Positions 1-64,000 of a DNA stretch of 64,000 bases are shown here, one piece after another; within the stretch, counting starts at the first letter, position 1; the number at the start of each line of letters is the position of its first letter. The DNA lies in the NCBI GenBank assembly GCA_951406725.2, contig OX597824.1, positions 20,894,001-20,958,000 of the forward strand. The letters are read 5' to 3'. A program made the position numbers and the translations under genes. The notes beneath the pieces were generated by a model. It had not been told where the DNA came from. It did not search any database and worked only from the letters and a program-made list of their open reading frames with translations. The DNA comes from Octopus vulgaris. Its lineage: Eukaryota.

Positions 1-608
1 TGCATACACTCCATGCAGATTATGGTTTCTTGGTAATTGCCGCATGTCCCCATGTAGCAGTCTAGAAAACAACGATGCAGTGGATAATGTAGAGATCCAT
101 GATATAAGTTTGTTTGAAGCTTGCATCAGCTACATACCAGTTCCCACAGCATCAAGCCAGGATTTTTATTATTGAGGTTTACTCTTCTCAGTAAGCTTAA
201 TGTAACCCAGTAAGGGCAACGTGTTTGATCAGAGGCTGCTTATTTTAAGTATAATTGCAGCTAATCCCCATAAATGAGGATCATTCCCCTCTCTGTAACC
301 ATCACATTATTCTTGACCACTTCTGGTAATACGTAACCCTGTACAACCTGTTGCATGATCAGTTTATGAGTGACTAGACTGGTAATCCCACCGAGCTTAC
401 TTGCTTGGTGAAGGGGGTGATTCTTGGACCCCCTACTGGACAAAAAACAAAACCCATCGTAGCAAATTTAAGATACTTGATTGTGCTTTTATTCTTTCAC
501 TGGTTTCAATCGTTAGACTGTAGATATGCTGTGGTTCTCCCTTGACTTAGAGGGGTTTGTTAGTCACATCAATCATGATATTTATTTCAGTGTGGTACTT
601 GTTAAACT

Positions 609-1017
609 AAGGTGGTGAGCTGGCAGAAACGTTAGCAGGCCGGGCGAAATGCTTTGCAGTATTTCGTCTGTTGTTCTGAGTTCAAATTCCGCCGAGATCG
701 ACTTTGCCTTTCATCCTTTTGGGGTCGATAAATTAAGTACCAGTTAAACACTGGGGTCGATGTAATCGACTTAATACCTATGTCTGTCCTTGTTTGTCCC
801 CTCTGTTTAGCCCCTTGTGGGTAATAAAGAAATAGGTATTTCATCTGCCGCTACATTCTGAGTTCAAATTCTGCCGAGGTCAACTTTGCCTTTCATCCTT
901 TTGTGGTAGATAAATTAAGTACCAGTTACGCAGTGGGGTCGATGTAATCAGCTTAATCCCTTTGTCTGTCCTTGTTTGTCCCCTCTGTGTGTAGCCCCTT
1001 GTGGGCAATAAAGAAAT
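609..1017 (+). mobile_element. tRNA-derived SINE family A, head plus 2 body units
   Basis: A-box-like TGGCAGAAACGTTAG, B box GTTCAAATTCC; body restarts after the junction AAAGAAATAG-GTATTTC. Confidence 0.8.
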
Positions 1018-2607
1018 GAGGGATGGATGGAGTTCATAGGCAAGCATTTACCTAGTGGTCTACTGGTGTATGAAAGGATTTAAGAAATCCAGTAGATCCG
1101 GATTTAGGAAAGCTATACTGGGGTCATAAAGGAGGGAGATGGATTTAATTTGTTAGAGACTGTAGTTCTTAATGACCGTCTCTGACACCTTTGAGATGTT
1201 GGAAGTGGGAATGATTAGTGTTGTAGCTGAGAGGGGAGTAAAGAGGAGCGACTGCTGCCCCATCACCCAAGCACTTTTTTTAAAAATTGGTGCCTTTACA
1301 GCAATGTTTTTTACCTCTTTACTTCACTTGTACAATAACAGTTGAATCTCTTGTTTTTTATTAGTTGCATGTCCTTGGAAGAAGTTTCTGGAGTTGTGTT
1401 TTTGAGCTGTCAGCTCAATCTCCTGTGATGTACTGGTGGCCACTGATGTCTGAAGAACCAAAACAAACCCCAACGTAATAACCTCCTGACACTGGACGGT
1501 CCAGTGGTGTTTCATCTTTTTCGCATCACACTTATGTCAGTAGTTGTGCATTTCATAAATAATGACATTGATAATGAACATGAAATTAATGAAATATTTT
1601 GTGCAATATAAGAGAAATGAGTTAAAAATTGTTTGTTGTGTGTCATGGCACCCTTTTCTTTTTTGTGTGTGATTGCTTATCTTAACTTTAAAATCTTGCA
1701 ACACTACTGGGAATGATATCTCAATAGTTGGTGTGGTGGGTCAGACATGTAGGGACGCCATTTTGGAAGTCTTCAGCGCGCATGTGCAGAGTTGGATTTC
1801 TTCCAGTAGGCCGCTAGAAGTTCCCTCATGCTCATGCACAGAGAACTACCAACAGAAAAATTTCCTGCTGGATTGACCTCTTTCGAAGCTGCAGCTGAAT
1901 TGAATGGATGTGTCCTCATGGCTCTCCCAAGCAAGCCAACATGTGGAGAAGCCACTCTACACTGGAACGAGACAGCATTTGGCTCACACCATTTAACTAC
2001 TGTGACTAGCTCCATGGCCCATGGCTACTGGTTCGCCCTGAAGTAAATATATGTATATATATTATTGCGAATCCAGAAAAATAAATATTTTTTTATGCTG
2101 TTGAAGTTATTCGAAGTCTTGGTTTTTCCTATCGACAAATAATTTAATGTAACGGGATAAGACCTGCACCCCTCAAGTGTTCCAGAGACCTTACATCCTG
2201 TTACTGACAGGTTGCCCTTCTTGTGAATGGTACACAATGTACTATTTCCAAAGTATCATTGGAGGAGAGAGAGAGAGAGATAGAGGGAGAGAGAGAGAGA
2301 TAGAGGGAGAGAGAGAGAGAGAGATTGAAGAGCTTGGCAGAGATAGAGGCTAACTTTGGGGTACATTGATTTATAGAAAGGAAAGATGGCCTTGTTGGTT
2401 TCAGGTGACCAGAGGTGCTTTTGCATGGCATTTGATGTGAATGTGAGTCTTCCATTCATTTTAACCTTTGAGGTAACCCTAAAATAATTCTAAAACTAAG
2501 TTACTAACGGAATATTTGCTTGATAACTTAGTAGTCATTGTAGAATGTGCTGAGTACTTTAGAAAATGTTTCAAACAGAGGTGACTGGGCTTGAGAGAAA
2601 AAAAGCC

Positions 2608-2837
2608 TTAACCCTTTTGTTACCAAAAACGGCTGAAACCGGCTCTGGCTCTGAGTACAAATGTCATGTTTTCATAAGTTTTGAATTAAAATCTTCCATC
2701 AAACCTTAGTAACAATTTATGTTCCTAACACTAGCTGAATGATAACTAAGTTATTTTACTAAATTCTTTGTTATATTTAAAATTAATTGAAAGAAACACA
2801 GAGCATCTCAAAATAACCACAGTAACAAAAGGATTAA
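2608..2837. mobile_element. TTAA-flanked (piggyBac-type) MITE; copies at 16667-16895 and 30027-30256
   Basis: TTAA-CCCTTTYGTTAC...GTAACRAAAGGG-TTAA terminal inverted repeats, ~225 bp, three copies. Confidence 0.8.
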
Positions 2838-3213
2838 AGTTAAAAAGTCCAAAATTAATATAGTTGCAGGAATTACAAAAACGCTATAGAAAATATAGCA
2901 ATTGCCTTGCTCAATAAGAGAAAGGATCTAGGTAACATAAATACTAGATATGTGATACTAGCAATCACTACACAAAAGAACTGATGAGGTGGGGTTTCTT
3001 ATAGATTCACAAGTTACCAAAATAGTTTAACAAACAGCATGAGTATGCATGAAGTGAAGGCCAAGTATTTTTTGAATGATTTTGGACGTTGAGTATAATT
3101 TCTGGGTGCAAGTTTTGTGAGTAATAGCAGAGAGGTTAGGATTCATGGAAGAATAATGAAGGACTTGCAATTTGTTGGAATGAAAAGTGTTTCATTCTCT
3201 CTTTTATAATTGA

Positions 3214-3603
3214 CTAGCAGTATCACCCGGTGTTGCTTGGGTTTGTTTCGACCCTTTAGAATTGGAATTTTTGAAAAGTAAAAATTTTGCATTATGTAGC
3301 TTGTTATTCTCTTTAAGTGAACATTTTTCTGGTTGAAATACACCGAAAAATGGTGACACAGCAGTAAAAAAATCGTAAAAAATAGGGATTTTCATAGAAA
3401 AAAAGCACCTTTTTGATGTGAATAATTTTTGGTGTTAACGTGGTCCGATTTGAATTTTATCTTCTACGGAAGGAAGAGCAAGCCTTCTTCTATCATACTC
3501 TCAATTTTGGTCAACTTGCACCGCGGGGTCTTGGAGGAGATAGTTTTAGTTGAAGGCTACCAAACCTGCCACACACAGACAACTTCAGCTTTATATATAT
3601 AGA
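3214..3603 (-). mobile_element. Non-autonomous Helitron (~390 bp)
   Basis: Minus strand 5'-TC...subterminal GC hairpin (CCCAAGCAACACCGGG)...CTAG-3', inserted between A and T; three near-identical copies in the window. Confidence 0.8.
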
Positions 3604-4353
3604 TTATATGAAGAACATACAAGAAGTATTATGCAAGTGGAAAAGACCAAGCTGTTGTAGATTGTTGGTTGTGTAAATTTAATTTATTTCAAAAAAGCAT
3701 GAGTGAGTTGTGAAAGCAACTGAGCATCACAGGCGTCGGTGGATGTATGTAAGATGGACAACTATGTGAGGGTGGAATGATGCATGTTCATGGAAAAAAA
3801 AAAAGTGAGCTGGTGATTATTTCACACATGTGGCAGAATTAGACCAAGGACTTAAGAGAGCAACGCTAGACTTGACTCGAGAGCATTGGGTTTCACTGAG
3901 AAGATAAAATCAGATCAAGATGCAAAGAGAGATGTTGCATTACACTCACTTCCAACCAATTCACCCTATGATAAAACAGGCTTTAAACCATGCATCATCA
4001 TCATCGTTTAACGTCCGTTTTCCGTGCTAGCACGGGTTGGACGGTTCGACCAGGGGTCTGGGAAGTCAGGGGGCTGCACCGGGCTCCAGTCTGATCTGGC
4101 AGTGTTTCTACAGCTGGATGACTTTCCTAACGTCATTGACAATGTTAAAAAAAAAATAGAAAGAACATGCTTCTTGAATTTTAATAATGACCTAAATTAA
4201 ACTGCATAAAATGTTCGGAGGGAAAATGAATAATTCATTTTAAAGAAACACACAATAAAATCTAAATGAATAATTTATTTAAATTCGAAGTCAAGGTGCA
4301 AAGAGGAAAAAGGCACTCATAAATCGTTTAGATAAAGGTCGGTTCACATTTTA

Positions 4354-4361
4354 ACACGTCA
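4354..4361 (-). promoter_or_regulatory. UPRE/CRE-like bZIP site (TGACGTGT on - strand)
   Basis: ACACGTCA 12 nt upstream of the ERSE; one mismatch from UPRE TGACGTG(G/A). Confidence 0.5.
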
Positions 4362-4373
4362 CCGGTAGAGCGT

Positions 4374-4392
4374 CGTGGCGCAATCTGATTGG
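4374..4392 (-). promoter_or_regulatory. ER stress response element (ERSE), CCAAT-N9-CCACG on the - strand, upstream of CRELD
   Basis: + strand reads CGTGG-cgcaatctg-ATTGG, an exact ERSE consensus with a 9-nt spacer, about 370 nt upstream of the CRELD ATG in a locally CpG-richer patch. Confidence 0.8.
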
Positions 4393-4764
4393 CTGTTTGA
4401 TTTCAACCGGTCTTCAGTACACATGGACATTTGTGTCTGTTTGTGATGATTGTCATGTTCGCATCAACATTTAAGCTGCCTCCAAGACCTGGACAGCAAC
4501 GAAATAAAAGCTTCCTGCTTCGATGTCATGTCTCTCATTTATAACAGTTCTTCCCAGAGGATAAAACAAAATAGTAATCTTTAAACGCAGTAGTGACTAG
4601 TCTTGCATCCCACAACACTGTTTTTCCCCAGTAACATTTTAGGTTATTTTAGCAACAATAAATCGTTCTGTTATTGTTGCTAAGGAAAAAAAGCTATATA
4701 TTCACTGTTTACACATTGTTTATAAAAAAAAAAATAATATATCGTTACTTTATATAAATCAATT

Positions 4765-4911
4765 ATGTATTTTTGGAACAGTCTATCGAGCAAATATTTA
4801 GCTATTAATTTCGCCTTGCTTTTGGTTTCTGTGTATGCTTCCACCAAAGAGGAGGATCCGATGATAAAAAAATGTGAAGCCTGTCGTAATATCGAAGAGC
4901 GGTATCGAGAG
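4765..4911 (+). CDS. CRELD: CRELD exon 1: signal peptide and CXXC motif (MYFWNSLSSKYLAINFALLLVSVYASTKEEDPMIKKCEACRNIEERYRE)
   Basis: ATG, hydrophobic signal-like stretch, CEAC matching the CRELD N-terminal CXXC; donor GAG|GTAAGT, phase 0. Confidence 0.9.
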
Positions 4912-5873
4912 GTAAGTCAGTATTATTTATACATTTACACGTTCTGTTGAGAATCAAAAAATGTTATTGTTTTCATATAACAAAATACCATTCATTGCCA
5001 TGAGAATTCTTAGCACTAACAGGTCTTACCACTTGTGGGTTCCATTTCAACCATATACGTTGTTTCATCTTTCGGATCTAAAATCTAAAATATGTCTTGC
5101 TAAAATACACTCGCCCCTAAATCCAGTTAACGAACCATTTTTTGATAGCGATGCTCCAGTATGGCCACGACCTGGTGATTTAAAACTGGTTGATGTTGAA
5201 ATGTGTAGTATAAACATGATTTGTTGTGTGGAAGATTGTTTCGTTTGAAAATATATATTTTTTTTTTGAGTTCAGTTTCTGAGGTTCAATTCCTGTCGGA
5301 GTTTCACTTAGCTTTCGATATTCAGGAGATTGATAAAATAAGTACCAGTAATTATATCGTCTGGACTGACAAATTAGTGCAAGGTAAAATGAATATCGAT
5401 GAACGACTCGACCGTCAGTATTGATAAAGCAAGAATACAAGATTGATTATCAGACTGTATCACTAAAAACGAAACTAAAAACATATTTTGCAGAGAAAAA
5501 TTCTTTTGAATCTTATAAAAAATGCTTAAATGAAATATATATATATTTTCAACACACCTCTATGACAGAGCAAAAAAGGGGCTTGTTGAATTTGATATAT
5601 TTTTCATTGATCGATCTTCAGAGCTGTTTAGGGATAATCATGTTCACTTCATATGTGGCAATTCTCACGAATATGGATTGGCATTTCATGCTTGGGTTAA
5701 CTTTATATATATAACAGGGAAACCACTTTGTGGACACCCATATGTATATAATACAATTTTACTGAACCTTCAGTTTTTTTATATGCTAGACCACTGGTGT
5801 GAAATCGATGTTAATTAAATTAATATCTAATTTCTTACCCTCATTTTAAATTTATATATATATATATGTTGTG

Positions 5874-5905
<32 letters not shown>

Positions 5906-6637
5906 ACACACACACACACAAGTGAATCGGAACGGTAAATACAAATAAAAACTTATTAAAGACTATCTCCTTTAAAGGGATTCAGCTAAAATACAATTTA
6001 CATGCCGTAAATTTTCTTTTAATAAAGACCAATTAGCTAATTTTGTTTACATTTTAATAAGTGGTTAATCCGTTGCTGAACTTTCGGTACCTTGGGAAAG
6101 AAGGATGAGCAAAACTGAATAACGAGTCTTTGAAGTCAGTTGGACTGGTCAGTTCGATTCTCATTCAAGCTCCCAAAGGAAGAACAGTATTGGGGGGTTA
6201 AAGTTTATTTAGAGACATGCCACTTTGTTATCATTCTATGCTGTTTGTTACCTTTTACGACCGTCCGTTTGTATCGAAATAATCTTTGGTTTTTTTAATT
6301 CATTTTTGCCTTTATTCAACACTTGTTGGCTTTTTTTCCCCCACCTTTCATTTAATGTGTATTGGCATTGAATGGATATTTCGGTTTTAAAGTTCTGGGG
6401 TCAAACCCTGCCCGAATCAACTAGAACGTTCCTAAGTCGGTAAGGTGACAAAGTGACGTGTCAAAATTAATAACATATATGCGTAATATCAGCCATTATA
6501 TCATTGGGTTTATAGTCTTTGCCAAAGAATCTTCAAAGTTGGTTCCATTGTAAGCAAACTTGGCCGTTAATGAAAAACATATAAAAAATATCTTTCTATT
6601 AGAATTCTATACAACTTATTTCTGAGAAATGTGGCAT

Positions 6638-6696
<59 letters not shown>

Positions 6697-6907
6697 CATA
6701 TATATCGTTTGTAGAAAACATAAATCCGAAAGAAGCACACTCTAAGATGTAGAGCAGTATACATTAAAAATGGGGAAGGCCGGTTTATGGGTCTCCCCTC
6801 TATAAAGGGTCTAGCTTTATGGTGTATCGTCAGATCCCCAAAACCCAGACCTTTTAGGGACTGGAAACCTAAGGTAATCCCATAAACCGGCCTTTCCCAT
6901 TAATATA

Positions 6908-6953
<46 letters not shown>

Positions 6954-7616
6954 TTTTTATTAAGGCAGTAAAATTATCACAGAGCTGTAACCGATAGTTT
7001 CACGTTCCCGTTCGTTGGACAGTTGTGATAAAATACTAAATTAAAATCGGGATTGTACCTGTAATATAATGTTATTTGATATATTTCAAACACACGAATA
7101 TTCATGTATTTGAATTACATGTACAATCACGGTTTTAATTCAGTATTTTAATTCAGTATCACAACTGCCCGACGAACGGGACAGTTCTGTGATAATTTTA
7201 CAGCTTTAAAAAAAAAAAAAACGTATATTACTCTACCTCTGGTATTCGAGTACTATTTTTTCCACCTTGTTTTGCACTTATGTGCTCACCTGTGTAAAAC
7301 ACACACACACATGTATATATATATATATATATATATAGTTGTGGTGCACCTGAGCACTGTATACAATAATTTCATTATTATTATTATATATTATATATAT
7401 ATATATATATATACTACAAAATTAGAGAATGGAGAAACATACTTAAATCAGTAAAACATCAACTATCCGATGATACTCAATCCATACTTTAATACACCAT
7501 TACATATGAGCAAAGGCAATATATAAAATGAAATGAGATATACAGTAATAGTAAAAGTAAAAAGATAAAGAGATATAAGTAAAAAATTTCAAATATAATA
7601 TGCAAATAAATCAAAA

Positions 7617-7724
7617 CTGACAGCTGTTTCGGCAGTGAGGACAGTCATACCTCATTTAACCTATAAGCCATAAAGGCAGGTATAAATGAGGCATTAACAA
7701 GGATGCCCCACGGCCTCTTCAGAG
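7617..7724 (-). ncRNA. Hammerhead ribozyme motif with a long stem II insert
   Basis: CTGAAGA-GGC...GCC-GAAACAGCTGTC-AG in an AT-rich element flanked by (TA)n. Confidence 0.5.
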
Positions 7725-8626
7725 AATTAAATTAAATTTGTTATAATAGTGAAAAATATTATATAATCATATACATATAAATATAAAAATATAAAAATGT
7801 AAAATATAAAAACTTATATATCATAATGCTACACTTATATAATATAATACACATTTGTACAAAAAGGAAGGTAAACAGAACAATATAAAACAAAATATAT
7901 AACAGTATACAATAGATGAACTGATTGCTTGACAATTTTTAACATCTATGTATTATTTTTGTTGGGTACCTATCTAGCAGTATATTGGATATATATTATC
8001 CCATGGTGGGTTGAATTTTCAACCCCTATCTCATTTTATAATATATATATATATATATATATAAGCAGTTAACGTCCATTTTTTTCCATGCTTGCATGGG
8101 TCAGACGGAATTTGTTGAGACAGATTTTCTCCAGTCGAATACCTTTCCTGCTGTTACCTATCCTCACCTGTTTCCTATCAAGGTAATATTTCCCCTTGAC
8201 TAGACATGTCTTTTTCACAGAAGACTGGAAACAAAATTTGGTTGTATGTCGATGATGCTCGTTTACAATCTTTACACAATATCAAGACAAAGGTACACAC
8301 AAACAAACAAACATATGTATATGTGTGATGGGCTTCTTTCGGTTTCCATCTACCAAATCCAATTACAAGCTTTGGGCGATAAAAGAAAGCATTTTCCCAA
8401 AGTGCTGTAGAGTAGAACTGAACCCTTAACCACATGGTTTAGAAGCAAGTTTCTAGCACCATCATTTAACGTACACCTTCTATGCCTGCATGGGTCAGAC
8501 GGAATTTGTTGAATCAGATTTTCTACTAACATTTGAACTGTTCTGTTTATCATTTGTATGTATTCACAAACCGTATTCAGAAGTGCATTAGTTTATAGTT
8601 TAACAAAAACATCCGTTTATTCACAG

Positions 8627-8709
8627 GGTTTAAAAAGAACTGCAAAAGGTAACTATGGAGGTGGTAACACCAACTGGGAAGAAAATAAGCTTGGAAGTTA
8701 TGCTCTAAG
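8627..8709 (+). CDS. CRELD: CRELD exon 2 (GLKRTAKGNYGGGNTNWEENKLGSYALS)
   Basis: Family signature TAKxNxGGGNTxWEE; tcacag| acceptor, |GTAAGG donor; phase 0 to 2. Confidence 0.95.
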
Positions 8710-8730
8710 GTAAGGATTTGAACCTGTCAT

Positions 8731-8932
8731 TTTTTTTACTTGTTTCAGTCATTTGATTGCGGCCATGCCGGAGCACCGCCTTTAGTCGAGCAAATCGACC
8801 CCAGGACTTATTCTTTGTAAGCCTAGTACTTATTCTATCGGTCTCTTTTGCCAAACCGCTAAGTTACGGGGACGTAAACACACCAGCATCGGTTGTCAAG
8901 CGATGTTGTGGGGACAAACACAGACACACACT

Positions 8933-8972
<40 letters not shown>

Positions 8973-9132
8973 TACAATGGGCTTCTTTCAGTTTCCATCT
9001 ACCAAATCCACTCACAAGGCTTTGGTTGGCCTGAGGCTATAGCAGAAGACACTTGCCCAAGGTGCCACGCAGTGGGACTGAACCCGGAACCATGTGGTTG
9101 GTAAGCAAGCTACTTACCACACAGCCACTCCT
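8731..9132 (-). mobile_element. tRNA-derived SINE family B with internal (CA)/(TA) microsatellite
   Basis: Head GGAGTGGCTGTGTGGTAAG...GGTTCAGTCCC; near-identical copies at 20686 and 43170. Confidence 0.8.
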
Positions 9133-9619
9133 ACATAACTTTTTTTATCTTTTTGTGTGGAGAGATGAAGAATCTTGAAATTGCTTCTATGAACAGCCTG
9201 GTGCTTGTCCAGATTTTTGTTTCTTAAATATGCTTTTTGTGTTTGCTTCATTTTGGTAAATACACGTGTGCAATAGAGAAGAGTCTGCTGGTTTGGTCAT
9301 GTAAAGTGTGTAGATGAGGTCAGCTGCATAAAGAAGTGCTGAGGTCTAACAGTGGAGAGAACCTGGGGAAGGAGTAGACCCAGGAAGACGTGGGATGAAG
9401 TGGTGAGACAAGATCTTCGGATGCTGGGCCTCGCTGAGGAAATAAGGGACTGGGAGTTGTGGCAATTTGTGTACTTGAGAAGACATGCCAAGCTAAGTAA
9501 AATCGCTGTCATCCATACATACAGGCTGGTCCTTTACAGGTGCCATTGCCCCATAAAATGCATTCATGCCAGTGCTGTGTAAACACACCCATATTGGTGG
9601 GCCCATAAGCACCCAGCAT

Positions 9620-11165
9620 GGGTCCCTCACTTCAATGAGGGTTGGCAACGAGTATAGTGAAGAATTCCAGGTAGGAGTAGGGGTCCACCAAGCATCAGTC
9701 CTCATCTCCCACTTATTCATCAGTCCTCCAGGCAATAACAGAGGAGTTCAAGACAGGCTGCCCCAAGGAGCTCCTCTATGCTGATGACTTTGCTCTAATT
9801 GCTGAGTCACTACTAGATCTAGAGGAGAAGTTTCATGTGTTGAAGTAAGGGCCTTAGAGTCAATCTAGCAAAAACCAGTCTTAGTAAGTAGGAAGGCAGA
9901 CAAACCACAAATCCCTTCAGGTAGATGGCCCTGCTTGATCTGTAGGAAAGGTGTAGGTAGAAACTCCATAAGATGTAATCAGTGTAAGCTATGGACACAT
10001 AAGAGGTGCAGCAATATCAAAGGAAGGTTAACTGGGAAGATAGATTTTGTGCGTGGCAGATGCACAGGGGCAATAAACACTGAAAATGTGCAGAGAAAAG
10101 CTTCCATCACATGCCAGGGGAAAAACTAGAAGTAGTTAATAGCTTCTGTTACCTAGGTGATTAAGTCAGCAGTGGGAGCAGATGCTCTGAGAGTGTAGCT
10201 GCTAGAATAAGAATAGCCTGGGCAAAGTTCAGACAGCTCCTGCCTCTGCTGGTAACAAAGGGCCTCTTGCTCAGAGTGAAAGGTAGACTGTATGATGCAT
10301 GTATACAAACAGCCATGCTACATGGCAGTGAAACATGGGCTGTGACTGCTGAGGACATGCGTAAGCTTGCAAGAAATGAAGTTAGTATGCTCCACTGGAT
10401 GTGTAATGTCAGTGTGCATACAGGACAGAGTGTAAGTGCACTGAGAGAAAAGTTGGACATAAGAAGCATCAGGTGTGGTGTGTGAGAGAGATGACTGCAC
10501 TGGTATAGTCATGTGTTACAAATGGATGAGGACAGCTGTGTTAAGAAGTGCCTATCTCTAACTGTGAAAGAGGTAGACCCAGGAAGACCTGGGATGAGGT
10601 GGTGAAGCACGACTTTTGTTTGAATGTTGGGCCTCACTGAGGCAATGACAAGTAACCGAGACTTTTGGAAATATGCTGTGCTTGAGAAGACCTGGCAAGC
10701 TGAGATTGTGGCTATGGCCTATGCCAGAGTTACATTTAAGAGTTCTGTTCAATAGTCAGGTAATGTACTGTGCTTGAGAAGACCTATTTAGTCAAGTAAA
10801 ATCTCTATTGTGGCCGATGCCAATACTGCCTGACAGGCACCCATGCCTGTGGTACATAAAAAACACCATTCAAGCGTGGACGATGCCAGTGCTTCCTGAC
10901 TGGCTCCCATACTGGTGGTACGTGAAAGGCACCATTTGACATGGTCAGTGCAAGTGCCACCTGACTGGCCCCTATGCTGTTGGCATGTAAAAAGCACCCA
11001 CTGCAGTTTCAGGGTGGTTGGTGTTAGGAAGAGCATTCAGCTGTAGAAACCTTGCCAGATGAGTTTGGAGCCTGGCACAGCCTCCTGGCTTGCCAGCCCT
11101 CAGTCAAACCGTCCAACGCATGCCAGCATAGAAAGTGGACATTAAACGACAACAATGATGATGAT
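9620..11165 (+). mobile_element. Degenerate RTE-like LINE 3' part (RT domain, Cys-rich segment, 3' UTR with ~60-bp repeats, (GAT)n tail); a second 3' fragment at ~9290-9530
   Basis: VGVHQASVL, LLYADD at 9771-9788, 'LYDACIQTAMLHGSETWAV', 'RPRKTWDEVV'; stops and frameshifts. Confidence 0.85.
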
Positions 11166-11229
11166 ATATATATATATACATATACATACATATGATGATG
11201 ATATATATATATATATATATACATACATA

Positions 11230-12070
11230 TACCGTGCCAGCCTCACCTGGCCTCTGTGCCGGTGGCACGTTAAAAGCACCATCCAAGCGTGGCCGTTCGC
11301 CAGCCTCGTCTGGCATCTGTGTTGGTGGCACATAAAAAGCACCCACTACACTCACGGAGTGGTTGGCGTTAAGAAGGGCATCCAGCTGTAGAAACACCGC
11401 CAGATCTGACTGGCTTTGTGCAGCCTCCTGGCTTGCCAGCCCTCAGTCGAACCGTCCAACCCATGCTAGCATGGAAAGCGGACATTAAACGATGATGATG
11501 ATGATGATGACATATGTATGTGTGTGTGTGTATATATATATACATGCAAACATATATGTGTGTGTATATATATACACATGCATGTATATATATGTGTGTG
11601 TGTGTGTACATATATAAACAAAACATTCAAACACTAAATTTTGAAATAAGATGTTACGACTGTTAATATTTTTATCATCATCATCGTTCAACGTCTGTTT
11701 TCCATGCTAGTATGGGTTGGACGGTTCGACCGGGGTCTGGGAAGCCAGGAGGCTGCACCAGGCCCCAATCTGATCTGGCAGTGTTTCTACAGCTGGATGC
11801 CCGTCCTAATGCCAACCACTCCGAGAGTGTAGTGGGTGCTTTTTACGTGCAACCAGCACACGGGGCCAGAGGAACTGGAATCAACCGCAATTGGATGGTG
11901 CTTTTTACACGCCACTGGCATGGAAGTCAGTCAAGGTGGCACTGGCTTCAGCCACGATCAGTTGGTGCTTTTTACATGCCACTGGCACGGAAGCCAGTCA
12001 AGGCGGCACTGGCATCAGCCACATTCGGATGGTGCTTTTTATGTGTTACTGATACGGGGCTCACAACTAC
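11230..12070. mobile_element. Two RTE 3'-UTR fragments in inverted (tail-to-tail) orientation around a (TG/TA) tract
   Basis: 11230-11510 (+) and 11675-12070 (-) share the ...CCAACCCATGCTAGCATGGAAA...AACGATGATG end. More copies at ~3995-4135, 12775-12875, 14620-15090, 23115-23432, 23950-24280, 25975-26460. Confidence 0.75.
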
Positions 12071-12871
12071 AATGTGGATAACATTTAAAATTGACTCTAA
12101 GGCCCTGTGATTCTAGACCTTACTTCCACACCTGAAACTTCTCCTCTAGATCTAGTAGTGACTCAGCCATTAGAACAAAGTCATCAGCATAGGTGGTCAG
12201 CAGGCAAATAGCATTATTTAGCTATAATTTACAAATTAGCACAAAGTGTAAGGATTTATAAAAACATCATGCTGCTAGAAATAAGAGCTAAAGTCTTGAT
12301 TAAACTACCGTACAGTACCAAGATAACAGAGAAATAACAGCAGGCAAGGAAATGGAAAGAATTAATACATCCAAAAGCGCAACTATAAAAGATTATGCAG
12401 TTTAGGACATCCTCATACCCGGGTTTCGGCTTTTGGAAATTTAATCCTTGATCCACTTCAGTGTGGACTACTGAGTAAAAATTCAAGGCCATCACATTAA
12501 ACTCCGCTAGTATACTGGTTTTGTTTTGTGCAAAAACACAGCACATGGTGCAGAAATATTTATAAACATTTGTGTATCTGCCATCTATGAGGTTTATCTC
12601 CCTTGCTATACTCTGCCTGTGACTTGACTTCACTTCTGTGCATCTTATATGTGAGCGCAAATATGGATGTGTAGTTACAAAGTTCCCTTTTGTAACCACA
12701 TGGATTTGGGTGCCTCAGACCAGCCAAAGCGTTCTAAGTGGAATTAATAAATTGGAAACTGTACAGAAGTCCATTATTGGAGCCTGGTGCAAACCATCTG
12801 GTTTGCTAGTCCTCAGTCAAATCATCTAACCCATGCTAGCATGGAAAGTAGATGTTAAACGATGATAATGA

Positions 12872-12920
<49 letters not shown>

Positions 12921-13289
12921 TGAAAAGGAACACACGAGTTGATATAGATGGGAAAAAAAGTCAAGGTAGAAAATACTAAAATAATTTTATGAAAAGCATA
13001 TCAGTACCGGTTTCAGTCATTGAGACTTTTTCAACTGTAAGTATGGAAAACAATAAAATTTTGGAAAAGTTAAAAGAAAAGTTTTTTTAAAAGAATATTT
13101 GTATAGTATTCAAATACAAGGGGCATTTTCCTTCTTGCATTTGAGTCTGTAGGACAGCTTCTGAAATTCTGATGTTTTGTGATATTGTAAAATAATTGCT
13201 TTATCTTTTTTTCCTTCTACGAAATTTAATTAATTATCTAGCACTCTTTTTTTTCTAATTAATTGTACTATAATCTATATACTATACCA

Positions 13290-13647
13290 GACCACGAACA
13301 GGACGTCACTGTGCTGTCCCCATTGTGCCAACTGCTTCATCTTGGGCAAGGACAATGTACTGCAATAGCTTGGGTTCCAAGAGTCCACAGCTGTTTAACT
13401 GTCTGCCGGAGCATCTGAGGAGCCTCCATGGAGTGGATGTAGACGTTTTCAAACGCGAACTTGACCTCTGGCTTGCCGAGATCCCGGATGAGCCAATATC
13501 TAGGCAAGAAACTCAAAGGAGGGCAGTAGCATCGAACTCCATCCTTCACCAGAAGCCACTCCAACAAAGGTGGAAAGATGATTGCAATGGCAGTGCTCCA
13601 GCATGGCCACAGTCATTGGACTGAAACATATAAGAGAATAAGAGAAT
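13290..13647 (+). mobile_element. CR1/L2-type LINE 3' end
   Basis: 'QLFNCLPEHLR...VDVFKRELDLWL' resembles the C-terminal WNxLP/FKxxLD motif; short-repeat tail (TAAGAGAA)2. Confidence 0.7.
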
Positions 13648-14421
13648 ACTACTAAAATTCTGTGATTGCTTGTTTGTGTGCTTGTGAATATTATAATTTA
13701 CTGTAGAGTTTTGGATTGTTTAATTTGACCATAACCTCACATTTTTGTTAGATATTCTTTTGCCCTCTGTCTTTCCCAACTTTAGTAACCATGTACCTCC
13801 CTAACAGCAGGGCACTTGTTCCCATATTTCTAATATGATTTAACCTCTCATCACCTGGCACAAAGCCACCTCACTCTACTACTCCCCCATCAGTTGTTGG
13901 GTCTTGTTTTACAAATTACTTGGCGACTTCATTGGTGCCAGTACCACGTGAAAAGCATCCAGTACCCTTTGTAAAGTGGTTGATGTTTGGAAGGGTACCA
14001 AGCCATAGAAACTATACCAAAGCAGACATTGGAACATGACACCACAGTCCTCTGGTTCTTCAGCTCCTGCTGTTGTTATTGTTAAGCAACAAGACAGGTA
14101 AGGGTGATTAGGTGATGGTCTAGGGCTTAGGGGCGGGAGACCCCAGACCTTGGAAAAGAAAAAAAAAACTTTGGTCATCTTGTAATCGAGGGCTCTTCGT
14201 TGACGCCCGACACCACTGGGAGGTGGCCTTCGAAGTCGCTGGAAATGGAGATCTCCAGGTCCAAAGTCTTGGACGGCTTCAGCTCCTGCTGAGCCACCCA
14301 GTCCATGCTGGAATGGAAAACGGATGCTAAAGCCTGGTAATGATGATGATGATGACGACCAATATTATTAACGATGTATCATAAATATATAATCTCATTT
14401 ATTCCTTTGGTTTATTTTCAG

Positions 14422-14476
14422 TGAAACGCGTATGACAGAAATATTAGAATATTTATACAAAATAGAAGATAAAACA
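14422..14476 (+). CDS. CRELD: CRELD exon 3 (ETRMTEILEYLYKIEDKT)
   Basis: Matches the SExRLxEILE motif; ttttcag| and |GTAAGT; phase 2 to 0. Confidence 0.9.
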
Positions 14477-15799
14477 GTAAGTCTACCTGTAATATTTTAC
14501 ATCTGTGTGAGATATACCTGTTTACAACTTTGTTTCATATTATTGTATTGCACCTTTATGGATCATCAATGATAGGAAAATTTATTTTTGTATCCTTCCA
14601 CTTTATTTATATTTGAGAGTGGCTAACCGGCTTCCGTGCCAGTGGCACATAAAAGGCACCATTCGAGTGTGATCGTTACCAGCATCGCCTTACTGGCACT
14701 TGTGTCCTTGCTAGTAGGGTGCCAAGAGCACCATCTCAGCTTGATCGTTGCCAGAGCGGCTAATTGGCTTCAGTGCCGGTGGCACGTAAAAGGCACCATT
14801 CGAGCATGATCGTTACTGGCGTTGCCTTACTGTCATCTGTGCCGGTGGCATGTGTAAAAAGATTCGAGCGAGGTCGTTGCCAGTACCGCCTGACTGGCCC
14901 CCGTGCCGGTGGCACATAAAAGCACCCACTACACTCTCGGAGTGGTTGGCGTTAGGAAGGGCATCCAGCTGTAGAAACTCTGCCAGATCAAGATTGAAGC
15001 CTCGTGCAGCCATCTGGTTCGCCAGCCCTCAGTCAAATCGTACAAACCATGCTAGCATGGAAAGCAGACGTTAAACGATGATGATGATGTAGAGTTTTCT
15101 CCTATTTTTCTTCAATTGCAAAGCCTTTGATCAGATTCTCAAAATGAATCTTATGTAAAGACATCTGCTTCTACACTTAGCTGAGATTAGGCATCCTGAA
15201 TATTATTTTAGCAAGTTTAAAGTGATTTCTTTTGTGCTGTAGACCATTTACCAATTCTTTGGTGCCCCCCCCCCCCCCCCGATGCCCTAAGCACATGTTT
15301 ATTTTGCTTAATGGTCAATCCAGCACTAGTCTATAGTAGAGTGCTCATCTAGACAGAGGTCTAATAGAACTGGACAATCTGCACAGTGTTATTTGAGGGA
15401 GCCATAGCAGCTATCTCTGGCAGGTGGAGACTTCCTTGTTGGCTCATATTGCATAGGAGTAGAATTATAAAGTAAATTTATACAGATTTATAACGACGTA
15501 CTTAATGAGCTTCATGGAATATAGACTCACATCTATTTCGGATGAATTAGTAAATTAACAGCATTTTTCTTTTAAAGCTCCCATCACTAATTATGTTAAT
15601 TAATTGCAGAGAGCATTAGTTCATGTAATTAATGACATTTCTTGGTTATTTATTCTCTAAAATTTGCTAATATTCTACCCTCACAAGATTGTAGTCTGTG
15701 CTCAACTGAGGATCTCTAATAACACTGAAACATGTCTGGAGTTGTCTCACATACCAGGATAAGTAAAATCATATCAGCCAGTGATAATATGGTCTTTCT

Positions 15800-16637
15800 T
15801 TCATCATCATTTAATGACTACTTTTCCATGCTTGCATGAGTCAGACAGAGTTTATTGAGGCAGATTTCTTATGGCTGGATGCCTTTCCTGTTGCTAACCC
15901 TCACCTATTTCCAAGCAAGGTAATATTTCCCCATGACCAGACATGCGTCTGCAGTATACTGGAAATGAATGACACCGCTTGTGTAACAGTGACACTCATT
16001 TACAACTATCATGCAATGTAACGACGAGGAAACACAAGAAACACACACACACACACACATTTACATATATATGATAAGATTCTTTCAGTTTCCATTTATC
16101 AAATCTCGTTGCCAGAGCAACTAGCTGGCCTCCATGCCGATGGCACATAAAAAGCACCATTTGAGTGTGATCGTTACCTGCATCACCTTACTGGCACTTC
16201 TGCTGGTGGCACATGAAAAAACATTCGAGCGAGGTCGTTGCCAGTGCTGCTCGACTGGCTCCTGTGCAGGTGGCACATAAAAAACACCATTTGAGCATGG
16301 CTGTTGCCATTACCGCATGAGTGGCCCTCATGCCGGTGGCACATAAAAGCACCCACTATAGTCTCGGAGTAGTTGGCGTTAGGAAGGGCTTCCAGCTGTA
16401 GAAACACTGACAGATCAGATTGGAGTCTGGTGCAGCCATCTGGTTCGCCAGACCTCAGTCAAATCGTCCAACCCATGCTAGCATGGAAAGCGGATGTTAA
16501 ACGATGATGATTCTCAAGGCATTGGCTAGCCCGGGGCTGTAGAAGAAGACACTTGCTCAATCTGCCACATAGTGGGACTGAACCTGGAACCATGTAGTTG
16601 AGAAGCAAACTTCTTCCCACACTGCTCTACCTGCACC
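15800..16637 (-). mobile_element. SINE with a family-B-like head and (ATG)n tail, interrupted by an RTE 3' fragment (~16105-16510); related copy at ~8068-8455
   Basis: Two halves of one element flank an oppositely oriented RTE-type tail. Confidence 0.6.
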
Positions 16638-16666
16638 TCACTGTATAACTATTTCTGATTATTTTT

Positions 16667-16895
16667 TTAACCCTTTCGATACCAACCCGGCTGAAACTGC
16701 CTCTGGCTCTGTAATACAAATGTCATGCTTACATAAGTTTTGAATAAAAATCTTCCACCAAACCTTAGTCATAAGTTATGTTCCTAACTCTAACTTAATG
16801 ATAACTAAGTTATTTTATTAAATTCTTTGTTATATTTAAAATAATTGAAAGAAACACAGAGCATCTCAAAATAAATACTGTAACAAAAGGGTTAA
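16667..16895. mobile_element. TTAA MITE copy 2
   Basis: TIRs and TTAA duplication. Confidence 0.8.
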
Positions 16896-16974
16896 TGTTA
16901 ACCGCTTTAACTATATCCATGCTAAATTATATATTGCAACGTGTGATGTAATTATTTGCTTTGTTTATTTCCAG

Positions 16975-17089
16975 GCTCACAGCTTATTGGAACAGTTTGA
17001 AGATAGGATTGAAAATTTCTGGTTTAAGCATTTTGTGAAAAAGACCCGTGTAGATTTCTTTCAATATTTCTGTATAACAAATGCTAAAG
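16975..17089 (+). CDS. CRELD: CRELD exon 4 (AHSLLEQFEDRIENFWFKHFVKKTRVDFFQYFCITNAK)
   Basis: WE-domain-like sequence; ttccag| and |GTATGA; phase 0 to 1. Confidence 0.9.
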
Positions 17090-17295
17090 GTATGAAAATG
17101 ATTCATATTGATAACAATTACACTAGAGTATCTCTAAAATGTTAATAGTGAGGTAGCTGTGATCTCTGTAAGGGAGTGAGGTACATACAATCAGTGTAAT
17201 AGTGAGGTACATATTATTTAATATCCATTGTCCATGATGGCATTGGTTGGATGGCTTGAAAGCTGGGAGGCTGCACCAGACTCCAATCTGATTTC

Positions 17296-17530
17296 TTATT
17301 TCTTTACTGCCCACAAGGGGCTACACACAGAAGGGACAAACAAGGACAGACAAACGTATTAAGATGATTATATTGACCTCAGTGCATAACTGGTACTTAT
17401 TTAATTGACCCCAAAAGGATGAAAGGCAAAGTTGACCTTGGCTGAATTTGAATTCAGGACATAGCGGCAGACGAAATACCGCTAAGTATTTTGCCCGGCA
17501 TGCTTACGTTTCTGCCAGCTCGCCACCTTG
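17296..17530 (-). mobile_element. SINE family A copy, inserted in an RTE 3' fragment
   Basis: Similar to the 609 copy; flanked by duplicated GACTCCAATCTGATTT. Confidence 0.75.
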
Positions 17531-18522
17531 ACTCCATCAGATTGACTCCAATCTGATTTGACATGGTTTTCTATGGCTGGATACCTTTCCTAACACCAAC
17601 CTGAAAGTGTAACAGGTGCTTTTATGTGACACCAGTATCTGTCTTGACTGTGATTTTACTTGGCTTGATGGGTCTTCTTCTCTAGTATGACATAATGTCA
17701 AAGGTCTTGGTCATTGCCTCCGTGAGGCCCAACACTTGAAAGGAACTCATCCACAGGGTAGATATGATGAATGTTTATTAGTGAGGTACATCTGATCAGT
17801 TTGCATTTGTGAGGTACTTATGATCATAGTGAAAGAGTGAGATACATACAACCAAAGTGTGATAGCAAGGTACATATGACCAAAATGTAGGGGTTTGTGT
17901 CATTGATTGGAATGGAAGAACAGTGTATTATGAAGTAAGTTCAGTTTATTCTAGAGTTAGATTTAATAATTTCTAACAAAGACAGTCAGCCCCAGATATG
18001 TAAGAGGGAACATTTAATTTCACTGATTCCAGTACTTGACTGGTTCTTATTTTATCAATTACAGAAAAAAGGATGAAAAGTAAAAGTCCACTTGGACTAG
18101 ATTTGAACTCAAGAACAAAATGCTGCAAGGAATTTGTTCCAGCACTGCAGTGGTTCTGCCAATTTACCATATTAACAAATAGTTCCAGTTAATCATTTTA
18201 AATAGTTACAAAGAATTTTTTCAGCATTGGTAGTCCTGTCTTTGCAACTGTAATGTTTAATTGTCTGTTATGAAGGGAAACAAACATGTATACATGGATT
18301 AGCCTGCTCTCTTACTTTATCAAATTCCATTCATTCATGTTTTGGCTTAATGCCCATTTTTTCCATGGTTGCATGGGTTGCGAATATACTCTGGCATATT
18401 GTCACCACTGTATTATCTACTTTCCAGCTACCCTTACCTACCTTCATATAATGCAGGGTAGCCATGTATCTCCTCTATAGCAAGACACCTGTGTTTTGTC
18501 CTTCATTCATACTTTAACCATC

Positions 18523-18762
18523 AATACCTATTTCTTTACTACCCACAAGTGGCTAAACACAGAGGGGACAAACAAGGACAGACAAACGGATTAAGTCGAT
18601 TATATCGACCCCAGTGCGAAACTGGTACTTAATTTATCGACCCCGAAAGGATGAAAGGCAAAGTCGACCTCGGCGGAATTTGAACTCAGAATGTAACGGC
18701 AGCCAAAATACCGCTAAGCATTTTGCCCGGCGTGCTAACATTTCTGCCAGCTTGCTGCCTTA
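18523..18762 (-). mobile_element. SINE family A, full length with 16-bp target-site duplication
   Basis: TTAACCATCAATACCT at 18514-18529 and 18763-18778. Confidence 0.85.
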
Positions 18763-19325
18763 TTAACCATCAATACCTGGCACAAAGCCACCTCCTCCTT
18801 TCTCAAATATGTTCTCACTCAGCTGAAGGGGATTTTTTTCTTTCTTTTCTTTGTATTGCAAGTTACTTGGCCACCTCACTAGTGTTGGTACCCCAAAAAT
18901 AAAAAAAAAAAAAGCTTCTACACACTGTAAAGTGGTTGGCTTAAAGTTAATTTTGAAATTGACAAAAACTAAAAGAAAATGTATAGATATATCTATTGGT
19001 CTACACCTCACCCTGCCCCTTGTCCCCAGTGACCATATGAAATTTTCCTCCACCTTTCTTTCCAGAGGACGGTCCCACCCATTTTGAGAAGCTCTGTATC
19101 ACAACATCAAACAAAATGACTGTGGGATCTAGTTGCAACCCTTTACAATCTAAGTTCAAATCCTGTCAAAGTCTACTTCACCTATCATCTTTCTAGAGGT
19201 GATAAAGTAAAAAATGTTAGTTAAGTATTGTGGATGATTTAACATTCCAGTAAAGAAATTATATTTGTAAACAAATTCATTTGCTGTTTAAACTAATTCT
19301 AATTATTTTTAAATATTTCTTTCAG

Positions 19326-19414
19326 TTTGTTGTCCAAAGAACACATATGGACCTACTTGTCAGCCTTGTCATGGAGGAAAAGAGAGACCATGCAAAAAGA
19401 GGGGCAAATGCATT
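19326..19414 (+). CDS. CRELD: CRELD exon 5 (VCCPKNTYGPTCQPCHGGKERPCKKRGKCI)
   Basis: VCCPxxTYGPxCxxCxGG motif; tttcag| and |GTATGA; phase 1 to 0. Confidence 0.95.
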
Positions 19415-19594
19415 GTATGAAGTTTTCCTTTGATTTTTTTTAACATTTTTCCCTTTCTTCTGCCAAACTCTAGAATGCTTAATGCTTGAATATCCTTGCT
19501 TAGGTAGAACTCTTTGCAGAACTTGCAAAGCAAAATATATAGGTCCTGTTCTATTGATATGCAATGCTATAGGTAATATAGTTCTATAGAATGG

Positions 19595-19692
19595 TTCTTT
19601 GTGTATTTTCCATCTCTTTTACTATCCAGTTATGGGGACGTAAACACACCAACATCAGTTGTCAAGCAATGGTGGGGAGACAAGCAGAGACT

Positions 19693-19750
<58 letters not shown>

Positions 19751-19909
19751 ACAGGCTTCTTACAATTTCCATCTACCAAATCCACTCACAAGGCTTTGGT
19801 CGGCCCAAGGCTATAGTAGACGACACTTGCCCAAGGTGCCATGCAGTGGGACTGAACCCGAAACCATGTGGTTGGTAAGCAAGCTACTTACCACACGGCT
19901 ACTCCTGCA
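19595..19909 (-). mobile_element. SINE family B, 3'-truncated
   Basis: Similar to the 8731 copy. Confidence 0.72.
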
Positions 19910-20499
19910 CCTTTGATTATTTTTTAAATTAATAAATGTGATAGGAGAGTATTGTAGTTTGCTTGAAGCATTGTGTATTGTTTGTAAAGAATATAAAGTT
20001 TTGAATGGTACAACAATGCACTATAATACAAACAATGGACTATAAGAACTGTTGTAATTTCATCATCCATAGTCTGATATGATATTTCGGAATAAAAATT
20101 CCTTCTTCAGATATCCCTAGGAATTGATGGAGTCGCTGTTATAATCAGTTTTCCAATGGCTTTTCTTTGTTTTTTCGGAAGTGTCTCACCAGTGGTCTCA
20201 TGAAGCTCCTTCCAGAATTCCTCATGAGAAGTACGTGAGGTTGGCCATGTCTCAATCTCATGTGTGCTGGCACATCTTTAGTGCTGCTTCTAAGTTTTGT
20301 GTTATACATGCAGCTTCCCTTTTTGTGAAATTAAAAATTCTGAAACATTGTATCACATTTAGTTAGGGGGTCAGTACATTTTTACTGACTTTGTTACCCA
20401 AATTATTTCCAGCTTTTACTAAATTTTATTGTAAAGTAAACTCTGACTCTACAACCCTGATTATACAAACACCCTATTTTTACCTTTTCTTTTTTCCAG

Positions 20500-20626
20500 G
20501 GTGAGGGTACCCGAGGTGGCAGTGGGAAGTGTAATTGTACAGATGGTTACGTTGGAGAATTATGTGATGAGTGCGATGTTGGTTTTTACTTAGGATACAA
20601 AAATGAGACACACACAGTGTGCCACT
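20500..20626 (+). CDS. CRELD: CRELD exon 6, EGF-like (GEGTRGGSGKCNCTDGYVGELCDECDVGFYLGYKNETHTVCH)
   Basis: GxGxRxGxGxCxCxxGYxGxLC motif; ttccag| and |GTAAGT; phase 0 to 1. Confidence 0.95.
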
Positions 20627-20685
20627 GTAAGTTCCAGACCAAATACATTCACATATTTTTCTACATTCTTTCTCTTTCTTTCTTT

Positions 20686-21076
20686 TCTTTTACTTGTTTC
20701 AGTCATTTTGACTGTGGCCATGCTGGAGCACCGCCTTTTTAGTCGAGCAACTCGACCCCGGGACTCATTCTTTTTGTAAGCCCAGTACTTATTCTATCGG
20801 TCTCTTTTTGCCGAACCGCTAAGTGACGGGGACGTAAACACACCAGCATCGGTTGTCAAGCAATGCTAGGGGAACAAACACAGACACACAAACACACACA
20901 CATACATATATATACATATATACGACAGGCTTCTTTCAGTTTCCGTCTACCAAATCCACTCACAAGGCATTGGTCGGCCCGGGGCTATAGCAGAAGACAC
21001 TTGCCCAAGATGCCACGCAGTGGGACTGAACCCGGAACCATGTGGTTGGTTAGCAAGCTACTTACCACACAGCCAC
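20686..21076 (-). mobile_element. SINE family B
   Basis: Full head to tail, similar to the 8731 and 43170 copies. Confidence 0.8.
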
Positions 21077-21245
21077 CATGTTTTTAATTCTTCAAAAGAT
21101 TCATAGATATATGTAACAATGGATTTATACCACATGTGAAAACCATTTTGGTAAAACATTTACGAGTAAAAATCTTTGGGAGAAAGTTGTGGTTAATAAT
21201 TGTATGCAGTATGGAAAATAGAGATATGTATATTTTTATTTGAAG

Positions 21246-21515
21246 TCTGGGCAAGGTCGTTTTATGGAAGACCGGCAGTTGCCCATGCATACCAGCCTCC
21301 CCTCTTCATGCCACCAGTGTTATCCAAGGGAAAGGCAAAGGCTGATAGAGTTTGGCACCAGTGATGTCACAACTCATTACAGCTGAGTGAACTGGAGCAA
21401 TGTGAAATAAAGTGTCTTGCTCAAGAACACAACACGCAGCCCGGTCCGGGAATCGAACTCACTAACTCATGATTGTGAGCCTGACACTTTAACCACTGAG
21501 CCATGTGCCTTCACA
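21246..21515 (-). mobile_element. tRNA-derived SINE with core-like GTGTTCTTGAGCAAGACACTT; relatives at ~31475-31680 (+) and ~38990-39372 (-)
   Basis: A box TGGCTCAGTGG, B box GTTCGATTCC. Confidence 0.7.
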
Positions 21516-21720
21516 TTTCATATATATATCTATGTTCCAACTATTTCCTGTTGTTTCTTAAAACTTTATATCATCATCATCATTTTCCTTCCGTGATACC
21601 GACACAGCTTCAGTATACTCGTACATGTTCACACAAAAACGGGGACAACATTTAACATGTCTAATGTGTTTTGTTCTCTCAATGAATTTTTTTCTTCTTT
21701 TTTTTTTTTTTAATTTCTAG

Positions 21721-21822
21721 TATGTCACAAAGCTTGCAAGACATCTTGCACAGACAACACACCTTTTACCTGTGATGAATGTGGTCAGGGCTGGAAGTAT
21801 TCAGATGAATATGGGTGTGATG
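21721..21822 (+). CDS. CRELD: CRELD exon 7, furin-like repeat (LCHKACKTSCTDNTPFTCDECGQGWKYSDEYGCD)
   Basis: FU cysteine spacing; long T tract then tctag|, donor |GTAAGT; phase 1 to 1. Confidence 0.92.
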
Positions 21823-21858
21823 GTAAGTATATTTCCATTATCATGTCATTCTGTAAAT

Positions 21859-22072
21859 CAGCATTTCTCAACCGGAGTTTCCCCGGAACCCTAGGGTTCT
21901 GCAAAAGGTTCATAAGGGTTCCGCAAGAAAGAGTGAGATAAGCTAATGCTAATTTCATGATTGTAATATTACTACACATGCACAACACATTATTGGTTAT
22001 TGTAATATAGACATTGTCCTATCTAACCCCTATTATGTTATCAAGAAAATATCACAGCCATATATATGTATA

Positions 22073-22129
<57 letters not shown>

Positions 22130-22532
22130 ATATATGTTAAAGAAAATGAGACGGCAAAGCCAAGGCTGTGGAATTTTCAGGACATTTATAAAGAGTAAGT
22201 CTTACAGCTGTTTCTGAGATGTTAGGGATATCGCTTCATCAGAGACGATGTGAGATGATTAAATAGAGGGAAATATTAGAGTTCAATATGAGGAGTTATT
22301 TTGGAAAAGGAAGGAAATAAGGAGAATGAGTGTAAAAATAAATATATATAAAGATATATATATGTGTGTGTGTGTATATATATATATATATGTATATGAT
22401 ATTTACCTCATGAACTATGATGGAAAAAATATGAGAAAAGTATGGTATATAATTTTTTTATGTGCAGGGGTTCCTTGCGACATGTAATTTATTTTAAGTG
22501 TTACGCAAGGGTAAAAAAGTTGACAAACACTG
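21859..22532. mobile_element. hAT/Charlie-like MITE with internal (TA)n tracts and an inserted element
   Basis: Ends CAGCATTTCTCAAC ... GTTGACAAACACTG; imperfect 8-bp flanks. Confidence 0.55.
22199..22246 (-). ncRNA. Minimal hammerhead ribozyme motif
   Basis: GTCT-CTGATGA...GAAACAGCTGTA-AGAC: stem I GUCU/AGAC, palindromic stem III ACAGCUGU, GUA site. Confidence 0.6.
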
Positions 22533-22873
22533 GTTTAAATAGTTTCAGTGTTTTGAATGAGACCCGTTAAAGAATTACACAATCTAATAATGAAAGGATT
22601 TGTTTTTATAGTTTGAATATTTCATTACTACTTTGGCAAGTATGATGAATTTTTTATTTCGCTGATGAGGTCAGAATAATACCAAAACCTGAACAGAGTT
22701 GTCTCCACTTATCATAAAAATAAGGCAGAGTAATATTATTCAATGATTTATGTTATTTTTCCTTACTGAATAACTATTTGTAGTTAGCTTATTGAGATGG
22801 CTTACATATTTTCTGTCTTATATTGAAATTACACAAGTATATTTTCTCTCGTTTGTTTTTTCCTCTTTTCTAG

Positions 22874-22954
22874 ATATTAACGAATGTAGTTTAGGTAACC
22901 CATGCAATGGTAATTTCCGGTGTAAAAATACAGTTGGTTGGTACGAATGTCATC
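22874..22954 (+). CDS. CRELD: CRELD exon 8, calcium-binding EGF (DINECSLGNPCNGNFRCKNTVGWYECH)
   Basis: DINEC...CxNTxGxYxC consensus; ttctag| and |GTAAGT; phase 1 to 1. Confidence 0.93.
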
Positions 22955-24428
22955 GTAAGTATTCTAATTGAAAACTATTTTGTTTAATGTCACAAATATT
23001 TAACAACTGTTCTGAAGCAAGTAAAAGCAGATTCTTTTTCTTCTCTTTAAGAGTTGTAGGAATTGAGAAGTAGGCCTGCTGCTAAAGCTATGTAACCAAT
23101 TCATAAACTTCTTCATCATCATCATCATCATCATCATCGTTTAACATCCGTTTTCCATGCTAGCATGGGTTGGACAGTTCGACCGGGGTCTGGGAAGCCA
23201 GGAGGCTGCACCAGGCTCCAGTCTGATCTGGCAGTGTTTCTACAGCTGGATGTCCTTCCTAATGCCAACCACTCCGTGAGTGTAGTGGGTGTGCTTTTTA
23301 CGTGCCACCGGCAACGGCCACGATCGGTTGGTGGTTTTAACGTGCCACCGGCATGGAAGCCAGTCAAGGCAGTGCTGGCATCGGCCATGTCAAGGCGGCG
23401 TTGCCATCGGCCACGTACGGATGGTGCTTTTTAGGTGCCAGGGTAGGTTGGCAATCCTCCAGGCTTCTGATGTGTCTTCTGTAACTGATATAAATCGGCT
23501 TTTTAGAAATTGTTGACTGAACCTTCTGTTGAATGACATAATACCTGGAGAAAGTGAACACATCATAGAGTATTAAGGGCTTTCTAGTTTGCCATTTGTT
23601 TCTATTTGTTCATCTCCTTAAACCTTGCTAACTCTGAAATTGCCAGCCATGACTTCCTCTCCTCCAAGCCACTTGCCACCCACACCCAACTCCACTTCTG
23701 TTACTATTCATTATTTTCCCTCTCCCCCATCCTCTCATTCCAGTCACTTTGTTTATACTATCATACTCTTGCAACCTTCATTCATTCATCCTGGGTCTTC
23801 TGCCGCCCCTTCCCCTCATATTCATCTTCACAAACACCATCGCTTGAGGTAGTGAACACATAAGAATAGTGAGGACTCAATCAAAGCTTCTTTGTCTACA
23901 GTTTGAAACTGATCTCTGTTATCAGATAGATGCAATGAAGAAGCAGCTTCTCATCATCATTGTCGTCTTCTGCTTTCTATGCTGGCATGGGTTGGATGGT
24001 TTGGCTGCCCCAATCTGATCTGGCAAGATTTCTACAGCTGGATGCCCTTCCTAGCACCAACCACTCTGAAAATATTGTGGGTGCCTTTTACATGCCACCG
24101 GCATAGGGGCCAGTCAAGTGGCACTGGCACTGACCACACTTGAATGGTGCCATTTACGTGCACCACCGGGACAGGAGCCAGTCAGGTGGCACTGGCATCA
24201 ACCACGCTTGAATGGTGCTTTTTACATGCCACCAGCTCTGGCATCGGCTACATTCAGATGGTGCTTTTTATGTGCCAACTAAATTCAATTTGTAATTAAC
24301 AGAGACCAAGACATTCAGACCAAGTAACTTTGTTCTTTACATATTTTACATTTTAATCTCTTGACACTAACCTGCCTGGTCACTCTTACCTCTGATCCGG
24401 TTACAAACTCTCTCACTTCATAATTTTA

Positions 24429-24828
24429 CTAGCAGTATAGCCCGGCATTGCTCGGGCTTGTTTTCTTTTTGACCCTTTAGAAGTGGAATTTTTGAAAAGT
24501 AAAAAAATTTGCATTATGTAGCTTGTTATTCTGTTTAAGTGAACAATTTTCTGGTTGAAATACACCGAAAAATGGCGACACAGCAGTCAAAAAATCGTAA
24601 AAAATAGGGATTTTCATAGAAAAAAAAGCACCTTTTTGATGTAAATAATTTTTGGTGTTAACATGGTCCGATTTGAATTTTTTCTTCTACGGAATGAAGA
24701 GCAAGCCTTCTTCTATCATACTCTCAATTTTGGTCAGCTTGCCCCGCAGGGTCTCAGAGGAGATAGTGTTAGTTGAAGGCTACCAAACCTGCCATACACA
24801 GACAACTTCAGCTTTATATATAGAGAGA
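24429..24828 (-). mobile_element. Non-autonomous Helitron copy 2
   Basis: As for the 3214 copy. Confidence 0.8.
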
Positions 24829-25200
24829 TTTAAGAACCTTTTTGTTATATTCCAAACACCACCTTTTAATAATACTTTCTACTAATACACACGAGGCCTG
24901 ATATTTCTGCTATAGGTACAACACCTGAAATAACATCAACCCCAGTTCTTGTCTGGCACTAATTTCTTGAACCAGCTTCTAAAAATGAAAAAGCTAAACA
25001 TTTGTGCAAATTAATGCTTTTCACAAAATTCATAAAAACACATTGTGTGTATTTCATTACAAAGGCAATCACAGAAAAGTTATTTTTCTGCCCACAGTTC
25101 CAACTTATGGTTTTTTTTATTGTTTGAAACTAAATATTCCTAATCAGACATGTTTTTGCATTTAATTAAATATTATATTTTTGTTGTTGTTGTGGTTCAG

Positions 25201-25296
25201 GGTGTGATCTTTCTTGTGATGGCTGTACTGGAAATGGTCCAGAAAAATGCATTCGATGTGCTGATGGCTATCGTCCAGTGGACGGTAAATGTTCTG
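25201..25296 (+). CDS. CRELD: CRELD exon 9, furin-like repeat (RCDLSCDGCTGNGPEKCIRCADGYRPVDGKCS)
   Basis: CDxSCxGCTGxGPxxCxxCxxGY motif; ttcag| and |GTGAGT; phase 1 to 1. Confidence 0.93.
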
Positions 25297-26534
25297 GTGA
25301 GTTGTTTTTCTTTTCCCTCTTCCATATTTTCAAGTAAAAATAATTTCTATCAGAGACTTTTAAGATATTACGGAGATGTACTTGCATAGCAAGTGACCTG
25401 ATTTGAGATTGTTTGCTGGAACGAAAACAATTGCAGTGTGGAAGGTGTTTATAAGCCATTTAAGAAACACAGAAACCGTTAGATTCACTTCAACATTTAA
25501 ATTTAATTTGCCAAAATATTTTCGTCACTTTGAGATCGCGACATGTTCACTGACAAAATTCCATGCTGCATCTCTAAATTACTTTTAAGATAGATTTTTA
25601 AAATTGGTTTTTGCAATGACTTGTTGAGTCTTCACAACTTTTGGCTTCAAACACTGACCTGTTGTTAGCTTAAAATGGAAGTGACAAGCGTTTTAGTATG
25701 GCTTCTGTGGTTTCATGAAGATTTGTCTTTTATAATTGATTCTTCAGTCACTTAGCTGTAGTAACCAGATCAGGTGTTTCATATGAATAAATTCATTTGT
25801 TTAACATCCATTTTTTCCATGCTAGCATGGGTTAGATGGGGACTTACTTGAGGCAGTATAGTCATTAACCCTCAGCTGTTATCCATGTAGGGGAATTTAC
25901 GTCAGCATTTCACTCAGATGACAGCAATTGAGGCAATAGAATTTCAATATTTGCTCACAAACACACACTCTCTCTTTCTCTCTGTCTCTTTCTCTCTCAA
26001 TGACCATGCTTAAAAGGTGTTTCTTACATGCTACCTGCACGGGAGCCAGTTGGGCAGCACTGGTAACGACCACGCTCGAATGTTGTTTTTCATGTGCCTC
26101 TGGCACATGTGCTGGTAAGGCGACACTGGCAATGATCGTGCTCGAATGGTGCTTTTTACATGCCACTGGCACAGGAGCCAATCTGTAGCCCTGGCAATGA
26201 TCATGCTCAGATGTGCTTTTAACGTTCCACTGGCATGTGTGCCAATCAGGCGGTACTGTCATCGACCACATCTGCAATTTTGATTTTGCTTTCAGTTGCC
26301 TCAAAAGGTCTTTGCAAGCAAAGTTTATTGTCCAGTGAACGAGGGGTAGTCATAAGTGGGCTGGTTACACCCAACATTCAGATGTGCTTTTAATGTTCCA
26401 CTGGCACGAGGGCCAATCAGGCAGTACTGTCATTGGCCCATGTCAGCAATTTTGATTTCACTTGGATTTATGATTTTGTTTTTGATGCAACTGTTAAGGT
26501 TCAAAATGACTTCTTATAAAACACTGTATTGTAG

Positions 26535-26675
26535 ACATTGATGAATGTGCTGAGAATACTGACGACTGTGACACAGAAGTAAGTACCTGTGAAAACCTAG
26601 AAGGAAAATATACATGCAAATGCAATGAAGGATACGTCCAAGACAAAAACAAAGATTGTATAAAGAAACTTAAAG
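26535..26675 (+). CDS. CRELD: CRELD exon 10, calcium-binding EGF (DIDECAENTDDCDTEVSTCENLEGKYTCKCNEGYVQDKNKDCIKKLK)
   Basis: DIDEC...CxNxxGxYxCxCxxGY; ttgtag| and G|GTAAGT; ends in phase 1. Confidence 0.93.
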
Positions 26676-27208
26676 GTAAGTTGATGTCATAAGAATTTTA
26701 TTAACTTTCAAAAGAACATAAACAGATTCCTTTTTTTGGAATGTCTCAAAGCATTTCACATAAAGCTATAAATAACAGTATGTAAATATCAGGCTGAAAA
26801 ACCCTTTGGGAGAGAAACAGTTGAAAGCTGCCCATACGACATGAACCCACGTCTCCAGTAGACATAGGCGTTTTACTATCGCCTGTTCTGGACTTTTCTT
26901 ATCGAGAAGGGTTTTTCACCCCGATTGTTATATGCTGTTATATACAGTTTTATGTGCGTCTTTCGGGATATTCAAAGAAAAAAAAAAAAGAATTTTGAAG
27001 GTAAGTTAATTTGTCATATGATGTGTTGATCAGCTTTTAACCTTTTGTTTCCTGTTGAGTTTGTCTGACCTTTTCAGTATTTTGTGTTAGGAAAGGTAGA
27101 AACCAGCCACAGAACCCGTGTTTAAGGCTGACAGTAAAGCATGGCACAATCCTCTGGTTTGGTCAGCTCCTGTCAAACCATTCCATGGAAGACAGAGGTT
27201 AAATGATA

Positions 27209-27441
27209 TATTTCTTTACTACCCACAAGGGGCTAAACATAGAGGGGACAAACAAGGACAGACAAATGGATTAAGTCGATTACATCGACCCCAGTGCGTA
27301 ACTGGTACTTAATTTATTGACTCCGAAAGGATGAAATGCAAAGTCGACCTCGGCGGAATTTGAACTCAGAACGTAACGGCAGACGAAATACGGCTACGCA
27401 TTTCGCCCGGTGTGCTAACGTTTCTGCCAGCTCACCGCCTT
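27209..27441 (-). mobile_element. SINE family A copy
   Basis: Near-identical to the 18523 copy. Confidence 0.8.
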
Positions 27442-28369
27442 AACTGATAATGGTGATGACAATGTTGACACCAAATAGGGGAAATTGGTTTGGTTTGGTA
27501 GCTTCCCACACTGTCAGAGTTACATCAGCAAGCTGTTGCAGTTTGGTTTTAGATTTGTTGTCTAAAGGAATGTTGCTTAATGGGACACAGATACTATACA
27601 ACATACATCACGATAGAACTGGTAAAGTAAACAGTGAATGGAAATGGAAGAGGGGTAGCCACAAGAATTTGTTGGCAAAAATGATCTGCATCAGTATAAA
27701 CTTTATTGGTCGAAATATAACAGAAAGAGGTGTTCCTAGAGCTTTTGTCAGAAAAAACCCTTTTTGGAGTGTCCTTTTAGTCTCTACTGCACCTCATGAC
27801 ACACCAGCATACACCTTTTCAAATCTGATTAATTGAACTGCTTCGGCTGTGGATTTTGTTTGAGGTTTTGAAGTACATATTTATTTCTTTATTGCCAACT
27901 GGGGGCTAAACATAGAGGGGACAGACATATTAAGATTGTTTTAGTTTAAGAGCTACACTTTTCCTTAGGAATAAACTGGAAAAAGCTTGTCAAAAATAAT
28001 TTGTTTTCAATATGGATTGCATTATTAGCATCTTTTTTTTATTTATTCGATATCGAATCTAGATTTGATCTTAGAATGAATGAGGGGTCCTCATAAGTGA
28101 GCTGGTTACACTTGACACACTAAATATCAGGTTGGAATGTAGAGGTTTGGTCCAGTTTGTTGACAAAGGATTTAGGCTTAGAATGTAGAATTTGGACAGT
28201 AAGTAAAATTCTGGGATTTAAGTTTGGAATGTAGGGGCTTGGGACCTAAAGTATCAGAATTCAGTTTGAGAGGGTTGGATTTGAGGTAAGAGAAATTGAC
28301 AAACAATATTTTTGTTTCTAATAGATAGAACTAAAAGGGTTTTTTTTCTGTTTGTTTTTGTTTTTTCAG

Positions 28370-28569
28370 ATATTTCCTTAAAAAAGAAGAAATCCAAAAA
28401 GTCTGAAGAGGGTAATGATAAAAGGGGTCTGCTGGTTTATTTTTTCATTCTTACGGGGATCGGAACGATGGGTCGGTTGATGCATGGTTATCCCCCCGCG
28501 GTTGCTATTATTCTGCTTTGGCTTGGGGGATACACCTTTTGGTTTGGGTCAGAAAACGATTCTCTTTGA
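28370..28569 (+). CDS. CRELD: CRELD alternative last exon A: Lys-rich linker plus two predicted TM helices (DISLKKKKSKKSEEGNDKRGLLVYFFILTGIGTMGRLMHGYPPAVAIILLWLGGYTFWFGSENDSL*); 411-aa membrane isoform
   Basis: Strong polypyrimidine tract and ttcag|, phase 1, in frame with exon 10; two hydrophobic segments with a short loop as in CRELD1. Confidence 0.88.
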
Positions 28570-29902
28570 TTCCGTATGTTTCACAGTGAGTGCTTAGTGT
28601 AAAAGTGTGTGTGTCTGCGTGCACAAAACCGAAAGAAATTGTAATTATTTAAAAGAACCTTCTCTGTTCCAGTTCTTTCATAGCAAATCTCTAACGAGCT
28701 TTTTATGGATAGAGCAAACGTGCAATGAATAATTGACCGCAGGAGAAAGGGTTTCTCTCCTGGAAACTGTCTCATTTATTCTTGTTCCATCGATGAAAAC
28801 CGTTTACAAGCTACCACTTGCACTGTATATATTTACTACATTCTTTCTCTGTAGCATTACCAGGGAAGGGTAAAAGCCCTAAAGGCGTTTGGGGTCCCTT
28901 CGTGATGAAGACTACAAATCAAGTTAATACGAACTGAGTCTAACTCTGTACAGGCTGCACCAACTAATGACTATATCAAAGGCAGCAAATGTTCATACTC
29001 AACTTTTTTAATATCTCGGGGGGAAAAGTTTCCCCCTGTTTTATTTCATTTCCTATTAATCATATTCTTTTGCACTCATTTTTAAAAAATGTAGTCGAAT
29101 GAGACAATGACTCCTAAGTAATTGATCGATGAAGAAATGTCATTGATCTCTGTGTAATGTCTTACAATATGTAAAAAAAAAAAATCTAATTAATTCTGTC
29201 ACACCTTTATTGGCTCCAGCCAAAAGGTAAGCTCCAGCACCAAAATATTCCAAATTACACCTTCGATTCTTACACATGATAATTGAAAGAATTCTATCAT
29301 TATATATGCTAGAGCTGCTGCCGGCATTTTTATTCATTACTGAGTGTTTTAATTAACTCAGTATGATCTGACTAATTAAAATGTTAATCTCTCACCGAAA
29401 TACAAATATTTGGAGAATGATGTTTACCACAAAAGCTAAATGAAAGTTATTACTGTCCAGTTTTAAGACACACGTTTTTTTTTTTGTGATTTGTCTTATG
29501 TAATATGATTTAAATCTGAATTATACAGATTTTAATTATTATTTTAATTGTATACTTGGTTCTTGTTAAGATTAAGTTATAGTGAGGGTTAACAGGAACA
29601 TATTTTTTTGTAAGTCAACTGACAACTATAATACTGAATCAATGAAATTACCAAAAATCATGAATGCAAACTGCAAAGAATTTTATTTTTCCAAAGTATA
29701 ACACTCTCTTTGAACTGTTTCATACACACGCAAAGGAGACGCACTGAATTTTGAAAATGACTTTTACATCATTTTCATAAAAAATTTTGATTCTTTTTTT
29801 ACTCATATTTTTTTTTAACTACCTGGTATAATTTGATACTAACAGTATTTGATTTACTTATACTAAACCCAATCTACTAAAGATGTAATTAATTAAAAAT
29901 CA

Positions 29903-30329
29903 TTAACCCATTAATGCACACAATTTAATTTTCATTAAATGAGTAGTACCAATGAAAAAATCACAAACGGATGATTATAAAATAGTTTGGTAATTAATGA
30001 AAAGTTACTAATTATATTGAACAGTATTAACCCTTTCGTTACCAACCTGGCTGAAACTGCCTCTGGCTCTCTGAGTACAAATGTCTTGTTTTCATAAGTT
30101 TTGAATTAAAATCTTCCACCAAACCTTAGTCACAATTTACGTTCCTAACACTAGCTGAATGATAACCAAGTTATATTACTAAATTATTTGTTATATTTAA
30201 AATAATTGAAAGAAATACAGAGTATCTCAGCAGAAATACAGTAACGAAAGGGTTAAAAATGGAACTAAATGTTTTGTAACATATTTTCTGTCTTGTTTTT
30301 TTTGTGAATACTATGCATTAATAGGTTAA
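29903..30329. mobile_element. TTAA MITE copy 3 (30027-30256) nested in another TTAA-CC-ended element, inside the putative CRELD 3' UTR
   Basis: Outer ends TTAACCCATTAATGCA ... TGCATTAATAGGTTAA. Confidence 0.65.
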
Positions 30330-30532
30330 TATAATAAGATTTATTTACATTGGTGTTCAGGCTTCTTGTTACTGTTTTTGAAGCATCTGAGATTTTTTTG
30401 TTTTTGATCTTTGTTGTGATCCAGTATGTTTATATTTTGTATGATATTATTGTGTTCTAAGTCTGAGGTTGCTATCTTAACAAACTGTTTTAAGGTCCAG
30501 CTCTCATTTTCTGAGATATCAAATATTTTTGA

Positions 30533-30538
30533 AATAAA
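30533..30538 (+). terminator. Candidate poly(A) signal of the CRELD membrane isoform
   Basis: AATAAA followed about 30 nt later by a GT/T-rich tract, ending about 2 kb of repeat-poor UTR-like sequence. Confidence 0.4.
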
Positions 30539-31983
30539 TCTTCATATTTGATTGAGATAAAGCAGAATTGTATGTTTTTGTTATTTTATTTTCTGCGAGA
30601 TTATCTCTACATTTTTGACTCGTTATTGGGTCAGGAATAGTATTTGATTTTTATCTGTTAAAATAAAAAAAACAGAACTGAGTTAGTGTGGGATATATTT
30701 ATCCTTCTCTAGTCTAGTAAAACACTTAAGATGTTGTGGATCTATAGGAAAATAATTAGCAGAGTTTATAGGATGAGATAGAAGTATTGTTTTGGAAGTT
30801 GATTGGATATTAATTCAATCCAACTAGTTTTTTCTTTTCTTATTTATGACTCGATATTTTTAAAAAAATTAAACATCTTTGATTACTTTGCATCATAGAT
30901 TGTTTGAGAAAATAATTTCACTGCTATACTTCATCTTGTTAATAAGCTGCAAAATAAATGTAGAATTTATTTTAGGTGGTTTGATTCGTTAACAGGTTAT
31001 GATGTACTTATGTTATGGTTAAATTGGATAGATTCAGTTTCTTTTTTTAATTTTTTATGATCTAGAAGTATTTCTATTACCACCAAATATAACCAAATAA
31101 CAAAGGCAATTCAACTGATTTAGGTATTTATAGCTTGTTTTTATGTCAAGAAGTGTTAAGGAGTTAGCAACAATCTGAACATGTTGTCACTAATTGTCGA
31201 ACGAAGATGAATTGCTGAACAACTTTCAACGTATTTAGAGTTGAGTTTGTGTTTTTGTGTCCTTGTTTATCTTGAAGCTGGTACCAAGTCTGATGCTTTT
31301 GTTGGTTTGAGAGAAGTTATTTCTGTGGACTGTGATCTTTGAGTGTTATTAATCTGCAAAATGTCACTAACAACACATAGATAGATTCTTCTTTTTAAAA
31401 ATCCTAATCTGCACTGCCACATTAAAAGTAGATCTATTTCAATAGCATTCTCTTACAGCACTATCAAGCTATGGTGAAGGTGTCTGGCTTAATGGTTAGG
31501 GCATTCGACTCACAATCACAAGGCCGTGAATTCGATTCCCTACAGTGTGTTGTGTCCTTGAGCAAGACACTTTATTTCACATTGCTCCAGTCCTCTCAGC
31601 TGGCAAAAATGAATGGTACCTGTATTTCAAAAAGGGTCAGCCTTGTCACATTCTGTGTCATGCTGAATCTCCTTGAGAATTACATTAACCCTTTACTGTT
31701 CGCATTATTCTACCAAAATTAAGGTTTTTTCATCCACATTGCCTTGAACTAATCAGGCATTATCTTGTAGCTTTGAGATTTTGATGAGGTAGCTGTTAAT
31801 TTTTTAAACCTTATTGTAGGGTTGGTGTGAGAGACCAGATCTGGCCATTTTGAACATAAAACAAGCAGAATACTTATGGCCGGTTTAAATGCTAAACGGT
31901 TAAGGGTATGTATGGAGAGTGATGATCTTGTGGATCGACTGATTGTCTTGATGATTTCCCTTCGCCCCTATCTGAAAAAAAAA

Positions 31984-32193
31984 AAGGCGGTAGGCTGGCA
32001 GAAACGTTAGCATGCTGGGCGAAATGCTTAGCAGTATTTTGTCTGCCGTTATGTTCTGAGTTCAAATTCTGCCGAGGTCGACTTTGCCTTTCATCCTTTC
32101 GGGGTCGATTAAATAAGTACCAGTTATGCACTGGGGTTGATATAATCAACTTAATCTGTTTGTCCTCTCTGTGGGTAGTCATGAAATAGGTAT
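31984..32193 (+). mobile_element. SINE family A copy
   Basis: Same head and body; ends GAAATAGGTAT. Confidence 0.78.
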
Positions 32194-32724
32194 GTGTGTC
32201 TGAGCAGTTTCATGAGCAGGTTGTTCCATTGATCGAATCAACTGGAACCTTCATCATCGTAGCTGATGGAGTACCAGTTAAGAGGTTATGGTTACCTGAG
32301 ATACATCTGATATGCAAGAAATGTTTGACCTATCTGGAAGCCTCTAGGTGACCAACCTCATTGTCAAGATACTCTTCTGAGTACCATTTGTCAATTACTC
32401 AATCCAGTTGTAGACTCTCCTCTGAGCAGGGTTTACCATTTTAGTTAAATCCATTGTAAGGTTCTCGCTGTCTTTAAAGTCTCAAATACTCTGCTCAAAT
32501 CTTCGTATATCTTCATCTGTTGACTTATTTCTTATTTAGTGGTTTGGCAGGATATGACTTTTCTCTGGTTTAGCCATGTACCCTCTAGCTGACATTGTGT
32601 GGCCCATTGATGTTCTCTCTATTTTCAAGAAATACTATCCTTTCTCAGCTGAAGGCAACAGAAATGAGTTCAGTGTATTTCATTTGTTACTGGCTAATCT
32701 GTTCCTCATTTTGAGCAAAAGCTT

Positions 32725-32755
<31 letters not shown>

Positions 32756-33015
32756 AGTTATTGTATACAGTGCTCAGGTGCACCACAACTTGTCAACAGT
32801 GCATATAAAGCATGACGCAGTAATGTACAAATGTCTGGGAAGTGAACAGTGTATGAGTCAGATACATGCTTGCGTGTGTACGGAGGGGAGAAAATCAGGT
32901 GTAGTGTTGGCGAATCTCAGGAAGCATGGAAGTTTTGAAGGATGCAGTGCTCCGACAACTAACAACTGATGCCGGCAGTCTGTTCCATGTTTCAGCAACT
33001 CTTAGCGTGAACTCA
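32725..33015 (-). mobile_element. CR1/L2-type LINE 3' end with (TTA)n tail
   Basis: Minus strand translates RVAETWNRLPASVVSCRSTASFKTSM...*; tail fragments also at ~7338-7385 and ~43140-43585. Confidence 0.68.
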
Positions 33016-33811
33016 TGTTTCTTACAAATTCAAATCTTAGCTAATCTCTGTATTTTCTCAGCCAGTATGCTACTTAGCTGTGGTGGTTAGAAGTTAGGGT
33101 TTACTTCTAGCAAAACTGTCTTCCTATGTTAACACATTGTGTTTACTCAAAGCATTGGTGTTTGAACATTCTCTTTGAAGTAGGGAGCAGTGTAACTTAC
33201 TGTTCTTCTTTGTAGAGCAGGAGTTGGTTGTGGCAATTACAAGGCTACTACACTGTACTTACTCTTAGTAATTTCTTTATTATTTTAGCAACAGTGAAGT
33301 CTATTTTGCTGAAAAGGTCAGACACGTCCAGAGTTGCCTCCCATATTTACTGAAACGTTTATAGTATTATTAACCCTTTGAGCCCAAAACACCGGTTTAC
33401 AGGTGGATGGCTTATTTTTCTCTATACTGTAGCATCGGTGGAGTGCCAGGTCTGTGGTCAAATAGGGTTCAGGAGGTCAGGGGTCAAAGGGTTAATTATT
33501 CATTGAGCTTATGTCCTGGCCTCACCAAGTTAGTATTTGCAATTAGATTTTTGACCTCTATATTAAACATATAAATTTGATACTGAGAAAAGGGTGTTTA
33601 GAGGGAGGAATAACAAGGCACATTAACAGAAGTGGTACTCAGTCAGCAGTGTTCATAGAACACAGTCACTGTAGGTGTTTTTCCTTTATTTGGAAAGTAT
33701 GTTGTCATAAATTTTCAATGTCTTTTTTAAAAACCCAAATTAAATTCCTTTATAACTAACATTTCTGACACCATCCCTATAACACTTTCAATTGCAAAGA
33801 ATAATAAACAC

Positions 33812-33882
<71 letters not shown>

Positions 33883-34308
33883 TACATACACGCACACACA
33901 CAAAAATATCATATATATATATATATATTATTGATTAAGAAAACAGAGAGATCTAATGGTTTCAAACAAATTTATTAATTAATCAAAATATTCACCTACA
34001 ATGTTTTGTAGTTGAATACTTTGATTTTCCATACATGGTATTTAAAATGCAAAATTATATATTTATGTTTTGTAATTTTAATTTTGTTTGTGAAATAAAA
34101 CAGTTGTAACTGAATATGTTGATTAATTAATAAATTAATTTGTATCCATTAGATCTCTCTGTTTTCTAACTCAATAATAATGTTTGATGTTTTACGATAT
34201 TTTATATAATATATTCATTGAAGAAATATCTCTTCAAAATATAATATATTAAACCAGTGTATCTTGGATAAAATATCCCTATGAGAGGTTTAAATATCCT
34301 CATTGCGA

Positions 34309-34365
<57 letters not shown>

Positions 34366-34477
34366 ATTTAAAAATAGGATAAAATCTTTATAAGAAATTA
34401 TCAAGTTGTTAGTGTGAAAAACCTCATAAGGGAAAAATTTATTAATTTTTCCCTTTAAATATATTTATTTATATTAA

Positions 34478-34627
34478 GGGCATTACTATACATAAATGCC
34501 TCACGATAGGAGGGACTCTTAAAGTCAAAACTACCGTAATAAATACATTGTACAATGTGTTTGTTATAGTAGTTTTGACTTTAAGAGTCCCTCCTAGCAT
34601 GAGGCATTTATGTATAGTAATGCCCTG
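34478..34627. repeat. Near-perfect ~150-bp palindrome
   Basis: AGGGCATTACTATACATAAATGCCTCA...TGAGGCATTTATGTATAGTAATGCCCT, centred on ACATTGTACAATGT. Confidence 0.9.
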
Positions 34628-36061
34628 AATATAGATAAGTATATATGTGTGTGTGTGTGTGTATATATATATGTTGGCATTCGTGGGTTGAATTGAAAAT
34701 GATTGTGAATTTTTAAAAAAAGTCATTTTCTAACCATTAGTTTGTCTGTTTCGATGTTTAACAAACTAAAAACAAACAAAAAATCCCTGCTGGTCTATCT
34801 ATTTTTAGTTTCATTCTTTAAAACCCAATATTTATTCATTTCAAATGTCTTGTTATTTGTTTACATTGTTTATATCTGTTTTAAATTTTTTTTTTTTTTT
34901 TTTACATAAAATAGTTAACAAAAGCAGTTTTCATTTATTTGAAAGTGAAAGTACAGAAAATTGTTTGCCAAGGTTTCCTGCTAGTTTTGTCCTTGTTTTG
35001 ATCACTGTAGATAATCACACATGGTCAAGTTTATTAAAAAAATCCTCTAAAGGTCACAGTCTGTTTCCATTTTCTGGGAACTGTATGAATTTTCCTAAAG
35101 TTAAAAAGTTGTTCTTGTATATTTTAGAATACATGTTGAATTTCTAAAAAAAATGCTACTAAAAAATTTTGCTGGATTTGATGGAGTGAGCAGAAAAAAT
35201 AGATTTGATCTTTACTAATGCCAAATCTACTATTAATTATGAAGCAACAAAGAAACCTCTATGTGGTTGCTTGATCTGCTAGATACAATAGCAGCAGCTG
35301 TATTTCATTCAAATTGTCCTCTACTGTTTTGTTTAAAAGGAAAAGAACTAATCAAAATAGGGAAATTACACTCTGCTGTCTTTAAGAAAGAAAAGAAATC
35401 CTTGGCTAATGTAGCCCAAGGTACTCTTAAAACTGATAAGATGGTCATGGCTGGATTGTTTTTCATCTTAAATCTGTTGGATTAGTTGACCTAGGGCTAA
35501 ATGACCCCCCCCCACTACTATCAACTGAACATTTTAGATAGGTTTATTCATACAAAGACATCAAACATTTTCTGTTCATTCTTCAACCATTGTTTTTTCA
35601 GTTTCTTTCAAAATCTCACCACGAGTGGTACTCAACTCTAGTCCTCACAAGTTGCTCCAAATTCTGTGCTTCATTATTACTGAGGATCTCTTCTGGTGAA
35701 AGCACATCTTTTGCAGAGCTAGGACCACATCCCAAAGACAAACCGTGAAGAAATTATTGTCCCCAATGGCTTCTGATGCCTCACAAGGCTCAAGTGGGCC
35801 CACAGTGGTATATTGCACCATTATTTGAGATTGAACTGCTACTCTGCTCACTGACATCCTGTACTACATCCAGAGAAGAGCTGCTCGGTTGACTTGCCTG
35901 CTACCATTTTGGCGTCTGACCCATAGATGTGCTTTCTATTTACTCTGTCTTTTGTGATGCTACTATGATGGTCTTTGCTCTTCCTCTCAGTTCCCATGAG
36001 CTTTGTGTCAGATGTTTGCAACTCTTGGCCAGATGCTTCTACCCTCCTCAGAGTTCATTTT

Positions 36062-36467
36062 TATTTCTTTACTACCCACAAGGGGCTAAACACAGAGGGG
36101 ACAAACAAGGACAGACAAACGGATTAAGTCGATTACATCGACCCCAGTGTGTAACTGGTACTTATTTAATCGACCCCGAAAGGATGAAAGGCAAAGTCGA
36201 CCTCGGCGGAATCTGAACTCAGAACGTAGCTGCAGATGAAATACCTATTTCTTTACTACCCACAAGGGGCTAAACACAGAGAGGACAAACAAGGACAGAC
36301 AAACGGATTAAGTCGATTACATCGACCCCAGTGCGTAACTGGTACTTATTTAATCGACCCCGAAAGGATGAAAGGCAAAGTCAACCGCGGCGGAATCTGA
36401 ACTCAGAACGTAGCTGCAGATGAAATACCGCTAAGCATTTCACCCGGCGTGCTAAAGATTCTGCCAG
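36062..36467 (-). mobile_element. SINE family A, head plus 2 body units
   Basis: Two near-identical ~184-bp bodies joined at the same junction. Confidence 0.82.
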
Positions 36468-37879
36468 TGTTCATTCTTGCTGCACCACTTCTCTTTCTTG
36501 AGCCAGATCTGTCTCAAAGTTCTTGAAATATCTGTGTTGATAATCTCATTAATGATGTGTTCCATTTACTTACTTGTCTAGGTGGTGACCTTTAATTAAG
36601 AGTCTGCTTGTCTGTGATCTCATCTGACTTGTCAAGTCATTTCATGTGTCATTACATTTATCAGGAGATAAATGGAAAGAGCATGAAAAAATGTCCTTTT
36701 ATGATTCTTCAAAATCAAGGAAATTTTGTCACAACAATATATATTTGTTATTTTTGCTGTTTTTAGCAAATGAAGTTTTTCAATTCTGCAAAACTTATTC
36801 CAGAATTTGTCTTGAAACACTTCAGATTCATCAACCCCAACAGCAAGAACCAAAAATTAATGAATTCCTTTACTGAAAACACATTCAAGAACCTTCATCA
36901 AAACATCTGTGGAACTTAGGCTTTTGTATTTATGTTGAGAGATGAGAGGAACACAAGCTTCACCAACAGAACCAGTGGGTTGATTTGAAGTTCTTGATAT
37001 TTCGTGGATGGAAAATGGCACCATACAAGTTTTTAGAACCCAAACTGCTAAATAGGGTTCTGAATTATTTGGATTACAATATTGTTTACCTGAACAAAAT
37101 GAAGCTTTAGCAGAGGAATTTTTCGTATCAAAGAGTATAAACAATTTCCTTGTACTTATCTTTTCAACTTCACCTTAAGTGAACATCTACATTGTCACCT
37201 GGCTGCCCTCGAATCACACCTTATTGTCTCACAAAAGAAGACATAATGGAATGATATTATTCTAGTATACCTAGAATAATATAAGGAGTGGTTGGAGATC
37301 ATGCGGTCGTTAGCCTCAAATTGCCAGGCCTGGTCAGCGTTTGTGAGAGATGCAGCATTGAGGATGAATGAAGCCAGCTCAACCCACCCCGGGTGAATGC
37401 TGTCTCAAGACAAGAAGAAGGAGGTATACTATGTCCGAAAAGAAAACAAAATGATCCTGGAATGCTTTTGACCAGAGCTGACCTGAGGCTAAACAGCAAC
37501 AAACTTATTTAGTTTTGGAGGCTTCATTGATCGATTGATGATTCATTTACCGTTTTATTGAAGTTGGGGTATTTTGGTGAATTTGTCAATAAACCATGCA
37601 AATACTCATCTGTTAAATAAAGGCTGTTTATCACAAACAGGCTGTTTGTCATAAATGACTCTGCTGGATAATCTATATACCAGAAAAGACTCATTTTATG
37701 AAATTTGGCTGAAACTGTACTCTAGTTAAGTACAAAAAGGCTTCCTTCAGAGAAAAATGTATTATTTTATAGTGAAAAATACATTGAGAGCAATGATAAC
37801 AAGGAAAATTAATTCCTTGTTTTCAGTCTTTCCAAAATAGTTATTCGGAAGTTTTAGTGACCATCTCATCTTTCATCAA

Positions 37880-38295
37880 CAGATTCTACTATATGGCTTG
37901 AGAAACCTGGATGTTATCAAAGAAGCTTGAGAGGCAGTTGGATGGAACTTACACTCGCCTCCTTATGAGAGCTCGATATCTCTCGTGGAAGCATCATCCA
38001 ACCAAAGTACAAATATATGGGAAATTACCACCTGTACCATCTCTTGTGAAAGGTAGAAGAGTCCAGTTTGCTGGACATTGTTGTAGAGCTGAAAACGACG
38101 TAATTTCTACTCTTCTCCTCTGGAAGCCATCTGCTCGTGATACCAGAGGGCACACACTCTCCTACCCTGATGTAATCTCCAGGGATACAGGCATCCAGCA
38201 ACAGGACCTCCGTAATGCCATGATGGACCGTGAAGTCTGGCGTTACATAGTAAATTCCATTGTCTCAACCACGGTCGAACAATGATGATGATGAC
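37880..38295 (+). mobile_element. Non-LTR retrotransposon 3' fragment (RTE/RTEX-like)
   Basis: ORF 37911-38285 'LDGTYTRLLMRA...VQFAGHCCR...LLLWKP...AMMDREVWR' followed by a (GAT)n tail. Confidence 0.75.
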
Positions 38296-39427
38296 AGATT
38301 CAGCCTCGAAACCTCAGGCTCGTCTTCTAACAGCAAATTTATTCCACTTGTGAAGTCTTTTATTTAAAAAAAGAATTTTTTTTACTTCACCAATACAGAC
38401 CATTGCTTGCATCTTACTGATTCACTCAGTCCTCTGGTAAGGATTGGATATGTTCCTGATCTTAGGAGCTGGCTGTAAATGATTAACCAATCCAATATTG
38501 ACCGAATCAAATATACAGCCTTTAGTAATTTCTTGTGTGGCATGGGTGTGTGGATATATGGAATTTGGTTTGTAGCCATGTGGTTTTGGGTTCCATCCCT
38601 CAGTGTGGTACCTCAGGTTGTGTCTTTCTACCACTGCCTCTGTGTTAACCAATACCCTGTGGCTGAAATTCTGTAAATGGAAACTCTACAAAACCTATCT
38701 TTGTGAGTGTGTTCACCTTGATATTGCATTATGGTACATTTGTCTTCTGCTTGTGTAATCAATATGTTCCATAGCTCTGGTTTTGTGTGAAGACTTGTAG
38801 AATATAAATAATCTTACTTAAAAACAGTGGAGGGCATTCAGCTTCAACAAGTCTCATCCAACTCATGCTAACATGGGCATAAAAACAATGATGATGGATA
38901 AAGTATGATTGGCAACATTAGTCTTTTTTGTTTTTGTGATTGATCACAGCAGGAACCATGTAGCATTGAGGAAGTGGTTATGGTGAGTGGCAGAATGGGG
39001 GAAGCACTCCGTCGGTTACGACGACGAGGGTTCCGGTTGATCCGAATCAACGGAACAGCCTGTTTGTGAAATTAACGTGTAAGTGGCTGAGCACTCCACA
39101 GACACGTGTACCCTTAACGTAGTTCTCAGGGATATTCAGCATGACACAGAGAGTGACAAGGCTGGCCCTTTTGAAATACAGGTACAACAGAAACAGGAAG
39201 TAAGAGTGAGAGAAAGTTGTGGTGAAAGAGTACAGCAGGGATCACCACCATCCCCTGCTGGAGCTTCGTGGAGCTTTTAGGTGTTTTCGCTCAATAAACA
39301 CTTACAACGCCCAGTCTGGGAATCGAAACCGCGAGTCTGCTCCCTAACCACTGGGCCATTGCGCCTCCACAAAGTGGCAGAATAATTGGGTATTAATAAA
39401 AGAATATTGTATAACTTTCTAATTTAC

Positions 39428-39820
39428 ATTATTTACATTTGACGGATATCTGTCCTCATCTTGTTTGTTGTTAACACAACATTTCAGCTGATATACCCTC
39501 CAGCCTTCATCAGGTCTTAGGGAAATTTTGAACCTGGGGTCTCATTTCTAAGGTATTTTTTCTATGTTATTATTATTATTCAGATCACTGCCTGGAATCG
39601 AACTCAGAATCTTGGGGTTAGTAGCCTGCGCTCTTAACCACTATGCCATGGATATATGGTGACCTGAATAATAATAATAATATATAAAAATACCTTAGGA
39701 ATGAGAACCTAGGTTCAAAATTTCCCCAAGATACCTGATGAAGGCTGGAGGGTATATCAGCTGAAACGTTGTGTTAACAACAAACAAGATGAGGACAAAT
39801 ATCCGTCAAATGTAAATAAT
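39428..39820. mobile_element. Fold-back element: tRNA-derived head between ~160-bp inverted arms, each carrying a hammerhead motif
   Basis: Arms 39428-39588 and 39659-39820; A box at 39638-39648 and B box at 39594-39603 on the - strand. Confidence 0.75.
39730..39775 (+). ncRNA. Minimal type I hammerhead ribozyme motif (Penelope-type)
   Basis: GATAC-CTGATGA-A-GGCTG(gagggtatat)CAGCT-GAAACGTT-GTGTT: stem I GAUAC/GUGUU, stem II, palindromic stem III. Confidence 0.6.
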
Positions 39821-40118
39821 TCCCCATCTCTTAAATATAGGACTGAACTTTCTCATTAATACTCAGGGTGGGAGCAAGTGATATGTTGTAGCAAACTGCT
39901 GAGGTGAATTGTTCGTTATTTTGTGATGAATTCTTCTTAGCAATGGAAACTGTTTATTTTATTGTATTTTAGTTCAAATAACTTTCACAGTAATCTTATT
40001 AATGTTAGAGTCAAGCATCCTTTTTGTTGTTTTCCTTTTTCTGTAACTGAATCTGATGCTGACAAATAACTATTAACCCCCACTCTCCAAAAACAAAATC
40101 TTTTTAATATGAAAATAT

Positions 40119-40533
40119 TTTTTTTCTTTTCTAGGCACAAGGCCTGAAATTTTTGGGGAGGGGACCAGTTGATTAGATCATCCCCAGTATGCAACTGGTA
40201 CTTAATTTATCGACCCTGAAAGGATGAAAGGCAAAGTCGACCTTGGCGGAATTTGAACTCAGAACGTAAAGACAGACGAAATACCGCTAAGCATTTTGCC
40301 CGTCATGCTAACGTTTCTGCCAACTCACTGCCTTTTTAATATGAAAATATTAATCAAGGTGGCAAGATGGCAGAATCGTTTGCAGGTAAACGCCAGATAA
40401 AATGCTGAGTTGGAAATTTTTCTGAGGTTGACTTTGCCTTTCATCCTTTCTGGGCTGATAAAATAAGTACCAGTTACGTACTGGGGTCGATGTAATTTAC
40501 TTATTCCCTTTCCCAAAATTTATGGCTTTGTGC
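40119..40533. mobile_element. Head-to-head inverted pair of SINE family A variants
   Basis: Minus copy ~40130-40332 with 18-bp TSD TTTTTAATATGAAAATAT (40101, 40333); plus copy ~40356-40533. Confidence 0.75.
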
Positions 40534-41363
40534 CATGATTATTTGCAATGTGATTTAAAAAAAAAAAAAACTGTTTTCAATTGTGTTTTTGCACTAACTT
40601 TAAAATGATTCCATTCTGTTGTAATGTTTCACCACTAATCAAGGTAAAAAAAAAAAGTCAAATATTAGATGTTATTTATATGAAAAAAATAATAAATTAA
40701 AAAACAAAGGACATTTATTGTGGTTAATTAAAAACTGTGATATTTCTAATGAGTAAACAAAAAAAAAAACAAAACAAAACTCATTTCTGTTTTATTTCTG
40801 TTTATAACTAAACTGTGAGCAATCCATTGCTGTTGACCAGAATGACAGAATTTATTTAATTTGTATGATACCTGTTCTCCTCAAAAGGAAATTAGATTTG
40901 GGAAGGTTAAAAAAATGAATTTAATATGAAACGGACCCAGAGTTCTGAAAAACTAGAAAAATAGAGAATGTAATGTTATTAATGACTCCCTAAGGTAAAA
41001 ATGCTGTTTTAGTAAATATATATTGAAATGTAACAGGATGTGTACACCATTCTATGGGCAATGGTGCTTCATTTTTTACATCAATTATATAGCAAATTCA
41101 GTATCGGATATACTAATATTTGTCCTCCCCATTTTTAATAATGCTTGTCAAATCAAATAAAAGCAATGCAATTAAATTAATGGGCTCTAAGCTTTGGTAC
41201 TAAACTTGTCAGAGGTTTGAGAAATTTGAAATTTACACCTAGCATGTTAAATCAACACCATTTGGGCTTCAGGGCTGGTTTTTAAAAAATTTATTCCATT
41301 TCTAAATTGTATTGCTTTGTTTCCAAACTAAGTCTTATAATTGTTTTTCTTCTTTTCTTTTAG

Positions 41364-41425
41364 CAAGCAAACGAGTCACCAATGCCACAGTCCCAGAAGA
41401 TCCCCTTCCCAAAGTCGAACTATGA
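41364..41425 (+). CDS. CRELD: CRELD alternative last exon B: ASKRVTNATVPEDPLPKVEL*; 365-aa soluble ER-retained isoform
   Basis: Long polypyrimidine tract and tttag|, phase 1, in frame with exon 10; KDEL-like KVEL, then TGA TAG, AATAAA at 41431 and 41495. Confidence 0.82.
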
Positions 41426-43169
41426 TAGAGAATAAATCAACTTGGCTGGCAAAACAAAAACAAACAAAAAAAGAGAGAAAAAAATTAAATTTTCAATAAA
41501 TAATTTTTTATACTAAAATAAAACAAAGTAAAAAAAAAAATCAACAACTAAAACTCCTTTTCTGAAAGATTAAAACCAAAGAATGTTCCTAGCTTTTGAT
41601 CAACAACCACAATCTTATTTGTGGGACACATTTTGTTTTTTATACTTTGATCTTTGAAATCTTCAATTATTCAATCCCTAGTGAGTTATTCATGAAAGCC
41701 TCTGTTGGTCATCTGTCTTTCATCTCTATGCATAGGCCTGAGTAAAGGCCTGTTATTATTATGTTTGGAAGACTGGCATTTGCCCATATGTGCAAGTTTA
41801 TCCTCTCCAAGGCACTGATGTTGTCCAAGGGAAAGGCCACAGTTCAGGCCAGTGCCATTGCATCTGTTGCTGTTAAAATACAAAAGGGCAGAACAAATAA
41901 CTACAAGGCATCTTGTTTGTCACTCCAATATTTCCGCCAATCCACCACCTTTGATTGGTACTTTTTTGTCGACCCTGAAATGATAAGTTGGCTTTGACGG
42001 AGGTTTGAACTCAAACCACATACATTTGGGTGAAACAACTGCCATACGACATGTCTGTCAACGTCAACAACTTTCAGTTTGCCACCTTTCTGCTCATAGA
42101 ATTCGAAGATATTGGGTTCAAATTTTAACACAAGGCCTGCAAGTTCGGGAGAGGGGGGGGCTGGTCAATTACATCGACCCCCAGTACTCAACTGGGACTT
42201 ATTTTACCGACCCTGAGAAAGATATAAAGCAAAGTTGACCTCAGCTTAATTTGAACTCAGAACGTAATGACAACGCTGAGCATTATTGCGCTTCGTGCTA
42301 ACGATTCTGCCAGCTCGCCGCATAAGTATTAACATCCCAAGTAAATATCTGATAAGTATTCATCGGATTAAATGAGATTAACCTTTAAAAGATATCAACT
42401 CCAACCAAAACTGACAACGCTTTCACACCAAAAAGGGGAGATTACTCTTCATACACCAGAGAGCGCCATTTTTTTTCCTTGTGATTACGAAGTTAGCTTC
42501 ACAACCATCTATGTCCAGGTTCAATCCCACTGCATGGCACCCTGAGCAAATGTCTTTTATTACAGTCTCGGGTCATCATCATGTGTGTAAGTGAAATTGG
42601 TATATGGAACCCGAAAAGAAGCTTTTATATTCTTTCATTTTACGTCCGTCTTTTAGCATGATAACATGGATTAGGTTTATTTTACAGCCGGGCACCCTTT
42701 TGGTAACCCTTCCCTGTTTTTCGAATAAGGGATCTCTTTGAAGACCTAAAAGCAAACGGACGGTTTGTAGACAGAAGTCACAACAACATCGCTCGTTGTG
42801 AGTAACTTTCACAGGGGCGCAAATGTAAACAAACACTTTTTTTTTTTAAAGTTTTGTCGACCAAGTTCACTCACCAGCTTTGGTTGACCCAGGGCTGTAT
42901 GAGACACTTGCCCAAAGTGCCATGCAGCGGCACTGAATTCAAAACAACACCCACAATGAGTTCAAATTCAGCTGAGGTCAACATTGGCTTTCATCCGGTT
43001 GGTGTCGTTAAAATAAGTAGTATTCGACCGACTTGCCCCCTCCCTCAAAATCGCTAGCCTAATATCATAATCAGAACAAAAATATTACCCAATGAGGAGA
43101 GAGATGTTCTGGTTTGCATTTTCCTGTAAAACTTTCGATATAATGATAATAATGAAATTATTGTACACA

Positions 43170-43540
43170 GGCGCAGGAGTGGCTGTGTGGTAAGTAGCTT
43201 GCTAACCAACCACATGGTTCCGGGTTCAGTCCCACTGCGTGGCATCTTGGGCAAGTGTCTTCTGCTATAGCCCCGGGCCGACCAATGCCTTGTGAGTGGA
43301 TTTGGTAGACGGAAACTGAATGAAGCCTGTCATATATATATATGTGTGTCTGTGTTTGTTCCCCTAGCATTGCTTGATGCTGGTGTGTTTACGTCCCCGT
43401 CACCTACCGGTTCGGCAAAAAGAGACCGATAGAACAAATACTGGGCTTACAAAAAGAATAAATCCTGGGGTCGAGTTGCTCGACTAAAGGCGGTGCTCCA
43501 GCATGGCCGCAGTCAAAGGACTGAAACAAGAGTAATAGAG
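43170..43540 (+). mobile_element. SINE family B, nested in a LINE 3' tail
   Basis: Splits the motif AATGAARTTATTGTAYACAG|TGCTCAGGTGCACCACAACTTG, which is intact at ~32750-32792. Confidence 0.8.
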
Positions 43541-43873
43541 TGCTCAGGTGCACCACAACTTGATAAAAGTGCGTATAAAGCATATGTAGGGACCAGTTGA
43601 ATGAGAAAAAGATACTTTCCTTAGAAAACAGGTTAATGTTGTTGGCAAGAAGAGCATCTGATTATAGAAAATCTGTCTTGACAAGTTTCATCCAACTCAT
43701 GCCAGCATGGAAAAATGAATGTAAGACAGAACTAACGAATGGTAACCTGTTTATATTAACGACCTGTAGGGACAACGTACTTCTTTATGCAACAATAATA
43801 TATGAGCAGATATATCAGATGATTTTATAAATCAATACTGTGTTCTATATATATATATATATATATACATATA

Positions 43874-44439
43874 TTGGATTGTCTGGAAAGTGTGTGCCGA
43901 TTTTTAAAGGAAAGAAAAAGGTCAATAAATACTTGCCATTACATTTTTAATCAACCAACTACGAACCATTTTGTTGCACAATGCGTCTCCATCTTTCCTT
44001 TAACTTGAAAATACCCTTTTCCCAGAATTGAGGTGGTTTCATGGCAAAGAATTCATCAAGGTATCTTTTTACGTCATCTAAGGAATTGAAATTTTTACCA
44101 TAAAGACTATTCTGCAGAGACCTGAATAAGTGGAAATCCGAAGGAGCAATATCTGGTGAATATGGAGTGTGGGGTAACACATTCCAGCCGAGATGCAGCA
44201 ATTTTTGTCTGGTTCCCAAAGCATCAAGTGCTGAAAATGAACTTTCTTATCTTCCATTTTAAAGGGTTACAGAATTAACACTGGTTATAGGAACATAAAC
44301 CTTCTTCCACGAAAAGATAGCTTAAACTGTGCACTAAATGGAGGTGTAGTTAAATCCTATTTTATGGACTGAACCATGTTCTAAAATAAGTCGAAAGGTA
44401 AGCTACTATAAATCGGCATGAACTTTCCGGACACCCCAA
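43874..44439 (-). mobile_element. Internally deleted mariner transposon
   Basis: ~30-bp imperfect TIRs (TTGGATTGTCTGGAAAGTGTGTGCCGATTT / AAATCGGCATGAACTTTCCGGACACCCCAA), TA flanks, transposase C-terminus HTPYSPDIAPSDFHLFRSL (43959-44219). Confidence 0.92.
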
Positions 44440-44828
44440 TACATATACATATATATAAAGGCACAAATAAAGGTTACAAACCTTATTCAGGGATAGCAAA
44501 ATCCTATGAATGTACTGGTTATTTACCTATAGAAATATTTAATGTTACAGTTAATACTTAACTGCAAGGTAACTATATAAACCGTGCTTTATATACTTTT
44601 ATATATTTAATTTTGAGTATTAACTGTAATGTCAAATACTCTTTATATAATTATAATAAATATATATTTATTATTTCATCAACTTCAAAAGCATGAAGGT
44701 AAAGCTGACCTCAACAGGATTGGAACTAAGAACAAGGAGTTGGAACGAATGCAGTAAAGCATTTTACCCAATGCACTACCAATTCTACCAGCTCACTGCT
44801 TTAATCATAATAATAATCCTTTCTATTG

Positions 44829-45090
44829 GAAGAACAACACCTGAAATTTGTGGGGAAGGGACTAGTTGATTACATTGACCCCAGTGTTTCACTGGTACTT
44901 AATTTATTGCTCCTGAAAGGCAAAGTCAAGCTCGGCAGAACGTAGTGGCAGATGAAATACCTATTTCTTTACTACCCACAAGGGGCTAAACACAGAGGGG
45001 AGGACAGACAAACGGATTAAGTCAATTATATCGATCCCCAGTGCGTAGCTGGTACTTAATTTATCGACCCCGAAAGGATGAAAGGCAAAA
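44829..45090 (-). mobile_element. SINE family A partial dimer (variant-tail unit plus standard unit)
   Basis: Same AATACCTATTTC junction near 44956. Confidence 0.7.
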
Positions 45091-45373
45091 TTCATAAATA
45101 CAATCAACAGAGATAACAGTATGGTACGAGAGACAGAGTGTTGAGAATACTCCTCTGTTGACGACAGTCCATCACAGGGTTAACCCCTCCAGCTGCCTTG
45201 GGTAGTTGTTTTCAGCTCATTGGATTGAGGCGATGTGAAATGAAGTGTCTTGTGCAAGGGCAGAACAAAATCAAACTCTCAATATTATGACTGTTTAACA
45301 AAAAAGAGATGAAAACAACACAGCACAAAACAGAAAATCAGTCAGTCCAAATGGATTCAGATTTAGAAGCAAA

Positions 45374-45778
45374 CTAGCAGTATCGCCCGGCATTGCTCGG
45401 GTTTGTTTTCTTTTCGACCCTTAAGAATTGGAATTTTTGAAAAGTAAAAATTTTGCATTATGTAGCTTGTTATTCTCTTTAAGTGAACATTTTTCTGGTT
45501 GAAATACACCGAAAAATGGCAACACAGCAGTCAATAAATCGTAAAAAATAGGGATTTTCATTAAAAAAAAGCACCTTTTTGATGTAAATAATTTTAGTGT
45601 TAACATGGTCCGATTTGAATTTTTTCTTCTACGGAAGGAAGAGCAAGCCTTCTTCTATCATACTCTCAATTTTGGTCAACTTGCACCGCAGGGTCTCGGA
45701 GGAGATAGTGTTAGTTGAAGGCTACCAAACCTGCCATACACAGACCACTTCAGCTTTATATATATATAGAGAGAGAGA
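45374..45778 (-). mobile_element. Non-autonomous Helitron copy 3
   Basis: As for the 3214 copy. Confidence 0.8.
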
Positions 45779-46016
45779 TTGACATTAAACCGTGTGTGTG
45801 TGTGTGAGCATACACATGACAGAAGAAAAAAAAGTAACCAAAGAATGGTAGCAAATAACTATTAATGGAGATAACTGAATATTTAACTAATTGCAAAAGG
45901 AAGAGAGGGGTGGGGGTGTTGATTGTAAATGTAGTCCAGACAACTGGACAACTGACAAAAGGTGCCAATTCTTGGCTAATAATTTCAAATTAATGCAAAA
46001 GTTTGAGAAAGTTACA

Positions 46017-46797
46017 AATACCTATTTCTTTACTGCCTAGAAGGGGCTAAACATAGAGAGGACAGACAAATGGATTAAGTCGATTATATCGACCCCAGTG
46101 CGAAACTGGTACTTATTTAATTGATCCTGAAAGGATGAAAGGCAAAGTTGACCTCAGCGGAATTTAAACTCGGAACTTAGCGGCAGACGAAATACCTATT
46201 TCTTTACTGCCCAGAAGGGGCTAAACACAGAGGGAAAAAACAAGGACAGACAAATGGATTAAGTCGATTATATCGACCCCAGTGTGTAACTGGTACTTAT
46301 TTAATCGACCCCGAAAGGATGAAAGGCAAAGTCGACCTCAGCGGAATTTAAACTCGGAACTTAGCGGCAGACGAAATACCTATTTCTTTACTGCCCAGAA
46401 GGGGCTAAACACAGAGGGAAAAAACAAGGACAGACAAATGGATTAAGTCGATTATATCGACCCCAGTGTGTAACTGGTACTTATTTAATCGACCCCAAAA
46501 GGATGAAAGGCAAAGTCAACCTCAGCGGAATTTAAACTCGGAACTTAGTGGCAGACGAAATACCTATTTCTTTACTGCCCAGAAGGGGCTAAACACAGAG
46601 GGAAAAAACAAGGACAGACAAATGGATTAAGTCGATTATATCGACCCCAGTGTGTAACTGGTACTTATTTAATCGACCCCGAAAGGATGAAAGGCAAAGT
46701 CGACCTCGGCGGAATTTGAACTCAGAACGTAGTGGCAGACGAAATACCACTAAGCATTTCAACCGTCGTTCTAACGTTTCTGCCAGCTCGCCGCCTT
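46017..46797 (-). mobile_element. SINE family A concatemer, one head plus 4 body units
   Basis: Unit boundaries at 46017, 46191, 46375, 46559 (periods 174, 184, 184); head 46743-46797. Confidence 0.88.
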
Positions 46798-48494
46798 CTC
46801 AACGACATACCTACCCCAAAATTTGTCTCATTATCACCTTTGCTTTCACTTTTCTTAATTAAAAAAATTTTTTTTTTGAGGGAAATACAAGTTCATTTTC
46901 AAAAATTTATTACATAGTAATACAAAATATACTTACTACTACTCAATGTAAGATATATGTAATAGTAATTTTATTACACAAAACATAGAAATAATATTAA
47001 TAGCTAGTAACCATAAGGTTTGGATAACAAGTTTTTTCTTTCTGTTTGATAAGTTGATTGCATACACAATGAAAGAAAGGCTGGAGAAATGCATTACATG
47101 GTATAACAAATATTTAAATTGTTAGTTTTGCACAAAAGTTTTGATAGAAATATCAAATTAATTATTAGAACAATTGTCAAAAATAGCTACGTATACAACA
47201 CTTCCATCCTGGTAGGTTTTAATCCTAACTTTTCAAAGATCAACAAATTCATTGTTGTACATATAAAATTTCAGAATCTGTCCAAGAGAAATTTGGGATT
47301 TCCTTGATAAACAGACAAAGATGCATTCTCTGCAATTATTGCAGAAGGAACAATTTGTTCTTTGGATGAGTATTTTTTTTTTTTTTTTTTGTCATTTATT
47401 TCAACACATATAATATTGATTTCAAATTTTGGCACAAGGCCAGCAATTTTGGAGGAGGGGGTAAGCCCATTACATTGCCCTCACTCCCCCCCACCATCCA
47501 GTACACAACTGGTACTTATTTTATCAACCCTGAAAGGATGAAAGGCACAGCTGACCGTGGCAGAATTTGAACTCAGAACACGAAGATGGACAAATTACCA
47601 AGCATCTCGTCTGGAATGCTAACGATTCTGCCAGCTCGCCACATTGGTAAGAAATATTAAGAGTTATATGCACACAATAATATTGATTGGCTGGCAATAT
47701 CAGACATATTCACACACAGAGAATCAAACATTTCCCCCAATACAAAGCCACATAAAAATATCATTAAGTGTATGCTCAAACGCTAATTTTTTTTCATTTT
47801 TTTTTTAATACAAAATATATTTGGAAAATAGGGGTGCGTCTTGTATGCCAGCAGATACAGTAAATCAATATGTGCAACACGGAACACCATTTTAATCTTC
47901 AGAATCAGATCACCCTCTTCATTATACAAAAACTTAGTAGTCACAACCCAGGTTACTTAGATTTTTTTTTATATAATTCGTTTTATAAATTTAGATGCTA
48001 AGATCATCAATAAATCAATAATTATATATTACAACTTAATAATAATTGAATAATTCTGAAAGTATCACACCTACATTTCCCTTCAATTGTGTATTTCTGC
48101 TGTTACATTTATCATCAGCTGAATTTCTAAACGGTGCAAATAATTGCTAATTATAATATATCTATATATATCATCATCATCGTTTAATGTCCGCTTTCCA
48201 TGCTAGCATGGGTTGGACGAATGACTAAGGTTCACCAGCCCTCAGTCATTCGTCCAACCCTGCTAGCATGGAACGGACGTCAACTCATTATATTGATTGT
48301 ATTGTACATGTAATCTTAATGTCTTGTGTAGTGTTTAATAAAGTATATGATTCGGTATTATCTGATGTTGATGAATGATTTAGATATATTTCTCCATTTT
48401 CTCATTTGTATTATTTTTATGGTAAAATATTAGTGCACTAATACAGTAAATGATGATGTATATATATATATATATATAATATATATACAATTTG

Positions 48495-48523
<29 letters not shown>

Positions 48524-48526
<3 letters not shown>

Positions 48527-48820
48527 AAATTAAGAGGAATGACCACTTAAGTGGACACCCTATATGCTAAACATAGACATTAAATCGCCATTACCACGAA
48601 GAATGTGTTCTCAGCAAAACACCAAAATGTAAAAATGAGCAAAAATACAAAATAAAAACGTTTTTATTTCGTATGTTTTCATTTGTCTTACTCATTTTTA
48701 CATTTTGGTGTTTTGCAGAGATTTTTTCTTGAGAACACATTCTTCGTGGTAATGAAGATTTGATGTCTATGTTTAGCATATAAGGTGTTCACTTTAGTGG
48801 TCAGACCTCTTAATTTTGTA
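48524..48820. repeat. ~295-bp imperfect palindrome beside (TA)n
   Basis: ACAAAATTAAGAGG...ATTACCACGAAGAATGTGTTCTCA mirrored by TGAGAACACATTCTTCGTGGTAAT...CCTCTTAATTTTGT. Confidence 0.85.
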
Positions 48821-50302
48821 TGTAACACAGCTTTTAATCTTCAGATTTTTAAATATGCTAAGCCACTGGTTTTAATTGATTAACATCAATTTCTACCCTT
48901 ATTATTTAATTATATATGTCTATAAAATCAATTTCCATACTATTTTAAGAAAATCTATTACAATATTTTGTTTGATTTTATAAAAAGTAAATAAAGGCTG
49001 ATAGTAATAAAAGTGGATGATGGAGTGACTAAATTTGCAGTGAAGGGAAATCACGGAATAGCAAAATATACAAGGGAGATAACTATAACTCCATTCAATA
49101 CTGATGGGAGATTTTGGCTGAAAGAAAAATCTGGGCAGATTTCAGAGATTCTCTTATCGGCTCCGTAATAAAATGATATTAAAAAAAGGGGGAAAAAAAG
49201 TAAGTGGAGGTAATGCTTGAGATAGTAGTGTGTGTGTGTGTGTGTAAATTAAACTGATGAAATTAGCTTAAATTCTTTAAATTTCGTTTCAAATTCTTTA
49301 AAAACAAAAAAAAGCATTTACCAATGGAAGTAGAGTGTAATTTTAACAGATTGCTTAATTAATATCTACCTCTGAATAATTAGGTTGGATGTTGATTATT
49401 AAGGCTCCACTAAGTGAAGAGAACAATGAAGAGGAAGGAAAGATATGAAAAAATATAGCAATATTTCAAAGGAAAACAAAAACAAACAAAAAGCTTATAT
49501 AGCTTCAGATAATATTGGTTTCTTATTATGGCACAAGGCCAGCAATTTTGATAATGAAAAGCAAAGTTGACCTTGGCGGAATTTGAACTCGGAACATAAG
49601 GACAAATGAAATGCCTGTCAGCATATGGCTTGGCGTGTTAATAGTTCTGCCACTTTGCCATCGTCTTATAGCTTCAGATAATACGAAATAAAAATCAAAA
49701 TATGAACTTTTGTATTTTTGTGACAAAAATACCAGTCAATCTATCAACAACGAGGCTGTCTTTGGGAATTGAAAAATAGTGGTTCGCACTTTCTGTGTGC
49801 AAAAAGACAAAAAAAAAGGATTTTAATTAACATAATCAACTACAATTAATTAAAACGAAGTTAAAAAAAAAAAAAAAAAAAAAGACGTAGATTGATAAAA
49901 TACCATTTATTGCTCAGCTAACTTTTGTTAAATTTTTTTTTTTTTTTAAAGCCCATCCATTAAAATGTGTGTAGAGTTTTAGGATAACAGTGTGAAGGAG
50001 TTTTGCAGAATAATTAATTATATTGCAGTTCAAGGTTGTTTTTTTTCTTTCTTGTTTGTTTGTTTCCAACAATTACTCTTGTATCATTAATCTCAACCGT
50101 TGTAGAATAATCTGCTTTGCTAGGAGATATAGACTTCCAGTATTGCAATCTAACTTGTATTAATTTCTATGACAATTAATCTGTAAATTGTACCTTCATC
50201 ATCATCATCTGTATTAGCAAGACAGTTAAGCTACTTCCGTATATAATCTGTATTACTAACATAACAAAAATGAAAATGGAGAAATTTTTAACAACTTCAT
50301 TG

Positions 50303-50396
50303 CTATATATATATATATATATAGCAATATAGATATATCATACACGCATTCACATGTATGCATACATATATGCATAAATATATATACATGTATGTA

Positions 50397-50448
<52 letters not shown>

Positions 50449-50479
50449 CACACACACAAACATATATACACATACATGC

Positions 50480-50511
<32 letters not shown>

Positions 50512-50853
50512 GCATGCATATATACACACATGCACTCATATATATATATATGCAAACTTACATGTATACATACAAACATGCATACAGATATATGGAAACA
50601 TACATATATATATAGAAACACACACAAACATATACACATACATGCATATATATAAACACACACGCACTCATATATATATATATATGCAAACTTACATGTA
50701 TACAAACATGCATACACAGATATATGCAAACATACATATACACACTTATACACACATGCATATATACACACACACACATGCACTCATATATATATACATA
50801 TATATATGCAAACTTACATGTATACATACAAACATGCATACACAAATATGCAA

Positions 50854-50893
<40 letters not shown>

Positions 50894-50920
50894 TTACACA
50901 CACATGCATACACACATATA
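50303..50920. repeat. Compound (TA)/(CA)/(TG) low-complexity array with higher-order repeats
   Basis: Recurring TGCAAACTTACATGTATA...AACATGCATAC units among dinucleotide runs. Confidence 0.9.
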
Positions 50921-51474
50921 AAATTCTGTTTAATATTCCCCTACCCCCTTGGACATGTATACCATGTAGGAAATTTACTGTAGTTGGACTGTTTGAACTA
51001 AAAGTAGTGACCTTTCTGCCAATAATCTAAAGGGGAAACTATCAATAACTGATAGAAGGTGGAATCAATTCTAAATTGGTTTACAGTTCACGGTGATTAC
51101 ATCCTGAACTTTGATCAATGACGTACAAACCAATTTGGTTATCATTAAAAATAGACTCAGTGGGAATATTGGATATAAGGTCCAACACTGGACTAAAGTC
51201 ACAAGGAATCTGTCAATTCTTGACCGTGTTGATGTGTGTGTGTGTGTGTGTGTGGGTGTGTGTGTGAAACGTTAAGCTATAGATATGGTTGTTGCACAAT
51301 AGTTCTTCAGACAAGGGAAGCTATAATCGGTACCATGAGAAGGATTATACAGATATTCAATGTTAATGTGTAATTTTTTTTTTTTCCAGTTTTGATATTA
51401 TACTCCAGGTCAGGGCAAAAAAGGTCTTGTGTGATAATAAAAGGGCTATATTAGCGTATTATCTAAGTGTTTTT

Positions 51475-51591
<117 letters not shown>

Positions 51592-54500
51592 TTAAAAGGA
51601 GAAAGATTAGTTTGCAGACAGACATTTAAAAACAAACCCTAACACCTTGTGTTATAAGTTTCATAAATACGTATTTCTTTAAATATCTATGAATACATAC
51701 ATAGACAGACACACATATACAGACAGCTTCTCTCTCTCTCTCTCTTGCGACAGATGCATAGCTGAGATATTAGATATTTCTATTAAAAGTAAAATTACAG
51801 ATTTAAAATAGAATTAAATTATTTAGAAAATAATTTAAAGAAAAACAAATAAAAAAGTTTTTAAAAAACTAGTAATTTAACTGTGGCTGTGACGTTACTT
51901 GAAAATTTGTACATTTTTTCTTTCTAATTTATTTTTGAAAAGCTACAAGTAGATTTAATTTATTAACAGCTAATGAAAATTACATAATGTCAGTAATCAA
52001 ATTAAGAAAAAGAAAATAACTAAGGTTTTAAAGAGAAGATTGGAAGACATGCGTAAACTGGTGGGTCAATAACTGCATGCTTCAAAACTCCAATCCAGAA
52101 CAGTTTGTCATCTAGTAATGTAAAGTATTAAGAAAAAATTTTTAAAAGTGGTATTATGAGGGAGGTAAAAAAAAAATGCCACAATATAAATGATGGATTT
52201 TTTAACTAATGAATGAGTAGGTTGTGAAATATTGAATAAAAGACACTGAAACAATAAACAGGTGATGATGAAGTTGAAGGAAAATGATATATTTTTGTGC
52301 TGGGTTTCAGTGAAAGGCGACTACATTGGAAATTAGGCAAGGTTTTGAGGTATCAGGAAAGTAGATGAGAAAGAATGTTCTGTAGCTTCATATTCAGCAA
52401 CTGTAATATCTCAATTCTAGATTCTAAAGCTTTGTTCTGTGATAACCAAATATGGTGTGAAGAGATACAAACAAGATGGGAAATATAATCTTTCTTCTCC
52501 CAGACAGTTTTTTACTTTTAAATCATCCACAGTTCAAAAGCTTAAAACTCTAGTTGGGTTATCTGAAACCCCTTCCAATCACTGAAGTAATGATTTACTA
52601 GAGTATCGTACACAATAATTCAAGAATATTACTTCTGTCTATTCAATGAGAACAATTTAGCATTACCGTAGCAGCATCGCATGGCATCATTCTGTGATTT
52701 AAATTTCCAGCTTTCTGCTTTCTATCTAAATATTTCCTGTTTTTGTAAAATATCAACCACAGAAGAAAAATAAAAAAACAACAACAAAACCCTTCAAAGT
52801 TTTGTAAATAAACACAAGCAGGACTAAGTGGTCAAGAAGTTTGTTTTGCAACCATGTGATTTCAGGTTCAATCCCAATGCATAACACACTGAGCAGTTTC
52901 ATTCTACCATGGCTTTGGGTAGGTAAGTCTGGGAGATGGAAACTGTGTGGATGTCCAGTGGAACAGATCCTGTCTTTGAGTGGAAGACAGCATCTGTTGT
53001 GTTTTAACATGACCAGCTGAATCTTTGGTGCTTTTAGCAGAATCCACACCGTTATAATAATTCAAACTAGATCTCTGGTCAGAGAATAATCCCGTCCTTC
53101 TCTTGCATCAGTCAGAGGCCATACAGGAATTCATGGTCATTGCCCTTCTGCCTTTTGAGTGAAACAAGGGGTTAGTAGAGAAGCAGTGTACAGCAGGGCA
53201 TTACAGACACAAAACTGCTTTCCTTGCAGCAAACATTTTGACATTCTAGGCTTAACTGAATGCTAATCCGATGGCTAATTACTTCAGAAAGTGACTGAAA
53301 GGTTTCGTTGCTAAGTTAGTAAATCAAAACTGGTTTGAGAACAACAAAGCACTGACAACATTTCTTCAACAAGGAAGAATGCAAACAAACAAATTAAGAC
53401 TAGTGAAATAGAACACACTGAATTTTCCCAAGGAATTACACTGGACATGGGCAATCTTTTTTGAAAAACAGGCCACTTGAGACACAGCACTATTATCAAA
53501 CAGGCTGCATTACTAAATAATGCTGAAGGTAATTTTTCATTAGGCAGAACAAACAGAAAGTCCTGCTGCCTGCAGTTTGGCCATGACTGGTTCAGACGCT
53601 GAATAAACATGAAATATGAATATTGAGAAAGCTTTCAAATACTGATACAACCTACTTACTGGTGTTAAGCAAAGAATCAGAAATGCAAAATATCATTTAC
53701 TAAATATCAGCTATTTTAAAATAGATTCATTTAATAAAATCCCAAAGTAAAAAACGGTAATATTTTTTACAATTGGAAAGACAGAAACAAGACCTGAGTA
53801 ACCAACAAAATATGGTAGTAGCTTTAATAATTGTAGTCTCAATATTTTAATTAAAAATCTTATTTTAGGGAGATGTACTTGCATAGCGAGTGACTTGACC
53901 TGAGATTTGTGCTGGAACGAAAACAATTGCAGCACGAAGTTTTGTCAGTGAACAGGTCGCGGTCTCAAAGCGACGAAAATATTTTGACAAATTAAATTTA
54001 AATGTCAAAGTGAATCTAACGGTCTTTGTGTGTTTCTTAAATGGCTTATAAACACCTTCCACAATCTTATTTTAATTTTACAAGTAATCCAGAGAATTTG
54101 TTGGTTTGAGGACTCAGTGAAAAAGCTTCCCTATACCTGATACACAACTGATGGTTTCAAACTTCTAACTCTACTTTGGTGCCAGGTTTAACATTCTGCC
54201 TAGTTTCAAGCCACCTCTTGGTCCTTGAGTAACTTTAGTAGAGTTCATTCTGTCATAAGCATTCAAGCTAAGACCTCTGATCACTTTCCTACCTATATTT
54301 TTTCATGGTGATGTTCAGGTTGGGTATCAGTGTCTTTCTCACCAGTCTGGGAGGCCCTAAAAAGCTCAACGACTGTGATCTTTGGACTAAACCCACATCA
54401 ATACAATTAAATGTGATAATCACTACTCAAGATTTAAAAGATAAAGCTGGTCCCTATAATCAAAAGGCTAGATTATATTTTTAAGATTAGGAGTCAGTCA

Positions 54501-54794
54501 CAGAAGAAAAAAAAAACAAAAATATTTGGGAAAAACCAAGAAAATCAACCAATGTCCAGAACTTGAGAAAATAAAAGAAAAATAACAAAACCTTAAATTC
54601 ATGAAAAGAATCATGAAAAAAAGCAGAAAAAAAAAGAGCAGGAATTTTTTTTTTTTTAGATTAGCAAAGAAATGATTAATTTATTCCAGAGCAAACTTAA
54701 TTGAAGAATTGCTTTTTGATTTTTCAAACATGACACCATTTAGTATATTTGATCACTTTCAGTGTTTTTTTTTTTTAGAGTAATCTGAGCTCAC

Positions 54795-55078
54795 CTGCTT
54801 TAAAAGTCAGCTCATCTGGAGCCGTTGCACTATAATCATATAAAGCGCGCACTGGCACACCTGGTCGGTTATCATCCACCAATGTTGTGTCGTCAAGCCA
54901 ATCATCGCTGTCGGGGTCACCAAACGGATTCCTACCATCAGCATCTTTGATATCAGTAGTGGTGGTAGTAGTGGTAGTGGTAGTAGTAGGAGCAGTAATA
55001 GAAGAGTAAGGAGGAGGAGCAACGTATGTTGAGCTGGAGTATATTGAATCAGGGTTATGATTGTCAGCAGTCTCAGCA
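54795..55078 (-). CDS. PACSIN: PACSIN exon: PPPY, T11, NPF and the first half of SH3 (...VAPPPYSS...DGRNPFGDPDSDDWLDDTTLVDDNRPGVPVRALYDYSATAPDELTFKA)
   Basis: GVxVRALYDY...DELxFKAG preceded by an NPF/acidic linker is typical of syndapins; tttgcag| and G|GTGAGC; phase 2 to 1. Confidence 0.9.
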
Positions 55079-55826
55079 CTGCAAAGTTAACAGAAATAGT
55101 CGGTGGTGGAATTGTGGCAACAGGGAGACAAAAAGAAGCAAGGAGTGCAACAAGTTTTTTTTTTTTTTTTTTTTTAAATGGAAAGAAGAAGAAAAAAAAA
55201 GAAGATAATAATGAAGATTTAGAAAGAAAAAAAAAATACCCTTAAATCTACAGAAAAAACACAGGGATTTTCAAAGGAAAACATGCATATAAAGGATACA
55301 AAGAGGAAAAAAAAATAAAGGAAAATGGTTGAGAAAATCACATGCAAAGCGACATGGAGGAACGACATTAAAATGAATGCAAAAAAATTGAATATACAAA
55401 CATATAAAGCACACTGATTCTAGTAATAAAATATATATATATATATATATAGACATACACACATATATATATAGCTGTGCAATAGAAGGGAATTAGAAGT
55501 AATGGTGGTTTCCAGAACTTTCTCTTTTACATTTTTGAAACAATAACGAAGATTTAGACATTATTAACTGTTCAAATTATTGAGTTACAAATTTTTTTTT
55601 TCTTTCAGTTTCTTTAAAATCAGAAGGCACAAAGCCACAAGTTTTTAAGCAGAGAGCGGATTAACTGATTAAATTTACCCCAGGATTAGGATTGGATGAA
55701 ACGTTAAGTTTGACTTTAGTTGGACTTGGATTGAGAATGTAAAGAGCTGTAACTAAATACCACAAGGCATTTTGTACAACATTTTAATAACTCTGTCAAC
55801 CCACTTCAATGAAGATGATGATGGTA

Positions 55827-55866
<40 letters not shown>

Positions 55867-58800
55867 CAATCCCTTCTATTATAGGCACAGGGCCTGAAAT
55901 TTGGGGGAAGGGGTTAGTCAATTAAATCTACCCTGAAAGGATGAAAGGCAAAGTTGACCCAATGAGATTTGAACTCAGAATGTAAAGAGCCAGGAGAAGT
56001 GCTGCTTAGCACAATGATGATGATGATGATGATGATTTCAAATTTTGGCAGAAGGACATAGGAGAGGGGACAAGTCAATTGCATCAACCCCAGTACTTGC
56101 CGGGAACTTTGTTTTACTGACCCTGAAAGAATGAAGGGGCAGAGTTAAACTCAGTAGGATTTGATCTCAAGCTGGAAAGACTTGGAACAAAATACTGCAA
56201 AATATTTCGCTCAATGCTAAACCAATTCTGTCAAACCACATCTTTGATAATCGTTTCTAACCTAAGCACAAAGCCTCAAATTTGGTAGAATTGGTCAAAA
56301 CGGTCCCTGTACTTGCACTGGTTTTACCAATCCTGGATGGATTTGAACTTAGAATATAAACACCAGAACAAACACCACAAGGTATTTTCCCCACCAATTC
56401 TTTAACAATTCAATCAATCCAGCATCACAATACCAATAATAATATTTTAAAGAATTATTGATTTTGTCTGAAAACAGAAAAATATTGTCCAATCAAAACA
56501 GAAAAAAAAGTTTGGCAGATGAATCCAAAATAGGAACAAATGATAGTAAAAATAAAAGAAACAAGTTAATAAAGATTTAGAGTATGACATCTAAATTTTA
56601 CTTGAAAAGACGAATAATATTAAATTTAGAAGAAAATTGAAACTCATTTAATATAACATATTGGTAAGTTGCTGTTTTGTAAAATGCAGCATGCCAATAC
56701 AATAATAGTAATAATAATAATAAAAAGTACAAGAAAAACAGAGAAATATTGAAGCTAGACTGTTTCGGTAAATTCTTGGAGCCAGAACACTTATAGAAAA
56801 GCTTAGAATAGGAAAGCAAAAAATAAGTCAACGGAATGTTTATTTGTTCAGGAAAGCATAAAAACTAAGCTGCATTCTATTTGTAAATCAATTTTTAATT
56901 AAATTTTTGCATTTAAATCAGCCACATCAGGCCAAAATATTCACCCTGTTTTATGTTCAAACTGGCCAGATCTGGCCTCTCTCACCTATCCCACAATGTC
57001 ATTTTAAAAATAAACAATCACATCCTCAATATCTCGAAGCTATAAGCTACAATGCATTTCACAAACTAATCTGAATGCTTAGGGGTTAATCATCAAATAC
57101 TGAAAATCTGCAGAGAGAGAAACACCAGCTCAACAAACTAAATGTAGTCTTACAATATTTGATCTTGATGTCCTACATTCTAAGCTCAAATCTTGACAGT
57201 CCAACTTTGCTTTCCATTTCTTTAGAGCCGACAAAGTAAGAAATCTCCAATATGAACTCATATAATTTTCATTATAACCAAAACTGATTTTGGTTCCTAT
57301 ATATTCTGTGGCCTTGTACCAAATGTATTTATCAATGCTTTCCATAGCAAATTGGAATCGAAAATATCATCAAGACCAGGTCAGCGATAATTTTAATTTA
57401 AAATTCAAGCCTTAATGTCTGGTGTAGCGGTGACCATTTAAAAAAACAGAGTAAATCTCCAGTAAACCTATGAACCAGTTTCAAATCCTAGATGAAGCTA
57501 TTTAGCCACGACTCCAATGAAATCTGAAGTCTTGCACTTAAACAGTGCATCATTTCGGATTAATGATCTGTTAATCTTTTATAATCTACCTCATTACCAA
57601 ATATTGCCTTCTAATGATAAAACAGCTTCCAGTTACTTGCAAGGTTCAGAACTGTTAAAAGCAGACAAAACCAAGCCAAAACAAAAACCAAAATCCTCTT
57701 TGTTTGCAAAAGGAAAGTTAATATAATTCTTGTACTGAAAAAGAAAATGCTGACTGAAACAAACAACCTTTCTAAAATACTTGAGAAGGGTGTGTGTGTG
57801 TGTGTGCATGCATGTATATGCATGTACGTATTCTGCATGAAGAATTTAAGTGTGCTGCTTGAAAGCGCATGGCTTGTATAGTGAATGGGGAAAGCTTGGC
57901 CTGCAATGTTTGCAGCCATGTATGGTTGTCAAGGGCAGGGCTCATTAGCCACCAACAGAGCCGTAAATGCAAAATATAAGTTAGTCCTAGAGCGCAAAAT
58001 GTTCCTAAAAGTCGGCAATGGTCTTCCTCTGTCACGAGTGGACGACCATCATGTTGAAATGAAAAAATAGGGAGGATTTGTGAGAGCCAAAACCAATTGT
58101 AGTTCCAATGAGGAATCTGGAAAAGGTGTTGGATTCAGTAAATCACAGCACCAAACTTCAGTAATTTCTTTTGACTAGAGACAAACTCAGTTCCTACGGC
58201 AAATGTTATAGGGAACTGAACCGATTCTGGTTTGGTACAGTGGACTCTCACACTGAAGAGGATTCTGCAACTTTGTGCTGCACAACCTACACAGATGATT
58301 TCTTTTGTAGTGATCAAATGTATGTGGCATACGTTAGCGCACTCCCTTCATCAAATTGCTATTACCTGTACAGGTGCATGGTGTGCCACATGTCAGATAT
58401 CAGTGGTCATTAAGCAATTTGAAATGAAGTGTTCTGGTCAAGAACAACAAAGCACCACCTAGTCCAGGAATCAAAACCACCATCTTGTGAAAACACGAGT
58501 GCAACAACCTAACCACTAGGACATGTACCTTAATAAATGAATATATTTATGTTCACTTTGTAGCCACATGGTTTCAATTTCATTGTAGGACACCCAGGGC
58601 AAATGTCTTCAAATATAGCTTTGTGCCAACCAATGCCTTGTGAATTGCCAGACAGGAACAAATATGGAAATTAGTTTATCTAAGTATGTATACGTGTGTG
58701 TGTGTGTGTGTGTATGTATGTGTACAAATGCTGATGTTTCTTGACCTCACTGGTCACTGTCTGAATAATACAGTGATGTAATGTTTGCATTTCCCATTGA

Positions 58801-61014
58801 CAATACATCCTGTTGCTCAGTGTTTTCAAAGACCAGCAGAATAAAAAAAATAAAAATAAAAAACAAGCAAACCCCCCAAAAACACCCTTACTTGAAAGAC
58901 AAGTAATGGCTGGTGACAGGGAATGTGTCTAACTATAATCTACTGTCTTGAATAAACTTCTGTCCAACCCATGCTAGCATGGAAAAAACAGGCATAAAAA
59001 TGATCAAATGAGTGTGTGTCTGGTGTAACAGGTCCTTATCTCCTTCAGTGTTAGACTAATGGTTGTAAGAAAAATCCACAAGATTCAAGTAATACAATAG
59101 TTTCATTCCATCTGTTGTGTTATAGTTACAAGTCAGGTAGAAAATAAAAAATGATTGAATGCTATTAAGAAAAACCAGAAAAATTCCCCTTCCCTGCAAA
59201 ACACAATTTTTTTTCAAAATTCAAATAAGCAGAGTTTGTTTTTTAAATTCAAAATCATATTAATATGTGTTATCAATGATATGACAAAACGTACATGAAA
59301 ATAACCTAAACCTTAGACCTGAATGGAAAATATTTGCAAGCTTGTTATAAAATACAACAGTAAGCTTTTCAGACAGCTGACAATACAAAGAAGAATTACA
59401 AAGATGAAAAGAAAGGAAGGAAATAAGGAAGATATAAAAGAATCAAAGAGAGAAAAATAAAAAAAGGTGTTGCATGCAGTTTCAAAAACGAGCAAATAGC
59501 AACATGCACTGGCTGCAACTGTCATGGCATCAGATTGAGGAAAGACGGATCAAATTAGACAAACAGATGACAAAAGGAAAAGAAAAATGAAATCAACGGA
59601 GAGAAATTAATGGTTAAAATTTGGACAGAAAGCGGCTATATAAAATCTTTGGGAATAACAAAAAGGAACCTGCTCTTCATAGCCATTCCTATGCAGATAT
59701 TTTAGGTTGATTGCTATAAAATGAATTAAGAACTCTTCTAGCCAGAAAATTATTCTTTTAAGTGAAATTTGGAAAAAAAATCCCACATAATAGATAATGA
59801 TAAACATTGATATTAACCAACTTATTTAAAGAAAGGAAACAGTCCAAATAATCATTTAATATTTTTAAGCAAAGATTCTATATTGAATATAAAGTTTATA
59901 TATAGGACAGGTAGAATACAAACTGATGAAGAATAAATATAGAGACAGGTGCTTGCTTCCTTCTTTTTGCACTTTCTTAACTTTTTGGCATTTAAGCGGG
60001 CCATATCAGGTTAAAATATTCTGTCCGTTTTAGGTTGAAACTGACCAGATCTAACTTCTCTCACTTACCTGACAATGTCATTCTAAACTAAACAATCACA
60101 TCATTGAAATGCCAAAGCTACAAGACAATGTGAATGAGCATAAGATTTTGAAACTAGTCTGAATGTTAACGGACTAAGAAAATATATTGTCTGTCTAAAA
60201 GCTAAGCTTATATACAATGTGTAACAGTAATTTCAGTAAATTGTAAAAGGAAAGACCTTATATTACATATTGCATATGATATGCAAGTCGTGAATCTGAG
60301 GAAACATTAAAGATGAACCAAGGTGTACCTAGCCTTACCTGGGGTTATAGAGAATGTAAGCAAAAGTCAGATGAGCCCCTGTACAAAATTTAAGGTACCT
60401 ACACTCCCTACTAAATATATTAAGATGAAAACCTTAACGAACGTCGTTATTTTGTTAGTCTTTGAGCATAAATTTGTGTTAATTTAACTGCACAGTGTTA
60501 TAATTCATGAGTGATATTGAATTTCACCAACAAAAACGGTTAGAGGAAAACAGACCTGAGGGTAAAAAGATTATTGTATAAGCATGATAAGAAATAACAT
60601 TGTGTTTTTATATATACACACATATATATATATATATATATCATGCATATGCTCTTAAATTAATTAGCTACAACCAGATTTGTGAATATTCATATATATA
60701 TATACACATACACACATATATATGTATGTATGTATCTTTCCCCACCTCCCGACACAAATTCATAAATAACAGTCTGAAGCAAATCCCTTAGAGAAAGTAC
60801 GATGGAAAATAAGGGCACGTGGTAACCCTGTTGTGACTGTAGGTAAAAGCAGGTGGGGGGGGTGGCGAGTCTTGGTTTGTACTGATGTTGTTTGTTTGCA
60901 AGGTCAGATCTGGAGCGGTGCAAATGGAACAACTGATACAGGTTTACAACAATGGGAAGTTAGCTAACTGCCTGTGGTGGGGGCGGGTGTAGGATCGTAC
61001 CTACCTGGTAGAGA

Positions 61015-61882
61015 TCAATCAGAGAAATCAGACAAGGACTCGGTTTCAACACTGCGATAATAACCCTCAATCGACTGATCTGTGTTGGATCTGTTCAAAA
61101 CTCCATAGTCAGTTGATCCTTTTCGGCTGTCTATATATGGAGAGGATTGGTGCATAGGGCTCCTGTTATTGTTCAGGTTCTTATTTGGAGTGTTTATATT
61201 TCTGTTGACACCGATTCCTTTGTTACCTCCAGCAGGTTTCCCAAGTATCATGTCTCGAATTTCTTGGTCAAAGTTATCAGGTATTCCTCTATACTGGTTC
61301 TTTCTGGTTGGGATCGGCGATGGAGAGCTAGGTCTCCTCTCTTCTATGTGAATTGTAGGTGCATTTTGATTCATCATGGGTCTCATCATTGGGTTAGGTG
61401 GACCCTGGGGTTGTGGTGTCATGCTACCACGTCGATTTCCTGGACTTACTTTTGGCTCATTTATTACTGGTGGTCGCATGCCAGGTGGACCCATACCGGG
61501 TGGGCCCATTCCGGGTGGACCCATACCAGGTGGCCCCATTCCAGGTGGGCCCATGCCAGGTGGGCCCATACCAGGTGGGCCCATACCAGGTGGGCCCATG
61601 CCAGGTGGACCCATGCCAGGTGGTCTCATGCCAGCTGGACCCATGCCAGGTGGACCCATGCCAGGTGGACCCATACCAGGTGGACCCATACCAGGTGGTC
61701 TCATGCCAGCTGGACCCATACCTGGTGGTCTCATGCCACGGGGACTTGAAACATGGGAACGTGGATCCATTCCAAATTTAGCTGGTCCAGCACCCCGTCC
61801 TTGAGGCCCCATACCTGCGGGTGACTGAGTAGTTGGGTTGATTTTTATGCCAGTGTTCAAAGGTCCTTTCTGCCTGGGTGAG
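61015..61882 (-). CDS. PACSIN: Alternative PACSIN exon: 288 codons, Pro/Gly/Met-rich, 18 GM(G/R)P(P/A) repeats, ends in TGA
   Basis: Pyrimidine-rich tract ending ttactag|, phase 2; long open frame; repeat units differ mostly at synonymous third positions in this frame. Confidence 0.72.
61468..61737 (-). repeat. Coding 15-bp tandem repeat, 18 units (GMGPP/GMRPP/GMGPA)
   Basis: 270 nt of GGNATG(GGN/MGA)CCA(CCN/GCT) units. Confidence 0.95.
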
Positions 61883-62409
61883 CTAGTAAGGTAAATAGAG
61901 GAAGGAACAAAGGACTTAGAAAACATCATTGCTACGATTGGATATAAAAATTTCAATTTCATGTTAACAATTGCTATTTTAATCAAATAACCTACACAAT
62001 CCTGTAAATTATTAAGTGATCCAGATAAGAATCATTTAATAATCTATCGGCTGTAACAAACAACCTGAAGAAAGTCTGTTAGTGTTGTGTAAGCTCAAAG
62101 ATCAGCTCCTTGTAAAATAAGAATGGATTAAATTAAAGAATTTTCTTCTTCTTTGTACTAAGCTAGAAAATCATACCCCCCCCCCCCACTTCAGAAGAAC
62201 TAAAACTGAAGAGCTGAGAAGAAAAATTCTAATAATTTAATTTATTATTATTTTTTCTTTTAAGAGCCCGTCTAATCTATAATGGCAAAAGTCTGCATAG
62301 GAAGAGGTATGTTGTTGACAGGAACTTTCATTTCATGCCAAGATGCAGTAAATAAAATGTTTTTTTAGTAATTTAAATTATAGACACTGAACTGCAAACC
62401 TATCATTAC

Positions 62410-62569
62410 TTTTTCTTTTGAGATGCATCTTTCACCAAATGTTTAGCATCACTATGTATATCTTCGTCGTCAGATTCCTCTCCAAAAGGATTGAGACTTT
62501 CATCGTAGCTCTCTTGCCTATAAAAGGTATAGGAGCTATAAGACTGTTCAAATTCAATGAAGTCGAGAG
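62410..62569 (-). CDS. PACSIN: PACSIN/syndapin linker exon with NPF motif (LDFIEFEQSYSSYTFYRQESYDESLNPFGEESDDEDIHSDAKHLVKDASQKK)
   Basis: ttttag| acceptor, AA|GTAATG donor in phase 2, compatible with both the 61882 and 55078 acceptors; NPF with acidic flank. The acceptor could instead be near 62518. Confidence 0.7.
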
Positions 62570-64000
62570 CTAAAAGTATTGTGTTTTTAATTTTTGGCGG
62601 GAAGGGAATGTGGAGCCAAAGTAAAATTGAACAAACACACACGCATACACGTACACACGACACGCACACACACCATTCCATGCATTTTAAGATAAATTAT
62701 TAGATTTTTTTAAAAAAACAAGAATTTTTTTTTTTTTAAAGTGGATGTTAAGTTTCTTTGAGAGGATTATTTTCTGATAGGTATGGGCAATATAGATGAG
62801 AGAATTAATAAAACAAAAAACAACAAACGTGAAAAAAGAAAAAGGCAAGAAAATAGCGCCTTGTGTGTTTGAAAAAAAGCTCACCAAAATTTCAATTCGT
62901 TTACAGAATCAATAGTTATTAAACAAATAAATAGATATTAGATTGCTTTTGCAAGAAGAAACACACATAAACACACACAAGAAAATACAATAATAAAATT
63001 GGGAGAAAAAGAGAAATCAATAAACAATATCAAATACATGTGTTGTTTATCAAATTCATACAAATAAATAGAAACAATTTAGTATGATGTATTTGTTGGG
63101 ACCTGAAATATATTTTGTATGAGAGCTGAAAATAAAATGAAATTACTTGAAAAAAAAAAAAATAAAAAAACAGGCGAGAGAAACAAAGTCCAATCAGGAT
63201 GCTCAACTGATTAGACAAAATAACAATTTTCCCGATAGATTAAACCATTATTCTCATTTTGTTTTTTCCTTCCTAATACACAAAAATTAGTTGTAAATCA
63301 ACGTTTGATCTAAAAACATCTTTGCACTAAAGTTAACTCCCATCCTATACACATACATACAAAAGCAATTTTCTTTTTTTTTTGCTAGACTGCTCATTTA
63401 ATAGTGACTGCAAGAAAAAAAAAAAACCCCAAAAACTCATAAAATGAAGGGTTGGACAAAATCCTAGCTGTTCCCACTTAATGAAAACAATCTTATTGCT
63501 ACCGTAAATCTATATTAAACTAGATTAACCCATCTTGCAGATATTGACAAACTCATCATCTTCAATAACTCTCTTCTAAACCAATAAAATATCAGAGTAT
63601 CAACTGTTAATGAGTCATGAGTTTAAATGTACAACAAACATTTCACCAGAAGCACTGAGTAAATTATTAATTCTTATATTAGTTTATGTAACTTCAGAAT
63701 GGATATCAGCTTCCTCTGGGAAAGTTGCCCATAAAAATTAGTCATAGACTCGTTTGTCTCTCATCTACTTCACACCAGAGAAACTGATAATTGCTCTTAG
63801 TTCAACCCCGCCTCCTCCACCTTTTTTTTTTTTAGTTCATGCATGTAAAATTATAAGTTATAACATGCTCAGAGACCATTGTCTGTTTATACTGTTTTTT
63901 TTTGTTATTTTTTTTCCCTAAGTAGGACAACTTATGAGTACAGCTGAAACTTATTTCTTACCTTTATATTGGAATGGTAGGGAGGGATAAAATTTTGATT

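Follow-up and report, generated by a model that had tools for sequence, protein, structure and literature searches.

It is highly probable, in our assessment, that the Octopus vulgaris CRELD gene yields, by splicing at its 3' end, either a form predicted to have two membrane helices or KVEL-ended forms that are likely retrieved to the endoplasmic reticulum (ER), and that this switch was likely present in the common ancestor of cnidarians and bilaterians, its two outputs likely falling to CRELD1 and CRELD2 following a vertebrate duplication. Both octopus forms are already annotated and a one-gene switch has been published for C. elegans and Drosophila, and to that extent the novelty first claimed for dual output from one gene was overstated (PMC6245729, PMC12448699). 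Our additions are a 28411/41364 splice route, two-tail pairs that reach the cnidarians, and an ER-stress element (ERSE) upstream of the gene.

We rebuilt ten common exons on the + strand of the window, the whole 64,000-nucleotide stretch of DNA that was analysed, and all introns are GT-AG.

4765 to 4911, + strand: coding exon 1, predicted signal peptide and first CxxC of the WE domain
8627 to 8709, + strand: exon 2, WE domain
14422 to 14476, + strand: exon 3, WE domain
16975 to 17089, + strand: exon 4, WE domain
19326 to 19414, + strand: exon 5, Cys-rich region
20500 to 20626, + strand: exon 6, Cys-rich region
21721 to 21822, + strand: exon 7
22874 to 22954, + strand: exon 8, EGF-like
25201 to 25296, + strand: exon 9
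26535 to 26675, + strand: exon 10, calcium-binding EGF, the last exon common to all forms, with a phase-1 donor

Our reconstruction agrees with the original prediction that exon 10 ends in phase 1 and is followed by two in-frame phase-1 acceptors, at 28370 and 41364. A genome search with exon 10 returned one match (a lower-bound count) and gave no sign of a second CRELD gene. The encoded protein begins with a putative signal peptide (residues 7-25 are hydrophobic, mean 1.46) and matches named CRELDs across their WE region in alignment, with a CxxC at 37-40 and the middle Cys pair lost; Pfam DUF3456 had no match at E 0.01 in either the octopus or the Actinia protein. A calcium-binding EGF domain (PF07645) scores above cut-off at residues 299-340, fold matches of the octopus model are EGF arrays, and BLASTP aligns the protein with Amia CRELD1 at 43% over 317 columns (E 1e-77). 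No solved CRELD structure was found by fold or by sequence, where one EGF-type match was obtained (E 1e-9). Protein disulfide isomerase activity has been reported for worm and human CRELD proteins.

Beyond exon 10, the gene offers two kinds of ending.

28370 to 28411, + strand: first 42 nt of a composite exon, a 14-residue Lys-rich linker in the 411-aa and 379-aa forms
28412 to 28569, + strand: read-through segment that encodes a predicted pair of membrane helices and the stop of the 411-aa form
28570 to 29300, + strand: likely 3' UTR of the membrane form, from the sampled-word content of sequencing runs
41364 to 41425, + strand: distal last exon, 20 residues ending KVEL, in the 365-aa and 379-aa forms
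41426 to 41436, + strand: second stop codon and first AATAAA (at 41431)

Acceptor 28370 keeps the frame open to a TGA at 28569, giving a 411-aa form, and the linker ends at an internal phase-1 donor with its GT at 28412. As had been anticipated from the letters, this exon encodes two hydrophobic helices: hydropathy places two segments at about residues 365-383 and 388-406, and the predicted structure folds the tail as a helical hairpin (H362-382/H387-407, pLDDT about 56-78). The membrane form has a CRELD1-type architecture, with two predicted C-terminal membrane helices. Three Octopus species share an identical membrane tail, to which that of a further cephalopod-like cluster comes close, and 77-90% of the sampled words of 28370-29300 were present in the 20 runs listed, which are not on record as RNA.

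Acceptor 41364 opens a 62-nt exon whose 20-residue tail carries an N-A-T sequon and ends in KVEL, followed by TGA TAG. These features are as originally described, including the AATAAA. The contig of sequencing run X5 lacks one base of that hexamer and extends past 41456, so the first AATAAA need not be the working signal. Further AATAAA hexamers lie at 41495 and 41517. Among 585 acceptor-frame combinations in the window, an xxEL ending arose only at 41364. The expected conservation of an xxEL exon was borne out, since O. sinensis, O. bimaculoides and Argonauta all retain KVEL; the sequon is kept in Argonauta and lost in O. bimaculoides (VTSAT). The KVEL form has no hydrophobic tail. KVEL itself falls outside the Prosite motif; human ERp27 is reported to end in KVEL, and ER localisation was obtained with every residue at -3 except Pro (PMC2140024). 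Judged from sequence, the tail likely retrieves soluble octopus CRELD to the ER.

Annotation and exon structure concur that one gene encodes both a CRELD1-like and a CRELD2-like architecture. The O. vulgaris proteins CAI9729809.1 and CAI9729807.1 match the 411-aa and 365-aa forms at 411/411 and 365/365 residues, and RefSeq isoforms X1/X2/X3 have 411/379/365 aa in both O. sinensis (XP_029642561/563/564) and O. bimaculoides (XP_014778611/618/626). The 62-nt exon, once thought easy for annotation to miss, is therefore annotated already in three Octopus species. The 379-aa form corresponds to X2 in two Octopus species and recurs at 379 aa in Argonauta. All annotated Octopus isoforms, the membrane form included, carry the name 'CRELD2'.

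To place the switch in time, we compared tails across the family. Of 17 invertebrate clusters, 12 carry both tails on one common N-terminal part, as do 0 of the 4 vertebrate clusters, the isoform pairs outside octopus being mostly annotation models. The two-tail clusters include Actinia, Acropora, Clytia and a sea urchin; the remaining 5 of 17 have one tail only, with the ER tail alone in Ptychodera and Centruroides, and the one sponge record, from Sycon, has KDEL only. Named vertebrate CRELD2 rows have an ER-type ending in 32/34 cases and a hydrophobic tail in 0/34. A search of 50% representatives added 142 new proteins, of which 77, all unnamed, have the WE motif and fewer than 700 aa (32 ER-type, 26 membrane-type, 19 other); they left the dating of the switch unchanged. 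A single clade unites vertebrate CRELD1 and CRELD2, with support of 99/97, in a tree that leaves out six long rows and represents CRELD1 only by Amia, whose composition is odd; with the six rows included the SH-aLRT is 93. A clade of CRELD2 with invertebrate deuterostomes was rejected (p-AU 0.015). Octopus CRELD lies outside the CRELD1+CRELD2 clade and groups with neither vertebrate paralog alone, and by its place in the tree the octopus gene is a co-ortholog of both. The proposal of an ancestral switch split between the vertebrate paralogs holds in that the tree fits a post-duplication partition, but its bilaterian age is likely an understatement: since cnidarians have matching two-tail pairs, the switch likely predates Bilateria and was present in the cnidarian-bilaterian ancestor.

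The membrane tails themselves are only weakly similar. BLASTP leaves the octopus and CRELD1 tails unaligned, and on an invertebrate tail profile the tail of Amia CRELD1 obtains 6.1 bits, a score reached by 2 and 6 of 500 shuffles, against 4.2 for its reversal. Branch points, read from proteins only, lie 2 to 37 residues beyond the last Cys, so splice sites moved or arose more than once; in 7 of the 12 two-tail clusters the membrane-specific part starts with Gly, in 4 with Gly-Lys. Weak similarity, scattered branch points and the ER-only tails of the Sycon record and the Ptychodera and Centruroides clusters would all suit repeated gain, in which an ancestral soluble xxEL protein acquired its anchor several times by reading into the last intron. 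Octopus dual output would then be real, and vertebrate CRELD1 would be a new gain, not a partitioned isoform. We consider this unlikely: cnidarians, lophotrochozoans, a sea urchin, a tardigrade and a beetle all carry, at one corresponding position, a basic linker and then a two-helix hairpin, many independent origins are less parsimonious, and mouse Creld1 is reported to rescue worm crld-1a mutants (PMC6245729).

To find which junctions are used, we assembled four RNA-like runs over the KVEL junction; the runs are guessed to be RNA, with none on record as such. The original prediction called for a 26675/41364 junction in reads; instead, two of the four runs gave spliced 28411/41364 contigs encoding the 379-aa KVEL form (X6 and X14 gave no contig, an outcome that carries no weight), and the direct junction of the 365-aa form was not seen in the contigs of these runs. 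Depth was 102 and 571 in the spliced contigs, compared with 4.6 and 7.1 in the unspliced contigs. The 379-aa form is absent from the O. vulgaris records in the cluster, though the contigs show it. An origin of the spliced contigs from a retrocopy was rejected, the KVEL exon having a single genomic match (a lower-bound count). That just one of the forms is of importance in octopus, and the other is splicing noise or an annotation artefact, is very improbable: junction support from reads does cover the KVEL end and not the membrane-form junction, the 365-aa junction went unseen, and a b-specific C. elegans mutant is reported to equal wild type in a levamisole assay (PMC6245729), but the KVEL junction contigs exceed unspliced contigs in depth 22- and 80-fold and the membrane tail is conserved across Octopus species as described above.

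Under the preferred two-output reading, exon 10 would splice to 28370. Reading through donor 28411 to a presumed proximal transcript end would give the annotated 411-aa anchored form, use of that donor with removal of the 13-kb intron would give the 379-aa form seen in RNA-like contigs, and splicing of exon 10 straight to 41364 would give the annotated 365-aa form. Because all three forms have an identical luminal WE and EGF part, only the location of a folding helper would be set by the switch. By analogy with C. elegans CRLD-1A, the anchored form may sit close to multi-pass clients, for example acetylcholine receptors, at the ER membrane; by analogy with mammalian CRELD2, the KVEL forms may be unattached within the lumen and open to release under stress.

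A candidate stress input lies about 370 nt upstream of the CRELD ATG.

4374 to 4392, + strand: perfect ERSE, CGTGG-N9-ATTGG, an exact match on the gene strand

This element would raise CRELD output under ER stress, and the same ERSE is reported in the mouse Creld2/CRELD2 promoter (PMC10018036, PMC3091781). Octopus calreticulin also has an ERSE; no match occurred in 20 kb beside a second calreticulin-family gene (gene start not located) or in the 10 kb next to either of two cytosolic-type HSP90 matches (approximate starts). Tentatively, a choice between splicing and polyadenylation may have existed before Bilateria, its DNA-level basis being in octopus only, with the anchor behind a phase-1 donor (G|GT, read as Gly, often Gly-Lys), a distal ER-retrieval exon and the gene under an ERSE; vertebrates would have fixed the outputs in two genes, leaving the ERSE with CRELD2, and ER stress in octopus may shift the choice of tail. 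Stress control was not cleanly handed to CRELD2, because mouse Creld1 is also reported to be tunicamycin-induced (PMC3987120).

Worm and fly are each reported to have one gene with two CRELD isoforms, against two vertebrate genes (PMC6245729, PMC12448699). Like octopus, C. elegans crld-1 (CRLD-1A/CRLD-1B) joins alternative last exons to a common WE and EGF part; its tails are two membrane segments or KDEL, against two predicted segments or KVEL in octopus, and where the worm gene has alternative exons 9a/9b, octopus has in addition an internal-donor route, a third isoform and a 13-kb intron (PMC6245729). Drosophila Creld PA/PB likewise come from one gene, with and without membrane segments, and the available text of these accounts names no lophotrochozoan, cnidarian or echinoderm (PMC9307246, PMC12448699). 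Vertebrate CRELD1 has two membrane segments, as in the octopus 411-aa form, and CRELD2 ends in (R/H)EDL where the octopus soluble forms end in KVEL (PMC10018036, PMC3091781); vertebrates have two genes and octopus one. The head-to-head CRELD2-ALG12 pair of vertebrates was not seen in octopus (0/13 PF03901 matches on the window's contig). Division of isoforms between gene duplicates is a known general process, subfunctionalization of splice forms, whose account does not mention CRELD in its available main text (PMC4417111). Our literature search, which covered few subscription journals, found no paper on CRELD in octopus, on CRELD alternative splicing in cnidarians or on the ERSE in molluscs.

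In summary, the surprise for CRELD specialists is limited, worm and fly having already implied most of this picture. Variants of CRELD1 lead to heart-septal and neurodevelopmental disease, and CRELD2 serves as a marker of ER stress. Caution is due with names, as invertebrate proteins labelled 'CRELD2' include CRELD1-like forms. ERSE matches in the CRELD and calreticulin promoters hint at a vertebrate-type stress element in molluscs. If the reading is true, the family would offer an unusually old case of isoforms split between duplicates, and single-gene invertebrates could model both CRELD1 and CRELD2.

We rebuilt the CRELD gene from the window. The elements of this region are as follows:

4765 to 26675, plus strand: shared part, ten GT-AG exons from the ATG to a phase-1 end
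28370, plus strand: acceptor of the membrane exon
41364, plus strand: acceptor of the 62-nt KVEL exon
27219-27440 and 36062-36429: examples of the many intron copies, one of them tandem, of a roughly 200-nt interspersed repeat, presumably an octopus SINE
61015-62031 and 62406-62696, minus strand: frames resembling exons of an adjacent gene in convergent orientation, with MGPPG as a long pentapeptide repeat

Splicing from 26675 to 28370 gives a 411-aa product with two hydrophobic segments, which in the AlphaFold2 model form a hairpin of helices preceded by a disordered linker (residues 345-364). Splicing from 26675 to 41364 gives a 365-aa product ending in KVEL, followed by TGA TAG and AATAAA. 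The rebuilt gene and its two products thus bear out the prediction that the phase-1 exon 10 is followed by two in-frame tails. Among the window's 585 combinations of acceptor and frame, an xxEL ending occurs once, at the 41364 exon. In the 2.8-Gb genome, exon 10 returned a single match and so did the KVEL exon, both numbers being minimum values. The KVEL exon had been expected to be easy for annotation to miss, which existing records refute: our products are identical to O. vulgaris CAI9729809.1 (411/411) and CAI9729807.1 (365/365), and RefSeq X1, X2 and X3 are 411, 379 and 365 aa in both O. sinensis and O. bimaculoides. Argonauta has the 379-aa form with KVEL. A further O. vulgaris model, CAI9729808.1 (356 aa), uses a fourth last exon at about 31066-31100 with a weak acceptor context; its product carries neither an ER motif nor a membrane segment, no counterpart occurs among the other Octopus records listed, and it is possibly noise.

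Sampled words of 28370-29300 were present at 77-90% in each of twenty sequencing runs, none recorded as RNA. We aligned four runs, which we guess to be RNA, to 227 bases surrounding the distal acceptor; two yielded contigs and two none. Both contig-yielding runs contained a contig entering at the 41364 acceptor with a 29-base loose end, whose sole match is 28382-28410, the beginning of the membrane exon. This places a phase-1 donor of AG|GTAATG type at 28411. The spliced 28411/41364 contigs reach depths of 102 and 571, versus 4.6 and 7.1 for contigs running into the intron, and encode the 379-aa form. The membrane exon is therefore composite: use of the 28411 donor leads to KVEL, and reading through it leads to a predicted membrane anchor. 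The direct 26675/41364 junction of the original prediction is absent from the contigs of these two runs, a format that loses rare variants, and is annotated in three species. In one run (X5), a contig of depth 403 lacks one base at 41434, within the first AATAAA past the stop codon that follows KVEL, and extends beyond this hexamer, so this AATAAA may not be the polyadenylation signal in use.

We examined 21 protein clusters (17 invertebrate, 4 vertebrate; big clusters represented by 15 rows each). Among the rows listed, both tails occur in 12 of the 17 invertebrate clusters:

Molluscs: Octopus, one cephalopod-like cluster, Mytilus, Aplysia
Others: Lingula, Watersipora, Dimorphilus, Ramazzottius, Lytechinus, Actinia, Acropora, Clytia

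Among the same rows, the ER tail alone is found in Ptychodera, Centruroides and one further cluster, the membrane tail alone in Macrostomum and one coral-like cluster, and both tails together in none of the 4 vertebrate clusters. Named same-species pairs agree letter for letter as far as the branch in 12 of 13 cases; in the Watersipora pair examined, an internal segment differs. A phase-1 donor (G|GT) that is read through encodes Gly, and GTAAG would yield Gly-Lys; of the 12 clusters with both tails, 7 have Gly as their first membrane-specific residue, and in 4 of these Lys comes next. Judged by protein branch points, Clytia and Lytechinus are ambiguous for this signature, and Mytilus, Aplysia and Ramazzottius apparently have separate exons. 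These patterns suggest that the composite exon, seen at the DNA level in octopus alone, is the older state. A single origin of the switch is disfavoured by branch points spread over 2 to 37 residues after the last Cys and by membrane tails that are hardly similar. If the origin was single, the pairs in three cnidarian genera of two classes make it likely that the switch predates Bilateria.

In the WE domain, the CRELD domain with CxxC, the two Cys of the middle pair (exons 3-4: 14422-14476, 16975-17089) are missing from cephalopod CRELDs, and this pair has also been lost in the annelid Dimorphilus. Neither Cys is present in 21 of 177 motif-bearing rows (18 cephalopod or cephalopod-like, 3 in the Dimorphilus cluster), and their joint loss suggests that they form one disulfide.

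In vertebrates the tails lie on different proteins: among 34 named CRELD2 rows, 32 terminate with an ER-type motif and none with a hydrophobic tail, and both Amia CRELD1 rows (2/2) have the membrane tail. Trees of the shared part (one CRELD1, no nameable cyclostome, tunicate or amphioxus row) unite Amia CRELD1 with five CRELD2: SH-aLRT is 93 in a quick tree of 26 rows, and support is 99/97 in a second tree that excludes six long rows. The alternative grouping of CRELD2 with invertebrate deuterostomes is rejected (p-AU 0.015). With their one CRELD1, these trees are consistent with a gene duplication in vertebrates after which the tails were partitioned. Of the proposal that a bilaterian-ancestral switch was partitioned in vertebrates, the partition is likely, and the cnidarian pairs make the switch itself likely older if it arose once.

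The window's only perfect ER-stress element (ERSE, CGTGG-N9-ATTGG) lies at 4374-4392, about 370 nt 5' of the ATG. Shuffled windows average 0.04 perfect copies, and when the kilobase upstream is shuffled 20000 times, 25 of the shuffles contain at least one; genome-wide, exact copies number 984 versus 1227 for a reversed control. Other octopus chaperone genes served as controls: in calreticulin a perfect ERSE sits about 210 nt 5' of the ATG (stretch L003, 4999-5017), and a GRP94-like gene has a copy with one mismatch about 140 nt before its likely first exon (stretch L006, 3364-3382), both in the same orientation as the CRELD element; these two gene names are assigned by family match and N-terminus. 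No exact ERSE was found in four other chaperone-adjacent stretches, nor in two more beside the calreticulin and GRP94-like genes. Contig C25 of the octopus genome carries two HSP90 copies of cytosolic type, separated by 3 Mb, and PF03901 glycosyltransferase matches on C27 (20147753-20149351) and C16 (41641328-41642428) lie in long, apparently intron-poor open frames of 709 and 680 aa. Closely 5' of the CRELD ERSE, at 4354-4361 on the minus strand, is TGACGTGT, a putative UPRE-like sequence. The CRELD ERSE is a candidate stress element. Mouse Creld2 is reported to carry its motif in the same orientation (PMC10018036), and mouse Creld1 is itself induced by tunicamycin (PMC3987120).

Published papers already describe C. 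elegans crld-1a/b and call Drosophila likely the same (PMC6245729), set the Drosophila one-gene arrangement against the two vertebrate genes (PMC9307246, PMC12448699), and support KVEL as a workable ER motif (PMC2140024). Our search of main texts, with incomplete coverage, found no paper on CRELD in octopus or CRELD splicing in cnidarians. In summary, octopus CRELD is a real, annotated case of the known one-gene switch; the analysis adds an internal-donor route, a likely pre-bilaterian age and a candidate ERSE.

Follow-up and report, generated by a model that had tools for sequence, protein, structure and literature searches.

The window is a 64,000-nucleotide stretch of Octopus vulgaris DNA (G000:C11:20894001-20958000). 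Window positions are used throughout unless prefixed C11. It contains, on the minus strand, part of a PACSIN/syndapin gene. Residues 133 to 361 of the protein model P0001 map in order to F-BAR exons that lie upstream on the minus strand when 80 kb of adjoining DNA is added. The first 132 residues of P0001 lie beyond those 80 kb. The exon order for P0001 is five F-BAR exons, a linker exon ending at C11:20977902, and then the exon described here, which encodes a proline- and glycine-rich tail. This tail exon sits between the F-BAR exons and the NPF and SH3 exons of the gene. The FCH/F-BAR domain matched PF00611 in Pfam (E=2.7e-18), and P0005 gave an SH3_1 match (E=8.3e-14). A genome search with one F-BAR exon returned one match among three candidates, which is consistent with a single PACSIN gene. 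The features are given in Table 1.

Table 1. Positions of the PACSIN gene features discussed in the text
Feature	Window positions	Strand	Remark
Canonical last exon: second part of SH3 and stop	51475..51581	-	Spliced joint to 54795 in run X13
Canonical exon: NPF motif and first part of SH3	54795..55078	-	
Likely 3' UTR, minimum extent	60747..61014	-	Contig records
Alternative (likely last) PACSIN exon, coding part	61015..61882	-	288 codons and stop
Island 2, acidic Ser/Thr-rich C-terminus, YYRSV to DFSD	61018..61062	-	14 of 15 residues identical in P0018
Island 1, starts RGIPD; hydrophobic spacing of a short amphipathic helix	61222..61290	-	Conserved in P0018
Repeat array, 18 x 15 nt, coding GMGPP/GMRPP/GMGPA	61468..61737	-	
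Pyrimidine tract and AG acceptor, phase 2	61883..61912	-	Contig branch point in runs X1 and X2
AATAAA, candidate poly(A) signal of a second SH3-less form	62241..62246	-	160 nt after the 62406 stop
Optional 36-codon NPF exon	62410..62517	-	Starts at 62517 in models

The gene has a further optional NPF linker exon at L002:8423-8665 on the minus strand (C11 about 20966420-20966660). It contains about six copies of a 7-residue unit and is present in models P0008, P0012, P0013, and P0014. In P0012 (CAI9729813.1), the 36-codon NPF exon reads past its donor to a stop at 62406, which would give a second SH3-less form. P0016, a distant Logan protein, ends at a place matching the 62406 stop; this end may be a conserved stop or the end of its contig.

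The original prediction placed an exon of 288 codons between 61882 and a stop at 61015. The AG acceptor with its pyrimidine tract, the open frame, and the stop are all present. The stop is a TGA at 61017-61015 (minus strand), and the 288 codons are counted after the split codon. The encoded sequence is 21% proline, 18% glycine, and 9% methionine. The array contains 12 GMGPP, 4 GMRPP, and 2 GMGPA units. It had been described as (GMGPP)18; the count of 18 units holds, and the formula is an approximation, since only 12 of the 18 units read GMGPP.

The units had also been said to vary mainly at synonymous sites, as expected of a translated sequence, and the counts bear this out. Relative to the unit consensus, the coding frame has 19 synonymous and 6 non-synonymous codon differences (pN/pS 0.11). 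The best non-coding frame (antisense, also Gly/Pro) has 13 synonymous versus 15 non-synonymous differences, and the remaining four frames have no synonymous ones. Because the repeat units share ancestry, distinct alleles were also counted; third positions hold 7 of 10 (p=0.02). The 198 non-repeat codons would stay open by chance with a probability of about 2e-5 at local composition, and the non-repeat tail is single-copy in its own genome. Five differences within the exon were listed from contigs. Three are synonymous, and the other two share one codon and jointly convert a GMRPP unit to GMGPP. The stretch from 61882 to 61015 is a real, constrained coding exon. A dispersed-repeat origin of the array was considered and rejected: it has just one other match in G000 (80% over 83 nt), and no GMGPP frame was present among the 10 open reading frames listed around that match. 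Inside the exon, there is a donor-like site at 61450 (minus strand, phase 0, 8/9 consensus) that the listed contigs and the models do not use. The tail frame is open for 50 codons upstream of the acceptor, with in-frame ATGs at 61962, 61929, and 61926 (minus strand).

A search with 143 aa of the window tail matched P0001's tail at 100% identity. Four close homologs contain 13 to 18 repeat units, with 91 to 100% identity outside the repeat. A HMMER scan of 1.84 billion representatives returned two matches, P0002 and P0018. P0018 is 52% identical to the tail (E=3e-15), and its non-repeat alignment scores 276, versus a maximum of 87 in 3000 shuffles. It is a tail-only protein from a 1354-nt assembly contig. 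P0002, P0006, and P0018 are all tail-only proteins from contigs of about 1.3 kb, so that their link to a PACSIN gene is presumptive. P0018 has a different, longer repeat unit of similar composition (P 17%, G 21%, M 7%). It retains island 1, island 2, and the same last residue. The islands and the end residue are kept despite the different repeat unit, and the tail is therefore a constrained protein sequence. None of five candidates was a relative of 78 to 251 aa. Among the 6 matches of 40 candidates, there was no full-length F-BAR and tail protein outside the genus Octopus. The tail had no match in Pfam, in a PDB sequence search, or in the ESM Atlas.

Island 1 resembles, in our estimation, the WH2 actin-binding motif. 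It had no Pfam WH2 or solved-structure match at E<=10, a search in which short motifs are easily missed. The tail contains three R[RK]x[ST] sites versus 0.33 expected (p=0.004), and such sites are also present in P0018. They are presumably of the PKA type. A fold prediction for P0004 from 13 sequences had a mean pLDDT of 39 and was poor over the F-BAR domain too, with one helix (607-615) over island 1; the model is too poor overall to show disorder and is not used as evidence.

Three models contain both the F-BAR domain and the tail. These are P0001 (CAI9729814.1, O. vulgaris), P0004 (XP_036362971.1, "isoform X1," O. sinensis), and P0005 (XP_052827969.1, an O. bimaculoides RefSeq model). P0001 and P0004 end at the tail stop. 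All three models join the tail from the linker exon, whose donor sits 22 kb upstream of the tail exon. The donors of the linker exon and of the 36-codon exon at 62410 are both phase 2, and either could therefore reach either acceptor (61882 or 55078). The 62410 donor was originally given the choice between these acceptors. It is in frame with both, and its join to the tail is found in 0 of the 3 models. Intron contigs of runs X1 and X2 also cross 62410 and 62517 unbroken, so a path entering at the acceptor is unlikely to come from 62410 in those runs. The splice from 62410 to 61882 was rejected, although it is in frame. Five O. vulgaris models of the PACSIN gene were seen (CAI9729810-14). We assumed that they derive from the annotation of bioRxiv 10.1101/2023.05.16.540928, which states that PASA updates based on assembled transcripts supplied the alternative forms. 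Transcript backing for P0001 is therefore likely, not certain.

Contigs from 4 of the 24 listed runs (X1, X2, X8, and X13) were placed on 51300-64000. The runs were guessed to be RNA, and they cover introns too. The orientation of contig records was deduced from plus and minus records that match each other at 57967-58680. One X2 contig starts exactly at 61882 and extends to 60747. Intron contigs of X1 and X2, which come from two studies, stop exactly at 61853 and so overlap the exon by 30 nt. Such an overlap, 30 nt up to the acceptor, would be expected of an assembly graph where a second path enters the exon. The last base is A in both upstream exons checked and G in the intron. Listed contigs of X8 and X13 (2 of the 4 runs) cross 61882 without a break. 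Contigs of X2 and X8 are unbroken over the stop and reach 60747. Junction letters were absent from the 15 of 80 joints, 24 of 1137 loose ends, and 32 of 8950 pieces listed, which are mostly repeats. That the linker exon is spliced to the tail, and that the protein ends at the tail stop, is well supported, though indirectly. Contig depths over 61052-61475 and 54692-55115 were 111.7 and 25.5 in X1, 32.9 and 32 in X2, 34.9 and 171 in X8, and 2.75 and 149 in X13; the contrast hints at sample-dependent exon choice, and contig depth cannot rank gene parts, so it is not counted as evidence.

Two other structures can be proposed for the exon. It could be an internal cassette that keeps the SH3 domain by an unusual splice at the stop codon or by recoding of the stop. 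P0005 has this form, in which a single Cys follows the last residue of the tail and leads into the NPF and SH3 exons, and a strong donor-like site follows the stop after 61005 (minus strand, 10 nt past the stop, 8/9 consensus). Against a cassette, a P0005-type join in the window would need an intron starting with AT. The 61005 site is phase 1 and comes only after the stop, in a different frame from 55078, and neither the listed contigs nor the models use it. P0005 also lacks 26 F-BAR residues found in P0001, a hint that it is a faulty model, and we regard it as likely to be one. The tail's last residue is the protein end in six proteins (P0001, P0002, P0003, P0004, P0006, and P0018), and P0003 is an older model from O. 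bimaculoides itself. A letter change fitting A-to-I recoding of the stop was not present among the 40 of 131 difference rows listed, and the X2 contig that covers the stop differs from the window by just two letters, both of them elsewhere. The X2 and X8 contigs run unbroken over the stop and the 61005 site, which fits a last exon. Weighing against a last exon, no canonical AATAAA occurs within 2.5 kb after the tail stop, only the variants TATAAA at 60612 and AATATA at 60421. Taken together, a cassette is highly improbable. Alternatively, the main product of the exon could be a tail protein on its own, lacking the F-BAR domain and made from an intronic start or unspliced RNA. The three in-frame ATGs upstream of the acceptor would allow this. 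The corresponding stretch contains the starts of P0002 and P0006, even though its length differs by four codons, and the X8 and X13 contigs are unbroken at the acceptor. The runs cover all introns, however, and unspliced contigs are therefore expected. The X1 and X2 contigs branch exactly at the acceptor, all three full models splice there, and the phase 2 of the exon agrees with every upstream PACSIN donor. We consider a mainly stand-alone product very unlikely.

The product is most likely a syndapin isoform without SH3 and NPF. P0001 has no SH3 match in Pfam. The tail is joined from the linker exon, and the tail isoform therefore lacks the NPF motif (0 NPF). An SH3-less F-BAR isoform with this tail had been predicted from the window. 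The models of two species, the branch at the acceptor in two of four runs, and the conservation in P0018 agree with it, and P0005, which keeps the SH3 domain, does not. That a spliced, translated SH3-less isoform exists is, in our judgment, quite probable. The part of it encoded beyond the last F-BAR exon comprises 338 residues, versus 179 in the canonical form with the SH3 domain included. The window tail contains 15 PPG-hydrophobic motifs, and P0003, P0002, and P0018 contain 12, 9, and 8. It contains no class I or II SH3-ligand motif ([RK]xxPxxP or PxxPx[RK]). PPG-hydrophobic is the GYF consensus (excerpt of PMC10187677), and the GYF partners described in the sources consulted act on mRNA and splicing, not on membranes. 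The lack of SH3 ligands and the roles of these partners weigh against the membrane-shaping role proposed below. From its motifs, we infer that the tail may bind GYF or WW domains and may form condensates. Its composition would fit a condensate-forming disordered region.

The PACSIN SH3 domain binds dynamin and N-WASP and clamps the F-BAR domain through an acidic surface placed on a basic patch, and the NPF motifs bind EHD proteins (excerpts of PMC9285741 and PMC4021885). In vitro, crowding by a 412-residue disordered region on an F-BAR protein turned tubulation into fission (excerpt of PMC6363457). The best overall explanation, which we hold tentatively and put somewhat short of an even chance, is that an alternative last exon yields an unclamped F-BAR dimer that shapes membranes through a predicted disordered tail. 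The tail exon would be spliced to the F-BAR and linker exons as an alternative last exon. Loss of SH3 and NPF would presumably prevent recruitment of dynamin, N-WASP, or EHD proteins. Loss of SH3 would also be expected to free the F-BAR domain from its clamp. Each dimer would display two 338-residue tails, and these would crowd on an F-BAR lattice. By analogy with the FCHo1 and amphiphysin tails, crowding may drive tubules to high curvature or fission. The 15 PPG-hydrophobic motifs may contribute multivalent, low-affinity binding. The two conserved islands are likely sites for specific partners, and the three R[RK]x[ST] sites are likely kinase switches. If the spliced, translated isoform is granted, a crowding, multivalent membrane shaper stands at about an even chance of being its main role.

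The closest rival accepts the same isoform and makes the tail a replacement clamp or a single-partner adaptor, with the repeat merely a spacer. As a clamp, the acidic C-terminus or the helix would fold back onto the basic F-BAR surface. As an adaptor, the tail would bind one protein. Conservation is far stronger in the islands than in the repeat unit, and four acidic residues and four Ser/Thr lie among the last 11 residues of the tail. The SH3 clamp itself works by an acidic surface on a basic F-BAR patch (excerpt of PMC4021885). P0018, on the other side, keeps the Pro/Gly/Met composition and eight PPG-hydrophobic motifs despite its changed unit, which suggests that the repeat does more than space. 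We regard a clamp or adaptor role as unlikely, though worth keeping in view. A negative role would give the tail sequence little importance. Heterodimers with canonical syndapin would dilute the SH3 domain, or transcripts would be diverted. SH3-deleted PACSINs are described as dominant-negative (excerpt of PMC9285741), and P0012 is a second, short SH3-less model. A plain truncation, however, would not require a tail of 288 codons whose islands are conserved at an overall identity of 52%. A purely negative role appears quite unlikely, and membrane shaping by the crowded tails is the reading that we prefer.

The gene belongs to the PACSIN/syndapin family (vertebrate PACSIN1-3 and Drosophila Syndapin) and has the same layout of FCH/F-BAR, NPF linker exons, and SH3. 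Its optional NPF exons recall the long and short forms of PACSIN2 (excerpt of PMC9285741). The tail isoform differs in that it has no NPF and no SH3, whereas the mammalian PACSINs are all EFC-SH3 proteins (excerpt of PMC2780292). It is a variant product of the PACSIN gene and not a canonical PACSIN protein. FCHo1/Syp1 and amphiphysin likewise combine a BAR scaffold with several hundred disordered residues and cause fission by crowding (excerpt of PMC6363457). These proteins have a folded terminal domain, either mu-homology or SH3, and their layout is constitutive. In contrast, the octopus form depends on exon choice, has no terminal domain, and carries a basic Pro/Gly/Met repeat whose disorder is predicted only. 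The SH3-less CIP4 variant is likewise an F-BAR product without SH3 (excerpt of PMC4021885). It is a truncated form from renal cancer, belongs to another F-BAR subfamily, and has no long conserved replacement tail. We take its name to be CIP4-V. The C-terminal motifs of SmB/B'/N (ligands of the FBP21 WW and CD2BP2 GYF domains) and the GIGYF ligands share GMRPP and PPGM words with the tail (excerpts of PMC5127646 and PMC10187677). The SmN/B motifs have runs of three to four prolines flanked by Arg, whereas the octopus tail has runs of two prolines, and most of its units lack Arg. This is a likeness of words only.

The original prediction knew of no such isoform for the family. It is present in databases as "hypothetical" or "uncharacterized" protein, and no paper on it was found among the titles listed from the syndapin/PACSIN isoform and cephalopod literature, in a search that covered mainly papers outside subscription journals. 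The supplements of PMC9699675 gave 0 matches within the 24,410 characters of text searched. The isoform is thus annotated in databases and apparently unstudied. The SH3-less PACSINs in the parts of the literature consulted were engineered mutants only. If the isoform is as proposed, it would offer a natural test of whether, in an animal, a BAR lattice and the crowding of disordered tails can stand in for dynamin recruitment. It would also test how a lineage in which one syndapin gene was found diversifies it where vertebrates use three paralogs. The two islands are concrete baits for partner finding. A bolder proposal, which we regard as a long shot, is that cephalopods switch their syndapin by tissue through last-exon choice, one form being an adaptor that recruits dynamin and the other a membrane shaper that acts independently of it. 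A lattice with about 30 PPGM motifs per dimer would nucleate a kinase-controlled condensate on curved membranes, possibly tethering GYF- or WW-domain RNA regulators. The tail would then be old within the group, and the islands would be undescribed binding motifs.

The canonical NPF/SH3 exon contains a poly-Thr run at 54990-54950 (minus strand). It has 11 residues in the O. vulgaris models and 6 in those of O. bimaculoides. Elsewhere in the window, the short open frames at 13274-13621 and 37902-38282 (plus strand) resemble what we take to be retroelement fragments.
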